From IMG/VR virus record IMGVR_UViG_3300042905_001626, positions 1-50,243 of that record: a stretch of 50,243 bases of DNA. One strand, given 5' to 3'. The notes beneath the pieces were generated by a model, which saw nothing but the letters and a program-made list of their open reading frames with translations, did not search any database and was not told the origin of the DNA. The DNA comes from a virus (taxonomy: Duplodnaviria; Caudoviricetes). Every line of letters starts with the position of its first letter. Position 1 is the stretch's first letter. The translations under genes were made by a program, and so were the position numbers. This document shows positions 1 to 50,243 of the stretch, in pieces.

Positions 1-1
1 T

Positions 2-244
2 CGTGGTCTGGTAAAGATGTCCCCAAGCATACGAACCGCACTGCCCCGACGCATTGCCGCTGTGACAAGCTGGGCCTACAACTGTGGCCTCGGAAACTAC
101 CGCATCAGTACGTTTAAAAAGCGTATTGACGCGGGGGATTGGAACGGCGCAGCCGATGAATGCCTTAAATGGAATAAGGCTGCTGGCAGAGTCCTTCCTG
201 GTCTCACGCGACGACGCGCTGCTGAGGCGGCGTTGATGAGGTAG
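2..244 (+). CDS. Endolysin (phage lysozyme, GH24-like), C-terminal part; the N-terminal part is at the window end
   Basis: Frame open from base 2 (RGLVKMSPS...). AVTSWAYNCGLGNY...W.KAAGRVLPGLTRRRAAE is the typical C-terminus of T4/P21-type lysozymes. Confidence 0.9.
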   Translation, partial: RGLVKMSPSIRTALPRRIAAVTSWAYNCGLGNYRISTFKKRIDAGDWNGAADECLKWNKAAGRVLPGLTRRRAAEAALMR

Positions 245-249
245 GCACG

Positions 250-474
250 CTAAAGCGCTCTTGCTTCCTTAAACAACTCCATCCGCTCGCGTGACGCACG
301 CAGCGCGGTGTAGCGCTGGTGCAGGCGCTCCAAGATCGAGATGCGCCGAGCGCCGACACGCTCTTGATTGAGCAGGTCAAGCACCTGGTCCTCAGACATC
401 AGCGCCAGTTCTTTGTTGAGTTTTCGCCAATTTAACTGCAATTTTGTTCTCCAGTTCCGTAATCTGTTTCCCAA
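250..474 (-). CDS. Hypothetical phage protein
   Basis: ORF in a tightly packed leftward operon; start uncertain. Confidence 0.55.
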   Translation of the reverse strand: MGNRLRNWRTKLQLNWRKLNKELALMSEDQVLDLLNQERVGARRISILERLHQRYTALRASRERMELFKEARAL

Positions 475-580
475 CGCGTGTGGCTGCGCGAGTGTGTTGA
501 CGCACAGCCTTCTCCCATTGATGGCGCTCGGCCTTAGCTGCTTTAAGTTTAGCCTGCCATAACTTAAGTCGGGAGTTCAT
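392..580 (-). CDS. Hypothetical coiled-coil protein
   Basis: ORF coupled to neighbours; K/A/E-rich helical composition. Confidence 0.55.
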   Translation of the reverse strand: MNSRLKLWQAKLKAAKAERHQWEKAVRQHTRAATRVGKQITELENKIAVKLAKTQQRTGADV

Positions 581-761
581 AACGATCCTTGATAACGCGC
601 ATGATGTCCTTGGGCGTCATATTAGGTATGGCAGCGATCAAAAAGCAATCCGTCGCTACTTGTTGCGCGAATTGTCGCATCTCTTTGACGGTCATCACAG
701 CGATTGGCAATTGCTCAGTCGCCGCGCTGCGTATCATGCCGATTAGCTCATCATCGGTCAT
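564..761 (-). CDS. Hypothetical protein
   Basis: ATGA overlap with the upstream ORF at 758-761. Confidence 0.65.
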   Translation of the reverse strand: MTDDELIGMIRSAATEQLPIAVMTVKEMRQFAQQVATDCFLIAAIPNMTPKDIMRVIKDRYELPT

Positions 762-1096
762 GGCCTGGCGCCTAAGTTAAATGGGTTGTGGTACTGAAAC
801 TTAGGTGCTTTGGTCTTCTTTATCTTGTCTTTTCTTTCTGTGACGTAGTAGCCGTATGCCCACCCTAACTTCTTACAGATAGACGATTGACGCAGCATCA
901 GTTCTCTTTCGATGATTCCTTGTTCTAGTAACGGCATCAGTGAGTTCGAGACCGACTTGGTAGTGACTCCGAGTTTCCCTGCTAGTTCCTTGAGGGTCAC
1001 CGGAAACGTTCTAGTCTGCATGTATTCAAGACACGCTTGCCCTCTATCTTTCTTGGCTTGCACTCGTAATTTGTGAATACTCATCGTTGCACTCAT
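758..1096 (-). CDS. Winged-HTH DNA-binding protein
   Basis: VTLKELAGKLGVTTKSVSNSLMPLLEQGIIER HTH/wing pattern. Confidence 0.7.
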   Translation of the reverse strand: MSATMSIHKLRVQAKKDRGQACLEYMQTRTFPVTLKELAGKLGVTTKSVSNSLMPLLEQGIIERELMLRQSSICKKLGWAYGYYVTERKDKIKKTKAPKFQYHNPFNLGARP

Positions 1097-1151
1097 TCAT
1101 CCCTCCATGTACCGTCTTTAAATATAAAACGTGTAAACAATAACTTTTGTA

Positions 1152-1388
1152 TCAGGGTTCACGGGTTTTTCTCTCCATGAGTAGTTGTTTAATGTGTTCT
1201 GGAACTTTTGGTAACGGTGCCCAAGCCACGGCCCAGTCAGCCCACGTGCCAACGATGCACACACCGCCGGGGTTTAGTAACAACATCTTCACACCGATGG
1301 GCGGTGGGTCTTCTTCTGGCGTGCGCCAAAACGCGTTACCAGATAAATAAGAGGTGGCTTTCTGGAACATGTTGTGATCGCCACTCAT
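1152..1388 (-). CDS. Hypothetical protein (DUF551-like W...P...W.PLP pattern)
   Basis: FWRTPEEDPPP...VAWAPLPKVP; shares N-terminus MSGDHNM.QK..SYL with 3719-4150. Confidence 0.65.
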   Translation of the reverse strand: MSGDHNMFQKATSYLSGNAFWRTPEEDPPPIGVKMLLLNPGGVCIVGTWADWAVAWAPLPKVPEHIKQLLMERKTREP

Positions 1389-1585
1389 AGCTCACTCCTT
1401 GCTCTTATAGCTTCCGCACACATTCCTGCAAGACCTTTGGTGTAATACTTTTGAAAAACTTCTTGCCGCTCTTCACACACCTTCGCACACGCCTCACGCT
1501 CTTCTTGTCTAATCAACTCGGCAAAGTGCTCGATGTCACCGTGCAGGGTCAATCCGTTATCTTCTATTAACTTAAATACGTTCAT
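1385..1585 (-). CDS. Small 'EREACAKVC...AIRAR' family protein
   Basis: HFAELIRQEEREACAKVCEE...CAEAIRARS; paralogous to neighbours. Confidence 0.75.
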   Translation of the reverse strand: MNVFKLIEDNGLTLHGDIEHFAELIRQEEREACAKVCEERQEVFQKYYTKGLAGMCAEAIRARSEL

Positions 1586-1785
1586 TGCTCACCCCTTGCT
1601 CTGTTAATCGGTGTCGGCGAAGCAATCAGTTCACGCAGTGCGTCCATCGTTTTGTAGCGCGGATTGGCGCATTGATCAGTAGCCATTCGGCTAATCGTAG
1701 GTGTGCCGACGCCGACGTATTGGGCAATCCCTCTACGACTCCAGCCGATCATTTCAAGCGTTGCGATCATGTCTGAGGGTTTCAT
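1582..1785 (-). CDS. Cro/XRE-like HTH protein carrying the RARGEQ junction tail
   Basis: WSRRGIAQYVGVGTPTISRMAT...NPRYKTMDAL HTH pattern. Confidence 0.7.
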   Translation of the reverse strand: MKPSDMIATLEMIGWSRRGIAQYVGVGTPTISRMATDQCANPRYKTMDALRELIASPTPINRARGEQ

Positions 1786-2093
1786 TGCTCACCCCTTGCT
1801 CGGATTGCTTGCGCGGCCACCTTTGTAATGTCTGACGCATATTCAGGATGTACAGCAAGCACATCACAAACCTTCGCACACGCCTCACGCTCTGCTGCTG
1901 CACCACGCGCCTCTGCTCGCTTGATGATGTGCTTTGATTCGTTGGTGATGCGGTCAGCCTCGGCTTCCTGAGCCATACGAAAGAAGTGTTCAAGCGAGGC
2001 CACAGAGAACTGCACATCGTGCGGTCCGATCGGGTACTTCGGCGCATACGCTCCAGCCTCCTTCGCCATCTTGATAATGTCGTCTCGTGTCAT
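1782..2093 (-). CDS. Small 'EREACAKVC...AIRAR' family protein
   Basis: MTRDDIIKMAKEAG...AAAEREACAKVCD...AIRARGEQ. Confidence 0.8.
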   Translation of the reverse strand: MTRDDIIKMAKEAGAYAPKYPIGPHDVQFSVASLEHFFRMAQEAEADRITNESKHIIKRAEARGAAAEREACAKVCDVLAVHPEYASDITKVAAQAIRARGEQ

Positions 2094-2350
2094 TGCTCAC
2101 CCCTTGCTCTGATGGCTATTGCACATGCTTGCGTCCAGGCCATTTCGTGATGGTCAACCTTGCCTGTCTTGTATTCAGCGTCTACTTTCTCATCACACAC
2201 CTTCGCACACGCCTCACGCTCAGCAGCAGCAACGCGGCTGTAGAAGTCTGTTATTTCGCTGATCCCCCAACGTGCTGGCTCGGTATAGTTTTCACCTGCT
2301 CTTATTAGTCCGGCTTCTTGTGCCAGTTTGATAATTTCTTCTTTGTTCAT
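2090..2350 (-). CDS. Small 'EREACAKVC...AIRAR' family protein
   Basis: MNKEEIIKLAQEAG...AAAEREACAKVCD...AIRARGEQ. Confidence 0.8.
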   Translation of the reverse strand: MNKEEIIKLAQEAGLIRAGENYTEPARWGISEITDFYSRVAAAEREACAKVCDEKVDAEYKTGKVDHHEMAWTQACAIAIRARGEQ

Positions 2351-2353
2351 ATG

Positions 2354-2596
2354 TCACCTCTGCGGATTAAAGCCAAGCCGACGCATTCCTAACTCGATGA
2401 GCATTGCGGCATCTTCAAGGCGGTTCTGACTACTGCTCATGCCGGTCTGCCATTCGCCACCTACGCGTTTGCCGACAATAGCCACCGTGACAATCTCTCC
2501 AGATTTGGCGTCTTCCAGCCACTGCTCAAGCATGGTTACGGCCTCAGAGTTGTCATGGGTTGTAACTTTGATAAACGGTTTGATGTTGTTTGTCAT
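2354..2596 (-). CDS. Hypothetical protein
   Basis: ATGA-coupled ORF; LEQWLEDAKSGEIVTVAIVG pattern. Confidence 0.7.
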   Translation of the reverse strand: MTNNIKPFIKVTTHDNSEAVTMLEQWLEDAKSGEIVTVAIVGKRVGGEWQTGMSSSQNRLEDAAMLIELGMRRLGFNPQR

Positions 2597-2883
2597 GTGT
2601 TTCCCCTTGCTCGTATGGCTGCGTCTACTTCTGCTTCAGACAAAATGTCCCATCGTTTCTTTTGGTGATTCTGGCAAATTCGGCGATACAGTTTGTCGTC
2701 AGACTTCGCTATATCGTCTGCTGTATCGATGTCGTCCAATAACATCCAAAGTCGCAATGATTTCTCACGTTCAGCAGCGGCAACAAGTGCGGCGAAGCGT
2801 GTTACAGAACCTAATGGCTTTTCGTCAGATCCGTAAGCCAATCCAGCCTCTCGTGCCATGCGGATGATGTCTTCTATGTTCAT
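2593..2883 (-). CDS. Small 'AIRAR' family protein (start re-called to MNIEDIIRMAREAG)
   Basis: ATG at 2883 overlaps the stop of 2880-3149; paralog N-terminal motif; ends AIRARGNT. Confidence 0.75.
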   Translation of the reverse strand: MNIEDIIRMAREAGLAYGSDEKPLGSVTRFAALVAAAEREKSLRLWMLLDDIDTADDIAKSDDKLYRRICQNHQKKRWDILSEAEVDAAIRARGNT

Positions 2884-3149
2884 GTGTTTCCCCTTGCTCG
2901 TATGGCGGTGGCGCACTGTCTTGCACCGCTTGCCATTCCTTGATCTTCTGGATATGCAAACTTGTCCCAAAGTTCTTCGGCTCGTGATTCAACTTCTTCA
3001 CACGCCTCCGCACACGCCCTACGCTCGGCGGCAGCAACCAAGGCAGCGAAGCGTTCAAGTTGAACATTTCCCGTGTAGCAAGTCCCCCATCGCGGATCAA
3101 ACTCAATACCTACCTCCCGCGCCATGCGGATTATTTCTTCTCTATCCAT
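2880..3149 (-). CDS. Small 'AIRAR' family protein
   Basis: MDREEIIRMAREVG...LERFAALVAAAERRACAEAC...AIRARGNT. Confidence 0.8.
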   Translation of the reverse strand: MDREEIIRMAREVGIEFDPRWGTCYTGNVQLERFAALVAAAERRACAEACEEVESRAEELWDKFAYPEDQGMASGARQCATAIRARGNT

Positions 3150-3406
3150 GATTCTTCTCCTTCTTTGTTACTCCATTCTTGCCACCTTGCTGCGATGAGA
3201 TCTAATAAATGTTTAAGCAGCGATTGATCTGAATCAGATAAATCATCTCTACCTGCGTACTCAAACAGCAAGTTCCATATAGCTTCGCGCTCATGCTCGG
3301 CAACAAGATATGCAAAGTATTCAAGCTGATAAAAAGCATGAACAACCCCGTTGGAATCAGCAAGCCCAGCCTCCCGCGCCATCTTGATAATGTCGTCTGG
3401 TGTCAT
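3131..3406 (-). CDS. Small 'IIKMAREAG' family protein with divergent C-terminus
   Basis: MTPDDIIKMAREAG...FAYLVAEHEREA. Confidence 0.75.
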   Translation of the reverse strand: MTPDDIIKMAREAGLADSNGVVHAFYQLEYFAYLVAEHEREAIWNLLFEYAGRDDLSDSDQSLLKHLLDLIAARWQEWSNKEGEESWIEKK

Positions 3407-3546
3407 GTGTTCTTCTCCTTCAATCGGGCTTCGATGGCTTGAATACGATCAAGAAGTCCCAGCAAAAGCATCGCCACATCATCGCGGTCAAGCGGCCCTG
3501 TGTCGCAAAGCAATTGGCGAATGTCTCGGTCGAGTTGATCCGTCAT
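3403..3546 (-). CDS. Small hypothetical protein ending LKEKNT
   Basis: ATG 3546 preceded by GGAGGAG, ATGA-coupled; ends in a junction repeat. Confidence 0.55.
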   Translation of the reverse strand: MTDQLDRDIRQLLCDTGPLDRDDVAMLLLGLLDRIQAIEARLKEKNT

Positions 3547-3722
3547 GCTCCTCCTCCGTTCTTTTCGCGCAGCAAAGTATCGATGGCTTGGTAAGTCTTT
3601 TCCCATACATGCAATCGGCGCAGTTCGTCGGCGGCTTCTCCGCATAGACCCGTGTGGCTGAATTGCACGTCAAGTTCTTCTAGCGCATCAGCCAGCACTA
3701 AGGCTTTGGGTTGTGGGTTCAT
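3543..3722 (-). CDS. Small hypothetical protein (59 aa, below the ORF-track cutoff)
   Basis: Read manually: MNPQPKALVLADALEE...EAADELRRLH...LLREKNGGGA; ATGA-coupled at both ends. Confidence 0.65.
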   Translation of the reverse strand: MNPQPKALVLADALEELDVQFSHTGLCGEAADELRRLHVWEKTYQAIDTLLREKNGGGA

Positions 3723-4150
3723 GTGTTCTTCTCCTTCAAGGCTTGTTCTACAGCTCTGGCAAACATTTCAAGGGTCCACGTCATGTTGTGATAATTATCT
3801 TTTATGTTGTCGTGTTCCTCATACGTAAGCCCAACCCATTGCTTTGGTGGTGCGGTGTAGAGAGGCACTGTGTGGTGCAGGTCAGGACCTGTCCGCACTT
3901 TCATGTCAAAGTTTTGCAGGTCGAATGAATTGGCCCACGCCACTGGCTCTTTCTCATGCTTTGGTGCGTACACCAGCAAATGCTGCCAAACACGTGGATC
4001 AACAGTGTCAGCCTCAGACCCCAATCGATCAACGCAATCCATTAATTCATCGGTCAATGAACGTGCTTGTTTGCAGCAGTGCCCACACCTTGGGCATTCA
4101 AAATCTAAGTAGGAATGTGGTTTCTGGTACATGTTGTGATCGCCGCTCAT
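3719..4150 (-). CDS. Mosaic hypothetical protein with CxxCxxC and EPVAW...PLY modules
   Basis: MSGDHNMYQK...CPRCGHCC...EPVAW...VPLYTAPPKQWVGLT...FARAVEQALKEKNT. Confidence 0.7.
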   Translation of the reverse strand: MSGDHNMYQKPHSYLDFECPRCGHCCKQARSLTDELMDCVDRLGSEADTVDPRVWQHLLVYAPKHEKEPVAWANSFDLQNFDMKVRTGPDLHHTVPLYTAPPKQWVGLTYEEHDNIKDNYHNMTWTLEMFARAVEQALKEKNT

Positions 4151-4219
4151 GCTGCGTCTCCTCAAGTTCCTCGTGATAAACAAGACGTGTGCCGCGCTTT
4201 AAGACCTTTAGTGCTAGTT

Positions 4220-4474
4220 CTAAGCTTGGTCGTTGTCCAGTAGTTTCCATTCCTCACCTCCCCTCACAATCTCCTTGGCGTGTGCATACCCTGCATCCCA
4301 TCCTGACCTGAATGCTTGGCCATGAGATGAACGGGTGAACGTGAATCGATCAAATGAATAGCCTTCCCCTACAGAAGACTTAGCCCACTTAACCCAATTA
4401 TCAAAAGCTGGATGGTTTTCGGCAGGGCATTTCTTTCCGATGCGGCATTCACCGTGGCATGGTGGGCAGCTCAT
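4220..4474 (-). CDS. Hypothetical protein with Cys-rich N-terminus
   Basis: MSCPPCHGECRIGKKCPA; in operon. Confidence 0.6.
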   Translation of the reverse strand: MSCPPCHGECRIGKKCPAENHPAFDNWVKWAKSSVGEGYSFDRFTFTRSSHGQAFRSGWDAGYAHAKEIVRGGEEWKLLDNDQA

Positions 4475-4676
4475 TCTTCCAATCTCCTATGATCTGATCA
4501 GGGTCGTTGGTACTTACCATGTGGTTGATTGCGTTGTAAGCCATCTTCATTTCAGCCGCAGCCAGCAGGCACTTCTCCATGGCTTCCATGTTCTTGTTGT
4601 TCTGACAATCCTCGTAGATTTCTCGTATAAGTTTCGTAGTGTTTAGTAAATGGATGGAGTAATCAATCATGGGCAA
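4449..4676 (-). CDS. Hypothetical protein
   Basis: ORF in a packed operon. Confidence 0.6.
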   Translation of the reverse strand: MPMIDYSIHLLNTTKLIREIYEDCQNNKNMEAMEKCLLAAAEMKMAYNAINHMVSTNDPDQIIGDWKNELPTMPR

Positions 4677-4960
4677 ACCTTCAAATAGTCTTTGATATCA
4701 CGGACGATCATATGGCCAAGCGTCTCGCCACCAGGAAATGTAATTTGACCATGGCGGGACTTGTAAACAATCTCAACAGCCTTCTCCATGCCAAGCCTGA
4801 ACCCTTCATCAAACTCCATGGGTCGATCATTCATGGTGTCGATTGCACGCCTGACGTAGTCCGATGCACTCCTTGTGGCGGACATGGCACGAAGCTTAGC
4901 AATCTGATCCTCACGCAAGTAAACCTGATACGGAATCAGTTTTCGTCGGTAGCTTTCCAT
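4667..4960 (-). CDS. Ribbon-helix-helix-like DNA-binding protein
   Basis: YQVYLREDQIAKLRAMS...SASDYVRRAID pattern. Confidence 0.55.
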   Translation of the reverse strand: MESYRRKLIPYQVYLREDQIAKLRAMSATRSASDYVRRAIDTMNDRPMEFDEGFRLGMEKAVEIVYKSRHGQITFPGGETLGHMIVRDIKDYLKVCP

Positions 4961-5355
4961 GTCTCGTATTCCTTGCGTAGTTCAATGAGGGTGTGCTGTG
5001 CTTCTTGGTTAGTCGCTAGCTCACTGCGTGAATCAATATTGCAAGCTTCACAAATGGACCGGGCTGCATCTTCTTCTGATACACCAAAGCACCAACCCAT
5101 GTGGACGCACCAGCGTTGAAACTCTGGATCTTTAGCCAGTATTCCGGCAGTCTGGATAAATGAATTGACCTTGGGTCTGACATAAGGCTGCTCATCTTCA
5201 CCAATACGAACCATGGCCACGGCATACCGAGCACCAACAAAATCCCTGACCAAGTCCTGGCTCAGATCATCTGGATGAATAGCAAGCGTAAGAAGAAACC
5301 CGTCCTTGTTTTGACGCAAGGACACCTTAACGCATTCAAAGTTAATGGGATCCAC
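4936..5355 (-). CDS. Conserved phage hypothetical protein
   Basis: 139-aa ORF overlapping neighbours in the recombination operon. Confidence 0.7.
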   Translation of the reverse strand: MDPINFECVKVSLRQNKDGFLLTLAIHPDDLSQDLVRDFVGARYAVAMVRIGEDEQPYVRPKVNSFIQTAGILAKDPEFQRWCVHMGWCFGVSEEDAARSICEACNIDSRSELATNQEAQHTLIELRKEYETWKATDEN

Positions 5356-5800
5356 CGAATAATCTCCTAAAGAAACTGCCTATGGATTCAAGCCATGTCT
5401 GCTTGGGTGGTGGAGAAAACATAATTGCACCGGGCTTCACATCAACAGGCGCACCCTCAATTGTTGCAATACCTGCTGGCCTTGGTCGCAACGTCCTGGC
5501 AATTACCCACATGGGGCGGCGGAACTGAGCAGCAATGTCTGCATCTTTAACACCTTTAAGTCCCATGGCCATGATGGCGTTTCCCTCTGACATGCTTGGG
5601 AAACCTCTAGCCCATCCGCCGTTGATCGGTGAGAACCTATCGGCGCAATACTTGTAGGCTGTCTTCTCAGATATCTTGAGATTCTCTGCCATCTCGGAAG
5701 GGTGTAACCCCTCCCAATACAGTTGAACCAATCGAGCCTTATCTTCAGAAGACAGAAAGTAAGAAGACCGTTTTGTGCGGCGGCGACGTTTCTTTTGCAT
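5342..5800 (-). CDS. HTH-containing protein (start re-called to MQKKRRRR)
   Basis: GAGGT RBS upstream of ATG 5800; LYWEGLHPSEMAENLKISEKTAYKY HTH. Confidence 0.65.
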   Translation of the reverse strand: MQKKRRRRTKRSSYFLSSEDKARLVQLYWEGLHPSEMAENLKISEKTAYKYCADRFSPINGGWARGFPSMSEGNAIMAMGLKGVKDADIAAQFRRPMWVIARTLRPRPAGIATIEGAPVDVKPGAIMFSPPPKQTWLESIGSFFRRLFGGSH

Positions 5801-5807
5801 GGCTACC

Positions 5808-6089
5808 TCAGAACGGGATCGCGTCATCGTCAATAGGCTTGGGCGCCGGACGCTGTTCTTCATTACGCTCCCATGCCTGCTTGAGCTTGGCGCTAAAGTA
5901 TTCACCGTACTGACCTTGCTTAGACCACAAGGCAATATTTATTTTTACTTCTTCACCGCTCTTTGCCTTGCGTGATATGTACGCACAGAGTTCTGCTGAT
6001 AGCTCGATGTCGCCACGAAAGTCTGGCGCATTCTCTGTCTTTACCCTTGGCGTAAACAAGGCGCCTGAGTCGTAGTACTTTTTATTCAC
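5808..6089 (-). CDS. Putative single-stranded DNA-binding protein
   Basis: APDFRGDI...IALW...YFS core plus acidic SSB-like tail DDDAIPF; adjacent to ERF. Confidence 0.7.
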   Translation of the reverse strand: MNKKYYDSGALFTPRVKTENAPDFRGDIELSAELCAYISRKAKSGEEVKINIALWSKQGQYGEYFSAKLKQAWERNEEQRPAPKPIDDDAIPF

Positions 6090-6748
6090 TTTGCTGCTCC
6101 TTCTATTTCGTCCTTACGGTTCTTGAATGCGGCTAACAATTCAATGTATTTGTCAGGCGCGTGCTGCTCGATACGCTTTGCGTTCTCGGCGTTGTCCTTC
6201 CAGTACTGGTTCAAGCTTTTTACAGTAGTAGATGAAGATAGGAACGTAACGTAATGATCCATAAGGAAATTTACGTTATCGTCATCTATAGGTTTGACCT
6301 GTGGCTTTGGTTCTTCTTGCTTGGGTTTCTCTGGTGGTGCAGAGTTAATTACGCCACGTGGCGTAATTACCTTGGTGGCTGCATTACCGTCATCGTCCTC
6401 TGGTGCAATGCCGCAAGCCGCCATAAGGCTGTACCGACGTGCATACGTTAATGCAGATCCATAACCTTGTGGGTCATGTTTAGCAGCAGGCACATGAAGC
6501 TTGCCGGCCGATAACATTTCTCCAGAGTCATGGACAAAGACAGTCTCAACTGTCACGCCATCTTGACACTCATGCGTCATCTGCATTAATGCGATGCCAC
6601 TTTCATTCAGTGAATCAATGACCGCCTCCACACAGGCGCTGAGATCTGCGTAGCGCGAACGGAAGTGTGGGTTGCTACTGGTCTTTAGTGCGGGGCTGAA
6701 ACCCTTCTGTGCCTTAACTAAGGCTGCTGCTATCTTCTGCATTTGCAT
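6086..6748 (-). CDS. erf: ERF-superfamily single-strand annealing recombinase
   Basis: NPHFRSRYADL...PQGYGSALTYARRYSLMAACGIAPEDDDGNAA signature. Confidence 0.92.
   Translation of the reverse strand: MQMQKIAAALVKAQKGFSPALKTSSNPHFRSRYADLSACVEAVIDSLNESGIALMQMTHECQDGVTVETVFVHDSGEMLSAGKLHVPAAKHDPQGYGSALTYARRYSLMAACGIAPEDDDGNAATKVITPRGVINSAPPEKPKQEEPKPQVKPIDDDNVNFLMDHYVTFLSSSTTVKSLNQYWKDNAENAKRIEQHAPDKYIELLAAFKNRKDEIEGAAK
6346..6369. repeat. 24-bp palindrome TAATTACGCCACGTGGCGTAATTA, copy 1 (in erf)
   Basis: Perfect palindrome. Confidence 0.9.
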
Positions 6749-7583
6749 CTCCTAATTGCTTACCAAAATCACAGTACTGCCGTACATCACAAAAACTTAC
6801 ACAGCGCGTATTCACTCCAGGCCGGTGAATGATTTCCAGCCCCGGCTTCAGTGCTGCATCTGCATCTTCTTTTAGATAAAAGATCTTCGTTGCACGCTTG
6901 GCGCCCGCCTTCTGCAAGGCCCATGTCTCAGGCTTTGCCCATCGTTCATCAGGCGTACACAGCGGTGGATCTTCCATGACCGTGGCGGCGTGAAGGGCGA
7001 TGCGTTGCTTGATGAATGCGTCTTGCTCTTCAAACGTCCACAGGGGTACATCAATCTGAACGATAGGTGTCTCTGGGTAATCTTGCTGCCTGCCTACATT
7101 GCGTCGAGCCCAATCCCGCACGATGGCGTTGATCTTCAGTCCTGATACGTCATGGCCATGGGCGCGTACAAGGTAGGCATAAAGGTTAAGCTGGTATTCC
7201 CATTCAATCTTTCCTGACATCACGGCAAAGCTTGATGTGACCTTCCAGTCCTCGATGATCCGGCCATGTGGCGTGACTACTTGGCGGTCGATGGCGCCAG
7301 AGATCTTCCAGCCGTTGATCTCTTTGAAGTACCGCTGCTCTTTGATCACATCATCTTCAGAGTATTTCTCAAGAATGAAATGCACAGCCGTTCCAAAGAG
7401 GGAGAACACCGTGTCGCTGATGTCTTGCTCCATCTCGTCGAAGTGCTTGTGCTTCAGGGCGACGACCCTGGGACTGTCGATCAACTCAGTGACTGATAGC
7501 TTGGCGTCGCCCTTGCTGTAGTTCTTGCCACGTGCAAAGCGCATGAGCACATCAGGCAGGTTGTATTTGTTAGTGATGATCAT
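6714..7583 (-). CDS. PD-(D/E)XK (RecB/Cas4-like) exonuclease
   Basis: FGTAVHFILE...ISGAID...IEDWK...QLNLYAY motifs; C-terminal C..FC.V..YC. Confidence 0.85.
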   Translation of the reverse strand: MIITNKYNLPDVLMRFARGKNYSKGDAKLSVTELIDSPRVVALKHKHFDEMEQDISDTVFSLFGTAVHFILEKYSEDDVIKEQRYFKEINGWKISGAIDRQVVTPHGRIIEDWKVTSSFAVMSGKIEWEYQLNLYAYLVRAHGHDVSGLKINAIVRDWARRNVGRQQDYPETPIVQIDVPLWTFEEQDAFIKQRIALHAATVMEDPPLCTPDERWAKPETWALQKAGAKRATKIFYLKEDADAALKPGLEIIHRPGVNTRCVSFCDVRQYCDFGKQLGDANAEDSSSLS

Positions 7584-7722
7584 GGCTTGGCCTTTTCAAA
7601 CTCCGTAATGACCGACATAAGAACTTGGAGGATCTCTGGCTCAGGCGTCTGAAGGTAACGTTTAATCCAGAAGACCATATCCTCAGCAACCTGAATAGCT
7701 TCGTATAGAGCTTGCTCATCAG

Positions 7723-7932
7723 TCATCGATCCCTCCGCTTCATCATCTCGTCCGCCACAAGGTAGGCGATATCAGCAAAGGCAACCTCTGGTTTCTGGCT
7801 AGGCATCTGGCCCCAGTTGCCTGCGAAGATGCCGGTGATAACCTGGCCTGCGAAGTAATCACGCATGGTCATGCCAGCGGTATTGGGTTCGTGTAGATGT
7901 CCAATGTCATGGGGGAATGCGTACTTTCTCAC
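7723..7932 (-). CDS. Conserved phage hypothetical protein
   Basis: AFP...GMTMRDYFAGQ...AY.VAD.M motif, common in phages. Confidence 0.75.
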   Translation of the reverse strand: MRKYAFPHDIGHLHEPNTAGMTMRDYFAGQVITGIFAGNWGQMPSQKPEVAFADIAYLVADEMMKRRDR

Positions 7933-8153
7933 TTGCGTCTCCCGATATTGAAGTAAGCCTGTAGTGCTTTCACGATCTGAATGAAATCGCCCAGGTTGTT
8001 TGCGTTCTTCAGATGATCAGCATCGATGTCATCCCATAGCTCCTCAAGCTCATCCAGGGTCATGGGCTTTAAGTCATCACGTAATAACTCAAGCTTGGCC
8101 ACAACCGCTTTTAGGGCGGCGATCTGCTGGTCAATGATTTCGTGGGTCAGCAT
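7929..8153 (-). CDS. Hypothetical protein
   Basis: Coupled ORF. Confidence 0.6.
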   Translation of the reverse strand: MLTHEIIDQQIAALKAVVAKLELLRDDLKPMTLDELEELWDDIDADHLKNANNLGDFIQIVKALQAYFNIGRRK

Positions 8154-8154
8154 G

Positions 8155-8454
8155 TCAGTAACCAGTGGGCATACCGGCCCGCACCCACATACCGAATTGA
8201 TAGAAGATGGTCACGAGCGCAACGATTAGGAGTGCGTTCAACGCTCTTCCCCATCGTCCGTACCATGTCCAGCCAGACACTGGGCGATTGAGGTAAATGT
8301 CTTGGACCCAGAGCTGGTCTTGGGTGATGGTCGTTTGCCATGCCGGAGGTGGCTTAAGATAATTCGCTCCGATTCTTGGCCGCTCGGGACGCAGGGTGAC
8401 GTTACCTGCTTTATGGGTAGCAGGGGCTTTTCGTCTTCGGGTGACATAGAGCAT
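8155..8454 (-). CDS. Hypothetical membrane protein
   Basis: C-terminal hydrophobic segment ALNALLIVALVTIFYQFGMW. Confidence 0.55.
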   Translation of the reverse strand: MLYVTRRRKAPATHKAGNVTLRPERPRIGANYLKPPPAWQTTITQDQLWVQDIYLNRPVSGWTWYGRWGRALNALLIVALVTIFYQFGMWVRAGMPTGY

Positions 8455-8801
8455 GTTTTGTCCTTATTCCATAGTGAATAATTCAATCGATAAATACGGC
8501 GCTGTTCTTCGCTGACACGCAAAGGTTCTTTGCTGCTAACCGCCATCCTGACGCGACCGTCATGCATGAACCTAGATAACTTGTTACGCAGCCAGCCAGG
8601 ATCTAAGTCCAGCCAGTTACAGTAGCTCTCTAGGTCTTTGCCAAACAGGAAATGAAACGCACTGCGAGCATGTTCATCAAGACGGTAATCTTCGACATCA
8701 CGCTTGCGCTTGGACGGCGAGCCTATGTAAATAGGCATACGACACGTATCAAGAATGGCACAGTTAACAACAGCTAATAAGACTCTTTGTTCGGGGATCA
8801 T
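8238..8801 (-). CDS. Hypothetical protein, first gene of the leftward arm
   Basis: GGAG RBS; PEQRVLLAVVNCAILD...ARSAFHFLF...YCNWLDLDP pattern; its 3' part overlaps 8155-8454. Confidence 0.65.
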   Translation of the reverse strand: MIPEQRVLLAVVNCAILDTCRMPIYIGSPSKRKRDVEDYRLDEHARSAFHFLFGKDLESYCNWLDLDPGWLRNKLSRFMHDGRVRMAVSSKEPLRVSEEQRRIYRLNYSLWNKDKTCSMSPEDEKPLLPIKQVTSPCVPSGQESERIILSHLRHGKRPSPKTSSGSKTFTSIAQCLAGHGTDDGEER

Positions 8802-8873
8802 TGTGTTCTCCAGTAGAACAATGGTACATTATGTTCACATCGTATTGCAATACATCAGAGGGGTATCCGACAA
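8802..8873. promoter_or_regulatory. Divergent promoter region with inverted repeats
   Basis: Intergenic gap between divergent arms; contains TGTTCT-N5-AGAACA and the palindrome GTATTGCAATAC. Confidence 0.5.
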
Positions 8874-9329
8874 ATGGCAATCAATAGCCGACAGAAGGGA
8901 AGACGTGGCGAGTTAGAGGTGGCTAAGTTAATTTCGACCGCCTTGGAAATGGAAGTGAAATTGAATTATGACCAAGCTGCGGCCGGTGGTTATGATATGA
9001 AAGTATGGGGTTGGGCGGTGGAAGTGAAGCGAGCCGAGAACCCTGACTGGCGGGCGTGGCAGCGACAGGCCCTGACATCAGCATGGAAGGATGGTCTGAT
9101 GCCTATCCTTTTTCACCGTAGGAATCACGCAAGATACTGGGATGTGCATATGCCGATCAGTGTGTTCCTGGTGGTGTGGGGCGGGCAAGGTCCATTTGAT
9201 GAGAATGATTGGATGCAGGTATCGTTTGATGTAGCGATAGCAACAATGAGGATGACCCATGGATCCACGTATACGCAAGATGATCGTCAACGATATGATC
9301 GAATCCATACCTCAGCACCTCAAGCTTGA
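8874..9329 (+). CDS. Holliday junction resolvase (Hjc-like PD-(D/E)XK)
   Basis: INSRQKGRRGELEVAK...YD...AVEVKR...W.Q motif. Confidence 0.8.
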   Translation: MAINSRQKGRRGELEVAKLISTALEMEVKLNYDQAAAGGYDMKVWGWAVEVKRAENPDWRAWQRQALTSAWKDGLMPILFHRRNHARYWDVHMPISVFLVVWGGQGPFDENDWMQVSFDVAIATMRMTHGSTYTQDDRQRYDRIHTSAPQA

Positions 9330-9471
9330 GGTAGCTACAGAGGTGGCAGAGCGCCGAGCCATGGAGTTGCAGATCCGATCAATCAAGTTATTGGCTGACA
9401 CCAAAGCCTTTGCCGCATGGCTCAGGCAGACTGGTTTGGACAAAAAAAATCCCGGTGAGGGGCCGGGATAA
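9259..9471 (+). CDS. Hypothetical protein
   Basis: GAGGA RBS before ATG 9259. Confidence 0.55.
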   Translation: MDPRIRKMIVNDMIESIPQHLKLEVATEVAERRAMELQIRSIKLLADTKAFAAWLRQTGLDKKNPGEGPG

Positions 9472-9555
9472 ATCTTACGGGGTGGTAAGACAAGGAGACA
9501 CACACGAACTTCAGGGATTAATGTAGCACACATTAAATATTTTGTGATACTCTTG

Positions 9556-9666
9556 GGTTGTTGTCGTCGAAGTCAACAAAGATGAAGGCCACTTACTCAT
9601 GCGTCTGCCCCTGCTCCACAGGGGACTTCGACCAGGCGCAGCAGTAAGTGGCTTTTTGGTTTTTTG
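9556..9666 (+). ncRNA. Candidate structured leader/antisense-type RNA with loop-bulge complementarity and U-tract
   Basis: Hairpin 9558-9579 exposes GTCGAAGT; long hairpin 9585-9655 has bulge ACTTCGAC; T-rich tail follows. Confidence 0.55.
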
Positions 9667-9938
9667 CACGACAGCCGTACCCCGAGCGTTATCAAGAGCC
9701 TGCATGGGCTGCGCGGGAGGAAACACCGGCTAACTTTAACCCCAGTAGCAAGCCGTCCGAACTTTCAGAGAGGTATCGGGCAACACGTTCGTGACAGCGG
9801 TGAAGACAGCACGGGCATGGATGAATCTCTGGCTTCTGGCAGCGCTAGGAGGAGCATCAAGTGCGCCTCTGGGCGAGGGTGAACCCCGGGCTTCACCCCT
9901 GGGGATGCTATTGCGTAAATGTTATACAATGCAGAACA

Positions 9939-9994
9939 ACCGTTCATCAACCGACAAACGGTCATTGATTTTTACGCCACGGTGAAATGACAAT
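9939..9994 (+). promoter_or_regulatory. Inverted-repeat operator plus sigma70-like promoter, copy 1
   Basis: ACCGTTCATC-AACC-GACAAACGGT, then TTGATT-N18-GACAAT; matches the copy at 10821. Confidence 0.55.
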
Positions 9995-10015
9995 AAGACT
10001 TTTACGGAGATCACC

Positions 10016-10144
10016 ATGGATGAAATGATTGAAACGCTCATGGCACAGAACAAATGGCCATTCAAATTCCACTACACAGAAGACGGTAAGGAACTGACTG
10101 CACCGCCTGTTGAAGAGCCACCGATTGAAGAGGCGCTGTTCTGA
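10016..10144 (+). CDS. Small hypothetical protein (42 aa)
   Basis: GGAGA RBS; TGATG coupling to the next ORF. Confidence 0.5.
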   Translation: MDEMIETLMAQNKWPFKFHYTEDGKELTAPPVEEPPIEEALF

Positions 10145-10323
10145 TGCTCTGTCCTTACTGCACAAAAGGAGATGGTGAGGGTAGCAAGACCAAGGTTCTT
10201 GAAACCAGGATGTACTGGGACGAGACTGGCAAATACTTTTTCATCGAGCGTAGGCGTGAATGTTTGAGATGTGATGAGCGATTCACCACGAAAGAACGAT
10301 CACCGAGAGTGAGGGATAAATGA
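10144..10323 (+). CDS. NrdR N-terminal-like zinc-ribbon protein (59 aa, not in the ORF track)
   Basis: MLCPYC...TKVLETR...ERRRECLRCDERFTTKE. Confidence 0.8.
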   Translation: MLCPYCTKGDGEGSKTKVLETRMYWDETGKYFFIERRRECLRCDERFTTKERSPRVRDK

Positions 10324-10520
10324 CACCAGACGACATTATCAAGATGGCAAAGCAGGCTGGGCTTGATCCTGACCTTTGGAATTACACCGATGCGTTTGAA
10401 CGCTTTGCTGCACTTGTCGCAGCACATGAAAGAGAGGCGTGTGCGAAGGTGTGCGATGGTTGGACACACGCCGATGGGGATAGATGCGCCGAAGCCATCA
10501 GAGCAAGGGTCGATCAGTGA
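10320..10520 (+). CDS. Small 'EREACAKVC...AIRAR' family protein (orphan copy)
   Basis: MTPDDIIKMAKQAG...FERFAALVAAHEREACAKVCD...CAEAIRAR. Confidence 0.8.
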   Translation: MTPDDIIKMAKQAGLDPDLWNYTDAFERFAALVAAHEREACAKVCDGWTHADGDRCAEAIRARVDQ

Positions 10521-10837
10521 AAAGGCAAAAGCCTGGTGCTGACTTCGTGGCGGAGCAAGCCAACAGGATGTATGACCTGTTACGCCAACGTGCAGCCCTG
10601 CCACGTGAGGATCTGGAGTACGTGGTGGATGCTGTTGCCAGGCTCAAGGATGAACGATTAAAAGCTTGCGTGGCGGATCTCATTGGATGGGGTGATGAGG
10701 AGCGGGCTGAGATCGAGACGTTCGTGGCTATTGCTATTGAACTCATGAAGCGCACCAGCGTATCGACGTTACGGTCATGCGCTCGTACCGTTGAACTCCG
10801 TCATCTGGCCAAGGAAATCGACCGTTCATCGACCTGA
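10517..10837 (+). CDS. Hypothetical protein
   Basis: GTG start in a GTGA overlap with the upstream stop. Confidence 0.6.
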   Translation: MKRQKPGADFVAEQANRMYDLLRQRAALPREDLEYVVDAVARLKDERLKACVADLIGWGDEERAEIETFVAIAIELMKRTSVSTLRSCARTVELRHLAKEIDRSST

Positions 10838-10877
10838 CGAACGGCTATTGTCACAACGATAAAACCAGCAGCACAAT
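10821..10877 (+). promoter_or_regulatory. Inverted-repeat operator plus sigma70-like promoter, copy 2, upstream of the tasA-like gene
   Basis: ACCGTTCATC-GACCT-GACGAACGG, then TTGTCA-N18-CACAAT. Confidence 0.55.
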
Positions 10878-10899
10878 TAAGTTTTACAGGAGAAAACAC

Positions 10900-11694
10900 A
10901 TGCAACTAGAATCAGTTTACAAACTTGGCAGGGACCTTCGCACCGCTGCCCGCACCATGTCCGATGATGAAGCAAGGTTCCTTGTTGATTACTACTACAT
11001 TGCCCAAGAAGATCGTAAGCGCAGCACCAATCAAGTCCGTGCATTGGATCAATCACAAGAGCCGAATGGCGTGATCAACTGGCTTGCTGATCAAACAGGT
11101 AGCCTTGAGAGCGAGATCAAGAAGGCACTAGATTCCTATACCGAGAACCACCCCATGGGCGCGTGGATGCGTCAGATCTACGGCATTGGCCCTGTTATTT
11201 CTGCCGGTCTGTTAGCGCACATCGACATTACCAAAGCGCCTACGGTTGGTCACATCTGGCGTTATGCTGGCTTAGATCCCACAAGCAAATGGGAGAAAGG
11301 ACAGAAGCGCCCATGGAATGCAGGACTGAAATCACTGTGCTGGAAGGCTGGCCAGTCATTCATGAAGTTCAGCAACAGGGAAGAGTGCTACTACGGCCAC
11401 GTGTACAAAGAACGTAAGGCCTATGAAATTGCACGCAATGATCGTGGCGATAACAAAGATCTAGCCGAGCAGTTGAAAGAGAAGGTTGGCAAGACCACGG
11501 ATGCCTACAAACATCTGTCCAGTGGCGTGCTGCCACCCGGTCAGATCGATGCACGGGCAAGACGTTATGCTGTTAAATTATTCCTTTCACACCTGCATGG
11601 CGCATGGTATGAAACGCATTTTGGAACGAAGCCACCATTACCCTATCCGATAGCACACTTGGGTCATGCACACTTCATTCCTTCACCTGTTTAA
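10900..11694 (+). CDS. tasA: TasA-like protein: Nop-domain, IS110-related RNA-binding protein with no nuclease domain
   Basis: Helical N-terminus plus IYGIGPVISAGLLAHIDI...GHIWRYAGLDP (IS110 Tnp/Nop-like motif). No RuvC/DEDD or HNH domain and no SSG serine motif. Its stop codon overlaps the start of a 36-nt-period array. Confidence 0.85.
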   Translation: MQLESVYKLGRDLRTAARTMSDDEARFLVDYYYIAQEDRKRSTNQVRALDQSQEPNGVINWLADQTGSLESEIKKALDSYTENHPMGAWMRQIYGIGPVISAGLLAHIDITKAPTVGHIWRYAGLDPTSKWEKGQKRPWNAGLKSLCWKAGQSFMKFSNREECYYGHVYKERKAYEIARNDRGDNKDLAEQLKEKVGKTTDAYKHLSSGVLPPGQIDARARRYAVKLFLSHLHGAWYETHFGTKPPLPYPIAHLGHAHFIPSPV

Positions 11695-12692
11695 CCACAG
11701 CAAATGAGAGAACCACACCGCTGAAGTGAGTCAATCGATAAGAGAGAACCAGCAAGCCCAAACGAGTCATCAATTCAGAGAGATCCAAAAACTTGGAACG
11801 AGTCAAAGTGGCGAAGAGAACCAATGCGTCAGAACGAACCATTTGCATGCAGAGAACCAGGTTTGGTAAGTGAGTCAAAGAGGACGAGAGATCCAGTCAT
11901 TCAGAGCGAGTCAAAAAAAACGAGAGAACCATGTCATTTGAACGAGTCATAGACAACGAGAGAACCTGTAGGTAAGAACGAGTCACCCATGAAGAGAGAA
12001 CCACTAACGAAGAACGAGTCACTACAGAAGAGAGAGCCATGAAGTCAGAACGAGTCATACCACGAGAGAGAACCAGGAAGCCCGAACGAGCCAAGGTCAG
12101 TAAGAGCACCAGGGGTTAAGAGCGAGTCATGATGCTGAAGAGCACCAAAAACGATTGAACGAACCATACCTAAGGAGAGAGCCATTTATGGGAAGTGAGT
12201 CAATTACCTGGAGAGAACCACCCGCATGGAACGAACCACCCTTTGCGAGAGAACCACATAGGGAAAGTGAATCAAGAAGGAGCGGCTGAAACAAGAAGGG
12301 CCGCAAAGAGAACCAGACGGAGTAAATGAGTCAACTTCTGCGAGAGAACCAAGAAGAGAGAACGAACCACAAACCTGAGAGCACCAGGGGTGAACAGTGA
12401 GTCATTGAACACGAGAGCGCCATAAGACAAGAACGAGTCACCAAAATCGAGAGAACCATAACTCTGGAACGAGTCAATTTTTTTGAGAGATCCATAAATA
12501 AGGAACGAGTCAGTCTAAAAGAGAGAACCACTCGCAAGGAACGAACCAAGCAAGACGAGGGAACCAAGCTGTTAGAGTGAGTCAGAGGAATTAAGAGCAC
12601 CAATAAACATGAACGAGTCACAGCTTCAGAGAGATCCGCACCACAAGAACGAACCACGCTTGAAGAGAGCACCATATAAATAGAGTGAAACC
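11693..12692 (+). ncRNA. TIGR-like array: 27 dual-spacer units of 36 nt
   Basis: Unit = 9-nt spacer A + AGAGAACCA (loop repeat) + 9-nt spacer B + A(A/G)(C/T)GA(G/A)(T/C)CA (edge repeat). Parsed by hand; all spacers differ. Confidence 0.9.
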
Positions 12693-12709
12693 CCCCAACT
12701 GAGATCATT

Positions 12710-13543
12710 ATGGAAAGACACCCACTATCAGCAGCATTCCCAGACATGGACGAGGAAGACTTTCAAGAGCTTCTGTCCAGCATCAAGGCCCATGGTCAAC
12801 GTGAACCCATCACCCTCTTTGAGGGCCAAGTACTGGATGGATGGCACCGATACCGCGCCTGCCAGCAGCTTGAGATAGGACCCATGACCACGGAGTTTGA
12901 TGGCGACGACCCTGTGGCGTTCGTGATCGACCTGAACCTTCAGCGTAGGCACCTTTCGCCCAGCCAAAAGGCGCTTGCTGTGGTGTCATGTAACACATGG
13001 CGGGGTGTGGGCAAGCCTGTAATTACGCCACGTGGCGTAATTAAAAGTCATCGTGACGACAATTCAACAAGCGCAAAAGACATGGCCAAGCGTGCCGGTG
13101 TCGGTGAGCGTACTGTACAACGCGCCAAGGAGGTTGTGACCAAGGGCGACAAGGACACGGTGGAGAAGGTCAAGAAGGGCGCCATAACCCTGTCACAGGC
13201 ACTTAAAGCCATCGACAAGGCAGATCCATCAAACGCCCCGCCAAAGCCCATAGAACCGCGCCTGCCGGCCGCTGTAAGCCTTGAGAAGTATCAGGAGCTA
13301 TTCAAACAGCATGAGGCCCTGAAGGCCCTGTATCAAGAGCAACAAGACAACGCAGCAGAACTGGCCAAGGAGGTCGAGATACTTGAGGCACTCAGGGATA
13401 ACGAGCACTACCCCAAGATGCGAGAGCTACAGGCAACGATTGACAACCTGACGCAGTCACGGGACAAATGGCAGAACGAATGCGCCGAGATGAAGAAGCA
13501 AGTTTTGTACTGGAAGAAACATGCTGATCGAAAGTCTGCGTGA
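12710..13543 (+). CDS. ParB N-terminal-like domain protein with HTH and coiled coil
   Basis: ELLSSIKAHGQREPI...VLDGWHRYRAC...LNLQRRHL; HTH AKDMAKRAGVGERTVQRAK. Confidence 0.85.
   Translation: MERHPLSAAFPDMDEEDFQELLSSIKAHGQREPITLFEGQVLDGWHRYRACQQLEIGPMTTEFDGDDPVAFVIDLNLQRRHLSPSQKALAVVSCNTWRGVGKPVITPRGVIKSHRDDNSTSAKDMAKRAGVGERTVQRAKEVVTKGDKDTVEKVKKGAITLSQALKAIDKADPSNAPPKPIEPRLPAAVSLEKYQELFKQHEALKALYQEQQDNAAELAKEVEILEALRDNEHYPKMRELQATIDNLTQSRDKWQNECAEMKKQVLYWKKHADRKSA
13020..13043. repeat. 24-bp palindrome, copy 2 (in the parB-like gene)
   Basis: Perfect palindrome, identical to copy 1. Confidence 0.9.
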
Positions 13544-15044
13544 TTACCAAGTCAAGGCACTTGAAGAGCTAAGGAATGGCGTACGCCTGGGTAATCGCTG
13601 CCAGATCCTGGTGGCGCCCACTGGCGCAGGCAAGACAGTAAGTGCGTCTTACTTACTCAACGAGGCAAGGTCCAAGGGTAGCGTGGCATGGTTTATCTGT
13701 GACCGGGTGTCACTGGTTGATCAAACCTCCGCCACGTTAGATCGATACGGTGTGCCACATGGCGTGATTCAGGCAGATCACTGGCGCTGGAGACCATACG
13801 AATATGTGCAGGTTATATCAGCACAAACATTATCTCGCCGGAAAATAGATAATCCACCAAAGTTAATTGTTATTGATGAATGTCACACGGTATTTAAATC
13901 TGTAGCGGATGCAATTAATAGATTTCCAGATGCCATTGTTGTTGGATTAACTGCCACGCCATTTACTAAAGGGCTCGGAAAGATATTTTCTAATATCGTT
14001 AATTCAACCACCACAGATAATCTAATTAAAGACGGTTGGTTAGTACCCGTTAAAATGTATGTAGCGAAAAACTCCATGGATATGCGCGACGCCGAGATTA
14101 AGTTTGATGGCGAGTGGGCAGAAAAAGACATGGAAAATCAAGGGATTAAGATCGTTGGCGATGTGGTCTCCGAGTGGAAAGAGAAAACAAATAAACATTT
14201 TAATGGCCCAGCTAAAACGATTGTATTTAGCGCGACCGTTGCACACGGCGATGAATTATGCAGGGAATTTCAGAAGGAAGGTTATAACTTCCAACAGATA
14301 AGTTATAAAGATGGTAATAATGAAAGACGCAGGGAATTAATCGAGGAATTCAGAAAACCAGACAGCGAGATAATCGGATTAATATCTTGCGAGGCACTGG
14401 CAAAAGGTTTTGATGTTACAGATATTAAAATCGGTGTGTGCGCTAGGCCATACAGAAAATCATTGTCGAGCCACATCCAGCAGATGGGTCGCGTCATGCG
14501 TCCGCACCCCGGTAAAGAGTTCGCCATTTGGCTAGATCATGCAGGCAATCTATCCCGATTCTGGGAGGATCAGGTGGATGTATTCCAGCATGGCGTTGAG
14601 TCATTGGATGATGGCAAGCTGGATGCGAAGGTAAGGAAAGAGAAGACCGAGAAAGAGAAGGCAGAGATCTCTTGTTCATCATGTGGCTACATGTTCAAGG
14701 GGCGTGTGTGCCCCGCGTGCGGAACCGAGCGGCGCAGCAAGATGAGCGAAGTGCTCAACATAAGTGGCGTCATGGAGGAGTTCGGATCGGTCAAGCCCAA
14801 GGACTGGATGTCGGACAAGCGGCTGGTGTGGTGGGAGATTGTTCAGATATCCAAGGACCGAAAGCGTGGCGATCTGGCGGCGGCCGAGCGATTTGCCAAG
14901 GCGCAATACAAAAACCTGACAGGGTCATGGCCTAATTGGAAGTTTCATGACGCTATGCCTGTTGAGCCACGGCTAGTGACGGTCAACAAGATCAAGAGCC
15001 AAGTGATTAAGTACGCGAAGAGCAAGTTTAGGAGGCTGGTATGA
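13521..15044 (+). CDS. Superfamily 2 helicase with C-terminal zinc finger
   Basis: APTGAGKT, DECH, GLTATP, QQMGRVMR motifs; CSSC...CPAC. Confidence 0.93.
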   Translation: MLIESLRDYQVKALEELRNGVRLGNRCQILVAPTGAGKTVSASYLLNEARSKGSVAWFICDRVSLVDQTSATLDRYGVPHGVIQADHWRWRPYEYVQVISAQTLSRRKIDNPPKLIVIDECHTVFKSVADAINRFPDAIVVGLTATPFTKGLGKIFSNIVNSTTTDNLIKDGWLVPVKMYVAKNSMDMRDAEIKFDGEWAEKDMENQGIKIVGDVVSEWKEKTNKHFNGPAKTIVFSATVAHGDELCREFQKEGYNFQQISYKDGNNERRRELIEEFRKPDSEIIGLISCEALAKGFDVTDIKIGVCARPYRKSLSSHIQQMGRVMRPHPGKEFAIWLDHAGNLSRFWEDQVDVFQHGVESLDDGKLDAKVRKEKTEKEKAEISCSSCGYMFKGRVCPACGTERRSKMSEVLNISGVMEEFGSVKPKDWMSDKRLVWWEIVQISKDRKRGDLAAAERFAKAQYKNLTGSWPNWKFHDAMPVEPRLVTVNKIKSQVIKYAKSKFRRLV

Positions 15045-15847
15045 GTTTTGTGGCGCACGCACAGGCCCATGGGCTAATGATTAACTACGCAATTCCGGAT
15101 GGGAAGTGGCACCGGGTACCCACTACTGACAAACCAAGGAAGCGCAACGGTGCGTACGTATTCGATGGCAACAGCGGAGTGGTGAAGAACTGGGCGACCA
15201 TGGATACGTTTGCCCGGTACGGTGAGAAGGTCAACCAGATCATTAAATACTTTGACGATTCTGAAGAGCGGATCAAGCACGCACGGGCGGCAAAGCAGGC
15301 GATGGCGTTGATCAAGAGCGCAGTGGTGATGAACCACCCGTACTTGACGGCGAAGGGATTTCCCAAGGCGACTGGCTTGGTCGTTGGTGAAGAGCTCATC
15401 ATCCCCATGAGGGACTATAAAACGCAGGCGATCACGGGGGCGCAAAGGATCAAGGGCGGTGGTGAAAAGCTGTTTATCCCTGGCAGCCGGGCCAAGGGGG
15501 CCGTGTTCGTGATTGGCAGGGGGTCGGAGTCGTGGCTGGTCGAGGGCTACGCTACGGGGCTAAGCGTGGCGGCGGCGTTGAAGCTCATGTATCGGCCGGC
15601 TCAGGTGGTCGTGTGCTTCAGCGCGTCGAACCTTGGCCATGTGGCGGAGCGTATAGGCGGCCGGCGGTTTGTGGTGGCGGATCATGATGGGAGCGGCACG
15701 GGCGAGCGGGTGGCGGTGGCTAGCGGGTTGCCGTGGGTTATGCCTGAGATGGTGGGAGATGCTAACGATTTGCATCAATCGGCCGGGCTGTTAGCGGTTC
15801 GGTCAATGCTTTCGGGTCTGGTACTCGGCAAAGCTGGCAGCCAGTAA
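15041..15847 (+). CDS. Toprim-domain primase (TraC-like)
   Basis: HPYLTAKG, LVEGYATGLS, VVADHD, DAND motifs. Confidence 0.85.
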   Translation: MSFVAHAQAHGLMINYAIPDGKWHRVPTTDKPRKRNGAYVFDGNSGVVKNWATMDTFARYGEKVNQIIKYFDDSEERIKHARAAKQAMALIKSAVVMNHPYLTAKGFPKATGLVVGEELIIPMRDYKTQAITGAQRIKGGGEKLFIPGSRAKGAVFVIGRGSESWLVEGYATGLSVAAALKLMYRPAQVVVCFSASNLGHVAERIGGRRFVVADHDGSGTGERVAVASGLPWVMPEMVGDANDLHQSAGLLAVRSMLSGLVLGKAGSQ

Positions 15848-16009
15848 GTCGGCGGCGGTGTGCTCGGGTATGCCCCACAAGCGGCAGTGCATGGCCATTG
15901 CCTGAGCCAGTGCGGCGGCGGCGTGCGCGGGGTGGTCAAACAATTCGGGCAAGGCCTCCATAATGTCGGCTATGCCCGTTTGCATGTCCATATATTCCGA
16001 TGGCTTCAT
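15803..16009 (-). CDS. Hypothetical protein
   Basis: Last ORF of the leftward block. Confidence 0.55.
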   Translation of the reverse strand: MKPSEYMDMQTGIADIMEALPELFDHPAHAAAALAQAMAMHCRLWGIPEHTAADLLAASFAEYQTRKH

Positions 16010-16016
16010 GCGTCCA

Positions 16017-16262
16017 TCATATACGACTAAGCCCGAAAAAAACTAGGTAATCGGGGCCATACACTAACCCAGCGGGACCGTCCGGGGTTATCCGTTGGGC
16101 TTGGGCCGTGAGCATGGCGGCGTGTTGTAAGGGGTGGCGGTTGCGTGGCGTGTTGAAAACTTCAAAGTTTTGCTTGTTGCTAATGCTTTGCCATTGTCGC
16201 TTGGCCCGGTCAAATTCCTGGTAAGGGTTGCCATCGGGGGCAATGATGAAAAATGGTTTCAT
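16017..16262 (-). CDS. Hypothetical protein
   Basis: ATGA-coupled. Confidence 0.55.
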   Translation of the reverse strand: MKPFFIIAPDGNPYQEFDRAKRQWQSISNKQNFEVFNTPRNRHPLQHAAMLTAQAQRITPDGPAGLVYGPDYLVFFGLSRI

Positions 16263-16945
16263 GCGTAGGCCTTTGCGCGGGGGCCGTGGATGATAATCGC
16301 CACACTAGCGGCGGCGGGTTTAAGGGCTCCATCGCAGGCGCGGCAGTCGATACATTTGCGGCCGTTAATATCTGAGGGGCAAGCGATTTCGTTAGTCGCT
16401 AGCGGTTCATCCTGGCGGCGTATGCGGTAGGTTCTCCAGCCCATGGCACGCGCTAAGTCTTGATCCTCTAGGCTCTCCACTGATGACATGCAAAGCTCGC
16501 GCATAGGCTGAGCCCATGGTTCGCGCCATTGATGGGTGTAACCGGTCCAGCCGTCCGCGCCTTCCAATACTCTGAGCCAGTGCTGTAAGGGGATCATCGC
16601 AGGATCACCGGCCGCGCCCATACGTACAACCCGGCCGGATACTATGCGGCGCATCATCGCAGGCTTTCGGCGTAGATCGATGTATCCGCCTCGGTGGTAG
16701 GTGTTCCATATATTCAGCGGCGCATGTCCCCAGTTCACATAGCAGGGGCCGCGCACTGGACAATCCCCACAATGCGAGCGGTCGGCACCGGTACGGCGTG
16801 CCATAGTGGGGCTTATGTCCTCTCTGATAATCCACGTCTGGACCATGTCGCCGGTCTTGCGGTTTTCTGACGCAAGCGTGGCGATTCCGATCAGCGGTGC
16901 GTTATCGATGGGGCTCTTGCCCCTATAAAACAGAAAACCGTTCAT
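16259..16945 (-). CDS. Cys-rich phage protein, possibly Fe-S/radical-SAM-like
   Basis: NRKTG...CGDCP...CY, VRMGAAGDP, YTHQW, CP...CIDCRAC...IHG motifs. Confidence 0.65.
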   Translation of the reverse strand: MNGFLFYRGKSPIDNAPLIGIATLASENRKTGDMVQTWIIREDISPTMARRTGADRSHCGDCPVRGPCYVNWGHAPLNIWNTYHRGGYIDLRRKPAMMRRIVSGRVVRMGAAGDPAMIPLQHWLRVLEGADGWTGYTHQWREPWAQPMRELCMSSVESLEDQDLARAMGWRTYRIRRQDEPLATNEIACPSDINGRKCIDCRACDGALKPAAASVAIIIHGPRAKAYA

Positions 16946-17205
16946 TGTTTGCCCTTTACTAGTGCGCGGACCAATTCAACGAGTCGCGGCAGTTCGCACT
17001 CATATGCTTGAAAAACAATTCCTCCGCCATAGGCGCGGTTGTGGTACTTGCGTCCCCCTAACTTGTTGGCGGCTTTGATTACGCGTTGATATCGTTCGGA
17101 TATCGTCATGGCGCCATGGTCGGCGCCTTCAGGCTCCAATGTCAAAAAATGGATCACGTGGCGCGGGTTGCCGTTGATGTCTGATTTGATTCTCTGAAAG
17201 TCCAT
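16942..17205 (-). CDS. Hypothetical protein
   Basis: DINGNPRHVIHF...GGRKYHN..YGGGIVFQ.Y; coupled. Confidence 0.7.
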   Translation of the reverse strand: MDFQRIKSDINGNPRHVIHFLTLEPEGADHGAMTISERYQRVIKAANKLGGRKYHNRAYGGGIVFQAYECELPRLVELVRALVKGKQ

Positions 17206-17207
17206 GA

Positions 17208-17528
17208 TTAACCCCTAATTCCTTTTTCAAAATCGGTTGGTGGATCGAATTGAGCGATCAACTGTCGCGCAATCGTGGCGCATGGCCAGCGGTCTTCGGT
17301 GGACCCATTGGCAAACTGCAAAGCGTCATGCTCGCGGACCATTTGCCTGAGAGCCAGTAGCAGATTAGGCGCTGCTGCAATCAATCGAGCGTTATCCTCT
17401 AGGTCACTTGCTGCTGTGCTGTTTTCTAACGCTGATAAGTGGGCAACCTCGAAGCCTTCGAAATCGACAATGATTGCCTCTGGTGCTTTTGGGTTGATGT
17501 CATAGAGCCATGGGCCGAGTGAGTGCAT
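17208..17528 (-). CDS. Phage 'HTPGPW...NARLIAAAP' family protein
   Basis: MHSLGPW...DNARLIAAAPNLLLAL. Confidence 0.75.
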   Translation of the reverse strand: MHSLGPWLYDINPKAPEAIIVDFEGFEVAHLSALENSTAASDLEDNARLIAAAPNLLLALRQMVREHDALQFANGSTEDRWPCATIARQLIAQFDPPTDFEKGIRG

Positions 17529-17557
17529 GTTTGTGTCCTAAAGGTTTGTCGTCTGGT

Positions 17558-17764
17558 TCAAATGGTGCAACAGCCACAACAGGGAGCGTCAATACAGCGG
17601 CCGGCTCGGTTGCGGTAATAGTCGCGGCCACCGATCACGATATGATCAACGCCTGCAAGCGTGGCGGTCTTGGTGCGCGGGTTCCAGAGAATCCGATCAC
17701 CGGGTTTGATGGGCTGCCCGGATCGTGCACAGCGGCCGGGTTTGCGTGCGGTCATATTGATCAT
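17558..17764 (-). CDS. Small Cys-rich protein
   Basis: MTARKPGRCARSGQPIKPGDRI...GRCIDAPCCGCCT. Confidence 0.65.
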   Translation of the reverse strand: MINMTARKPGRCARSGQPIKPGDRILWNPRTKTATLAGVDHIVIGGRDYYRNRAGRCIDAPCCGCCTI

Positions 17765-17769
17765 GGCGG

Positions 17770-17958
17770 TTAGTCCAAGTCGAGGGCCATCTGGCCACGG
17801 TTGCGGGGCTGGCGTGGTCGCCATTCCTCAGCGTCAATAATTTCCTGGTCGATAATTGCAGGGTGCTCAAAGCTGTAATCAAGCCCTTCGATTACCGCAT
17901 CAATATCGCAATCGTCTTGGATGTAGAGCGCGACCGTCACATGCACGATTCGGCTCAT
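17770..17958 (-). CDS. Hypothetical protein
   Basis: ATGA-coupled, GAGGT RBS. Confidence 0.55.
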   Translation of the reverse strand: MSRIVHVTVALYIQDDCDIDAVIEGLDYSFEHPAIIDQEIIDAEEWRPRQPRNRGQMALDLD

Positions 17959-18257
17959 GACTGCACCTCGATAGGCTCGAACCAAGCCAGCAGCCAGCAG
18001 CAGGAAGGAAAGCCGCGGGAGTCGTGGCGTAGGTGCTCGGCGGGTTTATCAGTACCAAGAGGGAAGTTATAAAGCTCGGCGCATTCAAAGCCATGGGCTC
18101 GCATGGCTTGATCGGTCACGGCGAAGCTATCGCGGCCGATAGCAGCCACAAAGCCTCTTCCAACGTGGCCCTGGTGCATCATCGAATTGCATGCTTCGAG
18201 GTCTTTCATGATGGATAGGCGCTCGGGCCATGTGCGCTCGGTGTATGGTTTGTTCAT
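17955..18257 (-). CDS. Hypothetical protein
   Basis: GGAG RBS; in block. Confidence 0.55.
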   Translation of the reverse strand: MNKPYTERTWPERLSIMKDLEACNSMMHQGHVGRGFVAAIGRDSFAVTDQAMRAHGFECAELYNFPLGTDKPAEHLRHDSRGFPSCCWLLAWFEPIEVQS

Positions 18258-18321
18258 GCTGTCTGCTCCAGTTCAAGAGGAAGGGTTACATCATCACCAA
18301 GCCCGATTAGTTCATTGGTTT

Positions 18322-18519
18322 TCATGCTTGCCCCCTTTCCGCTAGCTGGCGATTGAATCGGCCGGTGATTACAACGCGACCCCAGTCGGCCGGGTAGCAT
18401 CGCGCCCAGTCCAAGGCTTCGCGGTATGTGTGCGCCTTGTGGGTGTATGTGCCTTCAGTCGATAGCACTCTGACGGTAAAGGGTGCCAGGGTTAAAGCTA
18501 AGCGGTTAAGTCGTTTCAT
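18322..18519 (-). CDS. Hypothetical protein
   Basis: ORF in the leftward block. Confidence 0.55.
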   Translation of the reverse strand: MKRLNRLALTLAPFTVRVLSTEGTYTHKAHTYREALDWARCYPADWGRVVITGRFNRQLAERGQA

Positions 18520-18590
18520 ATTGGTTCTCTCTGGTTACGGTGCAAAGCGCACCCAAAGGCCCCCAGTGGGGGCTATTGGCTAGGCTCTGG

Positions 18591-18929
18591 CTAAATGCAA
18601 GCGGCGATGGATTCAATGAAAGCATCGGCGGCGGTAATCTCACGGGCGATCATGTCAGCGTAATAGGTGGCTTCGTGGTCCGTGGCGCGGCTTTTCCGGG
18701 TTAGGTCGATTAGCTTGTCTGTGTGATAGTTGCAGAGGGAGCCATAAGCGATCAAGGCCCCGGTTTTCGCAAAGCCAGTATCGACTAGGGCTCTGATGCG
18801 ATCGTTTGATTTGATACGCTGAGTCATGATTCCGTTAGGGTTGAAAGCATGAAAGCGGATTTTGTCGATATTGCTCCAGCTATTCTTGCAAGCGGTTGCG
18901 GTCCGTGTGATGTATTGATAGCGTGTCAT
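18591..18929 (-). CDS. Hypothetical protein
   Basis: GGAG RBS; first ORF of the leftward block. Confidence 0.55.
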   Translation of the reverse strand: MTRYQYITRTATACKNSWSNIDKIRFHAFNPNGIMTQRIKSNDRIRALVDTGFAKTGALIAYGSLCNYHTDKLIDLTRKSRATDHEATYYADMIAREITAADAFIESIAACI

Positions 18930-19110
18930 GTCATAAGCTCCATAGAGTAGGCGCAGGATTACGCCTCACAATATACACAACGGCTATCACCTATTGTCAG
19001 TTTACACAAAACAGGGAATAACTGATTGATGGTAGGTTCTGGCAGCCAGGCGGTTGACTGCGACCGATAAGCGGTTAGAATGCGTTCTTATTTCGTTCAC
19101 ATAGGCAAGC

Positions 19111-20022
19111 ATGGCAGCAGAGTTACCAGAGGCAGCAGTCAGGGCAATAGGTAAAGGCATACCAGCAGACAAGGTGCTGCTACCAGGGTTAAACCTTACG
19201 CCCCAGGAAAAAGCATTTGTCCGGGAGATAGCAGAGGGAGCGACTAAGCGCGATGCATACATTACGGCGTATGAGCCCAAAGGAAAGTCACGGAGTACGA
19301 CAACGTCAGCCTGGCGCGTGGCAGAGCGTGAGAATGTGAAGCAAGCCATCGCGGTGCAAGAGGGGATCCAGCGGTTGAGGTATTCGCAGAACCCCCTTCA
19401 GATAAGGGAATTCGTGGTCGATTCGCTCCAGCATTTAGCACGGACCGCCAAGCGTGACGCGGACCGGCTCGCGGCTCTCAAGATGCTAGGCCAGCTTGCG
19501 GACGTTCAAGCCTTCGAGACTAAGTCAGTGGTCGAGCACCGCAGTGGCAATGATACGCGCCAGCGGTTGGCAGACAAGCTAAAGCGGTTGACGATCGACG
19601 TTGACGCACGCCAGGCTAGTGATGGGGAGGGGGAGGAGGACCCCACCCTAGGGGGGGAGGGCCAAACAGGCCGGGTGCCTGGGGGCGGCGCTAGGTCTAA
19701 TAATCCACACAAACAATCCGCAGAAAATTTAAATCCACACGAACAATTTCCCAACTCTACCGATGACCAAGAGGGTACCCCCTACGAAAGTTCTAATATC
19801 ACGCCACGTGGCGTAATTACAGGGGAAGAGGCCCCCTATGAAGAGGAAGTGGGTTCCCATACGGGGGTAGGTAAAAAAAAGAAGGAGAGGCCTATATGGG
19901 AGGATCCGAAGAGATGGTATGCGGAGACGATGGGGGAGGTGCCGAAGATTGAGTGGGCACCGAGGGAGGATGCTAGGGAGGAGGTACAGAAGAGGTTGAA
20001 AGATGACGAAGGCGGAGGCTAA
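19111..20022 (+). CDS. terS: Terminase small subunit with long low-complexity C-terminal extension
   Basis: LTPQEKAFVREIAEG...DAYITAY...RLAALKMLGQ pattern; lies upstream of terL. Confidence 0.75.
   Translation: MAAELPEAAVRAIGKGIPADKVLLPGLNLTPQEKAFVREIAEGATKRDAYITAYEPKGKSRSTTTSAWRVAERENVKQAIAVQEGIQRLRYSQNPLQIREFVVDSLQHLARTAKRDADRLAALKMLGQLADVQAFETKSVVEHRSGNDTRQRLADKLKRLTIDVDARQASDGEGEEDPTLGGEGQTGRVPGGGARSNNPHKQSAENLNPHEQFPNSTDDQEGTPYESSNITPRGVITGEEAPYEEEVGSHTGVGKKKKERPIWEDPKRWYAETMGEVPKIEWAPREDAREEVQKRLKDDEGGG
19796..19819. repeat. Palindrome, copy 3 (in terS)
   Basis: ATATCACGCCACGTGGCGTAATTA. Confidence 0.85.
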
Positions 20023-20221
20023 GGTATTTTTGGCGGTGAAGACTTGGTGGGAGCTATATCATTTTTCGCCGACGTATGACGATATACGGTTTGTGTTATT
20101 GCAGGAGAGTAAGAGTAACGTGCATAGGCTTGTAAGGAGTTTATGTAAACAGGGGTATTTGAAGCGGATACCTGGGAAGTCCAGGAGTATTAGGGTGATT
20201 AAGAAGAAAGATGGATCTTAG
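20003..20221 (+). CDS. LexA DNA-binding-domain-like winged-HTH protein
   Basis: FSPTYDDI...SKSNVHRLVRSLCKQGYLKRIPGKSRSIRV. Confidence 0.8.
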   Translation: MTKAEAKVFLAVKTWWELYHFSPTYDDIRFVLLQESKSNVHRLVRSLCKQGYLKRIPGKSRSIRVIKKKDGS

Positions 20222-22727
20222 GGCGTTAGCTAAAGCGGCGGCAGGGAAACTTCATTTATTGACGAGTGAAGAGCAGGAGCTATTGCTTAGGGAGTTAGAA
20301 GAATTAGAGAAGGAGGAAGAGAAGAATAAGGCGCAGCATGAGTTCATGGGGTTTGTGAAACAAATGTGGCCGGGGTTTATACCGGGACGGCACCATGAAA
20401 TTGTGGCTAGGGCGTTTGAGGATGTGGTGAATGGGAAGAATAAGCGGTTGATTATTAACATGGCACCGAGGCACACGAAGTCTGAGTTTGCTTCTTATTT
20501 GCTGCCCGCTTGGTTCTTGGGGAAGTATCCTGGAAAGAAGGTGATTCAGACATCACATACAGCGGAATTGGCCGTTGGGTTTGGTAGGAAGGTAAGGAAC
20601 CTTATTGATTCAGATACCTATCACAAGGTATTTGATGATGTGAAGCTAAAAGCTGATAACAAGAGTGCTGGGCGATGGGCCACGAACAAGGGCGGTGAGT
20701 ATTTTTCGATTGGTGTGGGCGGATCGGTGACAGGTAAGGGTGCTGATCTATTGATTATTGATGATCCACATTCTGAACAAGAAGCTAAGTTGGCTGCTCA
20801 TAAGCCTGATGTGTTTGATTCAGTGTATGACTGGTATACGTCAGGTCCACGTCAGCGTCTTCAGCCGGGTGGGGCCATTATAATAGTTATGACAAGATGG
20901 TCGCTCAGAGACCTGACCGGGCAAGTGATCAAGGCAAGTCAGACAAGGGGCGGTGATGAGTGGGAGGTGATAGAACTTCCAGCGATATTGCCATCTGGCC
21001 GACCGATGTGGCCGGAGTTTTGGAAGTTAGAAGAATTACTGGCGCTGAAAGATGAATTGCCGGTAGGTAAATGGAATGCTCAGTATCAGCAACAGCCGAC
21101 TGCTGAAGAAGGTGCGATTGTAAAGCGGGAATGGTGGAAGATTTGGAAGCATGACAGGCCACCGGCATGTGATTTTGTGATTCAGAGCTGGGATACGGCG
21201 TTTTTAAAGCACAACCGGGCGGATTTTTCGGCTTGTACGACCTGGGGGGTGTGGACAAATGAGGACGGAGAGACCAATATCATCCTTTTAGACGCCTTTA
21301 AGGACCGCTATGAGTTTCCAGAACTTAAGCAAAAGGCTTATGAGACCTACACCGAATGGCAACCGGACGTATTTTTGGTTGAAGCAAAGGCAGCCGGAAG
21401 CCCGTTGGTCTTTGAACTCCGCCGGATGGGTATACCAGTCAGTGAATACAGCCCCACCAAAGGTAACGACAAGATCGTAAGGATGAATGCGGTTGCAGAT
21501 TTGTTTGCATCAGGACGAATCTGGGCGCCAGAACGTAAGTTTGCTGATGAAGTGATCGAGGAAGTAGCGGCTTTTCCTGCCGGTGAACATGATGACCTTT
21601 GCCTTGTGGCGGACACCATGATTCTTATGGCGGACGGCATGGAAAAGCGCATCGATCAAGTTAAAGACGGTGATTTGGTTGCCACACCGGATGGACCAAG
21701 GATGGTTTTAGCTGCTGGATGTACGGGATATAAAGAAACCATGACGCTTAAAGTCGGTCGATATGCTATCCAAGGAACGGGTAATCACCCGGTTGCAACC
21801 AAAAGGGGCTGGGTATGCATACAGGATATTGATCCTAATGATGCTATACTTGTCGAATCAAGACAGGAGCAGTCATCATGGTATTTGCAAGTCAAGGCAT
21901 TACGTCAGAGGTTGTCGTATTTAATGGCCGCAGGTACAGGCGCTATCCAAACGCTAAGCAAGCCACACACCGCAAGTATTTTTCAAGGTCTGGGGCGCTA
22001 TTACACAGGGATATTTGGGAGTTTCACAACGGGACCATACCGGCAGGACATCAAATACACCACAAGAATGGCGATCCATCAGACAATCGATTGGAAAACT
22101 TGGAGTGCGTCAGCGTATCTGATCACAAAGAACGGCACAAAGAAGAAATTATCCAGCGAGGGCAAAGCGAACAATCTATTAAGCACCTTGAAGCTATTCG
22201 ACGCTTGGCGGCTGTTTGGCACGCAAGCCCAGAGGGTATTGAATGGCACAAAAAACATGCTGCAAACTCTATTGCAAAACGTGATCCCAAATGGAGAGAC
22301 AAAAAGCCTTGGCTCACGGTTGCTTGTGAGGTATGCAAAAAGATTTTTGAAACAAAAAACACTCGCAAGTCTATTTGCTCAACAGCATGCACATCAAAAA
22401 AACGAAACGATAAGCAGCGAGAAGAGCAGCTTTCAAAGCCATACACATGCTTGCAGTGCAACAAAATTTATTTCACCGTCCAAAAACGAAAAAAGTTTTG
22501 TGGCCGTGTGTGCGGGCAAGCCTTCAATCGAGCAAGCAGGAAGGCAAGCCGTTTATAACTTGGCCGTTGAAGGTTCGCATTGTTATTTTGCCAACAAAGT
22601 TCTTGTTCATAACTGCGATTCCATGACACAGGCCCTACTTAGGTTTAGGCAAGGCGGGTTCTTGAGCCTACAATCCGACGACGAAGACCGTGAGTCTATT
22701 TACCGCCGCAAGGTTGCATATTATTAG
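20211..22727 (+). CDS. terL: Terminase large subunit with intein (838-aa precursor, about 500 aa spliced)
   Basis: MAPRHTKS Walker A, LLIIDDPH Walker B, QSWDTA and HDDL/CDS nuclease motifs. Confidence 0.95.
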   Translation: MDLRALAKAAAGKLHLLTSEEQELLLRELEELEKEEEKNKAQHEFMGFVKQMWPGFIPGRHHEIVARAFEDVVNGKNKRLIINMAPRHTKSEFASYLLPAWFLGKYPGKKVIQTSHTAELAVGFGRKVRNLIDSDTYHKVFDDVKLKADNKSAGRWATNKGGEYFSIGVGGSVTGKGADLLIIDDPHSEQEAKLAAHKPDVFDSVYDWYTSGPRQRLQPGGAIIIVMTRWSLRDLTGQVIKASQTRGGDEWEVIELPAILPSGRPMWPEFWKLEELLALKDELPVGKWNAQYQQQPTAEEGAIVKREWWKIWKHDRPPACDFVIQSWDTAFLKHNRADFSACTTWGVWTNEDGETNIILLDAFKDRYEFPELKQKAYETYTEWQPDVFLVEAKAAGSPLVFELRRMGIPVSEYSPTKGNDKIVRMNAVADLFASGRIWAPERKFADEVIEEVAAFPAGEHDDLCLVADTMILMADGMEKRIDQVKDGDLVATPDGPRMVLAAGCTGYKETMTLKVGRYAIQGTGNHPVATKRGWVCIQDIDPNDAILVESRQEQSSWYLQVKALRQRLSYLMAAGTGAIQTLSKPHTASIFQGLGRYYTGIFGSFTTGPYRQDIKYTTRMAIHQTIDWKTWSASAYLITKNGTKKKLSSEGKANNLLSTLKLFDAWRLFGTQAQRVLNGTKNMLQTLLQNVIPNGETKSLGSRLLVRYAKRFLKQKTLASLFAQQHAHQKNETISSEKSSFQSHTHACSATKFISPSKNEKSFVAVCAGKPSIEQAGRQAVYNLAVEGSHCYFANKVLVHNCDSMTQALLRFRQGGFLSLQSDDEDRESIYRRKVAYY
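21600..22613 (+). mobile_element. Intein in TerL (residues 464-801, 338 aa)
   Basis: Starts CLVADTMILMADG (block A); TGNHPV (block B); VYNLAVEGSHCYFANKVLVHN (blocks F/G); +1 Cys. Removal restores HDDL|CDSMTQAL. Confidence 0.95.
21878..22558 (+). CDS. HNH homing endonuclease with Zn-finger repeats, nested out of frame within the intein
   Basis: LHRDIWEFHNGTIPAGHQIHHKNGDPSDNRLENLECVSVSDHKERH; CEVC...CSTAC and CLQC...CGRVC; AGGAG RBS at 21865-21869. Confidence 0.9.
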   Translation: MVFASQGITSEVVVFNGRRYRRYPNAKQATHRKYFSRSGALLHRDIWEFHNGTIPAGHQIHHKNGDPSDNRLENLECVSVSDHKERHKEEIIQRGQSEQSIKHLEAIRRLAAVWHASPEGIEWHKKHAANSIAKRDPKWRDKKPWLTVACEVCKKIFETKNTRKSICSTACTSKKRNDKQREEQLSKPYTCLQCNKIYFTVQKRKKFCGRVCGQAFNRASRKASRL

Positions 22728-22735
22728 GAGCCCTT

Positions 22736-25138
22736 ATGGCTATTGAGCCTGCACTCTACCCAGCACCACTTGGCCTTGATGCCGCCATGGAAGAGCCCAT
22801 GGACGTGGAAATTGAAATCGAAGAGCCAGAGATTATTTCATCAGAAGGCGTTGAGATCACACTTGAGTTAGAGCGAGATCAGCCAGAAGATCATGATGCA
22901 AACCTTGCTGAGTACATCGATGACAGGGACTTGGCGACGATTGCTTCGGATTTACTAGAGGATTTTGAGACGGATAAGTCTTCTAGGAAGGAATGGGTAG
23001 AGACCTATGCAGATGGCTTGAAGCTTTTAGGTTTGAAATACGAAGAGCGAACAGAGCCATGGCCAGGGGCGTGCGGTGTGTTTTATCCATTGCTATCTGA
23101 AGCGGCAGTTAGGTTCCAAGCAGAAAGCATTATGGAGACGTTTCCTGCTTCCGGCCCGGTGAAGACACAGATTGTTGGTAGTCTTACCAAGGAGAAGGAA
23201 GATGCAGCCGAGCGTGTCAAAGATGACATGAATTATCGGTTGACAGAAGAAATGCCAGAGTACAGGCCAGAGCATGAGAAGATGCTTTGGTCCCTGGCAT
23301 TAGCAGGATCAGCATTTAAGAAGGTGTACTACGACCCGTCATTAGGCCGGCCGGTATCCATGTTCATACCTGCTGAAGATATCGTGGTGCCATTTGGCGC
23401 AAGTGATTTGAGAAGCTCACCGCGAATCACACACATCATGCGTAAGACACCTAATGAGGTGAAGAAGCTTCAGCACGCAGGATTCTGGCGGGATGTTGAT
23501 CTTGGCGAGCCATCAGTTGCGTTAAGTGATGTAGAAAAACGCAAGGCCGAAGAAGAAGGTATGACAGCAACGATGGATGACCGGTACAGGATACTGGAGA
23601 TCCATGCTGAATTAGATATACCGGGTTTTGAAGATACGGACAAAGACGGCCCCACGGGTATTGCATTACCGTATGTCGTTACGATTGATGAGGGTACCAA
23701 TAAAGTATTGGCTATTCGCAGAAATTGGTATCAAGAAGATCCATTAAAACTTAAGCGAATGCATTTTGTTCATTATCCATATATTCCAGGATTTGGATTT
23801 TATGGATTCGGATTAATTCATTTAGTTGGTGCATTTGCTAAATCAGGTACATCATTAATTCGCCAATTAGTTGACGCAGGAACATTATCTAATTTACCGG
23901 GCGGATTAAAATCACGTGGATTAAGAGTTAAAGGCGATGACACGCCAATTGCACCGGGTGAATTCAGAGATGTAGACGTTCCATCCGGTTCAATTAGAGA
24001 TAATATTTTGCCGCTTCCTTATAAAGAACCGAGCCAAGTATTATTTGAATTATTAAAAACAATTGTTGCAGAAGGTAGACGATTTGCTGCAACAGCCGAT
24101 ATGCAAATTTCTGATTTATCGGCAAATACACCGGTCGGGACAACGCTTGCTGTATTAGAGCGCACGTTAAAAGTTATGTCAGCAGTTCAGGCGCGTTTGC
24201 ATTATTCAATGCGCCAGGAATTTAAATTACTTGCTGCAATTATTCGTGACTACACACCGACCGAATACAGCTATGACGTAGATGCTGCAACGGGCAGGAT
24301 GGTTAAGCAGGCCGATTACGATACGGTCGATGTCATACCGGTATCGGATCCCAATGCAACAACACTTGCTCAAAGGGTTACGCAATACCAGGCTGTACTT
24401 CAGTTAGCCGCTCAGTCGCCACAGATCTATGACATGCCAGAGCTTCATAAGCGCATGTTGGAAGTTCTGGGCATTAAGAATATTGACAAGCTCATACCCG
24501 CTGCCAAAGCAGAGCAGCCACGGGATCCGGTATCGGAGAACATGGCTATTCTTAATATGCAGCCGGTTAAGGCATTTATCTATCAGGACCATGAGGCTCA
24601 CCTCGCAGTCCATATGGCAGCCATTCAAGATCCGATGTTGCGCCAACAGGTTCAGCAAAACCCGATGGGCGGTCAGATGATGGCAGCAGCCATGGCTCAC
24701 ATTAACGAGCACTTGGCGTTCTTGTACCGCAAACAGCTTGAACAGCAAATTGGCGTACCGCTTCCTCCGCCTGATACACCGTTACCTGAAGACTTCGAGG
24801 TTGAGATCTCTAGGTTGGCAGCACGTGGTGCTCAACAATTATTGCAACAGCACACGGCAGAGGCGCAGCAGCAACAGGCACAGCAGCAGATGCAGGATCC
24901 GTTGGTGCAGATGCAGCAGGCGGAGTTGGCATTGAAGCAAGCCAAGGAGCAGCGTGAGGCTCAGAAGGACCAGGCTGATATTGCACTGAAAGCACAGGCT
25001 CAACAAGACAAGGTTCGCCTTGAAGAAGAGCGCATTAGAAGTATGCAGCAGATTGCTGAACAGAATATTGCGGCCAAGATGATTGATAAGGCGGCAGATA
25101 TTCAGCGTGACAAGTATTTAGTTCGTAAGGAGCGGTGA
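22736..25138 (+). CDS. Portal protein
   Basis: 800 aa directly after terL; Q-rich C-terminal coiled coil like P22-type portals. Confidence 0.85.
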   Translation: MAIEPALYPAPLGLDAAMEEPMDVEIEIEEPEIISSEGVEITLELERDQPEDHDANLAEYIDDRDLATIASDLLEDFETDKSSRKEWVETYADGLKLLGLKYEERTEPWPGACGVFYPLLSEAAVRFQAESIMETFPASGPVKTQIVGSLTKEKEDAAERVKDDMNYRLTEEMPEYRPEHEKMLWSLALAGSAFKKVYYDPSLGRPVSMFIPAEDIVVPFGASDLRSSPRITHIMRKTPNEVKKLQHAGFWRDVDLGEPSVALSDVEKRKAEEEGMTATMDDRYRILEIHAELDIPGFEDTDKDGPTGIALPYVVTIDEGTNKVLAIRRNWYQEDPLKLKRMHFVHYPYIPGFGFYGFGLIHLVGAFAKSGTSLIRQLVDAGTLSNLPGGLKSRGLRVKGDDTPIAPGEFRDVDVPSGSIRDNILPLPYKEPSQVLFELLKTIVAEGRRFAATADMQISDLSANTPVGTTLAVLERTLKVMSAVQARLHYSMRQEFKLLAAIIRDYTPTEYSYDVDAATGRMVKQADYDTVDVIPVSDPNATTLAQRVTQYQAVLQLAAQSPQIYDMPELHKRMLEVLGIKNIDKLIPAAKAEQPRDPVSENMAILNMQPVKAFIYQDHEAHLAVHMAAIQDPMLRQQVQQNPMGGQMMAAAMAHINEHLAFLYRKQLEQQIGVPLPPPDTPLPEDFEVEISRLAARGAQQLLQQHTAEAQQQQAQQQMQDPLVQMQQAELALKQAKEQREAQKDQADIALKAQAQQDKVRLEEERIRSMQQIAEQNIAAKMIDKAADIQRDKYLVRKER

Positions 25139-25326
25139 TGGATTTTTCAGAAGCCGTTTCACTGGAAATAAACAAGCAGATCCGCTATGCGGAGGAACAG
25201 CTTGCACAAGGAAGTATGAAGTCCTTTGAGGACTACAAGTTCGTCTGCGGTCAGATTCAAGGTCTCCTGATCGCAAGACGCATAAACGAAGACCTTGCCA
25301 ATCGTATGAAGGACCATGATGACTGA
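25135..25326 (+). CDS. Hypothetical head-module protein
   Basis: Coupled ORF; Y...CGQIQGL pattern. Confidence 0.7.
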   Translation: MMDFSEAVSLEINKQIRYAEEQLAQGSMKSFEDYKFVCGQIQGLLIARRINEDLANRMKDHDD

Positions 25327-25690
25327 TTTATCTGAGGTATCTCAGCAGGAAGAAACAGCAACACAATTACCAAATCCTACGGGTTACAGGATGTTGTGTG
25401 CGCTGCCAGAAGTAGAGGACAAGTTTTCCAACGGCATTTTGAAGCCTGATGCGTTGGCAAAGCTTGAGGAGTTCAGCACGGTTGTTTTGTTTGTTATCAA
25501 ACAAGGACCCGATTGCTACAAAGATCAGTCAAAGTTTCCAACAGGCCCATGGTGTAAAGAGGGCGACTTTGTTTTGGTACGGGCGTATTCCGGTACGCGA
25601 TTCAAAATCCACGGACGAGAGTTCCGCCTTATCAACGATGACACGGTAGAAGGTGTTGTTGAAGATCCACGCGGTTATAGCCGCGCATAA
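25316..25690 (+). CDS. GroES/Cpn10-like co-chaperonin
   Basis: PTGYRML...GIL...GPDCY...KEGDFVL...YSGTRFKIHGREFRLINDDTVEGVV. Confidence 0.85.
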   Translation: MMTDLSEVSQQEETATQLPNPTGYRMLCALPEVEDKFSNGILKPDALAKLEEFSTVVLFVIKQGPDCYKDQSKFPTGPWCKEGDFVLVRAYSGTRFKIHGREFRLINDDTVEGVVEDPRGYSRA

Positions 25691-25701
25691 GGGAGTTAAC
25701 A

Positions 25702-26637
25702 ATGGCAGCAGAAGAAGAGAAGATTGAATTTGAAGTAGAGGGTGAATCCACAGAAGTTGAGATCGTGGATGACAGGCCTGAGCAGGATAGGAATGCGGTT
25801 GCTCTTAAGAGTGATCCGTCAGACATACCAGACGACGAGGTTAAGCAGTATTCTGAAAACGTCAAAAAGCGGATTCAGCATCTAAAGCATGGGTATCACG
25901 ACGAACGCCGGGCTAAGGAAGAGGCCCAACGGGAACGTGAAGCAGCTATTGCTTATGCAAAACAGATTGCTGATGAAAACGCCAAGTTAAAAGAGAAGCT
26001 AACGACTGGCGAATCGACGTTAATAAAGACGATGCAATTTGCCACGGAAAAAGAATTATCCGAGGCAGAGCGTCATTTCAAAGAAGCGCTTGAGAGCCAA
26101 GATTCTGAAAAGATATTAGAGGCTCAAAAAGCATTAAATGTTGCGATGTTAAAAGCCGACAGGGTTAAGAGTTTTAAACCCCAGGCACAGGAGCAGTTGC
26201 CAACACAACAGGTCCCTGCATATAATCAACAACAGAATACTTTTCACGACAAAAAGGCTGATAAATGGAAATCTGATAACCCGTGGTTTGGGCAATCAGG
26301 CGAGCCTGGAGTTGACGATGAGATGACATTTTTTGCCATGGGCCTGCATAAAAAGCTTACCCGGGAACATGGCGATCAATATGCACTTACGGATGAGTAT
26401 TACGAGAAAATAAATTCTCGCATAAGGGAGAAATTCCCTGAGTACTTTGGCGTACAGGATGAGCCAGAGGAAAAACCTAAACGTCCTGCTTCGGTGGTTG
26501 CCCCGGCAACGCGTAGCTCGCCACCTAAAAAACTGAAGCTAACAGCATCTGAGGCCAACACGGCACGGAGACTGGGTGTTCCGCTTGAAGAATATGCCAA
26601 ACAAGTGGCAAAACTACGTATGGAAGGAAAAATATGA
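25702..26637 (+). CDS. Putative capsid scaffolding protein
   Basis: Acidic coiled-coil protein upstream of the capsid genes. Confidence 0.7.
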   Translation: MAAEEEKIEFEVEGESTEVEIVDDRPEQDRNAVALKSDPSDIPDDEVKQYSENVKKRIQHLKHGYHDERRAKEEAQREREAAIAYAKQIADENAKLKEKLTTGESTLIKTMQFATEKELSEAERHFKEALESQDSEKILEAQKALNVAMLKADRVKSFKPQAQEQLPTQQVPAYNQQQNTFHDKKADKWKSDNPWFGQSGEPGVDDEMTFFAMGLHKKLTREHGDQYALTDEYYEKINSRIREKFPEYFGVQDEPEEKPKRPASVVAPATRSSPPKKLKLTASEANTARRLGVPLEEYAKQVAKLRMEGKI

Positions 26638-27074
26638 GCCGCGAATCCCGTGAAGCAGTGACCCGTGACAACACGGAACGTCCCAAGCAGTGGAAGCCGC
26701 CCAGCTCATTGCCCGACCCTACGCCACGCGACGGATGGAGACATCGTTGGGTTCGGACCTCGATCATGGGGCAGACCGACGCACGCAATGTAGCCACCCG
26801 TTATCAGGATGGATTTGAACCATGTAAGTGGGAAGACTATCCAGAAGTAGCCCGAGCCCTGCTCGCAACCGGACCTCAAACCGGAAACATTGAGATTGGC
26901 GGATTGATGTTGTGCCGCGCCCCTGCGGAAATGGCCGATCAGCGTAATAACCATTACCTGAAACAAGCCAATGATTGGATGCAGAGTGTGGACAGCAACT
27001 TTATGCGAGAGAACGATCCAAGGATGCCGCTCTTTAATGAAAAGCGCACCGAAGTTCGTTTTGGTAAAAGATAA
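26634..27074 (+). CDS. Conserved head-module protein
   Basis: GWRHRWVR...GFEP...GGLMLCR; position between scaffold and capsid. Confidence 0.7.
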   Translation: MSRESREAVTRDNTERPKQWKPPSSLPDPTPRDGWRHRWVRTSIMGQTDARNVATRYQDGFEPCKWEDYPEVARALLATGPQTGNIEIGGLMLCRAPAEMADQRNNHYLKQANDWMQSVDSNFMRENDPRMPLFNEKRTEVRFGKR

Positions 27075-27092
27075 ACCTTTTAGGAGTTAAGC

Positions 27093-27761
27093 ATGGCTTA
27101 CCCGACGATTTCAGGCCCTTATGGTCTGCGTCCGATCAATCTGATCGGCGGTCAGGTATTTGCCGGAGCCACTCGCCAGCGTCGGATTTATTCGTCCAGC
27201 GCAAGCTCAATTGGCTTTGGTGATCCTGTTAAGTTTGACAGCAACGGTTGCGTGGTTGTCTGCACGGAAACGACTGCTGCCCCGGCCACCGGTTTTGCTG
27301 GTGTGTTCATGGGCTGCCAGTTTGTTTCGTCAGTAACTGGCCAACCCACATTCTCACAGGCATGGATTGCTAACACTTCGGTGGCAAGCAATACCGACAT
27401 CATTGCGTATATCTGCGAAGATCCAGACCAGTTGTTCCAGGTCTGCGGTGTTAGCGGAACCACGGTTGTTTCGACGACCTCTGGCTTTACGTATACCGAT
27501 ATTGGCCTGAACGTATCCTTGGTGGCTAACACCCTGAATACGACAACCAAAGATTCGCGTTATGCAGTGGATATTGCTTCGGGCGCAGTAACGGCCACAC
27601 TGCCCATGCGAGTCATCGACGTGGTGCCTGACACGGCATTTACCTATAGCGGTACGGTTTACTACCCTGAAATCATCGTCAAGTTCAATGCAGCCCATGT
27701 GGTGCAGGCAACTGGCGTGGTGACTGGTGGTCATGCGTACAACAACCCAGTCGGACTGTAA
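27093..27761 (+). CDS. Putative capsid decoration/cement protein
   Basis: Strong RBS; beta-rich composition; immediately upstream of the major capsid gene. Confidence 0.65.
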   Translation: MAYPTISGPYGLRPINLIGGQVFAGATRQRRIYSSSASSIGFGDPVKFDSNGCVVVCTETTAAPATGFAGVFMGCQFVSSVTGQPTFSQAWIANTSVASNTDIIAYICEDPDQLFQVCGVSGTTVVSTTSGFTYTDIGLNVSLVANTLNTTTKDSRYAVDIASGAVTATLPMRVIDVVPDTAFTYSGTVYYPEIIVKFNAAHVVQATGVVTGGHAYNNPVGL

Positions 27762-27773
27762 GGGGAAACTTAA

Positions 27774-28682
27774 ATGGCTATTTCACGCGCACAACTACTG
27801 AAAGAGCTGCTCCCCGGCCTGAACGCACTGTTCGGTCTTGAGTACGCTCGTTATGGCGAAGAACACAAAGAGATCTACGAAACCGAGACCTCTGAGCGTT
27901 CGTTTGAAGAGGAAACCAAGCTGTCTGGCTTCTCGGCTGCACCCGTTAAGAACGAAGGTTCTGCGATTGCATACGACAACGCACAGGAAGCTTGGACGGC
28001 TCGCTACACCCACGAGACCATCGCTATGGGATTCTCGATCACCGAAGAGGCGATTGAAGATAACCTGTACGATAGCCTCAGCTCACGTTATACCAAGGCA
28101 CTTGCACGCGCCATGGCATACACCAAGCAGGTGAAAGCAGCAGCCGTGTTGAACAACGGATGGGCATCTACCGTTACTTACGGTGATGGACAGCCCCTGT
28201 TCTCCACTTCACATCCGCTGGTCTCTGGCGGCACCAACAGCAACACGCCTTCCACCCAGGCTGACTTGAATGAAACTTCGTTGGAAAACGCAGTCATTCA
28301 GATCGCAGCATGGACGGATGAACGTGGTCTGTTGATCGCAGCTCGTCCCCGCAAGTTGATCGTTCCTCCCAACCTCCAGTTCGTGGCAACGCGTCTGTTG
28401 GAAACCGAACTCCGTGTCGGCACCAACAACAACGACATCAACGCCATCAAGAACAACGGAAGTATTCCTGAGGGCTACACGATCAACCACTTCTTGACTG
28501 ACACGAACGGCTGGTTCCTTACGACCGACGTTCCTAACGGTTTGAAGCACTTCGTGCGGACACCGATGCAGACTGGAATGGACGGTGACTTTGATACGGG
28601 CAATGTCAGATACAAAGCCCGTGAGCGTTACTCATTCGGGGTCTCGGACCCGCTCGGTATCTTTGGGTCACAGGGCGCCTAA
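27774..28682 (+). CDS. Major capsid protein
   Basis: MAISRAQLLKELLPGLNALFG...PRKLIVPP...RERYSFG.SDP; followed by a terminator. Confidence 0.9.
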   Translation: MAISRAQLLKELLPGLNALFGLEYARYGEEHKEIYETETSERSFEEETKLSGFSAAPVKNEGSAIAYDNAQEAWTARYTHETIAMGFSITEEAIEDNLYDSLSSRYTKALARAMAYTKQVKAAAVLNNGWASTVTYGDGQPLFSTSHPLVSGGTNSNTPSTQADLNETSLENAVIQIAAWTDERGLLIAARPRKLIVPPNLQFVATRLLETELRVGTNNNDINAIKNNGSIPEGYTINHFLTDTNGWFLTTDVPNGLKHFVRTPMQTGMDGDFDTGNVRYKARERYSFGVSDPLGIFGSQGA

Positions 28683-28700
28683 TTTAAGGCACCTTGTAAT

Positions 28701-28733
28701 AACAGAAGGGGGTTTGACGACCCCCTTTTGTTT
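28701..28733 (+). terminator. Rho-independent terminator after the major capsid gene
   Basis: AGAAGGGGGT-TTGACG-ACCCCCTTTT-GTTT. Confidence 0.8.
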
Positions 28734-28743
28734 GTCCTATAAT
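28714..28743 (+). promoter_or_regulatory. Sigma70-like promoter overlapping the terminator, upstream of the HNH gene
   Basis: TTGACG-N18-TATAAT. Confidence 0.6.
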
Positions 28744-28769
28744 TCACTGTGTCAAACACAGGAGATCAT

Positions 28770-29372
28770 ATGGACACTACAAACTTACCTAAAACACGCC
28801 AAGAAGCTATGGCAACTGGCGCTAAGTATTACTTCACAGGAGAGCCCTGCAAGCATGGCCACATAGCGCCACGCAAAACAAAAGGCTCATGCGTTGACTG
28901 CCTCAAGGTTGAATGGGAAAAATCAAACGTTACTCGCGCTGATTACTATCGTGAGTACAACAAATCAGACGCCGGCCAGAAAGCAAAGCGCAAATACTAC
29001 GAGGCGAATAAGGATGCTGTGATTGCTAAAGCTGCAAATAGGTCAACAGAAGAAAGGCGCAAGGCAAGAAACAAACATAAAAAATCCAATCCAGAGTTAT
29101 ACAAAGAATTGGTAAATATGCGTAGGCGTAGGTTTAGGCAAGCCACACCTAAATGGCTTACTGAAAAAGATCGCATGGAGATACGTTTGAAATACCGGTT
29201 AGCCTTAGAAATGACCAAAGCAACCGGAGTTAAATACGCCGTAGATCACGAGATACCGCTATTTGGTGAAAACGTATGCGGCTTGCATGTGCCATGGAAT
29301 CTACGTGTCTTGACGCAAGAGGAAAACCTGCGTAAATCCAATAAGCTCATTGACACCCACCCCACAAACTGA
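28770..29372 (+). CDS. Free-standing HNH endonuclease
   Basis: YFTGEPCKHGH...CVDC N-terminus; VDHEIPL.GENVCGLHVPWNL...EN..KSN; AGGAG RBS before ATG 28770. Confidence 0.88.
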   Translation: MDTTNLPKTRQEAMATGAKYYFTGEPCKHGHIAPRKTKGSCVDCLKVEWEKSNVTRADYYREYNKSDAGQKAKRKYYEANKDAVIAKAANRSTEERRKARNKHKKSNPELYKELVNMRRRRFRQATPKWLTEKDRMEIRLKYRLALEMTKATGVKYAVDHEIPLFGENVCGLHVPWNLRVLTQEENLRKSNKLIDTHPTN

Positions 29373-29378
29373 TACAAA
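29350..29378 (+). promoter_or_regulatory. Sigma70-like promoter
   Basis: TTGACA-N17-TACAAA. Confidence 0.45.
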
Positions 29379-29384
29379 CAACAT

Positions 29385-29460
29385 ACTAGGATTTAACCCA
29401 TATCGACTGGCCTAGCAGACTTAGTAGAGACGGTATGGGGATGCGCTACTACGCGGAGTT
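29385..29460 (+). ncRNA. Candidate double-pseudoknot 5'UTR RNA
   Basis: Pairings CCCATATCG/CGGTATGGG, CTG/CAG, CTAGG/CCTAG and TAGTAG/CTACTA. Confidence 0.55.
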
Positions 29461-29463
29461 AAC

Positions 29464-30003
29464 ATGGCAATCACTACCTTTGACGGTCCTATCCGTTCAC
29501 TGGGCGGCATTTATCAGCAAGGCCCGTCCACTATTGCAGAAATCACAGCAAGCACTACACTGAATCCAGTGGCCCATGGCGGCAGAATACTTTCTGTTGG
29601 CGGGTCATTAGCAGCTAACGTAGTTCTTACGCTTCCTGCAATTAATACTTCAGCTAACGTATCTTCGTCAGGTCCTGGCAATGATCCCAATACGGCCAAT
29701 AACGAAGGTGTTACCTACACCATCTGGGTTCCAACCACGATCTCCACATCGTCTTTGAAGATTGGAACTAACGGCACAGACCGGTTTGTCGGTTCTATTA
29801 TGAGCGTTGATACTGATTCGTCAGGTGCCATGGCTGGATTTACGGCTGGTGCAAACGATGACTTTATCAATCTGAATGGCACGACCACTGGTGGCGTTGC
29901 TGGTTCATGGGTACAGATCGTTGCGATTGCAGCTCTTAAGTACATGGTGACAGGCGTCATCAACTGTACAAGCTCACCCGCTACACCGTTTGCAACGTCT
30001 TAA
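29464..30003 (+). CDS. Putative virion structural protein
   Basis: T/S/G-rich beta-type protein after the capsid gene. Confidence 0.7.
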   Translation: MAITTFDGPIRSLGGIYQQGPSTIAEITASTTLNPVAHGGRILSVGGSLAANVVLTLPAINTSANVSSSGPGNDPNTANNEGVTYTIWVPTTISTSSLKIGTNGTDRFVGSIMSVDTDSSGAMAGFTAGANDDFINLNGTTTGGVAGSWVQIVAIAALKYMVTGVINCTSSPATPFATS

Positions 30004-30015
30004 TAGGGGCGCATC

Positions 30016-30492
30016 ATGGGGATGCAAACCGATGTTTTATCCAAACATGCGGCTACAAGCGGTCTGATGATTAACTATCGCACTCGCCTAAAGGGTGCGG
30101 TGGTTTTTCCGTTTACGGGTGCAACAGGTTATTGTGCGTTTGTAGATAATGTTAGTATTACTGGAACGTATACAAGGTCTACAACTACAGCAACCATAAC
30201 AGCTACAAATCACGGACTGGCAGTTGGTGAGTGGGCTTATTTGGACTGGGATCTTACGGACAACCCATACCAAGTACAGACTGTTGCTGATGCTAATACC
30301 TTTACGGTGACGGTAGCCAATTCTGGTGCGACAAGCGGTAGCGTAACTGTTTGGAATGATGTTTTACTACAAGTGGATGCGTCTAATGCAACGGCGTACA
30401 CCATAGTGGTTCCTGGTGAAGGAATTCTTGTAAAAACCGGTATACGTGTGTTTCTAGCAACGGATATACACACTACGGTGTTCTATGGCTAA
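30016..30492 (+). CDS. Putative virion protein with inserted beta domain
   Basis: Central TATITATNHGLAVGE...YQVQTVADANTFTV segment. Confidence 0.65.
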   Translation: MGMQTDVLSKHAATSGLMINYRTRLKGAVVFPFTGATGYCAFVDNVSITGTYTRSTTTATITATNHGLAVGEWAYLDWDLTDNPYQVQTVADANTFTVTVANSGATSGSVTVWNDVLLQVDASNATAYTIVVPGEGILVKTGIRVFLATDIHTTVFYG

Positions 30493-30739
30493 GTCTCCTG
30501 CTTGGCAGCGCAAAGAAGGAAAAAACCCGGAAGGCGGCTTAAACGCCAAGGGCCGGGCTTCTTACAACAAAGCCAATCCAGGTAAGCCGGGTCTTAAAGC
30601 TCCTCAGCCAGAGGGCGGTGCGCGTAAGAAATCATTCTGTGCCAGGATGGAGGGGGTGAAAAAGAAGCTTACGTCAGCAAAAACAGCTAGCGACCCAGAT
30701 AGCCGCATTAACAAATCCTTGAGGAAGTGGAAGTGCTAA
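30485..30739 (+). CDS. Conserved basic phage protein
   Basis: AWQRKEGKNPEGGLNAKGRASY...SFCARM...SRINKSLRKWKC, a widespread phage family. Confidence 0.8.
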   Translation: MAKSPAWQRKEGKNPEGGLNAKGRASYNKANPGKPGLKAPQPEGGARKKSFCARMEGVKKKLTSAKTASDPDSRINKSLRKWKC

Positions 30740-30991
30740 ATGGAAACGGGTGCTCTAGTTTGGAATCTAATCACATCTTTCTTCGTGGCATTGGTCATGT
30801 TCATGATTAAGATGAACCATGATGAGCAAAAGCGCATCCAGATTTTGCTCAACAGAACTCGGGAGGAAATAGCCCGTGATCACATCACTCGCGCAGAAGT
30901 TAGGCAAGATCTTGAAAAACTTATGGAACGCTTTGACTCAGGCATTGGAAGGCTTGAAGCAAAAATTGATGCCCTCGCTGAAAGGAAATGA
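30740..30991 (+). CDS. Membrane-anchored coiled-coil protein
   Basis: N-terminal TM segment plus coiled coil. Confidence 0.7.
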   Translation: METGALVWNLITSFFVALVMFMIKMNHDEQKRIQILLNRTREEIARDHITRAEVRQDLEKLMERFDSGIGRLEAKIDALAERK

Positions 30992-31239
30992 TGATGCAAA
31001 ATGATCCTCGTAAAGGCCGTGGGCGCCATGGCGACACGAACTACAATCCTAACTATGACCTGGTACCCACCCAGAAAGAACGTGGTGCAATGCAGCAGGA
31101 AGTAGAAGACGAGAAGCTACGCAAGATGGACAAGCGCCCTAACCTTGGCCGCATGTTCAAAGAAGGCGGGTACGTCAAAGCTGCTGATGGTTGTGCCATG
31201 CGTGGCAAGACCAAAGGCAAGATGATCAAAATGGGTTAA
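30988..31239 (+). CDS. Small basic protein with 'GG..ADG.A..GKTKG' tail
   Basis: FKEGGYVKAADGCAMRGKTKGKMI. Confidence 0.7.
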   Translation: MMMQNDPRKGRGRHGDTNYNPNYDLVPTQKERGAMQQEVEDEKLRKMDKRPNLGRMFKEGGYVKAADGCAMRGKTKGKMIKMG

Positions 31240-31260
31240 TTACGCCACGTGGCGTAATAT
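31237..31260. repeat. Palindrome, copy 4 (overlapping a stop codon, otherwise intergenic)
   Basis: TAATTACGCCACGTGGCGTAATAT. Confidence 0.85.
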
Positions 31261-31281
31261 AATACTTTAGTAGGGGCTAGC

Positions 31282-31854
31282 ATGAAGCGCAAAGTCAAAC
31301 GCTACGAAGTCGGTGGAGAGGTTGATTCTTACTCCGAGTACCAAGGTTTTGGGCAGGTAGGACCAAGGACTATCCAAGAAGACATCAACGCGGCTGCTGA
31401 AGAAGAGCGCAAAAAGCCCAAGATCAAAGAAAGTATCAGCGTTTCTGAGTTTGCAGAGCCTGGTGGCGCTGGATTTTCCAGAACGACGGTGAGCAAAACA
31501 CCTGCTAAAGCACCGATAGTTACCAAAGAGCAGATGAAAAAAGCAGGGTTTGATAACCTACGTGATTACATGAATGCTCAGCAAGGTCTAACACGTCGCA
31601 AAGAAACGCCTAAAGCTGAAAAACCTGCAAAGTCCGAAGGTCCGGCTATGTCGTCCTTTGCGCCAGACGCACGTGCAGCACGATCAACGAACGTAAGTTA
31701 TTTACGTAAAGACAGGCTTGGCAATGAGCCAGATATGTATATTGCACGCAGACGCATGAAAGAAGGTTGGAAGTCAGGCGGTAAGGTTGGATCGGCATCG
31801 AAACGAGCTGATGGTATTGCAACCAAAGGCAAGACACGTGGGAAGTACATATGA
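31282..31854 (+). CDS. Basic protein with 'GG..ADG.A..GKTRG' tail
   Basis: KSGGKVGSASKRADGIATKGKTRGKYI. Confidence 0.7.
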   Translation: MKRKVKRYEVGGEVDSYSEYQGFGQVGPRTIQEDINAAAEEERKKPKIKESISVSEFAEPGGAGFSRTTVSKTPAKAPIVTKEQMKKAGFDNLRDYMNAQQGLTRRKETPKAEKPAKSEGPAMSSFAPDARAARSTNVSYLRKDRLGNEPDMYIARRRMKEGWKSGGKVGSASKRADGIATKGKTRGKYI

Positions 31855-32147
31855 TGGATAAGGTCGGCCGTGTTATGCGTGAGTTTAAGGAAGGCAAGTT
31901 AAAGTCTTCCTCTGGGCAAAAAGTTACCAACCCCAAGCAAGCAATTGCAATTGGATTATCGGAGCAAAGAGCTATGAAGAAAGAACCTGCAAAGAAGATG
32001 GCTGCTGGTGGTTATAAGGCCGGTGGTGCTGTAATGCCAAAGAAAATGGGCGCGGTTAAAACTGCTGCTCCTTCGATCAATGGCGTGGCAACCAAGGGTA
32101 AAACCAAGGGCACCATGATCAAGATGCGTAAAGGTGGTTGCGCTTAA
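31851..32147 (+). CDS. Small basic protein with 'G.ATKGKTKG' tail
   Basis: VMREFKEGKLKSSSGQKVTNPKQAIAIGLSE...NGVATKGKTKGTMI. Confidence 0.75.
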   Translation: MMDKVGRVMREFKEGKLKSSSGQKVTNPKQAIAIGLSEQRAMKKEPAKKMAAGGYKAGGAVMPKKMGAVKTAAPSINGVATKGKTKGTMIKMRKGGCA

Positions 32148-32153
32148 GCTTCT

Positions 32154-35100
32154 ATGGCAACAAGCCAAGATGCATCCGCAGCACAGATAACAGAGCTTTA
32201 TAGATCCATCCTTGGCAGAAACCCTGACCAAGGTGGTCTTGAGTACTGGGATTCAACCGGCAAGAGTGCGGATGAAATAGCCGCCATATTGCGCGAAGCA
32301 AGGGATACGGCCGGGTCTGCGGAAAGTGCTTTATTTGCTAAGAACCAAGGTATTCTTAAAGATATCAGCGGACTAGCAAAGAACAATGAGCTGTCAATCA
32401 CAGACATTGTTAAGTACGCCAAAGACAATAACGTATCGTACCAAGACGTTGTTCAAGCGGTAGAAGCGTTTATACCTAACGTTACCGTTGATAGCTTGCA
32501 ATATGAGCAGGCAAGGCAAAACCTGTCTAAGTATGCAGACAGTAAAAATCAGGTCAGTCTGGTGGATGCCATTAAGGCGGCATCAGAGTTTGGGGTAGAC
32601 ACAAAAAACCTGGCGAAGTTCTTTTCGATGACGCCAGAGGTATTGGCTAATACGATCAATACCAATGCTAAGTATCTTGCTGATTCAAAGTTATTTGATA
32701 CGGTAGCTATTGACCAAGTTGCTGCACTGACAGGGGCCGATTTGTCGGCGCTTAATGGCGGGAAAAGGTCGTCAGAAATAGGCGCTGCATTAGACGCAGC
32801 AAAAGACAGCAAGGGCCAGATTACCTATGCAGATGCGATAGGCGTTGGATCAAAGCTTGGTTTATCCGACGATGAGTTAGCCGGGTATATAGGTGTTAAA
32901 CCAGAAGACCTTGCTAACTACAGAACGACGACGGACATTCAGGCAAAGATTACTGATGCCAAATCGGATGGCAAGCTGACGCTAGATGAAATTATTGGTA
33001 TCCAAAGTGATACCGATAAAGACTTTACGCAGTTTGTGCAGGACTACTTTGCTGGCTCCGCAGAAGAAAAAGCTGCGCTGGTATCGCAACTCAATGCAAG
33101 AAATAGTTTGACGCCGGAGTTACGTGCCGCCCAGGATGCGATTGCCGGCATGGCAGACCCCAAGACAAATCAGATTGATCTTGGAAAGCTGTATGACTAT
33201 GCCAAAGCTAATAACTTAAATCCGGCAGACATTGCGGGATTTGTTAACCAGCAGCCAGATGCGCTAGCACAGTCATTTGCGGATATACCGATTAATCGAC
33301 GCCTGCAAGAAGCGTCAGCAGACGGTCTGAGTATTGATGAGATATTGGGCGAAGTCGGCACATCGAAGATGTCGATTGAAGACTTTGTTAACCGATACTT
33401 GGCACCGGAAAACAAGCAGCAGCTTATAGAAGCACTTAATACAGAAAGTGCATTTACGCCAGAAGAGCGGGCGCTAAGGCGAGACTTTGTATCTCTTGGC
33501 CAGCAGACGGGCATGGACAAGGCGCTTGAGTTTGCAAGTCAAAAGGGTCTTTCTGACGAAGATGCCAGCCGGATATTGGGTATTAATGCGTCAGATATAG
33601 GTTCATACCGTAGAAGCGAGTTTATTTCTCAAGGGCTAAATCAAGCCATGGGAAGTGACAATCAACTTGGTTATGACGAGATTTACAGGTTCTCAAAAGA
33701 TAAAAACGTACCGCTTGATGAGCTAATTAATTACCTCGGAAACCCTGATGAACGGAGCACGTTAAAGACAGGTATTCAGAGTTACATTGATGCAGCCGAA
33801 GCGGATGCAAAGATGACGCCAGCAGAGAGGCTTACGCAGCAGCTTACTGATGTGACTGGTGGCGGTAAGCAATCAGGCGTTTGGGATAAAAACAATGGAT
33901 GGGATCATCACTTGCAAAAGATGGTGAACTATCTTGAGGGTTATGGCATATCGGATCTGCGTCAGATTGGAACCAAGGTAGAAAACCGCATGGTTCAAGA
34001 TTTGGCGCCAGCCATTCAGTCTGGTGATGACTTCAGGCAGGCTGATGAGATTGTCGAAAGCGAAGCGCCGTTTGTTGTGTATTACGACAAATCAACGGGC
34101 AAAGAATTACACGCAGTGCCACAGTCGCAAAATGGCGGGTACTGGGAGTTTGGATCAGAGGGCCAAGGCAAAGGAAGTACGGGATACTTTATTGGTCCGT
34201 CAAGCGGCGGATCAGTTGGCGTAACAAGCTCTTGGCGTGAGAAGTATGGAGCACAAGAATACGCACTGCCATTAATGTTTGTTGCGGCTATAGCGGCTCC
34301 TTACCTGTTACCTGAGGTTATAGGAACGGCTACTGGCATGACAGCGGCAGAGGCTGCGTCATTAGGATTATCGGCTAATAGTGGGCTAGCGGGCATTCTG
34401 GTTGAGGCAGGGATGTCCATACCGGCTGCACAAGCGGCTGCAACGGTTATTGCGAATGGGGTTTACAAAGGCGTCTCAGCAGAGATGGCTGGTGGCGACT
34501 TTAACCAAGGGTTTATTGCTGGTGGTATAGCACCATGGATGGCTCAGTACGCAACGAATTGGGCGGCAGATAATTTGCCAACCGGTACAAATCCTGCGGT
34601 GGCAAGGACAGTTGGGCTTGCAGTTGGCCAATTAATGTCAACAGGCGAGATTGATCCGAAGCAATTAGCTGCTAGTGCTTTGGCGCCACAAGCGGTTGAG
34701 AAGTTAGTGAAAGCCACGAATGGTGCTATCACGCCCAATCAAGCTAAGTTGTTGTTTACAACGCTGGCCACGGGCGGTGAAAACATCACGGCGATGGCAT
34801 CAAATCCCATGGCTGTATTGAACTTTGTGCAGCAAAACAAGGGATTGTTTGATGAGATCCTGACAAACAAACCTATTTCTGAGATTGGCAAGAAACTTAA
34901 TATCAGTGCGCTTGATAATTCTCAGCAAAAGTTCTTTACTGAAGATGGTGCATTGCAATACCCAGGGTCGAGATACGAAGGTAGGGAGTTTCCTGAAGTT
35001 GCAGGCGAACTTGTGCAAGGCATTCAGCGGGTTAATGAAGACGGATCTATTAGCGTAGGTCGCGACAAAGAGACGGGGCTAGAGGTTCGTCTAAACCCAG

Positions 35101-36260
35101 AGACCAATGAGCTTTACACCACACAGAATGTCTGGAACGAACCTGGCACACAGGTGTTGATGTATTCATCACGCTACAAGCCTTACGATCCATTTGATAT
35201 TCAAGACGAAGTGCCTGCTGGTTTAATTACACAGGCCAAAGAGATTAAAGCGCAGCAACCCATAGGACTTGCAGCAGCACTTTCACCATCAACGTCGTTA
35301 AATCAATCGCAAGCGGCTAACGTTAGCACGTCAAACGCGCAGGCTGGACAAACCAATCAGCAGGTTGGTGTAACACCAGGAGCAACATCAACAACGCTTG
35401 GTAGCCAGCCAGGGGCGGATATGTCGGTGGCCGCTAATGCTGGTAAGTTTGCGACGGCCAATGTTCTTTCTGTCAGTCCCGGTACGGCTCAAGCTATTGT
35501 CACGGGTCCAGATGGTAAACCGGTTCTTGTGAATGCATCCAATCTTTCGGGGGCGCAAATCAATGCATTGCAGCCCGGACAGAATGTTGTGGTGGATACG
35601 GCAACAGGAACGATTATTGGCGGCACACCCGGAACAACCGGCACAGACCTTTCGCAAAATACTGCGGGTACTCCCGCCGGTGGTCTTGGTTCGCTAACGA
35701 ATGTAAGCGGTGTTCCGTCTGGTGTAACAACAGGCACGCCATTAGGCATAACGGGCGGTGTGAATGTAACAAACGGCCCTGGTTCAAGCCTAACGACCAC
35801 GGGTACAAACAATAATGTTTCGGTTAATAATCAAGATGTCAAAACTGATTTGACAGATGTTGTGATCGATCAGGATGACAAAGTAGATGTCACAACGACT
35901 GGTGGCCAAACGACTGTGCCTGGCGGACAGACAACGGTAACCGGTGGGCAAACAACGGGTCCTGGCGCAAAGGTAACGGTTCCTGGTGGGCAGACGACAA
36001 CCACGGGCGGATTTGATTTCTTCTTCCCTGTTGCAGGCCAACAGCAAACCGATTACATTACCTACGATATGCCAACGGTTGGAGCCCCGGAGCTACCGGC
36101 GTATAACGCACTTAGTGCGCCAAATTATTTACGTGCAATAGGACCTTACCTACCACTTGGTATAGGCGCACTGATGGAGGCTATGAATGCTAGCAAGCAG
36201 GGGAATGGGAATAATCAATCCGTCCAAAATGCCCAAGGGCAAGCTCAAGGCACGCCGTGA
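32154..36260 (+). CDS. Large putative internal virion/ejection protein with DUF4214-like N-terminus
   Basis: ITELYRSILGRNPDQGGLEYW; helical repeats; hydrophobic A/G-rich middle; T/G-rich tail. Confidence 0.65.
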   Translation: MATSQDASAAQITELYRSILGRNPDQGGLEYWDSTGKSADEIAAILREARDTAGSAESALFAKNQGILKDISGLAKNNELSITDIVKYAKDNNVSYQDVVQAVEAFIPNVTVDSLQYEQARQNLSKYADSKNQVSLVDAIKAASEFGVDTKNLAKFFSMTPEVLANTINTNAKYLADSKLFDTVAIDQVAALTGADLSALNGGKRSSEIGAALDAAKDSKGQITYADAIGVGSKLGLSDDELAGYIGVKPEDLANYRTTTDIQAKITDAKSDGKLTLDEIIGIQSDTDKDFTQFVQDYFAGSAEEKAALVSQLNARNSLTPELRAAQDAIAGMADPKTNQIDLGKLYDYAKANNLNPADIAGFVNQQPDALAQSFADIPINRRLQEASADGLSIDEILGEVGTSKMSIEDFVNRYLAPENKQQLIEALNTESAFTPEERALRRDFVSLGQQTGMDKALEFASQKGLSDEDASRILGINASDIGSYRRSEFISQGLNQAMGSDNQLGYDEIYRFSKDKNVPLDELINYLGNPDERSTLKTGIQSYIDAAEADAKMTPAERLTQQLTDVTGGGKQSGVWDKNNGWDHHLQKMVNYLEGYGISDLRQIGTKVENRMVQDLAPAIQSGDDFRQADEIVESEAPFVVYYDKSTGKELHAVPQSQNGGYWEFGSEGQGKGSTGYFIGPSSGGSVGVTSSWREKYGAQEYALPLMFVAAIAAPYLLPEVIGTATGMTAAEAASLGLSANSGLAGILVEAGMSIPAAQAAATVIANGVYKGVSAEMAGGDFNQGFIAGGIAPWMAQYATNWAADNLPTGTNPAVARTVGLAVGQLMSTGEIDPKQLAASALAPQAVEKLVKATNGAITPNQAKLLFTTLATGGENITAMASNPMAVLNFVQQNKGLFDEILTNKPISEIGKKLNISALDNSQQKFFTEDGALQYPGSRYEGREFPEVAGELVQGIQRVNEDGSISVGRDKETGLEVRLNPETNELYTTQNVWNEPGTQVLMYSSRYKPYDPFDIQDEVPAGLITQAKEIKAQQPIGLAAALSPSTSLNQSQAANVSTSNAQAGQTNQQVGVTPGATSTTLGSQPGADMSVAANAGKFATANVLSVSPGTAQAIVTGPDGKPVLVNASNLSGAQINALQPGQNVVVDTATGTIIGGTPGTTGTDLSQNTAGTPAGGLGSLTNVSGVPSGVTTGTPLGITGGVNVTNGPGSSLTTTGTNNNVSVNNQDVKTDLTDVVIDQDDKVDVTTTGGQTTVPGGQTTVTGGQTTGPGAKVTVPGGQTTTTGGFDFFFPVAGQQQTDYITYDMPTVGAPELPAYNALSAPNYLRAIGPYLPLGIGALMEAMNASKQGNGNNQSVQNAQGQAQGTP

Positions 36261-36435
36261 TGACACAGATTTCACAGAGTTCGCTAAAGGTGGACCTGTT
36301 GGTTTGTATGCGAACATACACGCCAAGCGCAAGCGTATTGCATCAGGATCTGGCGAAAAGATGCGTAAGCCAGGATCTAAAGGGGCACCCACGGCAGAGG
36401 CGTTTCGCAAGTCAGCATTGACTGCCAAAGGATAA
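36187..36435 (+). CDS. Small basic phage protein
   Basis: FAKGG..GLYANIHAKRKRI..GSGEKMRKPGSKGAPT. Confidence 0.75.
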   Translation: MLASRGMGIINPSKMPKGKLKARRDDTDFTEFAKGGPVGLYANIHAKRKRIASGSGEKMRKPGSKGAPTAEAFRKSALTAKG

Positions 36436-36437
36436 TC

Positions 36438-37415
36438 ATGGCGTACACGACCGGCGTTACTAACTTTGATCCCAATCTAAATGAGATTGTGGAAGAGGCA
36501 TTTGAGCGATGCGGTAGAGAGCTTCGGTCGGGCTATGATTTGCGTACGGCAAGGCGGTCTTTAAATCTGTTGTTATCAGAGTGGTCCAATCGCGGTATTA
36601 ATTTATGGACCATGGAGCAGGGAGCCATACAGCTCTACGCTAATCAGATTACCTATCCCATTCCCATCAACACCGTGGATCTGGTAGAGACGATTATCCG
36701 CACTGGCACGGGCACGAATCAAGTTGATATCAATATCAGCCGGATTTCGGTGAGCACGTATTCAACGATTCCAAATAAGCTTGCTACTGGCAGACCGATT
36801 CAGATTTACATTGACAGACAAGGCGGTCAAACATATGTTTTCACAGGCACCCTGGCCGCAAGTATCAGCTCAACGGCTACGTCAATACCAATGTCTTCTC
36901 TCGCAGGGGTGCCATATGCAGGATATGCAAACATTGGATCGGAGACGATTTATTACTACGGAACTAGCACCCAAGCCGAGAATGTGGCAACGGGCGCATC
37001 AGCTTATGCAACGCTGGATAATGTAATCCGAGCGCAGAACAATACGACGGCTGCCAGTCATTCATCGGGGTCCACGGTAAGTAATACCAAGTTTCCTAAT
37101 GTAACGGTATGGCCGGCACCCGATCAGGGATCTATCAGTGATCCGTATTACACGTTGATTTACTGGCGCATGAGAAGGTTACAAGACGCTGGTAACGGTG
37201 TTAACGTTGAAGATATTCCGTATCGTTTCCAAGAGGCTTTGATTGCCGGCTTGGCGTACAAGCTATCGATGAAAGTGGAAGGTGGTTTGGATAGGATGGG
37301 GATGTTAAAGGCCCAATACGATGAGGCATGGCAGTTAGCTGCTGATGAAGATCGTGAAAAGGCTCCTCTGAGGTTGGTCCCCAGGCAAGGATTCCTTGGG
37401 AGCGGAGGCTTCTAA
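36438..37415 (+). CDS. Putative head-tail adaptor protein with inserted beta domain
   Basis: IVEEAFERCG...ARRSLNLLLSEWSNRG...GRP...VWPAPD...GLAYKL. Confidence 0.7.
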   Translation: MAYTTGVTNFDPNLNEIVEEAFERCGRELRSGYDLRTARRSLNLLLSEWSNRGINLWTMEQGAIQLYANQITYPIPINTVDLVETIIRTGTGTNQVDINISRISVSTYSTIPNKLATGRPIQIYIDRQGGQTYVFTGTLAASISSTATSIPMSSLAGVPYAGYANIGSETIYYYGTSTQAENVATGASAYATLDNVIRAQNNTTAASHSSGSTVSNTKFPNVTVWPAPDQGSISDPYYTLIYWRMRRLQDAGNGVNVEDIPYRFQEALIAGLAYKLSMKVEGGLDRMGMLKAQYDEAWQLAADEDREKAPLRLVPRQGFLGSGGF

Positions 37416-37841
37416 ATGCCTAATCAATTTGCAAGTGGCAAATATGCTATTGCACAATGTGATGTGTGTGGCTTTCGCTATAAGCTTAAGCAGCTAAAGC
37501 CCTTGGTAATTAAGACAAAAAATGTCAATATACTGGCATGTCCTGAATGTTGGAACCCCGATCAACCGCAGTTGCAATTAGGAATGTATCCTGTGGACGA
37601 CCCACAGGCGGTTAGGAATCCTCGTCCCGATTCCAATTCGTATTACCAATCAGGCTATAACGGGATGCAGACCAACAATACAGTAGGAACCAACCCTTTA
37701 TATACGGGCGTGCCATTAGAAGGCAGCCGTGTGATTGAGTGGGGATGGAATCCAGTAGGTGGCGCACGGTATTTTGATTCTGGCATGACGCCAAATCATT
37801 TGATTGGTCAAGCAAGGCTTGGAACGGTAACGGTATCTTAG
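37416..37841 (+). CDS. Zn-ribbon-containing conserved phage protein
   Basis: CDVCGF...CPECW.PDQPQLQLG...DPQAVRNPRPD. Confidence 0.75.
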   Translation: MPNQFASGKYAIAQCDVCGFRYKLKQLKPLVIKTKNVNILACPECWNPDQPQLQLGMYPVDDPQAVRNPRPDSNSYYQSGYNGMQTNNTVGTNPLYTGVPLEGSRVIEWGWNPVGGARYFDSGMTPNHLIGQARLGTVTVS

Positions 37842-37849
37842 GAGTCGAT

Positions 37850-38020
37850 ATGAAAGACGATATTAAGCAAGACAAGAAAACCGCTGCTGCTGCGGTTCAT
37901 AAGCATGAGAAGGCTATGCATCCTGGCAAGCCTTTAACCAAAATGCGTAAAGGTGGCCCCACTTCAGAGATGATGAAGAAGATGGGCAGGAACCTTGCAC
38001 GCGCACGCAACCAGGGATAA
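37850..38020 (+). CDS. Small basic protein (56 aa, not in the ORF track)
   Basis: AGGAG RBS; MKDDIKQDKK...HKHEKAMHPGKPLTKMRKGG... Confidence 0.7.
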   Translation: MKDDIKQDKKTAAAAVHKHEKAMHPGKPLTKMRKGGPTSEMMKKMGRNLARARNQG

Positions 38021-38023
38021 GCC

Positions 38024-38284
38024 ATGGCCAAATACTCCATGAAAGTAAAAGGCAAGGAAGTCGGTCCGGCGTCTGTTTATGCAGAGCCGCATACGATGAC
38101 TGGAGCCAAGGTAGTAGCCTCGCCCAATCCTGGCAAAGACATGCCTTACCACATGGTTCCAGACTGGAAGCCCACGGCTGGTGTGGCTATGAATCCTAAT
38201 GTTGAAGTTAAGACTTCTGGGATTAAAATGCGTGGTACGGGTGCTGCTACGAAAGGCTTGATGAGCCGGGGGCCGATGGCGTGA
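38024..38284 (+). CDS. Small basic protein
   Basis: Ends GIKMRGTGAATKGLMSRGPMA. Confidence 0.7.
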   Translation: MAKYSMKVKGKEVGPASVYAEPHTMTGAKVVASPNPGKDMPYHMVPDWKPTAGVAMNPNVEVKTSGIKMRGTGAATKGLMSRGPMA

Positions 38285-38952
38285 ACTGGGGCGAGCTGAA
38301 GGACAATATTAACAACTACTGCGAAAACATCTTTGCTGATTCGCAGTTGGCTGTCTTTGCCCAGCAGGCAGAGCAGCGTGTTTTTAATACGGTCCAATTT
38401 CCTTCATTGCGCCGCAATGTAACGGGAACGGCTACAGCAAACAATCGGTATCTCCAGTGCCCAACGGACTTTTTGGCGCCCTATTCCATGGCGGTGATTG
38501 ATACGGATGGTTCGTATCATTACTTGCTTAACAAGGACGTTAACTTTATTCGGGAATCGTTTCCCATTCCAACAGGGTCAGGGAACACAGGGCGTCCTTA
38601 TTGCTATGCATTATTTGGCCCTGATTATTCGCTACCCAAAGAGCTGACATTCTTATTGGGTCCAACGCCTGACTACGCGTATTCAATTGAGTTGCATTAT
38701 TTCTATTACCCCACATCCATTACAGATGGAAATGTGGATGCAACGACCACGTGGCTTAGTGAGAACTTTGATTCGGTGCTTTTGTACGGATCCTTGGTAG
38801 AGGCTTACACGTTTTTGAAGGGTGAGCCTGACATGATTGCTCAAGTGACGAATCGGTACAAAGAGGCACTGGCGCTTGCTAAACGTCTTGGTGATGGCAT
38901 GGAGCGCATGGACGCTTACAGATCGGGCCAGGTTCGGGATAAGGTTGTGTAA
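38281..38952 (+). CDS. Putative head-tail connector/tail tubular protein
   Basis: GRPYCYA...GPTPD...ELHYFYYP...TWL...LLYGSLVEAY. Confidence 0.7.
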   Translation: MNWGELKDNINNYCENIFADSQLAVFAQQAEQRVFNTVQFPSLRRNVTGTATANNRYLQCPTDFLAPYSMAVIDTDGSYHYLLNKDVNFIRESFPIPTGSGNTGRPYCYALFGPDYSLPKELTFLLGPTPDYAYSIELHYFYYPTSITDGNVDATTTWLSENFDSVLLYGSLVEAYTFLKGEPDMIAQVTNRYKEALALAKRLGDGMERMDAYRSGQVRDKVV

Positions 38953-39380
38953 TGGCCATAATCCAGACACTGACGACCAGCTTCAAGGTAGAACTTGCCC
39001 AAGGTCTTCATAACTTTACAGCGAGCACTGGTGATGTCTTTAAGATTGCCTTATACACCGCCAATGCGGATCTCGGTGCCTCAACGACTGCTTACACAAC
39101 GGTCGGTGAAGTCAGTGGAACCAATTACACCGCCGGCGGCATCACGCTCACAAACATCACGCCAACCTTTTCTGGAACTGTTGCGTACTGGTCTTTTGAC
39201 AATGCAACGTTCTCAAACGTAACACTGACGACCAATGGTGCTTTGATTTACAACAGTACCAATAGCAATCGTTCGGTGTGTGTTTTAAACTTCGGTCAGA
39301 ACATTACGAAGACAGCATCAAATCTTGTTGTTTATTTCCCAGCCGCGTCAACCACTGACGCCATTTTACGGATTGAATAA
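38952..39380 (+). CDS. Putative tail protein (paralog of 39589-40065)
   Basis: FKIALYT...TTAYT..GEVSGTNYTAGG...ALIYNST. Confidence 0.75.
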   Translation: MAIIQTLTTSFKVELAQGLHNFTASTGDVFKIALYTANADLGASTTAYTTVGEVSGTNYTAGGITLTNITPTFSGTVAYWSFDNATFSNVTLTTNGALIYNSTNSNRSVCVLNFGQNITKTASNLVVYFPAASTTDAILRIE

Positions 39381-39571
39381 TGATTAACACCACTAAGGGC
39401 GAGATGGACGAATCCCTTCTTGAGAAGCGCGAGGGAGTGGTTGATAATGAGCATGAATACACTACGTGGGTAGAGTATTGGCATGAAGGCGAGCTTGTTC
39501 ACAGGTCTGTCCATGTAACCTTAAAGCAAGCGGCAGTATTTTCAGTACCTGAACTAGCAACTTTTGGTTAA
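39380..39571 (+). CDS. Hypothetical protein
   Basis: TAATG-coupled. Confidence 0.7.
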   Translation: MINTTKGEMDESLLEKREGVVDNEHEYTTWVEYWHEGELVHRSVHVTLKQAAVFSVPELATFG

Positions 39572-39588
39572 TTTAAAAGGAGCCTGAA

Positions 39589-40065
39589 ATGGCGAACACT
39601 CAGAGCATGTGTACTTCGTTTATGAGCGAGCTGATGACGGCTACTCATAACTTTGGTACAGCACCCACCCGTGGAACTAGCACTGCCGATACGTTTAAAG
39701 CGGCTTTGTATTTGGCTTCTGCAACGATCAATGCAAGCACCACGGCTTATAGCTCAACCGGTGAAGTCACTGGCACAAACTATACGGCTGGTGGTGTATC
39801 GGTAACGAATGCAACGCCTCCAACATCCACCAATGCTTCGGCAACGGCAGGTACGGCTTACTGGACGCCTTCGGCTTCTATCACGTACACCAACGTAACG
39901 TTAAGCACGGCGTTTGATGCGGTGTTGATTTATAACAGCACACAGTCAAACAAAGCGGTCAGTGTTCATACGTTTGGATCGCAGACGATCACGGCGGGTA
40001 ACTTCACGCTGACGATGCCTTCTAATACGACATCTACTGCATTGCTCCGCCTAGCGACGACCTAA
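39589..40065 (+). CDS. Putative tail protein (paralog of 38952-39380)
   Basis: FKAALYL...TTAYS..GEVTGTNYTAGG...VLIYNST. Confidence 0.75.
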   Translation: MANTQSMCTSFMSELMTATHNFGTAPTRGTSTADTFKAALYLASATINASTTAYSSTGEVTGTNYTAGGVSVTNATPPTSTNASATAGTAYWTPSASITYTNVTLSTAFDAVLIYNSTQSNKAVSVHTFGSQTITAGNFTLTMPSNTTSTALLRLATT

Positions 40066-40066
40066 C

Positions 40067-40885
40067 ATGGCATTCGTTGTTGCAGACCGTGTACAAGAAA
40101 CCACCACAACCACAGGCACCGGCACAGTAACATTAGCTGGTGCGGTTACGGGGTTTCAATCGTTTTCCGCCATAGGGAACGGAAACTCCACGTTTTACAC
40201 CATTGCCGACCAGTCAGGGTCTAACTGGGAAGTAGGCATAGGAACGTACACCTCGTCTGGAACAACGCTATCTAGGACGACGGTTTTATCTTCCAGTAAT
40301 TCTGGAAGTTTGGTGAACTTTGGCGCGGGGACAAAGAATGTCTTTGTAACTTATCCCGCAGGTAGATCGGCTTACGCAGCAACAGTACCTAGTAACGGCC
40401 AGCTACTGATTGGTAACGGCACGGACTTTACGCTCTCCACATTAACCGGTGGTGGCGGGATAAGTATTGTTAACGGCGCAGGTACTATCACGATCAGTAG
40501 TGGTGGTGGCGGTCCTAGCTATGCAACGTATACCTTCACAGGTAATGGTTCTACAACATCCTTTGATACGACCGTCAGTGGACTGACTGTTAATAATGTC
40601 TTAGTCCTTGAGAACGGTATCACGCAAGTACCGACTACCGACTATACGATCTCAGGCACAAGCGTTGTCTTTACGACTGCACCTGCCAGTGGTGTTGCTA
40701 TTCAAGTCAGGGTGCTTGGCGGTGGGGGTGGCGGTGGGTCTGGTGTCATCACAGAAAATCAACGCACGATCTCTAGTAATTACACCATCACCGACGGCTA
40801 TAACGGACTATCAGTTGGCCCAATCACAATCAACACGAGCGTTGCAGTCACCGTTGGTACTGGCGAAAAATGGATGATTTTGTAA
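40067..40885 (+). CDS. Tail fibre-related protein
   Basis: ADRVQETTTTTGTGT...WEVGIGTY...GQLLIGNG. Confidence 0.7.
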   Translation: MAFVVADRVQETTTTTGTGTVTLAGAVTGFQSFSAIGNGNSTFYTIADQSGSNWEVGIGTYTSSGTTLSRTTVLSSSNSGSLVNFGAGTKNVFVTYPAGRSAYAATVPSNGQLLIGNGTDFTLSTLTGGGGISIVNGAGTITISSGGGGPSYATYTFTGNGSTTSFDTTVSGLTVNNVLVLENGITQVPTTDYTISGTSVVFTTAPASGVAIQVRVLGGGGGGGSGVITENQRTISSNYTITDGYNGLSVGPITINTSVAVTVGTGEKWMIL

Positions 40886-40895
40886 GGAAACAAAA

Positions 40896-41336
40896 ATGGC
40901 TTCTATCGTCGTTCAAGGTAACTCTAGCGGTTCTGGCGCTCACACACTTCAGTCGTCGGCAACCAATAGCTCCATCACACAAACCCTGCCTACGGTTGCA
41001 AGCACTACACTGGGTTATCTGAATGCGCCGTTAGATAGTAAGACGGCCAACTATCCGATAGTGGATGGCGATCAGGGCAAGACCATTTATCTTGCTTCTG
41101 GCTCTGGTGTGACGTTCACGATCCCTGCCAATGCTTCTGTAGCGTTTGAAACAGGTACAGTGCTGACGTTCATTAACATGAGTTCTAGCAGCCTGTCGAT
41201 TGCAATCACGACCGACACGATGTATCTCGCAGGAACGGGTAGCACAGGCACAAGGACGCTGGCTCAGTACGGGATTGCAACAGCGATCAAGATGACATCA
41301 ACAACGTGGCTGATCTCTGGCAACGGGTTGACCTAA
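40896..41336 (+). CDS. Tail fibre-related protein
   Basis: TIPANASVAF..GT...WLISGNGLT. Confidence 0.65.
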   Translation: MASIVVQGNSSGSGAHTLQSSATNSSITQTLPTVASTTLGYLNAPLDSKTANYPIVDGDQGKTIYLASGSGVTFTIPANASVAFETGTVLTFINMSSSSLSIAITTDTMYLAGTGSTGTRTLAQYGIATAIKMTSTTWLISGNGLT

Positions 41337-41337
41337 C

Positions 41338-42981
41338 ATGACTGGCATCCTTAATTTATTGATTGGAGCGATGGGGAGTAAGTTCACCATCATCCAAACC
41401 TTCACAGCAACCTCAACGTGGACTTGCCCTACTGGGGTGACTGAGGTTGAGTATTTGATTGTTGGTGGGGGTGGTTCTGGTGGAGGTAATGGTAACAACG
41501 GTGGCGGTGGTGGTGCGGGTGGTTATAAAACTGGAACGGGTTTAGCGGTAACGGCTGGTTCTGATTACACCATCACTGTTGGAGCCGGTGGCGCAAGACC
41601 TGGGGAAACAGTTGGTAATGACGGAACAAACTCCTCAATGTCAGGCCCATCTCCGTTTTCAACCATAACATCACTAAAAGGTGGTGGAGGTGGTAAATAT
41701 AACGGAGTTGCCGGCAACGGAGGAAATGGAACTTATGGGTCCGGCGGTGGAGGTGGGGCTGGTATACCATCCGCCGGTGGTGGTGGCAGCGGAACAAGCC
41801 CACAAGGTGGTAATGGCGCTTCTGGTACGAGTAGCGCTCCGTACACAGGAGGAGGTGGCGGGGGCGCTAATGGTAACGCAACAGGCATAAATGGCGCAGC
41901 AGGATTGCAAGGACCATCATTTGCTTCTGCATACGGCGGCGCTGGACCTGGTGGCTCTCCGTCAACAGGTTACTACGCAGGGGGTGGAGGGGGTGGAGGC
42001 GATTCCCCTGCTGGAACTGGAGGTATTGGCGGAGGAGGTGCCGGAGCTACTTCTGGACAGGCAACTTCAGGAACTGTCAATTCAGGTGGAGGGGGCGGAG
42101 GCTCCGCAGGTGGTGGACCTCCAGGCAGAGAAGCTGGCGCTGGCGGTTCCGGCATTGTCATTCTGAAATATCAAGCACCATCACAGAGTGTTTTCGTATT
42201 CAAGGGTTCGGGTAAGTGGACATGTCCAACAGGTGTGACGTCAGTTGACTACCTTGTGGTAGGAGGTGGGGGCGGTGGTGGCAGCGCCGTAGGTAATTCA
42301 TATCAAGGCGGCGGAGGTGGCGCAGGTGGTTTCCGAACTGGAACAGGCTTATCAGTAACTGCTGGAACAGACTACGCAATCACAGTTGGTTCTGGGGGTG
42401 GCGTTGCTACCAGTGGAGGTAATTCTGTTTTTTCAACAATAACCTCTGCTGGCGGTGGAGGTGGAGCGTCAGCAACAACTACTGGAAACGTAACTGGAGC
42501 TAACGGTGGTTCTGGCGGCGGTGGCGGTAGTAATGCTGGAACTGCTGGGACAGGTGGTTCTGGTAACACACCATCAACATCACCATCTCAAGGAAATAAC
42601 GGAGGATCAGCAACTTCAAGCGCACCAAATTATGGAACTGGCGGCGGTGGTGGAGCGCTAAGTGTCGGAGCAAATGGCGCATCAACGTCTGGTGGAAATG
42701 GAGGCTCTGCACAAACCTCTACCATAAGTGGTTCAACTGTTTATTATGCTGGGGGCGGTGGTGGTTCAACCTATGTTGGTGGAACTGCTGGTCTTGGAGG
42801 CGGAACATCAACCACGGAAAATAAGGGCGGTGGTGGGGATGGCTCTGCTAGTGCTGGAAATGGTGTTAACGGAACAGCAAACACAGGAGGAGGTGGCGGT
42901 GCGGCTGGTAATAATGCTCCTTCTGGCGGCACTGGAGGCAACGGCGGCTCCGGCATCGTCATCATCAAAATAAATCAATAA
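41338..42981 (+). CDS. Glycine-rich virion protein with two tandem domains
   Basis: Two units, each WTCPTGVT.V.YL.VGGGG...GGSGIVI.K. Confidence 0.8.
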   Translation: MTGILNLLIGAMGSKFTIIQTFTATSTWTCPTGVTEVEYLIVGGGGSGGGNGNNGGGGGAGGYKTGTGLAVTAGSDYTITVGAGGARPGETVGNDGTNSSMSGPSPFSTITSLKGGGGGKYNGVAGNGGNGTYGSGGGGGAGIPSAGGGGSGTSPQGGNGASGTSSAPYTGGGGGGANGNATGINGAAGLQGPSFASAYGGAGPGGSPSTGYYAGGGGGGGDSPAGTGGIGGGGAGATSGQATSGTVNSGGGGGGSAGGGPPGREAGAGGSGIVILKYQAPSQSVFVFKGSGKWTCPTGVTSVDYLVVGGGGGGGSAVGNSYQGGGGGAGGFRTGTGLSVTAGTDYAITVGSGGGVATSGGNSVFSTITSAGGGGGASATTTGNVTGANGGSGGGGGSNAGTAGTGGSGNTPSTSPSQGNNGGSATSSAPNYGTGGGGGALSVGANGASTSGGNGGSAQTSTISGSTVYYAGGGGGSTYVGGTAGLGGGTSTTENKGGGGDGSASAGNGVNGTANTGGGGGAAGNNAPSGGTGGNGGSGIVIIKINQ

Positions 42982-42989
42982 GAGGTCAA

Positions 42990-43247
42990 ATGGAAAACAC
43001 GAAGGTCTACAGGTTCCTAGGCATTGATACGGCGATGCACATGCTTCGTCCTGGTGCTAAGTGGGAAATCACAAACAATCAATTCACACGTTGGGATGAT
43101 CCACGCCCCTGTCCGTCAATGGATGAGGTTTACTGGGTGATGGACAAGATCAAAGAGTTTGAAGAGTCAATCCCTACGATGTGGTTGCCAGAGCAGTTAG
43201 AGGAAATGGGCATCAAGATGAAAGAGATTGAAGATGCAATTGCATAA
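42990..43247 (+). CDS. XkdW-like small tail-associated protein
   Basis: LRPGAKW.I......WDDPRPCPS.DE. Confidence 0.6.
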   Translation: MENTKVYRFLGIDTAMHMLRPGAKWEITNNQFTRWDDPRPCPSMDEVYWVMDKIKEFEESIPTMWLPEQLEEMGIKMKEIEDAIA

Positions 43248-43836
43248 TCTGTTTCCCACAGCGGTAGGTTTTGCCGATCTCGGTCGCCCGTTAAGCGATG
43301 AGGAGTTGTTCTTCATCCGTGAGCTTGAGACCAGACCGAATATGGGTAACACTACTAGCACTGATAACTTTGTACTTCGTAGCCCTGTGCTGACGAACCT
43401 AAGATCGTTCATTGAGGATGCTGTCTCGGAATACTTCAAGTCCACTGTCAACCCAAAGCACAACGTATCCTTGCGCGTTACGCAAAGCTGGTGCAATTAC
43501 TCAGAGCAAGGTCAGTACCACCACAAGCACGCACACCCTAATTCGTATATCTCAGGCGTGTTTTATGTGCAGACCAATCCTGATGACAGGATTTATTTCT
43601 ACAAAGACGGCTGGCAACAGATCAAGTTTCCGCCAGATCAGTGGAATCCTTATAACTCGGAATCATGGTGGTTTGAGGCTTACGCCGGAAGATTGATTTT
43701 ATTTCCATCATCGCTTACGCACATGGTTCCAACAGTGCAAGGCGAAGATGTACGCATTTCATTGAGTTTCAACACATTTCCCATTGGCACTGTTGGCGAG
43801 GAAATGGATTTAACTGGATTGAAACTGGAGGCGTGA
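43228..43836 (+). CDS. 2OG-Fe(II) oxygenase-like protein (TIGR02466-like)
   Basis: LFPT...SWCN...HHKHAHPNSYISGVFY...LILFPSSLTHMV...RISLSFN. Confidence 0.88.
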   Translation: MKMQLHNLFPTAVGFADLGRPLSDEELFFIRELETRPNMGNTTSTDNFVLRSPVLTNLRSFIEDAVSEYFKSTVNPKHNVSLRVTQSWCNYSEQGQYHHKHAHPNSYISGVFYVQTNPDDRIYFYKDGWQQIKFPPDQWNPYNSESWWFEAYAGRLILFPSSLTHMVPTVQGEDVRISLSFNTFPIGTVGEEMDLTGLKLEA

Positions 43837-44300
43837 TGGTTACTCAAGAGCGTCTTAAGGAATTGTTTGAGTACCGCGACGGATTTCTGTACGCCAAGCA
43901 AGGTTACCAACCAAAGTTCACGCCAATCACAAACCATCATCGATACATACGAATGAAAGTTGATGGCAAGGTTTATCCTTTGCACAGACTGATTTTTTTA
44001 TATCACCACGGATACCTGCCAAAAATAACAGACCACGCCAACAACGACCGTTCGGACAATAGGATAGAAAATCTAAGAGAGGTAACGCAAAGTCAAAATT
44101 GTTTAAATCGACGCGTTCATGCAAACAACAAAACCGGCATGAAAAATGTGTATTTTGACAAAGCTTATAAAAAATGGAGTGTGCAAATAACCGTTAATCA
44201 AAAACGCAAGTTGATAGGTTATTTTGATGACATTGAACTTGCTGAATTGGTTGCCATCGAAGCAAGAAACAAGTTTCACGGAACATTTGCAAGGAGTTGA
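43833..44300 (+). CDS. HNH endonuclease with AP2-like DNA-binding domain
   Basis: HRLIFLYHHG..P..TDHANNDRSDNRIENLRE...N..NR...NKTGMKNVYF...W..QI...IGYFD. Confidence 0.9.
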   Translation: MMVTQERLKELFEYRDGFLYAKQGYQPKFTPITNHHRYIRMKVDGKVYPLHRLIFLYHHGYLPKITDHANNDRSDNRIENLREVTQSQNCLNRRVHANNKTGMKNVYFDKAYKKWSVQITVNQKRKLIGYFDDIELAELVAIEARNKFHGTFARS

Positions 44301-44614
44301 TCATGGCTCATTTTTGCCGCATTGACGAAAACAACATCGTCCAACAAGTGATCGTTGTAGACAACAAAGACACGGCTGATGCGTTCGGCGTGGAGAAGGA
44401 ATACATCGGCGCAGCCTTCTGTGAGCGTTTGCTCGGTGGAACGTGGAAACAGACTTCGTATAACGCTAATTTCAGAAAGAACTATGCTGGGATTGGCTAT
44501 ACGTTTGATGCAGCGCGGGATGCGTTTATTCCACCACGACCTAGCGACGATGCAACGCTTGATGAAGCGACCTGCCAGTGGATTGTGCCGAGCATAGGTG
44601 CCGATTCCGTTTAA
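44297..44614 (+). CDS. Small tail-associated protein (paralog of 45896-46234)
   Basis: MAHFCRIDENNIV...WKQTSYN.NFRKNYAGIGYT.D..RDAFIPP. Confidence 0.8.
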   Translation: MIMAHFCRIDENNIVQQVIVVDNKDTADAFGVEKEYIGAAFCERLLGGTWKQTSYNANFRKNYAGIGYTFDAARDAFIPPRPSDDATLDEATCQWIVPSIGADSV

Positions 44615-44624
44615 GGATTAAGTC

Positions 44625-45887
44625 ATGACCACAAGGATTACAAGCGCAAACATTACCCAATCAGGCACTTCTGGTATCTCAAGTGTCTCGTGGCAAGCAG
44701 TACAAACGACTGGGTTTACAGCGGTTGCCGGTAATGCTTATCCCTGCAATACGACCTCAGCAGCATTTACCGTCACGCTACCTGCTAGTCCAGCGGCAGG
44801 AAATGTTATTACGCTGACAGATTATGCGGGGACGTTTGCGACTAATAATCTGACGATAGCAAGAAACGGAAATTTAATTAATGGTAGCGCTACAAATGTT
44901 GTATTAAGCACCAACAGAGCGTCTGTTCAACTTGTTTACGTCGATGCCACCCAAGGCTGGGTTGCTTACTCTGGATGGGCTGCTACGAGTCTACCTCCGC
45001 CCAGTGTTTCTGTGGATTTTTTAATGGTAGCCGGTGGTGGAGGTGGTGGCGGATATAACGGCGGCGGTGGTGGCGGTGCTGGCGGTCTGTTGTACGAAAC
45101 AGGTTTGGCTTTGACGCAAGGGGTTTCTTATTCAATAACAGTAGGAGCGTCTGGCTCTGGCGGCACTGGAAGTGCATACGCAACCGATGGAACAAACTCA
45201 ACCATTTCAGGTACAGGCATCACAACCAAAACAGCGTTGAAGGGTGGTGCGGGTGGTAGCGGAGCGCAGGGGGTTAACACAAACGGTAATGGTGGTAGTG
45301 GAACTTATGGCTCTGGTGGTGGTGTAGGGCGAGATGTCACTACCGCTGTAGCGGGAGCAGGGACTAGCGGTCAAGGTTTTGCAGGCGGAGCAGCAAATCC
45401 TAGCCTTGGAAGCGGCGGTTCGGGAGGTGGTGGTGCTGGTGGCGCAGGAAATGCTTCGTCAGGCACAGAAAATGCAATCGCTCCTGCTGGAGACGGTGGC
45501 GTTGGTTCAAGCACTTATTCATCACTACTTACAATTGTTTCGGCTGGCGTTGACGTTGGCGGAACACGTTATATTGCTGGCGGCGGTGGTGGGGCAAGTT
45601 ATCAAACAACAAGGAATACGGCTGGCGGTTCTGGTGGTGGCGGCCAAGGCTCTATGAGAGAACTTGGTGCTACCGGAGCAACCGCAGGGGCAACGAATAC
45701 AGGTAGTGGTGGAGGTGGTGGTGGCAATACGGCTTCTTTTAAGACTGTTGGTCAAAACGGCGGCTCTGGTATTGTGATTATCAAAGCCCCACAGGCTGCT
45801 GCATCTACAACTGGTTCGCCAACTCCTTACACAAGCGGTGGTTTTTACTACTACAAATTCATCGGCAACGGCTCCATCACATTCTGA
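44625..45887 (+). CDS. Glycine-rich tail fibre-like protein
   Basis: AFTVTLPASPAAG...LVYVDATQGW, then a Gly-rich domain ending GGSGIVIIK. Confidence 0.8.
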   Translation: MTTRITSANITQSGTSGISSVSWQAVQTTGFTAVAGNAYPCNTTSAAFTVTLPASPAAGNVITLTDYAGTFATNNLTIARNGNLINGSATNVVLSTNRASVQLVYVDATQGWVAYSGWAATSLPPPSVSVDFLMVAGGGGGGGYNGGGGGGAGGLLYETGLALTQGVSYSITVGASGSGGTGSAYATDGTNSTISGTGITTKTALKGGAGGSGAQGVNTNGNGGSGTYGSGGGVGRDVTTAVAGAGTSGQGFAGGAANPSLGSGGSGGGGAGGAGNASSGTENAIAPAGDGGVGSSTYSSLLTIVSAGVDVGGTRYIAGGGGGASYQTTRNTAGGSGGGGQGSMRELGATGATAGATNTGSGGGGGGNTASFKTVGQNGGSGIVIIKAPQAAASTTGSPTPYTSGGFYYYKFIGNGSITF

Positions 45888-45895
45888 GGTAACAC

Positions 45896-46234
45896 ATGTC
45901 TCACTTTGCAAAGCTAGATGAAAACAACGTGGTGCTTGAAGTCCATGTTGTTCACAACAACGAACTGCTTGACCAGAACGGTGTTGAGCAAGAGTGGAAA
46001 GGTGTTTGGTTTCTCCAGAACTGGTCAGGCGGTTATCCGCACTGGAAGCAGACCAGCTACAACGGCAACTTCAGGAAAAACTACGCAGGCATTGGCTACA
46101 CCTACGATCCCGTTCGTGACGCGTTTATCCCACCAAAACCAACGCCAGACGCAGTATTAGACGAAGCAACTTGCCAGTGGATTGTTCCTACTAGCGCGGA
46201 TTCAGTAGGTGCGGATTCAGTGATTTCTATGTAA
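45896..46234 (+). CDS. Small tail-associated protein (paralog of 44297-44614)
   Basis: MSHFAKLDENNVV...WKQTSYNGNFRKNYAGIGYTYD..RDAFIPP. Confidence 0.8.
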   Translation: MSHFAKLDENNVVLEVHVVHNNELLDQNGVEQEWKGVWFLQNWSGGYPHWKQTSYNGNFRKNYAGIGYTYDPVRDAFIPPKPTPDAVLDEATCQWIVPTSADSVGADSVISM

Positions 46235-46243
46235 CCATATGAC

Positions 46244-47344
46244 ATGTTTGGCAATTCAGCATTCTCTGAAGTACCATTCTCAGCCCTACCAGCAGCGGGT
46301 GGTACAGGGACTGCTGCACTTACAGGCGATTTAGCATCAGGAAGTGTTGGTACCGTTGCCGTTACGATTGAGGTTGCGCTTACTGGCGTAGCAGCATCTG
46401 GCGCGGTAGGTTCGGTTACTGCATCCGAATCCTTTGCACTAACAGGCGTATCAGCAGCAGGTAACGTAGGAACCGTTACCACATCAAGCACAGTCGCTCT
46501 ATCGGGTGTATCTGCCGCAGGTCTAGTAGGCACGGCAGTAGCTGCGCCAAGCATTCCCATATCAGGGGTCTTGGCCTCTGGTGCAGTGGGATCTATGGAA
46601 ACGCCATCAGGGGCAACGCTCTCTGGTGTATTTGCAACAGGTAGTGTCGGCACAGCGACAGTCACAACCTCTATTGGCCTATCAGGGGTTGCAGCATCTG
46701 GGGCGGTAGGTTCGGCATCAGCAGTTAATAGCCCATCCCTCTCAGGCGTATCAGGCACAGGTTCTGTTGGATCGGTAGGTATTGGCTACGGTATTACAGG
46801 TGTTACAGCTACTGGTAACACAGGGACGGTTACATCCAGTATTGACGTGGCGCTTACGGGTGTATCAGCCACGGGTGCAGTGGGTAATGTCCAGCTTATA
46901 AGCCAAGTCGCAGGTGTTCAGGCAGACGGCTCAGTAGGTACTACAACTGCCAACATTACGGTATCTATTTCAGGCGTCTCGGCATCGGGTGCGGTTGGCA
47001 ATGTGCAAACACAAGCCTTCCCGCTTACAAGCGTCAGCGCCGAAGGTCAGGTAGGAACGGTTACAAGTTCGCTAAGCATCCCAATCTCTGGTGTGTCAGC
47101 AGCAGGGGCTGTCGGAGATGTCGTTAATACGGTAATCTTAGGGGGTGTTTCTGCCACGGGTAACGTCGGCACGGTTGGATTTGGTGGTCTAACAGTAGCA
47201 CTGTCCGGTGTAGCAGCAGAAGGTGAAGTTGGTACGTTTACGCTTCGGTACTGGTCATTAATAGATGACACGCAGGTAGCCAACTGGACGGATATTAACG
47301 ATACACAAAATGCCGGATGGGTTTTAATTAATACTGATAGTTAG
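46244..47344 (+). CDS. Repetitive structural protein (LTGVSA.G.VG.V repeats)
   Basis: About 20-aa repeat unit throughout. Confidence 0.75.
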   Translation: MFGNSAFSEVPFSALPAAGGTGTAALTGDLASGSVGTVAVTIEVALTGVAASGAVGSVTASESFALTGVSAAGNVGTVTTSSTVALSGVSAAGLVGTAVAAPSIPISGVLASGAVGSMETPSGATLSGVFATGSVGTATVTTSIGLSGVAASGAVGSASAVNSPSLSGVSGTGSVGSVGIGYGITGVTATGNTGTVTSSIDVALTGVSATGAVGNVQLISQVAGVQADGSVGTTTANITVSISGVSASGAVGNVQTQAFPLTSVSAEGQVGTVTSSLSIPISGVSAAGAVGDVVNTVILGGVSATGNVGTVGFGGLTVALSGVAAEGEVGTFTLRYWSLIDDTQVANWTDINDTQNAGWVLINTDS

Positions 47345-47351
47345 GATTGGT

Positions 47352-48998
47352 ATGGCAACGAATTACACAACCGTATTGAAGTTTGCACTCCCAACTACAG
47401 GTGAGCTGGTTGGATCTTGGGGTTCCGTAGTTAACAACCAGATTACCCAGATGGTTGAGCAAGCCATTACTGGTATAGCAACGATTAACACATGGTCCAC
47501 TGCAAGCCATACACTGACCACGGCTAACGGTGCCACCTCAGAATCACGCTGTGCAATCCTTCAATGTTCGGGGGCGCCGGGGGCTGCTGCAACCGTTATC
47601 TGCCCTGCAAACCCCAAGATCTACATTGTCCGCAACAATGTGACAGGTGGCTATGCAGTAACGCTTAGAACCTCGTCAGGCACAGGAATTTCAGTACCCA
47701 ACGGCAAGGTCATGTGGCTTTACTGTGATGGCACAAATGTTGTTGAGGCGACAAACTATCTTGCATCTTTATCACTAGGCACACCGCTTGCCGCATCCTC
47801 TGGAGGCACGGGGGTTTCCAATAGCTACAACATTAATCTCGGCGGGACGGTTAGCCTGACGGGTGCCTTATCCTTGCTAGGAAATGATCCGGTAACCATC
47901 AATACAACTGATACGACGAACATCACGCTTCCCACATCAGGGACGCTCATTACTGCAAACAGTTTAGATACGATTACCAATAAAGACATCAGCGGCCTGA
48001 CAAACAATATCCATGATGTCTCATTGACTTCGGATGTTATTAATACATTGCCGATTGCCAATGGTGGCTTAGGTGTAACCACGGTTCCATCAAACGGCCA
48101 GATTCCTATTGGTAATGGTACGGGCTATACGGTAGCAAACATTACATCCGGCGCTGGGATTACGGTGATTGGTGGTTCGGGTACGTTGCAGATTGCTGCT
48201 ACAGGTGCCTTAGCCCCAGGCGATGTGATTGGCCCTGCGTCTGCGGTTGACAGTCAGATTGCTTTGTTTAGCGGAACGACCGGTAAGATTATTAAAGCAG
48301 CCACAACCACGGGCTTACTCAAAGCATCATCAGGGGTGATTGCTCAGGCTACACCGGGGACCGACTATGGTGATGTATCCAGTGCAGATACGGTAGCAAC
48401 AGATAACGCCATTGTGCGGTTTGACGGCACGACAGGGAAGTTAATCCAAAAGTCTACGGCCGGCGTAACAGATGCAGGATTCTTGACGGCTAATGGCTTG
48501 ACGTTTCCTTCTGTACAAGTGTCATCTGCTGATGCCAATACGCTTGATGATTACGAAGAGGGAACGTGGACTCCGGTATTCACTAGCCTGGATATTCTAA
48601 ACGGTGACATAACGCTTACATACGCCACGCTTCCAAACACAGGTTTGTACCGAAAAATTGGAGCGGTTGTTTACGTTTCTTTTGTAATCAACACAAATTC
48701 TTTGACGGTAACAGGTCCGACTTCAAGCGAACTTTATATTGAAGGTTTGCCTTATATCCCAATTTCTGGCTTCCCTCTTTCCTCCTCAATAACAAGTGTC
48801 GGGTTTGCTAACGGATGGACAACAAACGCTCCATCATTTGGTTACTTTGCATCATCTGCTGTAATAGGCTCAACCGGGGGAATATCTCTGAATTACAAGA
48901 CCGCTCCTAATGCTTTGACTTCGTCTTTGATAACCGGCGCAAACCTATCAAGTTCGACATCGCTGCGTGCCAGCGGCTTTTACTTCACTGCAACCTGA
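47352..48998 (+). CDS. Tail fibre protein
   Basis: LPTTGEL.GSWG...DGTNVV...NTLDDYEEGTWTP...YRKIG..VYV...GLPY. Confidence 0.8.
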   Translation: MATNYTTVLKFALPTTGELVGSWGSVVNNQITQMVEQAITGIATINTWSTASHTLTTANGATSESRCAILQCSGAPGAAATVICPANPKIYIVRNNVTGGYAVTLRTSSGTGISVPNGKVMWLYCDGTNVVEATNYLASLSLGTPLAASSGGTGVSNSYNINLGGTVSLTGALSLLGNDPVTINTTDTTNITLPTSGTLITANSLDTITNKDISGLTNNIHDVSLTSDVINTLPIANGGLGVTTVPSNGQIPIGNGTGYTVANITSGAGITVIGGSGTLQIAATGALAPGDVIGPASAVDSQIALFSGTTGKIIKAATTTGLLKASSGVIAQATPGTDYGDVSSADTVATDNAIVRFDGTTGKLIQKSTAGVTDAGFLTANGLTFPSVQVSSADANTLDDYEEGTWTPVFTSLDILNGDITLTYATLPNTGLYRKIGAVVYVSFVINTNSLTVTGPTSSELYIEGLPYIPISGFPLSSSITSVGFANGWTTNAPSFGYFASSAVIGSTGGISLNYKTAPNALTSSLITGANLSSSTSLRASGFYFTAT

Positions 48999-49005
48999 GG
49001 CTTTT

Positions 49006-49257
49006 ATGATTACCAAAGAAACTATCATTGACAAGATTGAAGTCTTGGAAAACGGCGCGGTATTGATTCGCCAAGCCACGCGGATTATTGAAGATGGCGC
49101 TGTGTTATCCAGCACATATCATCGTTCATCAGTAGCTCCGGGACAAAACATTGCAGATCAGGATGCTCGCGTACAGGCTATTTGTAACGCTGTCTGGACG
49201 CCAGAAGTAATTGCAGCATTTGAGGCTAACCGACGGCAACAGTTGAATGCAATTTAA
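49006..49257 (+). CDS. Putative tail fibre assembly protein
   Basis: DKIEVLENG...R.AT.I.EDG......HR..V.PG...VQAICNAVWTPEV; GAGG RBS. Confidence 0.7.
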   Translation: MITKETIIDKIEVLENGAVLIRQATRIIEDGAVLSSTYHRSSVAPGQNIADQDARVQAICNAVWTPEVIAAFEANRRQQLNAI

Positions 49258-49284
49258 ATTGATTTGCAATTAGGGGAATATGAC

Positions 49285-49560
49285 ATGGCTTGGTCAGACG
49301 TTCTCAAAGCAGTCATCCCTATCGTAGTGGCTGCACTCGCTTGGCTACTCGGTCAGGTCGCATCTTTTTCTGAACGTCTTACAAAAATTGAAGGCACAAT
49401 GCCTGCGCTGATTACCAAAGAAGGCATACCCACTGACAGCCCAATCAGCGCCGAACGACGCGCTATTCAGAAAGAGCAGTTGATGACACACATCAACGAA
49501 CTACAAGTCAAAGTTCGTCTGCTTGAGGAGCGTGAGCGTATTGCCAAAGGAGGCAAGTAA
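49285..49560 (+). CDS. Membrane-anchored protein of the lysis module
   Basis: N-terminal TM segment plus coiled coil. Confidence 0.6.
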   Translation: MAWSDVLKAVIPIVVAALAWLLGQVASFSERLTKIEGTMPALITKEGIPTDSPISAERRAIQKEQLMTHINELQVKVRLLEERERIAKGGK

Positions 49561-50045
49561 TGTTTGAACTTCTTGGCGGCGGTTTAATGGGTTCTATCTT
49601 CGGCGGTTTGTTTAGGCTCGCCCCTGAAGTCTTAAAGTTCTTAGACAAGAAGAACGAACGCCAGCATGAATTGAGTATGTTCCAACTCCAGACCGACCTT
49701 GAGAAGATGCGGGGCGAGTTCAAGATGGAGGAGAAGTATGTTGACTACTCGATACAGCAAATGGATACGATTAAGGAGGCGTTTAAGGAACAGGCCCAGA
49801 CCGCAAAAGAGGCTGGCTGGTTCGCTTCTTTTATCACTGCTGTTACCCGCCCCGGTCTTACTTGGATTGCTTTTGGCGTATACGTGGCTGTCAAAGCTGC
49901 TGGCCTGACGATTGCATTTCAGACCAACGCTAATTGGGCTGAGGTACTAACCAAGAGCTACGACGAAGATGATTTCGCCATGTTGAACATGATGCTAACG
50001 TTCTGGTTTGTAGGACGGTCGATTGAGAAATACAACAAGTCATGA
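49560..50045 (+). CDS. Putative holin (3TM-like)
   Basis: Hydrophobic segments, VTRPGLTW...FWFVGR; directly upstream of the lysozyme. Confidence 0.7.
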   Translation: MFELLGGGLMGSIFGGLFRLAPEVLKFLDKKNERQHELSMFQLQTDLEKMRGEFKMEEKYVDYSIQQMDTIKEAFKEQAQTAKEAGWFASFITAVTRPGLTWIAFGVYVAVKAAGLTIAFQTNANWAEVLTKSYDEDDFAMLNMMLTFWFVGRSIEKYNKS

Positions 50046-50243
50046 ACGATGCTAAGAAGCTTTGCAAAGATGTTCTCATCAAGCCCTTTGAAGGGTTGGC
50101 AAGGCGTTTACCCGATGGAAATGTTCAATCCTATCCTGACCCCGGCACCAGAGGTCATCCTTGGACTATTGGTTGGGGGGCGACTGGACCAGACATTCAG
50201 CCAGGAACCGTCTGGACCATGCAGCAATGTGAAGATGCCTTAG
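50042..50243 (+). CDS. Endolysin (phage lysozyme), N-terminal part, runs off the window end
   Basis: Frame missing from the ORF track: MNDAKKLCKDVLIKPFEGL...SYPDPGTRGHPWTIGWGATG (E...D...T catalytic pattern). Confidence 0.9.
   Translation, partial: MNDAKKLCKDVLIKPFEGLARRLPDGNVQSYPDPGTRGHPWTIGWGATGPDIQPGTVWTMQQCEDAL

Follow-up and report, generated by a model that had tools for sequence, protein, structure and literature searches.

The terL Locus and Its Intein

The window analyzed here is a stretch of 50,243 nucleotides from a virus (Duplodnaviria; Caudoviricetes), comprising positions 1 to 50,243 of the IMG/VR record IMGVR_UViG_3300042905_001626. Between the genes for the terminase small subunit and the portal lies a terL gene that contains an intein, and a second gene is nested within the intein in another reading frame. 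The features of this region are as follows.

19111..20022, + strand: terminase small subunit gene, context (phrog_51, E 2.3e-6)
20211..22727, + strand: terL, large terminase precursor of 838 aa with the intein (phrog_38, E 5e-98; Terminase_6C)
20211..21599, + strand: N-extein, ending at HDDL, a motif in the RNase H-like nuclease domain
21600..22613, + strand: contiguous intein of 338 aa with Cys1, block-B TGNH, and terminal His-Asn (PF14890, Intein_splicing, E 1.3e-9)
21600..21860, + strand: Hint N-terminal splicing region, approximately residues 1-87 (pLDDT 96-98 over residues 1-80)
21838..21880, + strand: predicted RNA hairpin pairing the Shine-Dalgarno (SD) sequence and start codon of the nested gene in read-through terL mRNA
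21842..21850, + strand: predicted extended -10 element in the codons at the end of block B (TG at 21842-43, hexamer at 21845-50)
21861..22523, + strand: intein-frame insert of ~220 aa, the off-frame reading of the HNH gene (pLDDT 42-64, residues 91-300)
21865..21869, + strand: SD sequence AGGAG, 8 nt 5′ of the HNH ATG
21878..22558, + strand: HNH endonuclease gene of 226 aa, nested in the -1 (= +2) frame relative to terL (HNH_3, PF13392, E 1.3e-18)
22524..22613, + strand: Hint C-terminal blocks F and G, overlapped by the HNH 3′ end and stop (pLDDT 96-98, residues 311-339)
22614..22616, + strand: Cys+1 codon
22614..22727, + strand: C-extein of 37 aa, containing the Asp-Ser conserved in the nuclease motif
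22736..25138, + strand: portal gene, context (phrog_1216, E 2.6e-32)

The intein carries C1, TGNH, HN, and C+1, the complete cis-splicing residue set of class 1 inteins, and TerL without it comes to 500 aa as computed from the sequence. The Hint parts at both intein ends, modeled by AF2 at the high pLDDT listed above, have the fold of a class 1 intein, and Foldseek matches the intein model to the gp41-1, DnaX, DnaB, and RecA inteins at E ~1e-5 (1.6e-5 to solved inteins). The intein-frame insert has no PHROG matches and is predicted to be unfolded; a real domain in this frame was rejected on the PHROG search, the low pLDDT, and a pN/pS of 1.24. The intein thus departs from canonical inteins with an in-frame endonuclease, as the HNH gene sits in the -1 frame and the insert lacks a family match, and from fractured split inteins, as no stop lies within 21600-22613. 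The Asp flanking the insertion site is taken to be a catalytic residue of the nuclease motif by analogy with known terminase motifs; a PDB sequence search with an empty TerL found nothing.

The nested protein is modeled at pLDDT 90, with its HNH_3 core at residues 41-83, followed by a conserved WH..EG..WH helix and two four-Cys repeats read from the sequence (C150/153/167/171 and C191/194/208/212). All invariant residues are retained in the window copy (H43, H61, H62, N70, N74, and H83). The family profile matches I-HmuI (1u3e) at E 3.3e-5, in an alignment that pairs the DH/HH and Asn positions; the protein resembles I-HmuI in having an intact HNH core with conserved His and Asn and a putative DNA-binding extension at the C terminus. 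Foldseek with the HNH model returned nothing at E<=0.001, I-HmuI being top-ranked at E 0.25. Family matches of the protein are confined to HNH_3 in Pfam and to HNH PHROGs, with no EndoVII family among them. The TAA stop of the gene falls within the Tyr-Asn codons of intein block F. A sequence-only reading of this DNA had described complete splicing blocks, central intein codons without a recognizable endonuclease, and a frame-shifted HNH gene with two Zn-finger repeats, a separate AGGAG spaced 8 nt from the ATG, and a stop inside block F, all of which is borne out, the Zn fingers as four-Cys repeats.

Authenticity of the Overlap and Selection on the Two Frames

Two IMG/VR contigs match the element at 98.4-98.5% identity with zero gaps, and no indel is listed for the contigs that cover it in four studies (four runs). 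Of 20,000 synonymous recodings of the HNH gene, 0.5% leave the intein frame free of stops (mean of 4.3 stops), and of 20,000 recodings of the intein frame, none leaves the HNH frame free of them. The freedom of both frames from stops, pointed out in the sequence-only reading, therefore exceeds chance. The overlaps of the window and of locus L002 differ at eight positions, of which seven are synonymous for HNH and seven non-synonymous for the intein. Over nine pairs, pooled pN/pS is 0.17 in the HNH frame and 1.24 in the intein frame, the latter being the expected counterpart of constraint on HNH and not a sign of positive selection. The two-frame check that had been suggested for this DNA thus finds constraint on HNH and none on the intein frame, and the overlap is under selection to retain the HNH protein and to avoid intein-frame stops. 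The proposal that the off-frame peptide is tolerated inside the intein is supported by the low pLDDT of the insert and by its pN/pS of 1.24.

A Family of Nested Genes at One terL Site

Hits number about 520 in viral and about 540 in metagenome sequences. In 196 of 247 fetched HNH loci, Hint-N and Hint-C occur in one stop-free frame at the offset seen in the window. These nested loci form 103 clusters at 90%, taken from 176 with refinable ends. Among the 103 representatives, C1 and the terminal Asn are present in all 103, and the +1 residue is Cys in 98, Ser in four (one of which, L012, reflects a misplaced end), and Thr in one. The insertion site of the family is the last nuclease motif of TerL, and 42 of 44 N-exteins tested match TerL PHROGs. 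Six or seven HNH relatives have a split-intein layout, and for 22 of 34 free-standing HNH loci the ORF immediately upstream is terL. At one locus, L186, a group I intron was considered and rejected, with no Rfam match. At another, L257, the HNH is fused to Hint-C in a contig that contains Ns, and this case is not relied on. No fused long form in frame appeared among 243 candidates (397-2000 aa, E<=1e-8); as evidence this is weak.

The nested label changes 14 times on the HNH tree, a quick tree, and at least five of these changes are forced by well-supported branches. Since the tree mixes nested, split, and free-standing forms, it does not fix the direction of change, and escape may account for some of the free-standing ones. 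The elements of the window and of locus L082 share a common site and are only 67% identical in HNH and 53% in Hint-N, so the element is old. Four records of isolated phages share the layout (Tetrasphaera TJE1, Acinetobacter Highwayman, Clostridium phiCDHM19, and Rhodobacteraceae LS06), and in the relative phiCD119 the intein frame is interrupted by a stop.

Empty Alleles and the Cys+1 Codon

As is the case for class 1 inteins, the host gene has intein-less alleles: 50 of 52 terL relatives that reach the site are empty, with Val at the +1 position in all 50. The empty allele L026 has 97.7% nucleotide identity to the window over the final 657 nt of the N-extein; past the site, the 3 nt of the Cys+1 codon differ, then only 2 of 111 nt. 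The N-extein proteins of the two are 99% identical, and in L026 terL is followed directly by the portal gene. Because the empty alleles examined carry Val, the Cys+1 codon probably moves together with the element. Cys at +1 was also found in 101 intein-less viral stretches, using a search pattern that also admitted Phe; 99 of these read HDDFCDS and only two have Leu, and none has the window-type HNH downstream, where 73 of 101 extend for >=700 nt. The reading of Cys+1 as a relic left when an intein is lost was rejected; Cys is tolerated in these stretches.

Filled alleles do not form one clade (AU p 1.6e-84), and the element has the patchy distribution among close relatives expected of homing endonucleases, a pattern that recombination or loss can also produce. 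The near-identical empty alleles suggest homing.

Predicted Expression Signals of the Nested Gene

In the window copy, the promoter and occlusion signals are weak. The predicted -10 element has no -35 match, scores p=0.15 against recoding, and is absent from the consensus-scan list; the hairpin (z -1.27; 23 of 200 shuffles fold equally well) is not significant alone; and the cost of opening the start differs by only 2.7 kcal between the long and short transcripts.

The family gives clearer signals. SD energy is -5.9 kcal for 75 unique-ATG representatives versus -2.5 for 807 internal ATGs (p 2e-18; since the family loci are related, such p-values overstate independence). Of the 84 representatives in which the conserved N-terminal motif was found, 79 have an ATG no more than 30 codons from it. 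An A directly 3′ of the ATG occurs in 0 of 75 nested genes versus 9 of 17 non-nested ones; in nested genes an A there would make TGA in the intein frame. Promoter scores, computed with weights that were an ad hoc choice, average 11.8 in the bin 45 to 16 nt 5′ of the ATG and 6.4-8.5 per bin elsewhere, except for the adjacent bin (9.5), and exceed the locus's own synonymous-recoding mean in 58 of 62 loci; the non-nested promoter comparison covered 17 of 25 rows. Family-wide, a putative sigma70-like promoter encoded by block-B codons is thus shown statistically. In nine loci the -10 element is at -12/-14 and SDs are weak (0 to -4.3, versus -6.5 in the other 41), and family members without an SD appear leaderless. 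Tetrasphaera phage TJE1, with its -10 at -12, is one predicted leaderless member, whose transcript would begin at the ATG. Opening the start region costs 9.6 kcal in the long versus 4.5 kcal in the short transcript (n=39), compared with 7.5 and 6.4 in controls (n=195), and the HNH start is predicted by these folding models to be occluded within the long terL mRNA. For autorepression of the I-TevI type, the best operator-like similarity between target and promoter is 12 of 20 nt, a figure that comes without a control. The RNA runs contained only 4-7% of the sequence words.

Comparison With Known Systems

The sequence-only reading could name no precedent, and this does not hold, as out-of-frame nucleases in inteins have been described in brucellaphage terL (PMC4422536, 2015) and in actinobacteriophages (bioRxiv 10.1101/2025.01.02.630785). 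In brucellaphages Tb and Pr (GenBank JN939331, ORF7/ORF8), as in the window, a contiguous TerL intein contains a complete same-strand HNH gene in another frame, of similar size (228 aa versus 226 aa). However, the Tb intein immediately precedes the Walker B motif, in the ATPase domain, whereas that of the window lies in the nuclease domain; the Tb HNH is read in the +1 frame, the window HNH in the -1 frame; and in Tb the Cys repeats come first and the HNH core last, whereas the HNH_3 core of the window protein is N-terminal. The window element has none of these three brucellaphage traits, and BLASTP between the two HNH proteins reaches only E 0.013, over the Cys repeats. What it does share with the 2015 and 2025 type is a contiguous intein ORF with a complete out-of-frame endonuclease ORF between the splicing blocks. 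In the accessible part of the preprint, the actinobacteriophage inteins are termed non-canonical and carry an EndoVII-like gene in frame 3, in contrast to the I-HmuI-like HNH_3 of the window; the same invasion model is proposed, and this part holds no analysis of promoter, SD, or two-frame selection.

Fractured genes, in which a free-standing endonuclease intervenes in a split intein (PMC2677866, 2009), resemble the window in that the endonuclease lies between Hint-N and Hint-C, has its own hairpin and promoter, which in the window are predicted ones, and overlaps Hint-C with its 3′ end. There, however, the intein is divided between two ORFs and accompanied by GIY-YIG or Vsr-like nucleases, whereas in the window no stop interrupts the intein frame across the nuclease gene. 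ShiLan-domain phage methylases, for which leaderless translation has been proposed (PMC11855218, 2025), likewise hide an out-of-frame HNH gene in the alternative frame of a stop-free insert; they have no splicing domain and a dispensable host gene, in contrast to the intein in an essential terminase. I-TevI, segB, and mobE combine an internal promoter with an RBS-sequestering hairpin (PMC2988022). Genes of the I-HmuI/I-TevI type lie in group I introns or intergenically and use T4 late promoters, whereas the window signals are predicted to be sigma70-like and must also encode Hint residues.

Proposed Mechanism and Alternatives

We consider it likely that the terL insert is dual-coding, consisting of a predicted self-splicing intein and a nested, conserved -1-frame HNH gene that is probably self-expressed and probably homing. 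Judging from the intact blocks and fold, terL mRNA would be translated into the 838-aa precursor, in which the Hint halves would fold round the disordered ~220-aa loop and ligate the 500-aa TerL with Cys at the junction. The sigma70-like promoter at the end of block B, extrapolated to the window copy from family statistics, would yield a short transcript, its 5′ end predicted near 21857, on which the HNH start is used through the SD, or as a leaderless ATG in members without one, while in the long terL mRNA the hairpin would occlude this start, as in T4 I-TevI. The HNH protein would then nick or cut intein-less terL near HDDL|VDS, and repair of the cut allele would copy in the intein with its Cys codon.

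Displacement of an in-frame endonuclease by two compensating assembly frameshifts, which the sequence-only reading had flagged for checking, retains practically no probability and is refuted by the gapless contigs and by recurrence of the layout in 196 loci and four isolated-phage records, with an HNH gene that has its own SD, ATG, and stop. Production of HNH by -1 ribosomal frameshifting or re-initiation from terL translation is very unlikely. Programmed frameshifts are usually -1, the direction of the HNH frame, yet no slippery heptamer of the XXX-AAA/TTT-N type occurs in 21600-21900, stops at 21836 and 21839 close the HNH frame 39 nt 5′ of the ATG, and in the family the ATG keeps its place near the N-terminal motif with SD and promoter signals enriched.

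HNH proteins of the gp74 type, which act in packaging, are short and are a required partner of the cognate terminase. It is improbable that the nested HNH has been domesticated as such a cofactor, like that of HK97, so that its link to terL is functional and not selfish. The family is nearly always in or beside terL, and purifying selection is compatible with either role, but a gp74-type partner would accompany all cognate terminase alleles, and here it is absent beside the terL of L026, as from most relatives. The I-HmuI-like protein with its long C-terminal Cys-repeat tail is also unlike the short gp74-type proteins. The same idea has been raised for the brucellaphage gene (PMC4422536). About equally improbable is a recently inactive nuclease carried as a passenger, with vertical descent of the intein and empty alleles arising by loss or recombination. 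Such a history fits the age implied by the divergence of the window and L082 elements and the stop in the phiCD119 intein frame; it is opposed by the intact invariant residues, by the predominance of HNH-synonymous changes among recent differences, and by the nearest empty alleles, which have Val where exact loss would retain Cys.

The dual-coding reading keeps one part of the earlier invasion model, namely a composite element whose conserved nuclease has a predicted start of its own, and loses another, as the interleaved states on the tree do not bear out a single invasion of a mini-intein. Its fuller form, towards which the evidence leans modestly, is that an old HNH family targeting the last catalytic TerL motif has repeatedly shifted among free-standing, split, and contiguous out-of-frame states, that in the contiguous state block-B codons have been rewritten as a sigma70 promoter, accompanied by an occluding hairpin and a start that is either leaderless or served by an SD, and that the element brings its own +1 Cys. 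If so, one DNA stretch would encode a splicing-domain protein, a promoter, an RNA switch, and a nuclease start; the element's own +1 Cys would make insertion possible at several registers along one active-site helix; and overlapping self-expressing inteins would be a common, unannotated class in environmental phages and no rarity.

The out-of-frame nuclease layout is known (2015, 2025) for other nucleases; here it belongs to a large family with a different insertion site. The 2025 papers leave the expression and frequency of out-of-frame endonucleases unsettled, and the window family offers testable answers: every member has a predicted promoter and start site, a subset appears leaderless, and an RNA switch is predicted. 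The series of free-standing, split, and contiguous out-of-frame forms at one target bears on how inteins acquired endonucleases. With a known overlap history, one constrained frame, and another that only avoids stops, the family is also a clean model for the evolution of overlapping genes. Since the nested gene carries no annotation in the records of TJE1, Highwayman, phiCDHM19, and LS06, many supposedly decayed TerL inteins may be intact mobile elements.

The Dual-Coding Element of terL

The window is a linear virus record of 50,243 bases, about 80% complete, with the gene order terS, terL, portal, major head. Its terL contains an intein, and within the intein lies an HNH endonuclease gene in another frame:

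20211–22727: terL, 838 aa
21600–22613: intein, 338 aa, from Cys (21600) to His-Asn (ending 22613), then Cys (+1)
21878–22558: HNH ORF, −1 frame, 226 aa; HNH_3 match, E 1.3e-18
8 nt upstream of the HNH ATG: AGGAG

TerL after removal of the intein has 500 aa. The ORF positions and the HNH_3 match bear out the sequence-only reading of intein splicing blocks accompanied by a separate HNH ORF in a shifted frame, with its own AGGAG and with a TAA stop inside block F, in the codons for Tyr-Asn. The double open frame would rarely arise by chance, since the intein frame stays open in only 0.5% of 20,000 random synonymous recodings of the HNH gene, which introduce a mean of 4.3 stops; in ordinary window genes, the corresponding frame has 10.8 stops per 226 codons. 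Nor is it an artefact of frameshift errors, as two other IMG/VR contigs match the window at 98.4–98.5% identity with 0 gaps, and contigs from four other studies (sequencing runs X4, X5, X9, and X13) each cover the element with no indel listed. The stretch is present, whole or in part, in 20 of the 24 runs listed, three of these being possible sources. The X4 contig differs from the window at 30 positions over 20800–23233; among the subset listed, most are in the N-extein and one is in the intein (21600–22613), and this pattern (N-extein 20800–21600 versus intein) may be a hint of recent exchange.

The proposed comparison of selection in the two frames found constraint in the HNH frame and none in the intein frame, with pooled pN/pS values of 0.17 and 1.24, respectively, over nine pairs (one per 70% cluster having a pair at 80–99.5% nucleotide identity). 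Differences at HNH codon positions 1, 2, and 3 in these pairs number 101, 57, and 238. Between the window and L002, a near-identical filled contig, seven of the eight differences in the overlap are synonymous for HNH and seven of the eight are non-synonymous for the intein. An AlphaFold2 model of the intein, built on 81 aligned inteins, resembles solved inteins (best E 1.6e-5), with pLDDT of 96–98 at residues 1–80 and 311–339 and of 42–64 at residues 91–300. The HNH model has a mean pLDDT of 90; I-HmuI is the sole sequence relative of the HNH in the PDB (E 3.3e-5), and Foldseek with the model gave no match at E ≤ 0.001. By sequence and fold, the two components are a class 1 intein and an I-HmuI-like HNH. 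The dual-coding element is well supported as real, and appears to work like a bipartite mobile intein, its activity being predicted.

The dual-coding architecture itself is not new, and the earlier statement that no precedent could be named does not hold. According to PMC4422536, the terL of every annotated brucellaphage contains an intein-encoded HNH gene in a different frame. Frame-3 EndoVII-like inteins have been reported with an invasion model (bioRxiv 10.1101/2025.01.02.630785). The layout was confirmed in the Tb record, whose element differs from that of the window in lying at the ATPase site, in the +1 frame, and with a different domain order. Out-of-frame HNH inserts without an intein have also been reported, with leaderless translation proposed (PMC11855218). 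A literature search covering few subscription journals found no description of this nuclease-domain family and none of a promoter lying within Hint codons. What the present analysis adds is the size of the family, its insertion site in the nuclease domain, the several states seen at a single target, and a set of predicted expression signals.

Family Size and Insertion Site

An HNH profile search matched 521 viral, 54 genome, and 544 metagenome stretches. The family sample, comprising the best 80 of 521 viral, 53 of 54 genome, and 80 of 544 metagenome loci, is redundant and leans to close relatives because only best-scoring loci were returned. In 196 of 247 HNH-match loci, Hint-N and Hint-C (the splicing halves) lie together in a single stop-free frame, offset as in the window; the 176 of these with refinable ends form 103, 85, and 40 clusters at 90, 70, and 50% HNH identity. 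A contiguous intein in L210 (Vampirovibrio MAG, 2214–3105) holds the same HNH family at the other frame offset, which suggests a separate nesting event. A lower density of stops in the companion frame (in ordinary genes, 10.8 per 226 codons versus 17.1 for the other offset) probably favours the −1 offset.

TerL PHROGs were matched by 42 of the 44 N-exteins tested, which were picked for diversity among 82 representatives of sufficient length. In the refined representatives, the C-extein spans 15–97 residues, apart from one contig that ends after 3, and the insertion site is an HDDxxD[AS]-type motif used in several registers.

Registers of the insertion site (arrow, junction) and number of representatives
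DDx↓CD: 36
DDxVDx↓C: 20
D/N-H↓CxD: 20
Hx↓C: 7
DD↓C: 6
DDxVD↓C: 4
Other: 10

This motif belongs to the nuclease domain, whereas the mycobacteriophage TerL inteins are all in the ATPase domain, as stated in PMC5050341. The HNH stop varies in position, from 19 to 94 nt upstream of the intein end. In four isolated-phage records (phiCDHM19, TJE1, Highwayman, and LS06), a plain TerL annotation covers the nested match.

Probable Mobility and the +1 Codon

The site is reached by 52 of 55 terL relatives and is empty in 50 of these 52, all 50 with Val in place of Cys+1; the two filled relatives correspond to contigs L001 and L002. The closest empty allele, L026, shares 97.7% identity with the window across the final 657 nt of the N-extein; 3′ of the site, it differs at all three bases of the +1 codon and at 2 of the next 111. 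In the extein tree, the window pairs with empty L026 and the filled allele L082 with empty L028, and the AU test rejects a single group for the three close filled alleles (p 1.6e-84). These alleles are consistent with homing that co-converts the +1 codon, although recombination could also produce them; we consider homing the mechanism with good confidence. Among viral stretches that lack an intein, 101 have Cys at the +1 position (preceded by Phe in 99 and by Leu in 2) and an estimated 3,800 have Val; the junction left by splicing therefore occurs naturally. The ATPase domain of L026 contains a different intein (1986–3017, terL Walker A region), absent from the window, which starts with Ala, ends with His-Asn before Thr+1, and has LAGLIDADG-like motifs by eye.

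Split and Free-Standing Relatives

In L020, L192, L194, L207, L172, and L208, Hint-N terminates close to the HNH start or upstream of it, and Hint-C overlaps the HNH 3′ end; L015 is probably split in the same way. These split relatives share the layout of the fractured genes in PMC2677866. Among the 34 intein-less HNH loci, a redundant set, 22 have the gene directly 3′ of the terL ORF (tblastn), and inspection showed a terL-like tail at three of seven loci lacking a tblastn match (L180, L191, and L200). In Pseudomonas phage PAE1, the HNH gene lies between terL and portal. A quickly built HNH tree with 123 rows requires 14 changes of the nested label, at least five of them forced by well-supported branches, and five free-standing rows fall within a 97%-supported group of 37 nested rows. 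Nested, split, and free-standing states have interconverted more than once on this tree, which is unrooted and gives no direction of change.

Several loci show further arrangements. L167 (Spirosoma MAG, 2432–3330) has terL, a free-standing family HNH, and then a repeat of the motif from the 3′ end of terL. In L186 (Limosilactobacillus coleohominis, 2100–3300), terL ends within the same motif (ENDDTLD), followed by HNH and a terL-like tail; this is possibly an intron at the same terL site, and the region gave no match to Rfam. The elements of Clostridium phages phiCD119 (L299) and phiCDHM19 (L295) are near-identical; the former has one stop in the intein-frame Hint-N region and is annotated as split ORFs, and the latter is contiguous. 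In L257 (33–749), the HNH is in frame with the Hint-C end and terL tail, which may mark an intermediate on the way to an in-frame element; the contig contains Ns. L087 and L160 have a free-standing HNH, placed among nested ones on the HNH tree, after an intein-less terL with Cys where relatives have inteins (HDDLVD-C, HDDY-C), a possible scar of intein loss.

Predicted Expression of the Nested HNH

An ATG lies at most 30 codons upstream of the N-terminal motif in 79 of 84 representatives (the motif was found in 84 of 103). Shine-Dalgarno (SD) pairing averages −5.9 kcal at 75 unique ATGs and −2.5 at 807 internal ATGs. The base after the ATG is A in 0 of 75 nested and 9 of 17 non-nested genes; an A here would create TGA in the intein frame. 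A sigma70-like score, computed with ad hoc weights on related loci and with no mini-intein control, peaks just 5′ of the ATG in 62 representatives of 70% clusters, where it averages 11.8 and is at least 13 in 35%, compared with 0–3% in all bins except the adjacent one. Against synonymous recodings that preserve the intein residues, the native score lies above the recoded mean in 58 of 62 (p ≤ 0.05 in 36). Both predicted elements lie where Hint block B ends, the −35 in the Leu-Asp codons and the −10 in the Asp-x-Ile codons. Relative to the ATG, the −10 of nine loci lies at −12 or −14, a spacing that matches leaderless transcripts, and the SDs of these loci are weak (0 to −4.3, versus −6.5 in the other 41; p 3e-5). 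For 39 loci with the promoter further 5′, opening the start region costs 9.6 kcal in the long transcript and 4.5 from the predicted start, compared with 7.5 and 6.4 in long and short transcripts at 195 control positions.

It is likely, from these predictions, that the hidden HNH is expressed from its own promoter and start. A promoter within the Hint block-B codons would yield a short transcript, on which an SD or a leaderless ATG would start HNH, and the start region would be costlier to open in the long terL transcript. The predicted set-up is the same as that of T4 I-TevI, segB, and mobE, for which PMC2988022 describes an internal promoter and a start occluded in the long transcript. The promoter signal looks as if it belongs to the nuclease gene itself, because 14 of 16 scored rows among the free-standing and split relatives listed reach at least 11. 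The window copy gives weak promoter and hairpin evidence, consisting of an extended −10 at 21842–21850 with no −35 (p = 0.15), which a consensus promoter scan of this copy did not list, and a predicted hairpin spanning SD and ATG (z −1.27).

Elsewhere, the window encodes a transposase-like ORF (10900–11694), a GroES-like co-chaperonin in the head module (25316–25690; phrog_3188, E 2e-10), an endonuclease VII-like ORF directly 3′ of the major head gene (28749–29372), and a second, free-standing HNH gene (43833–44300).
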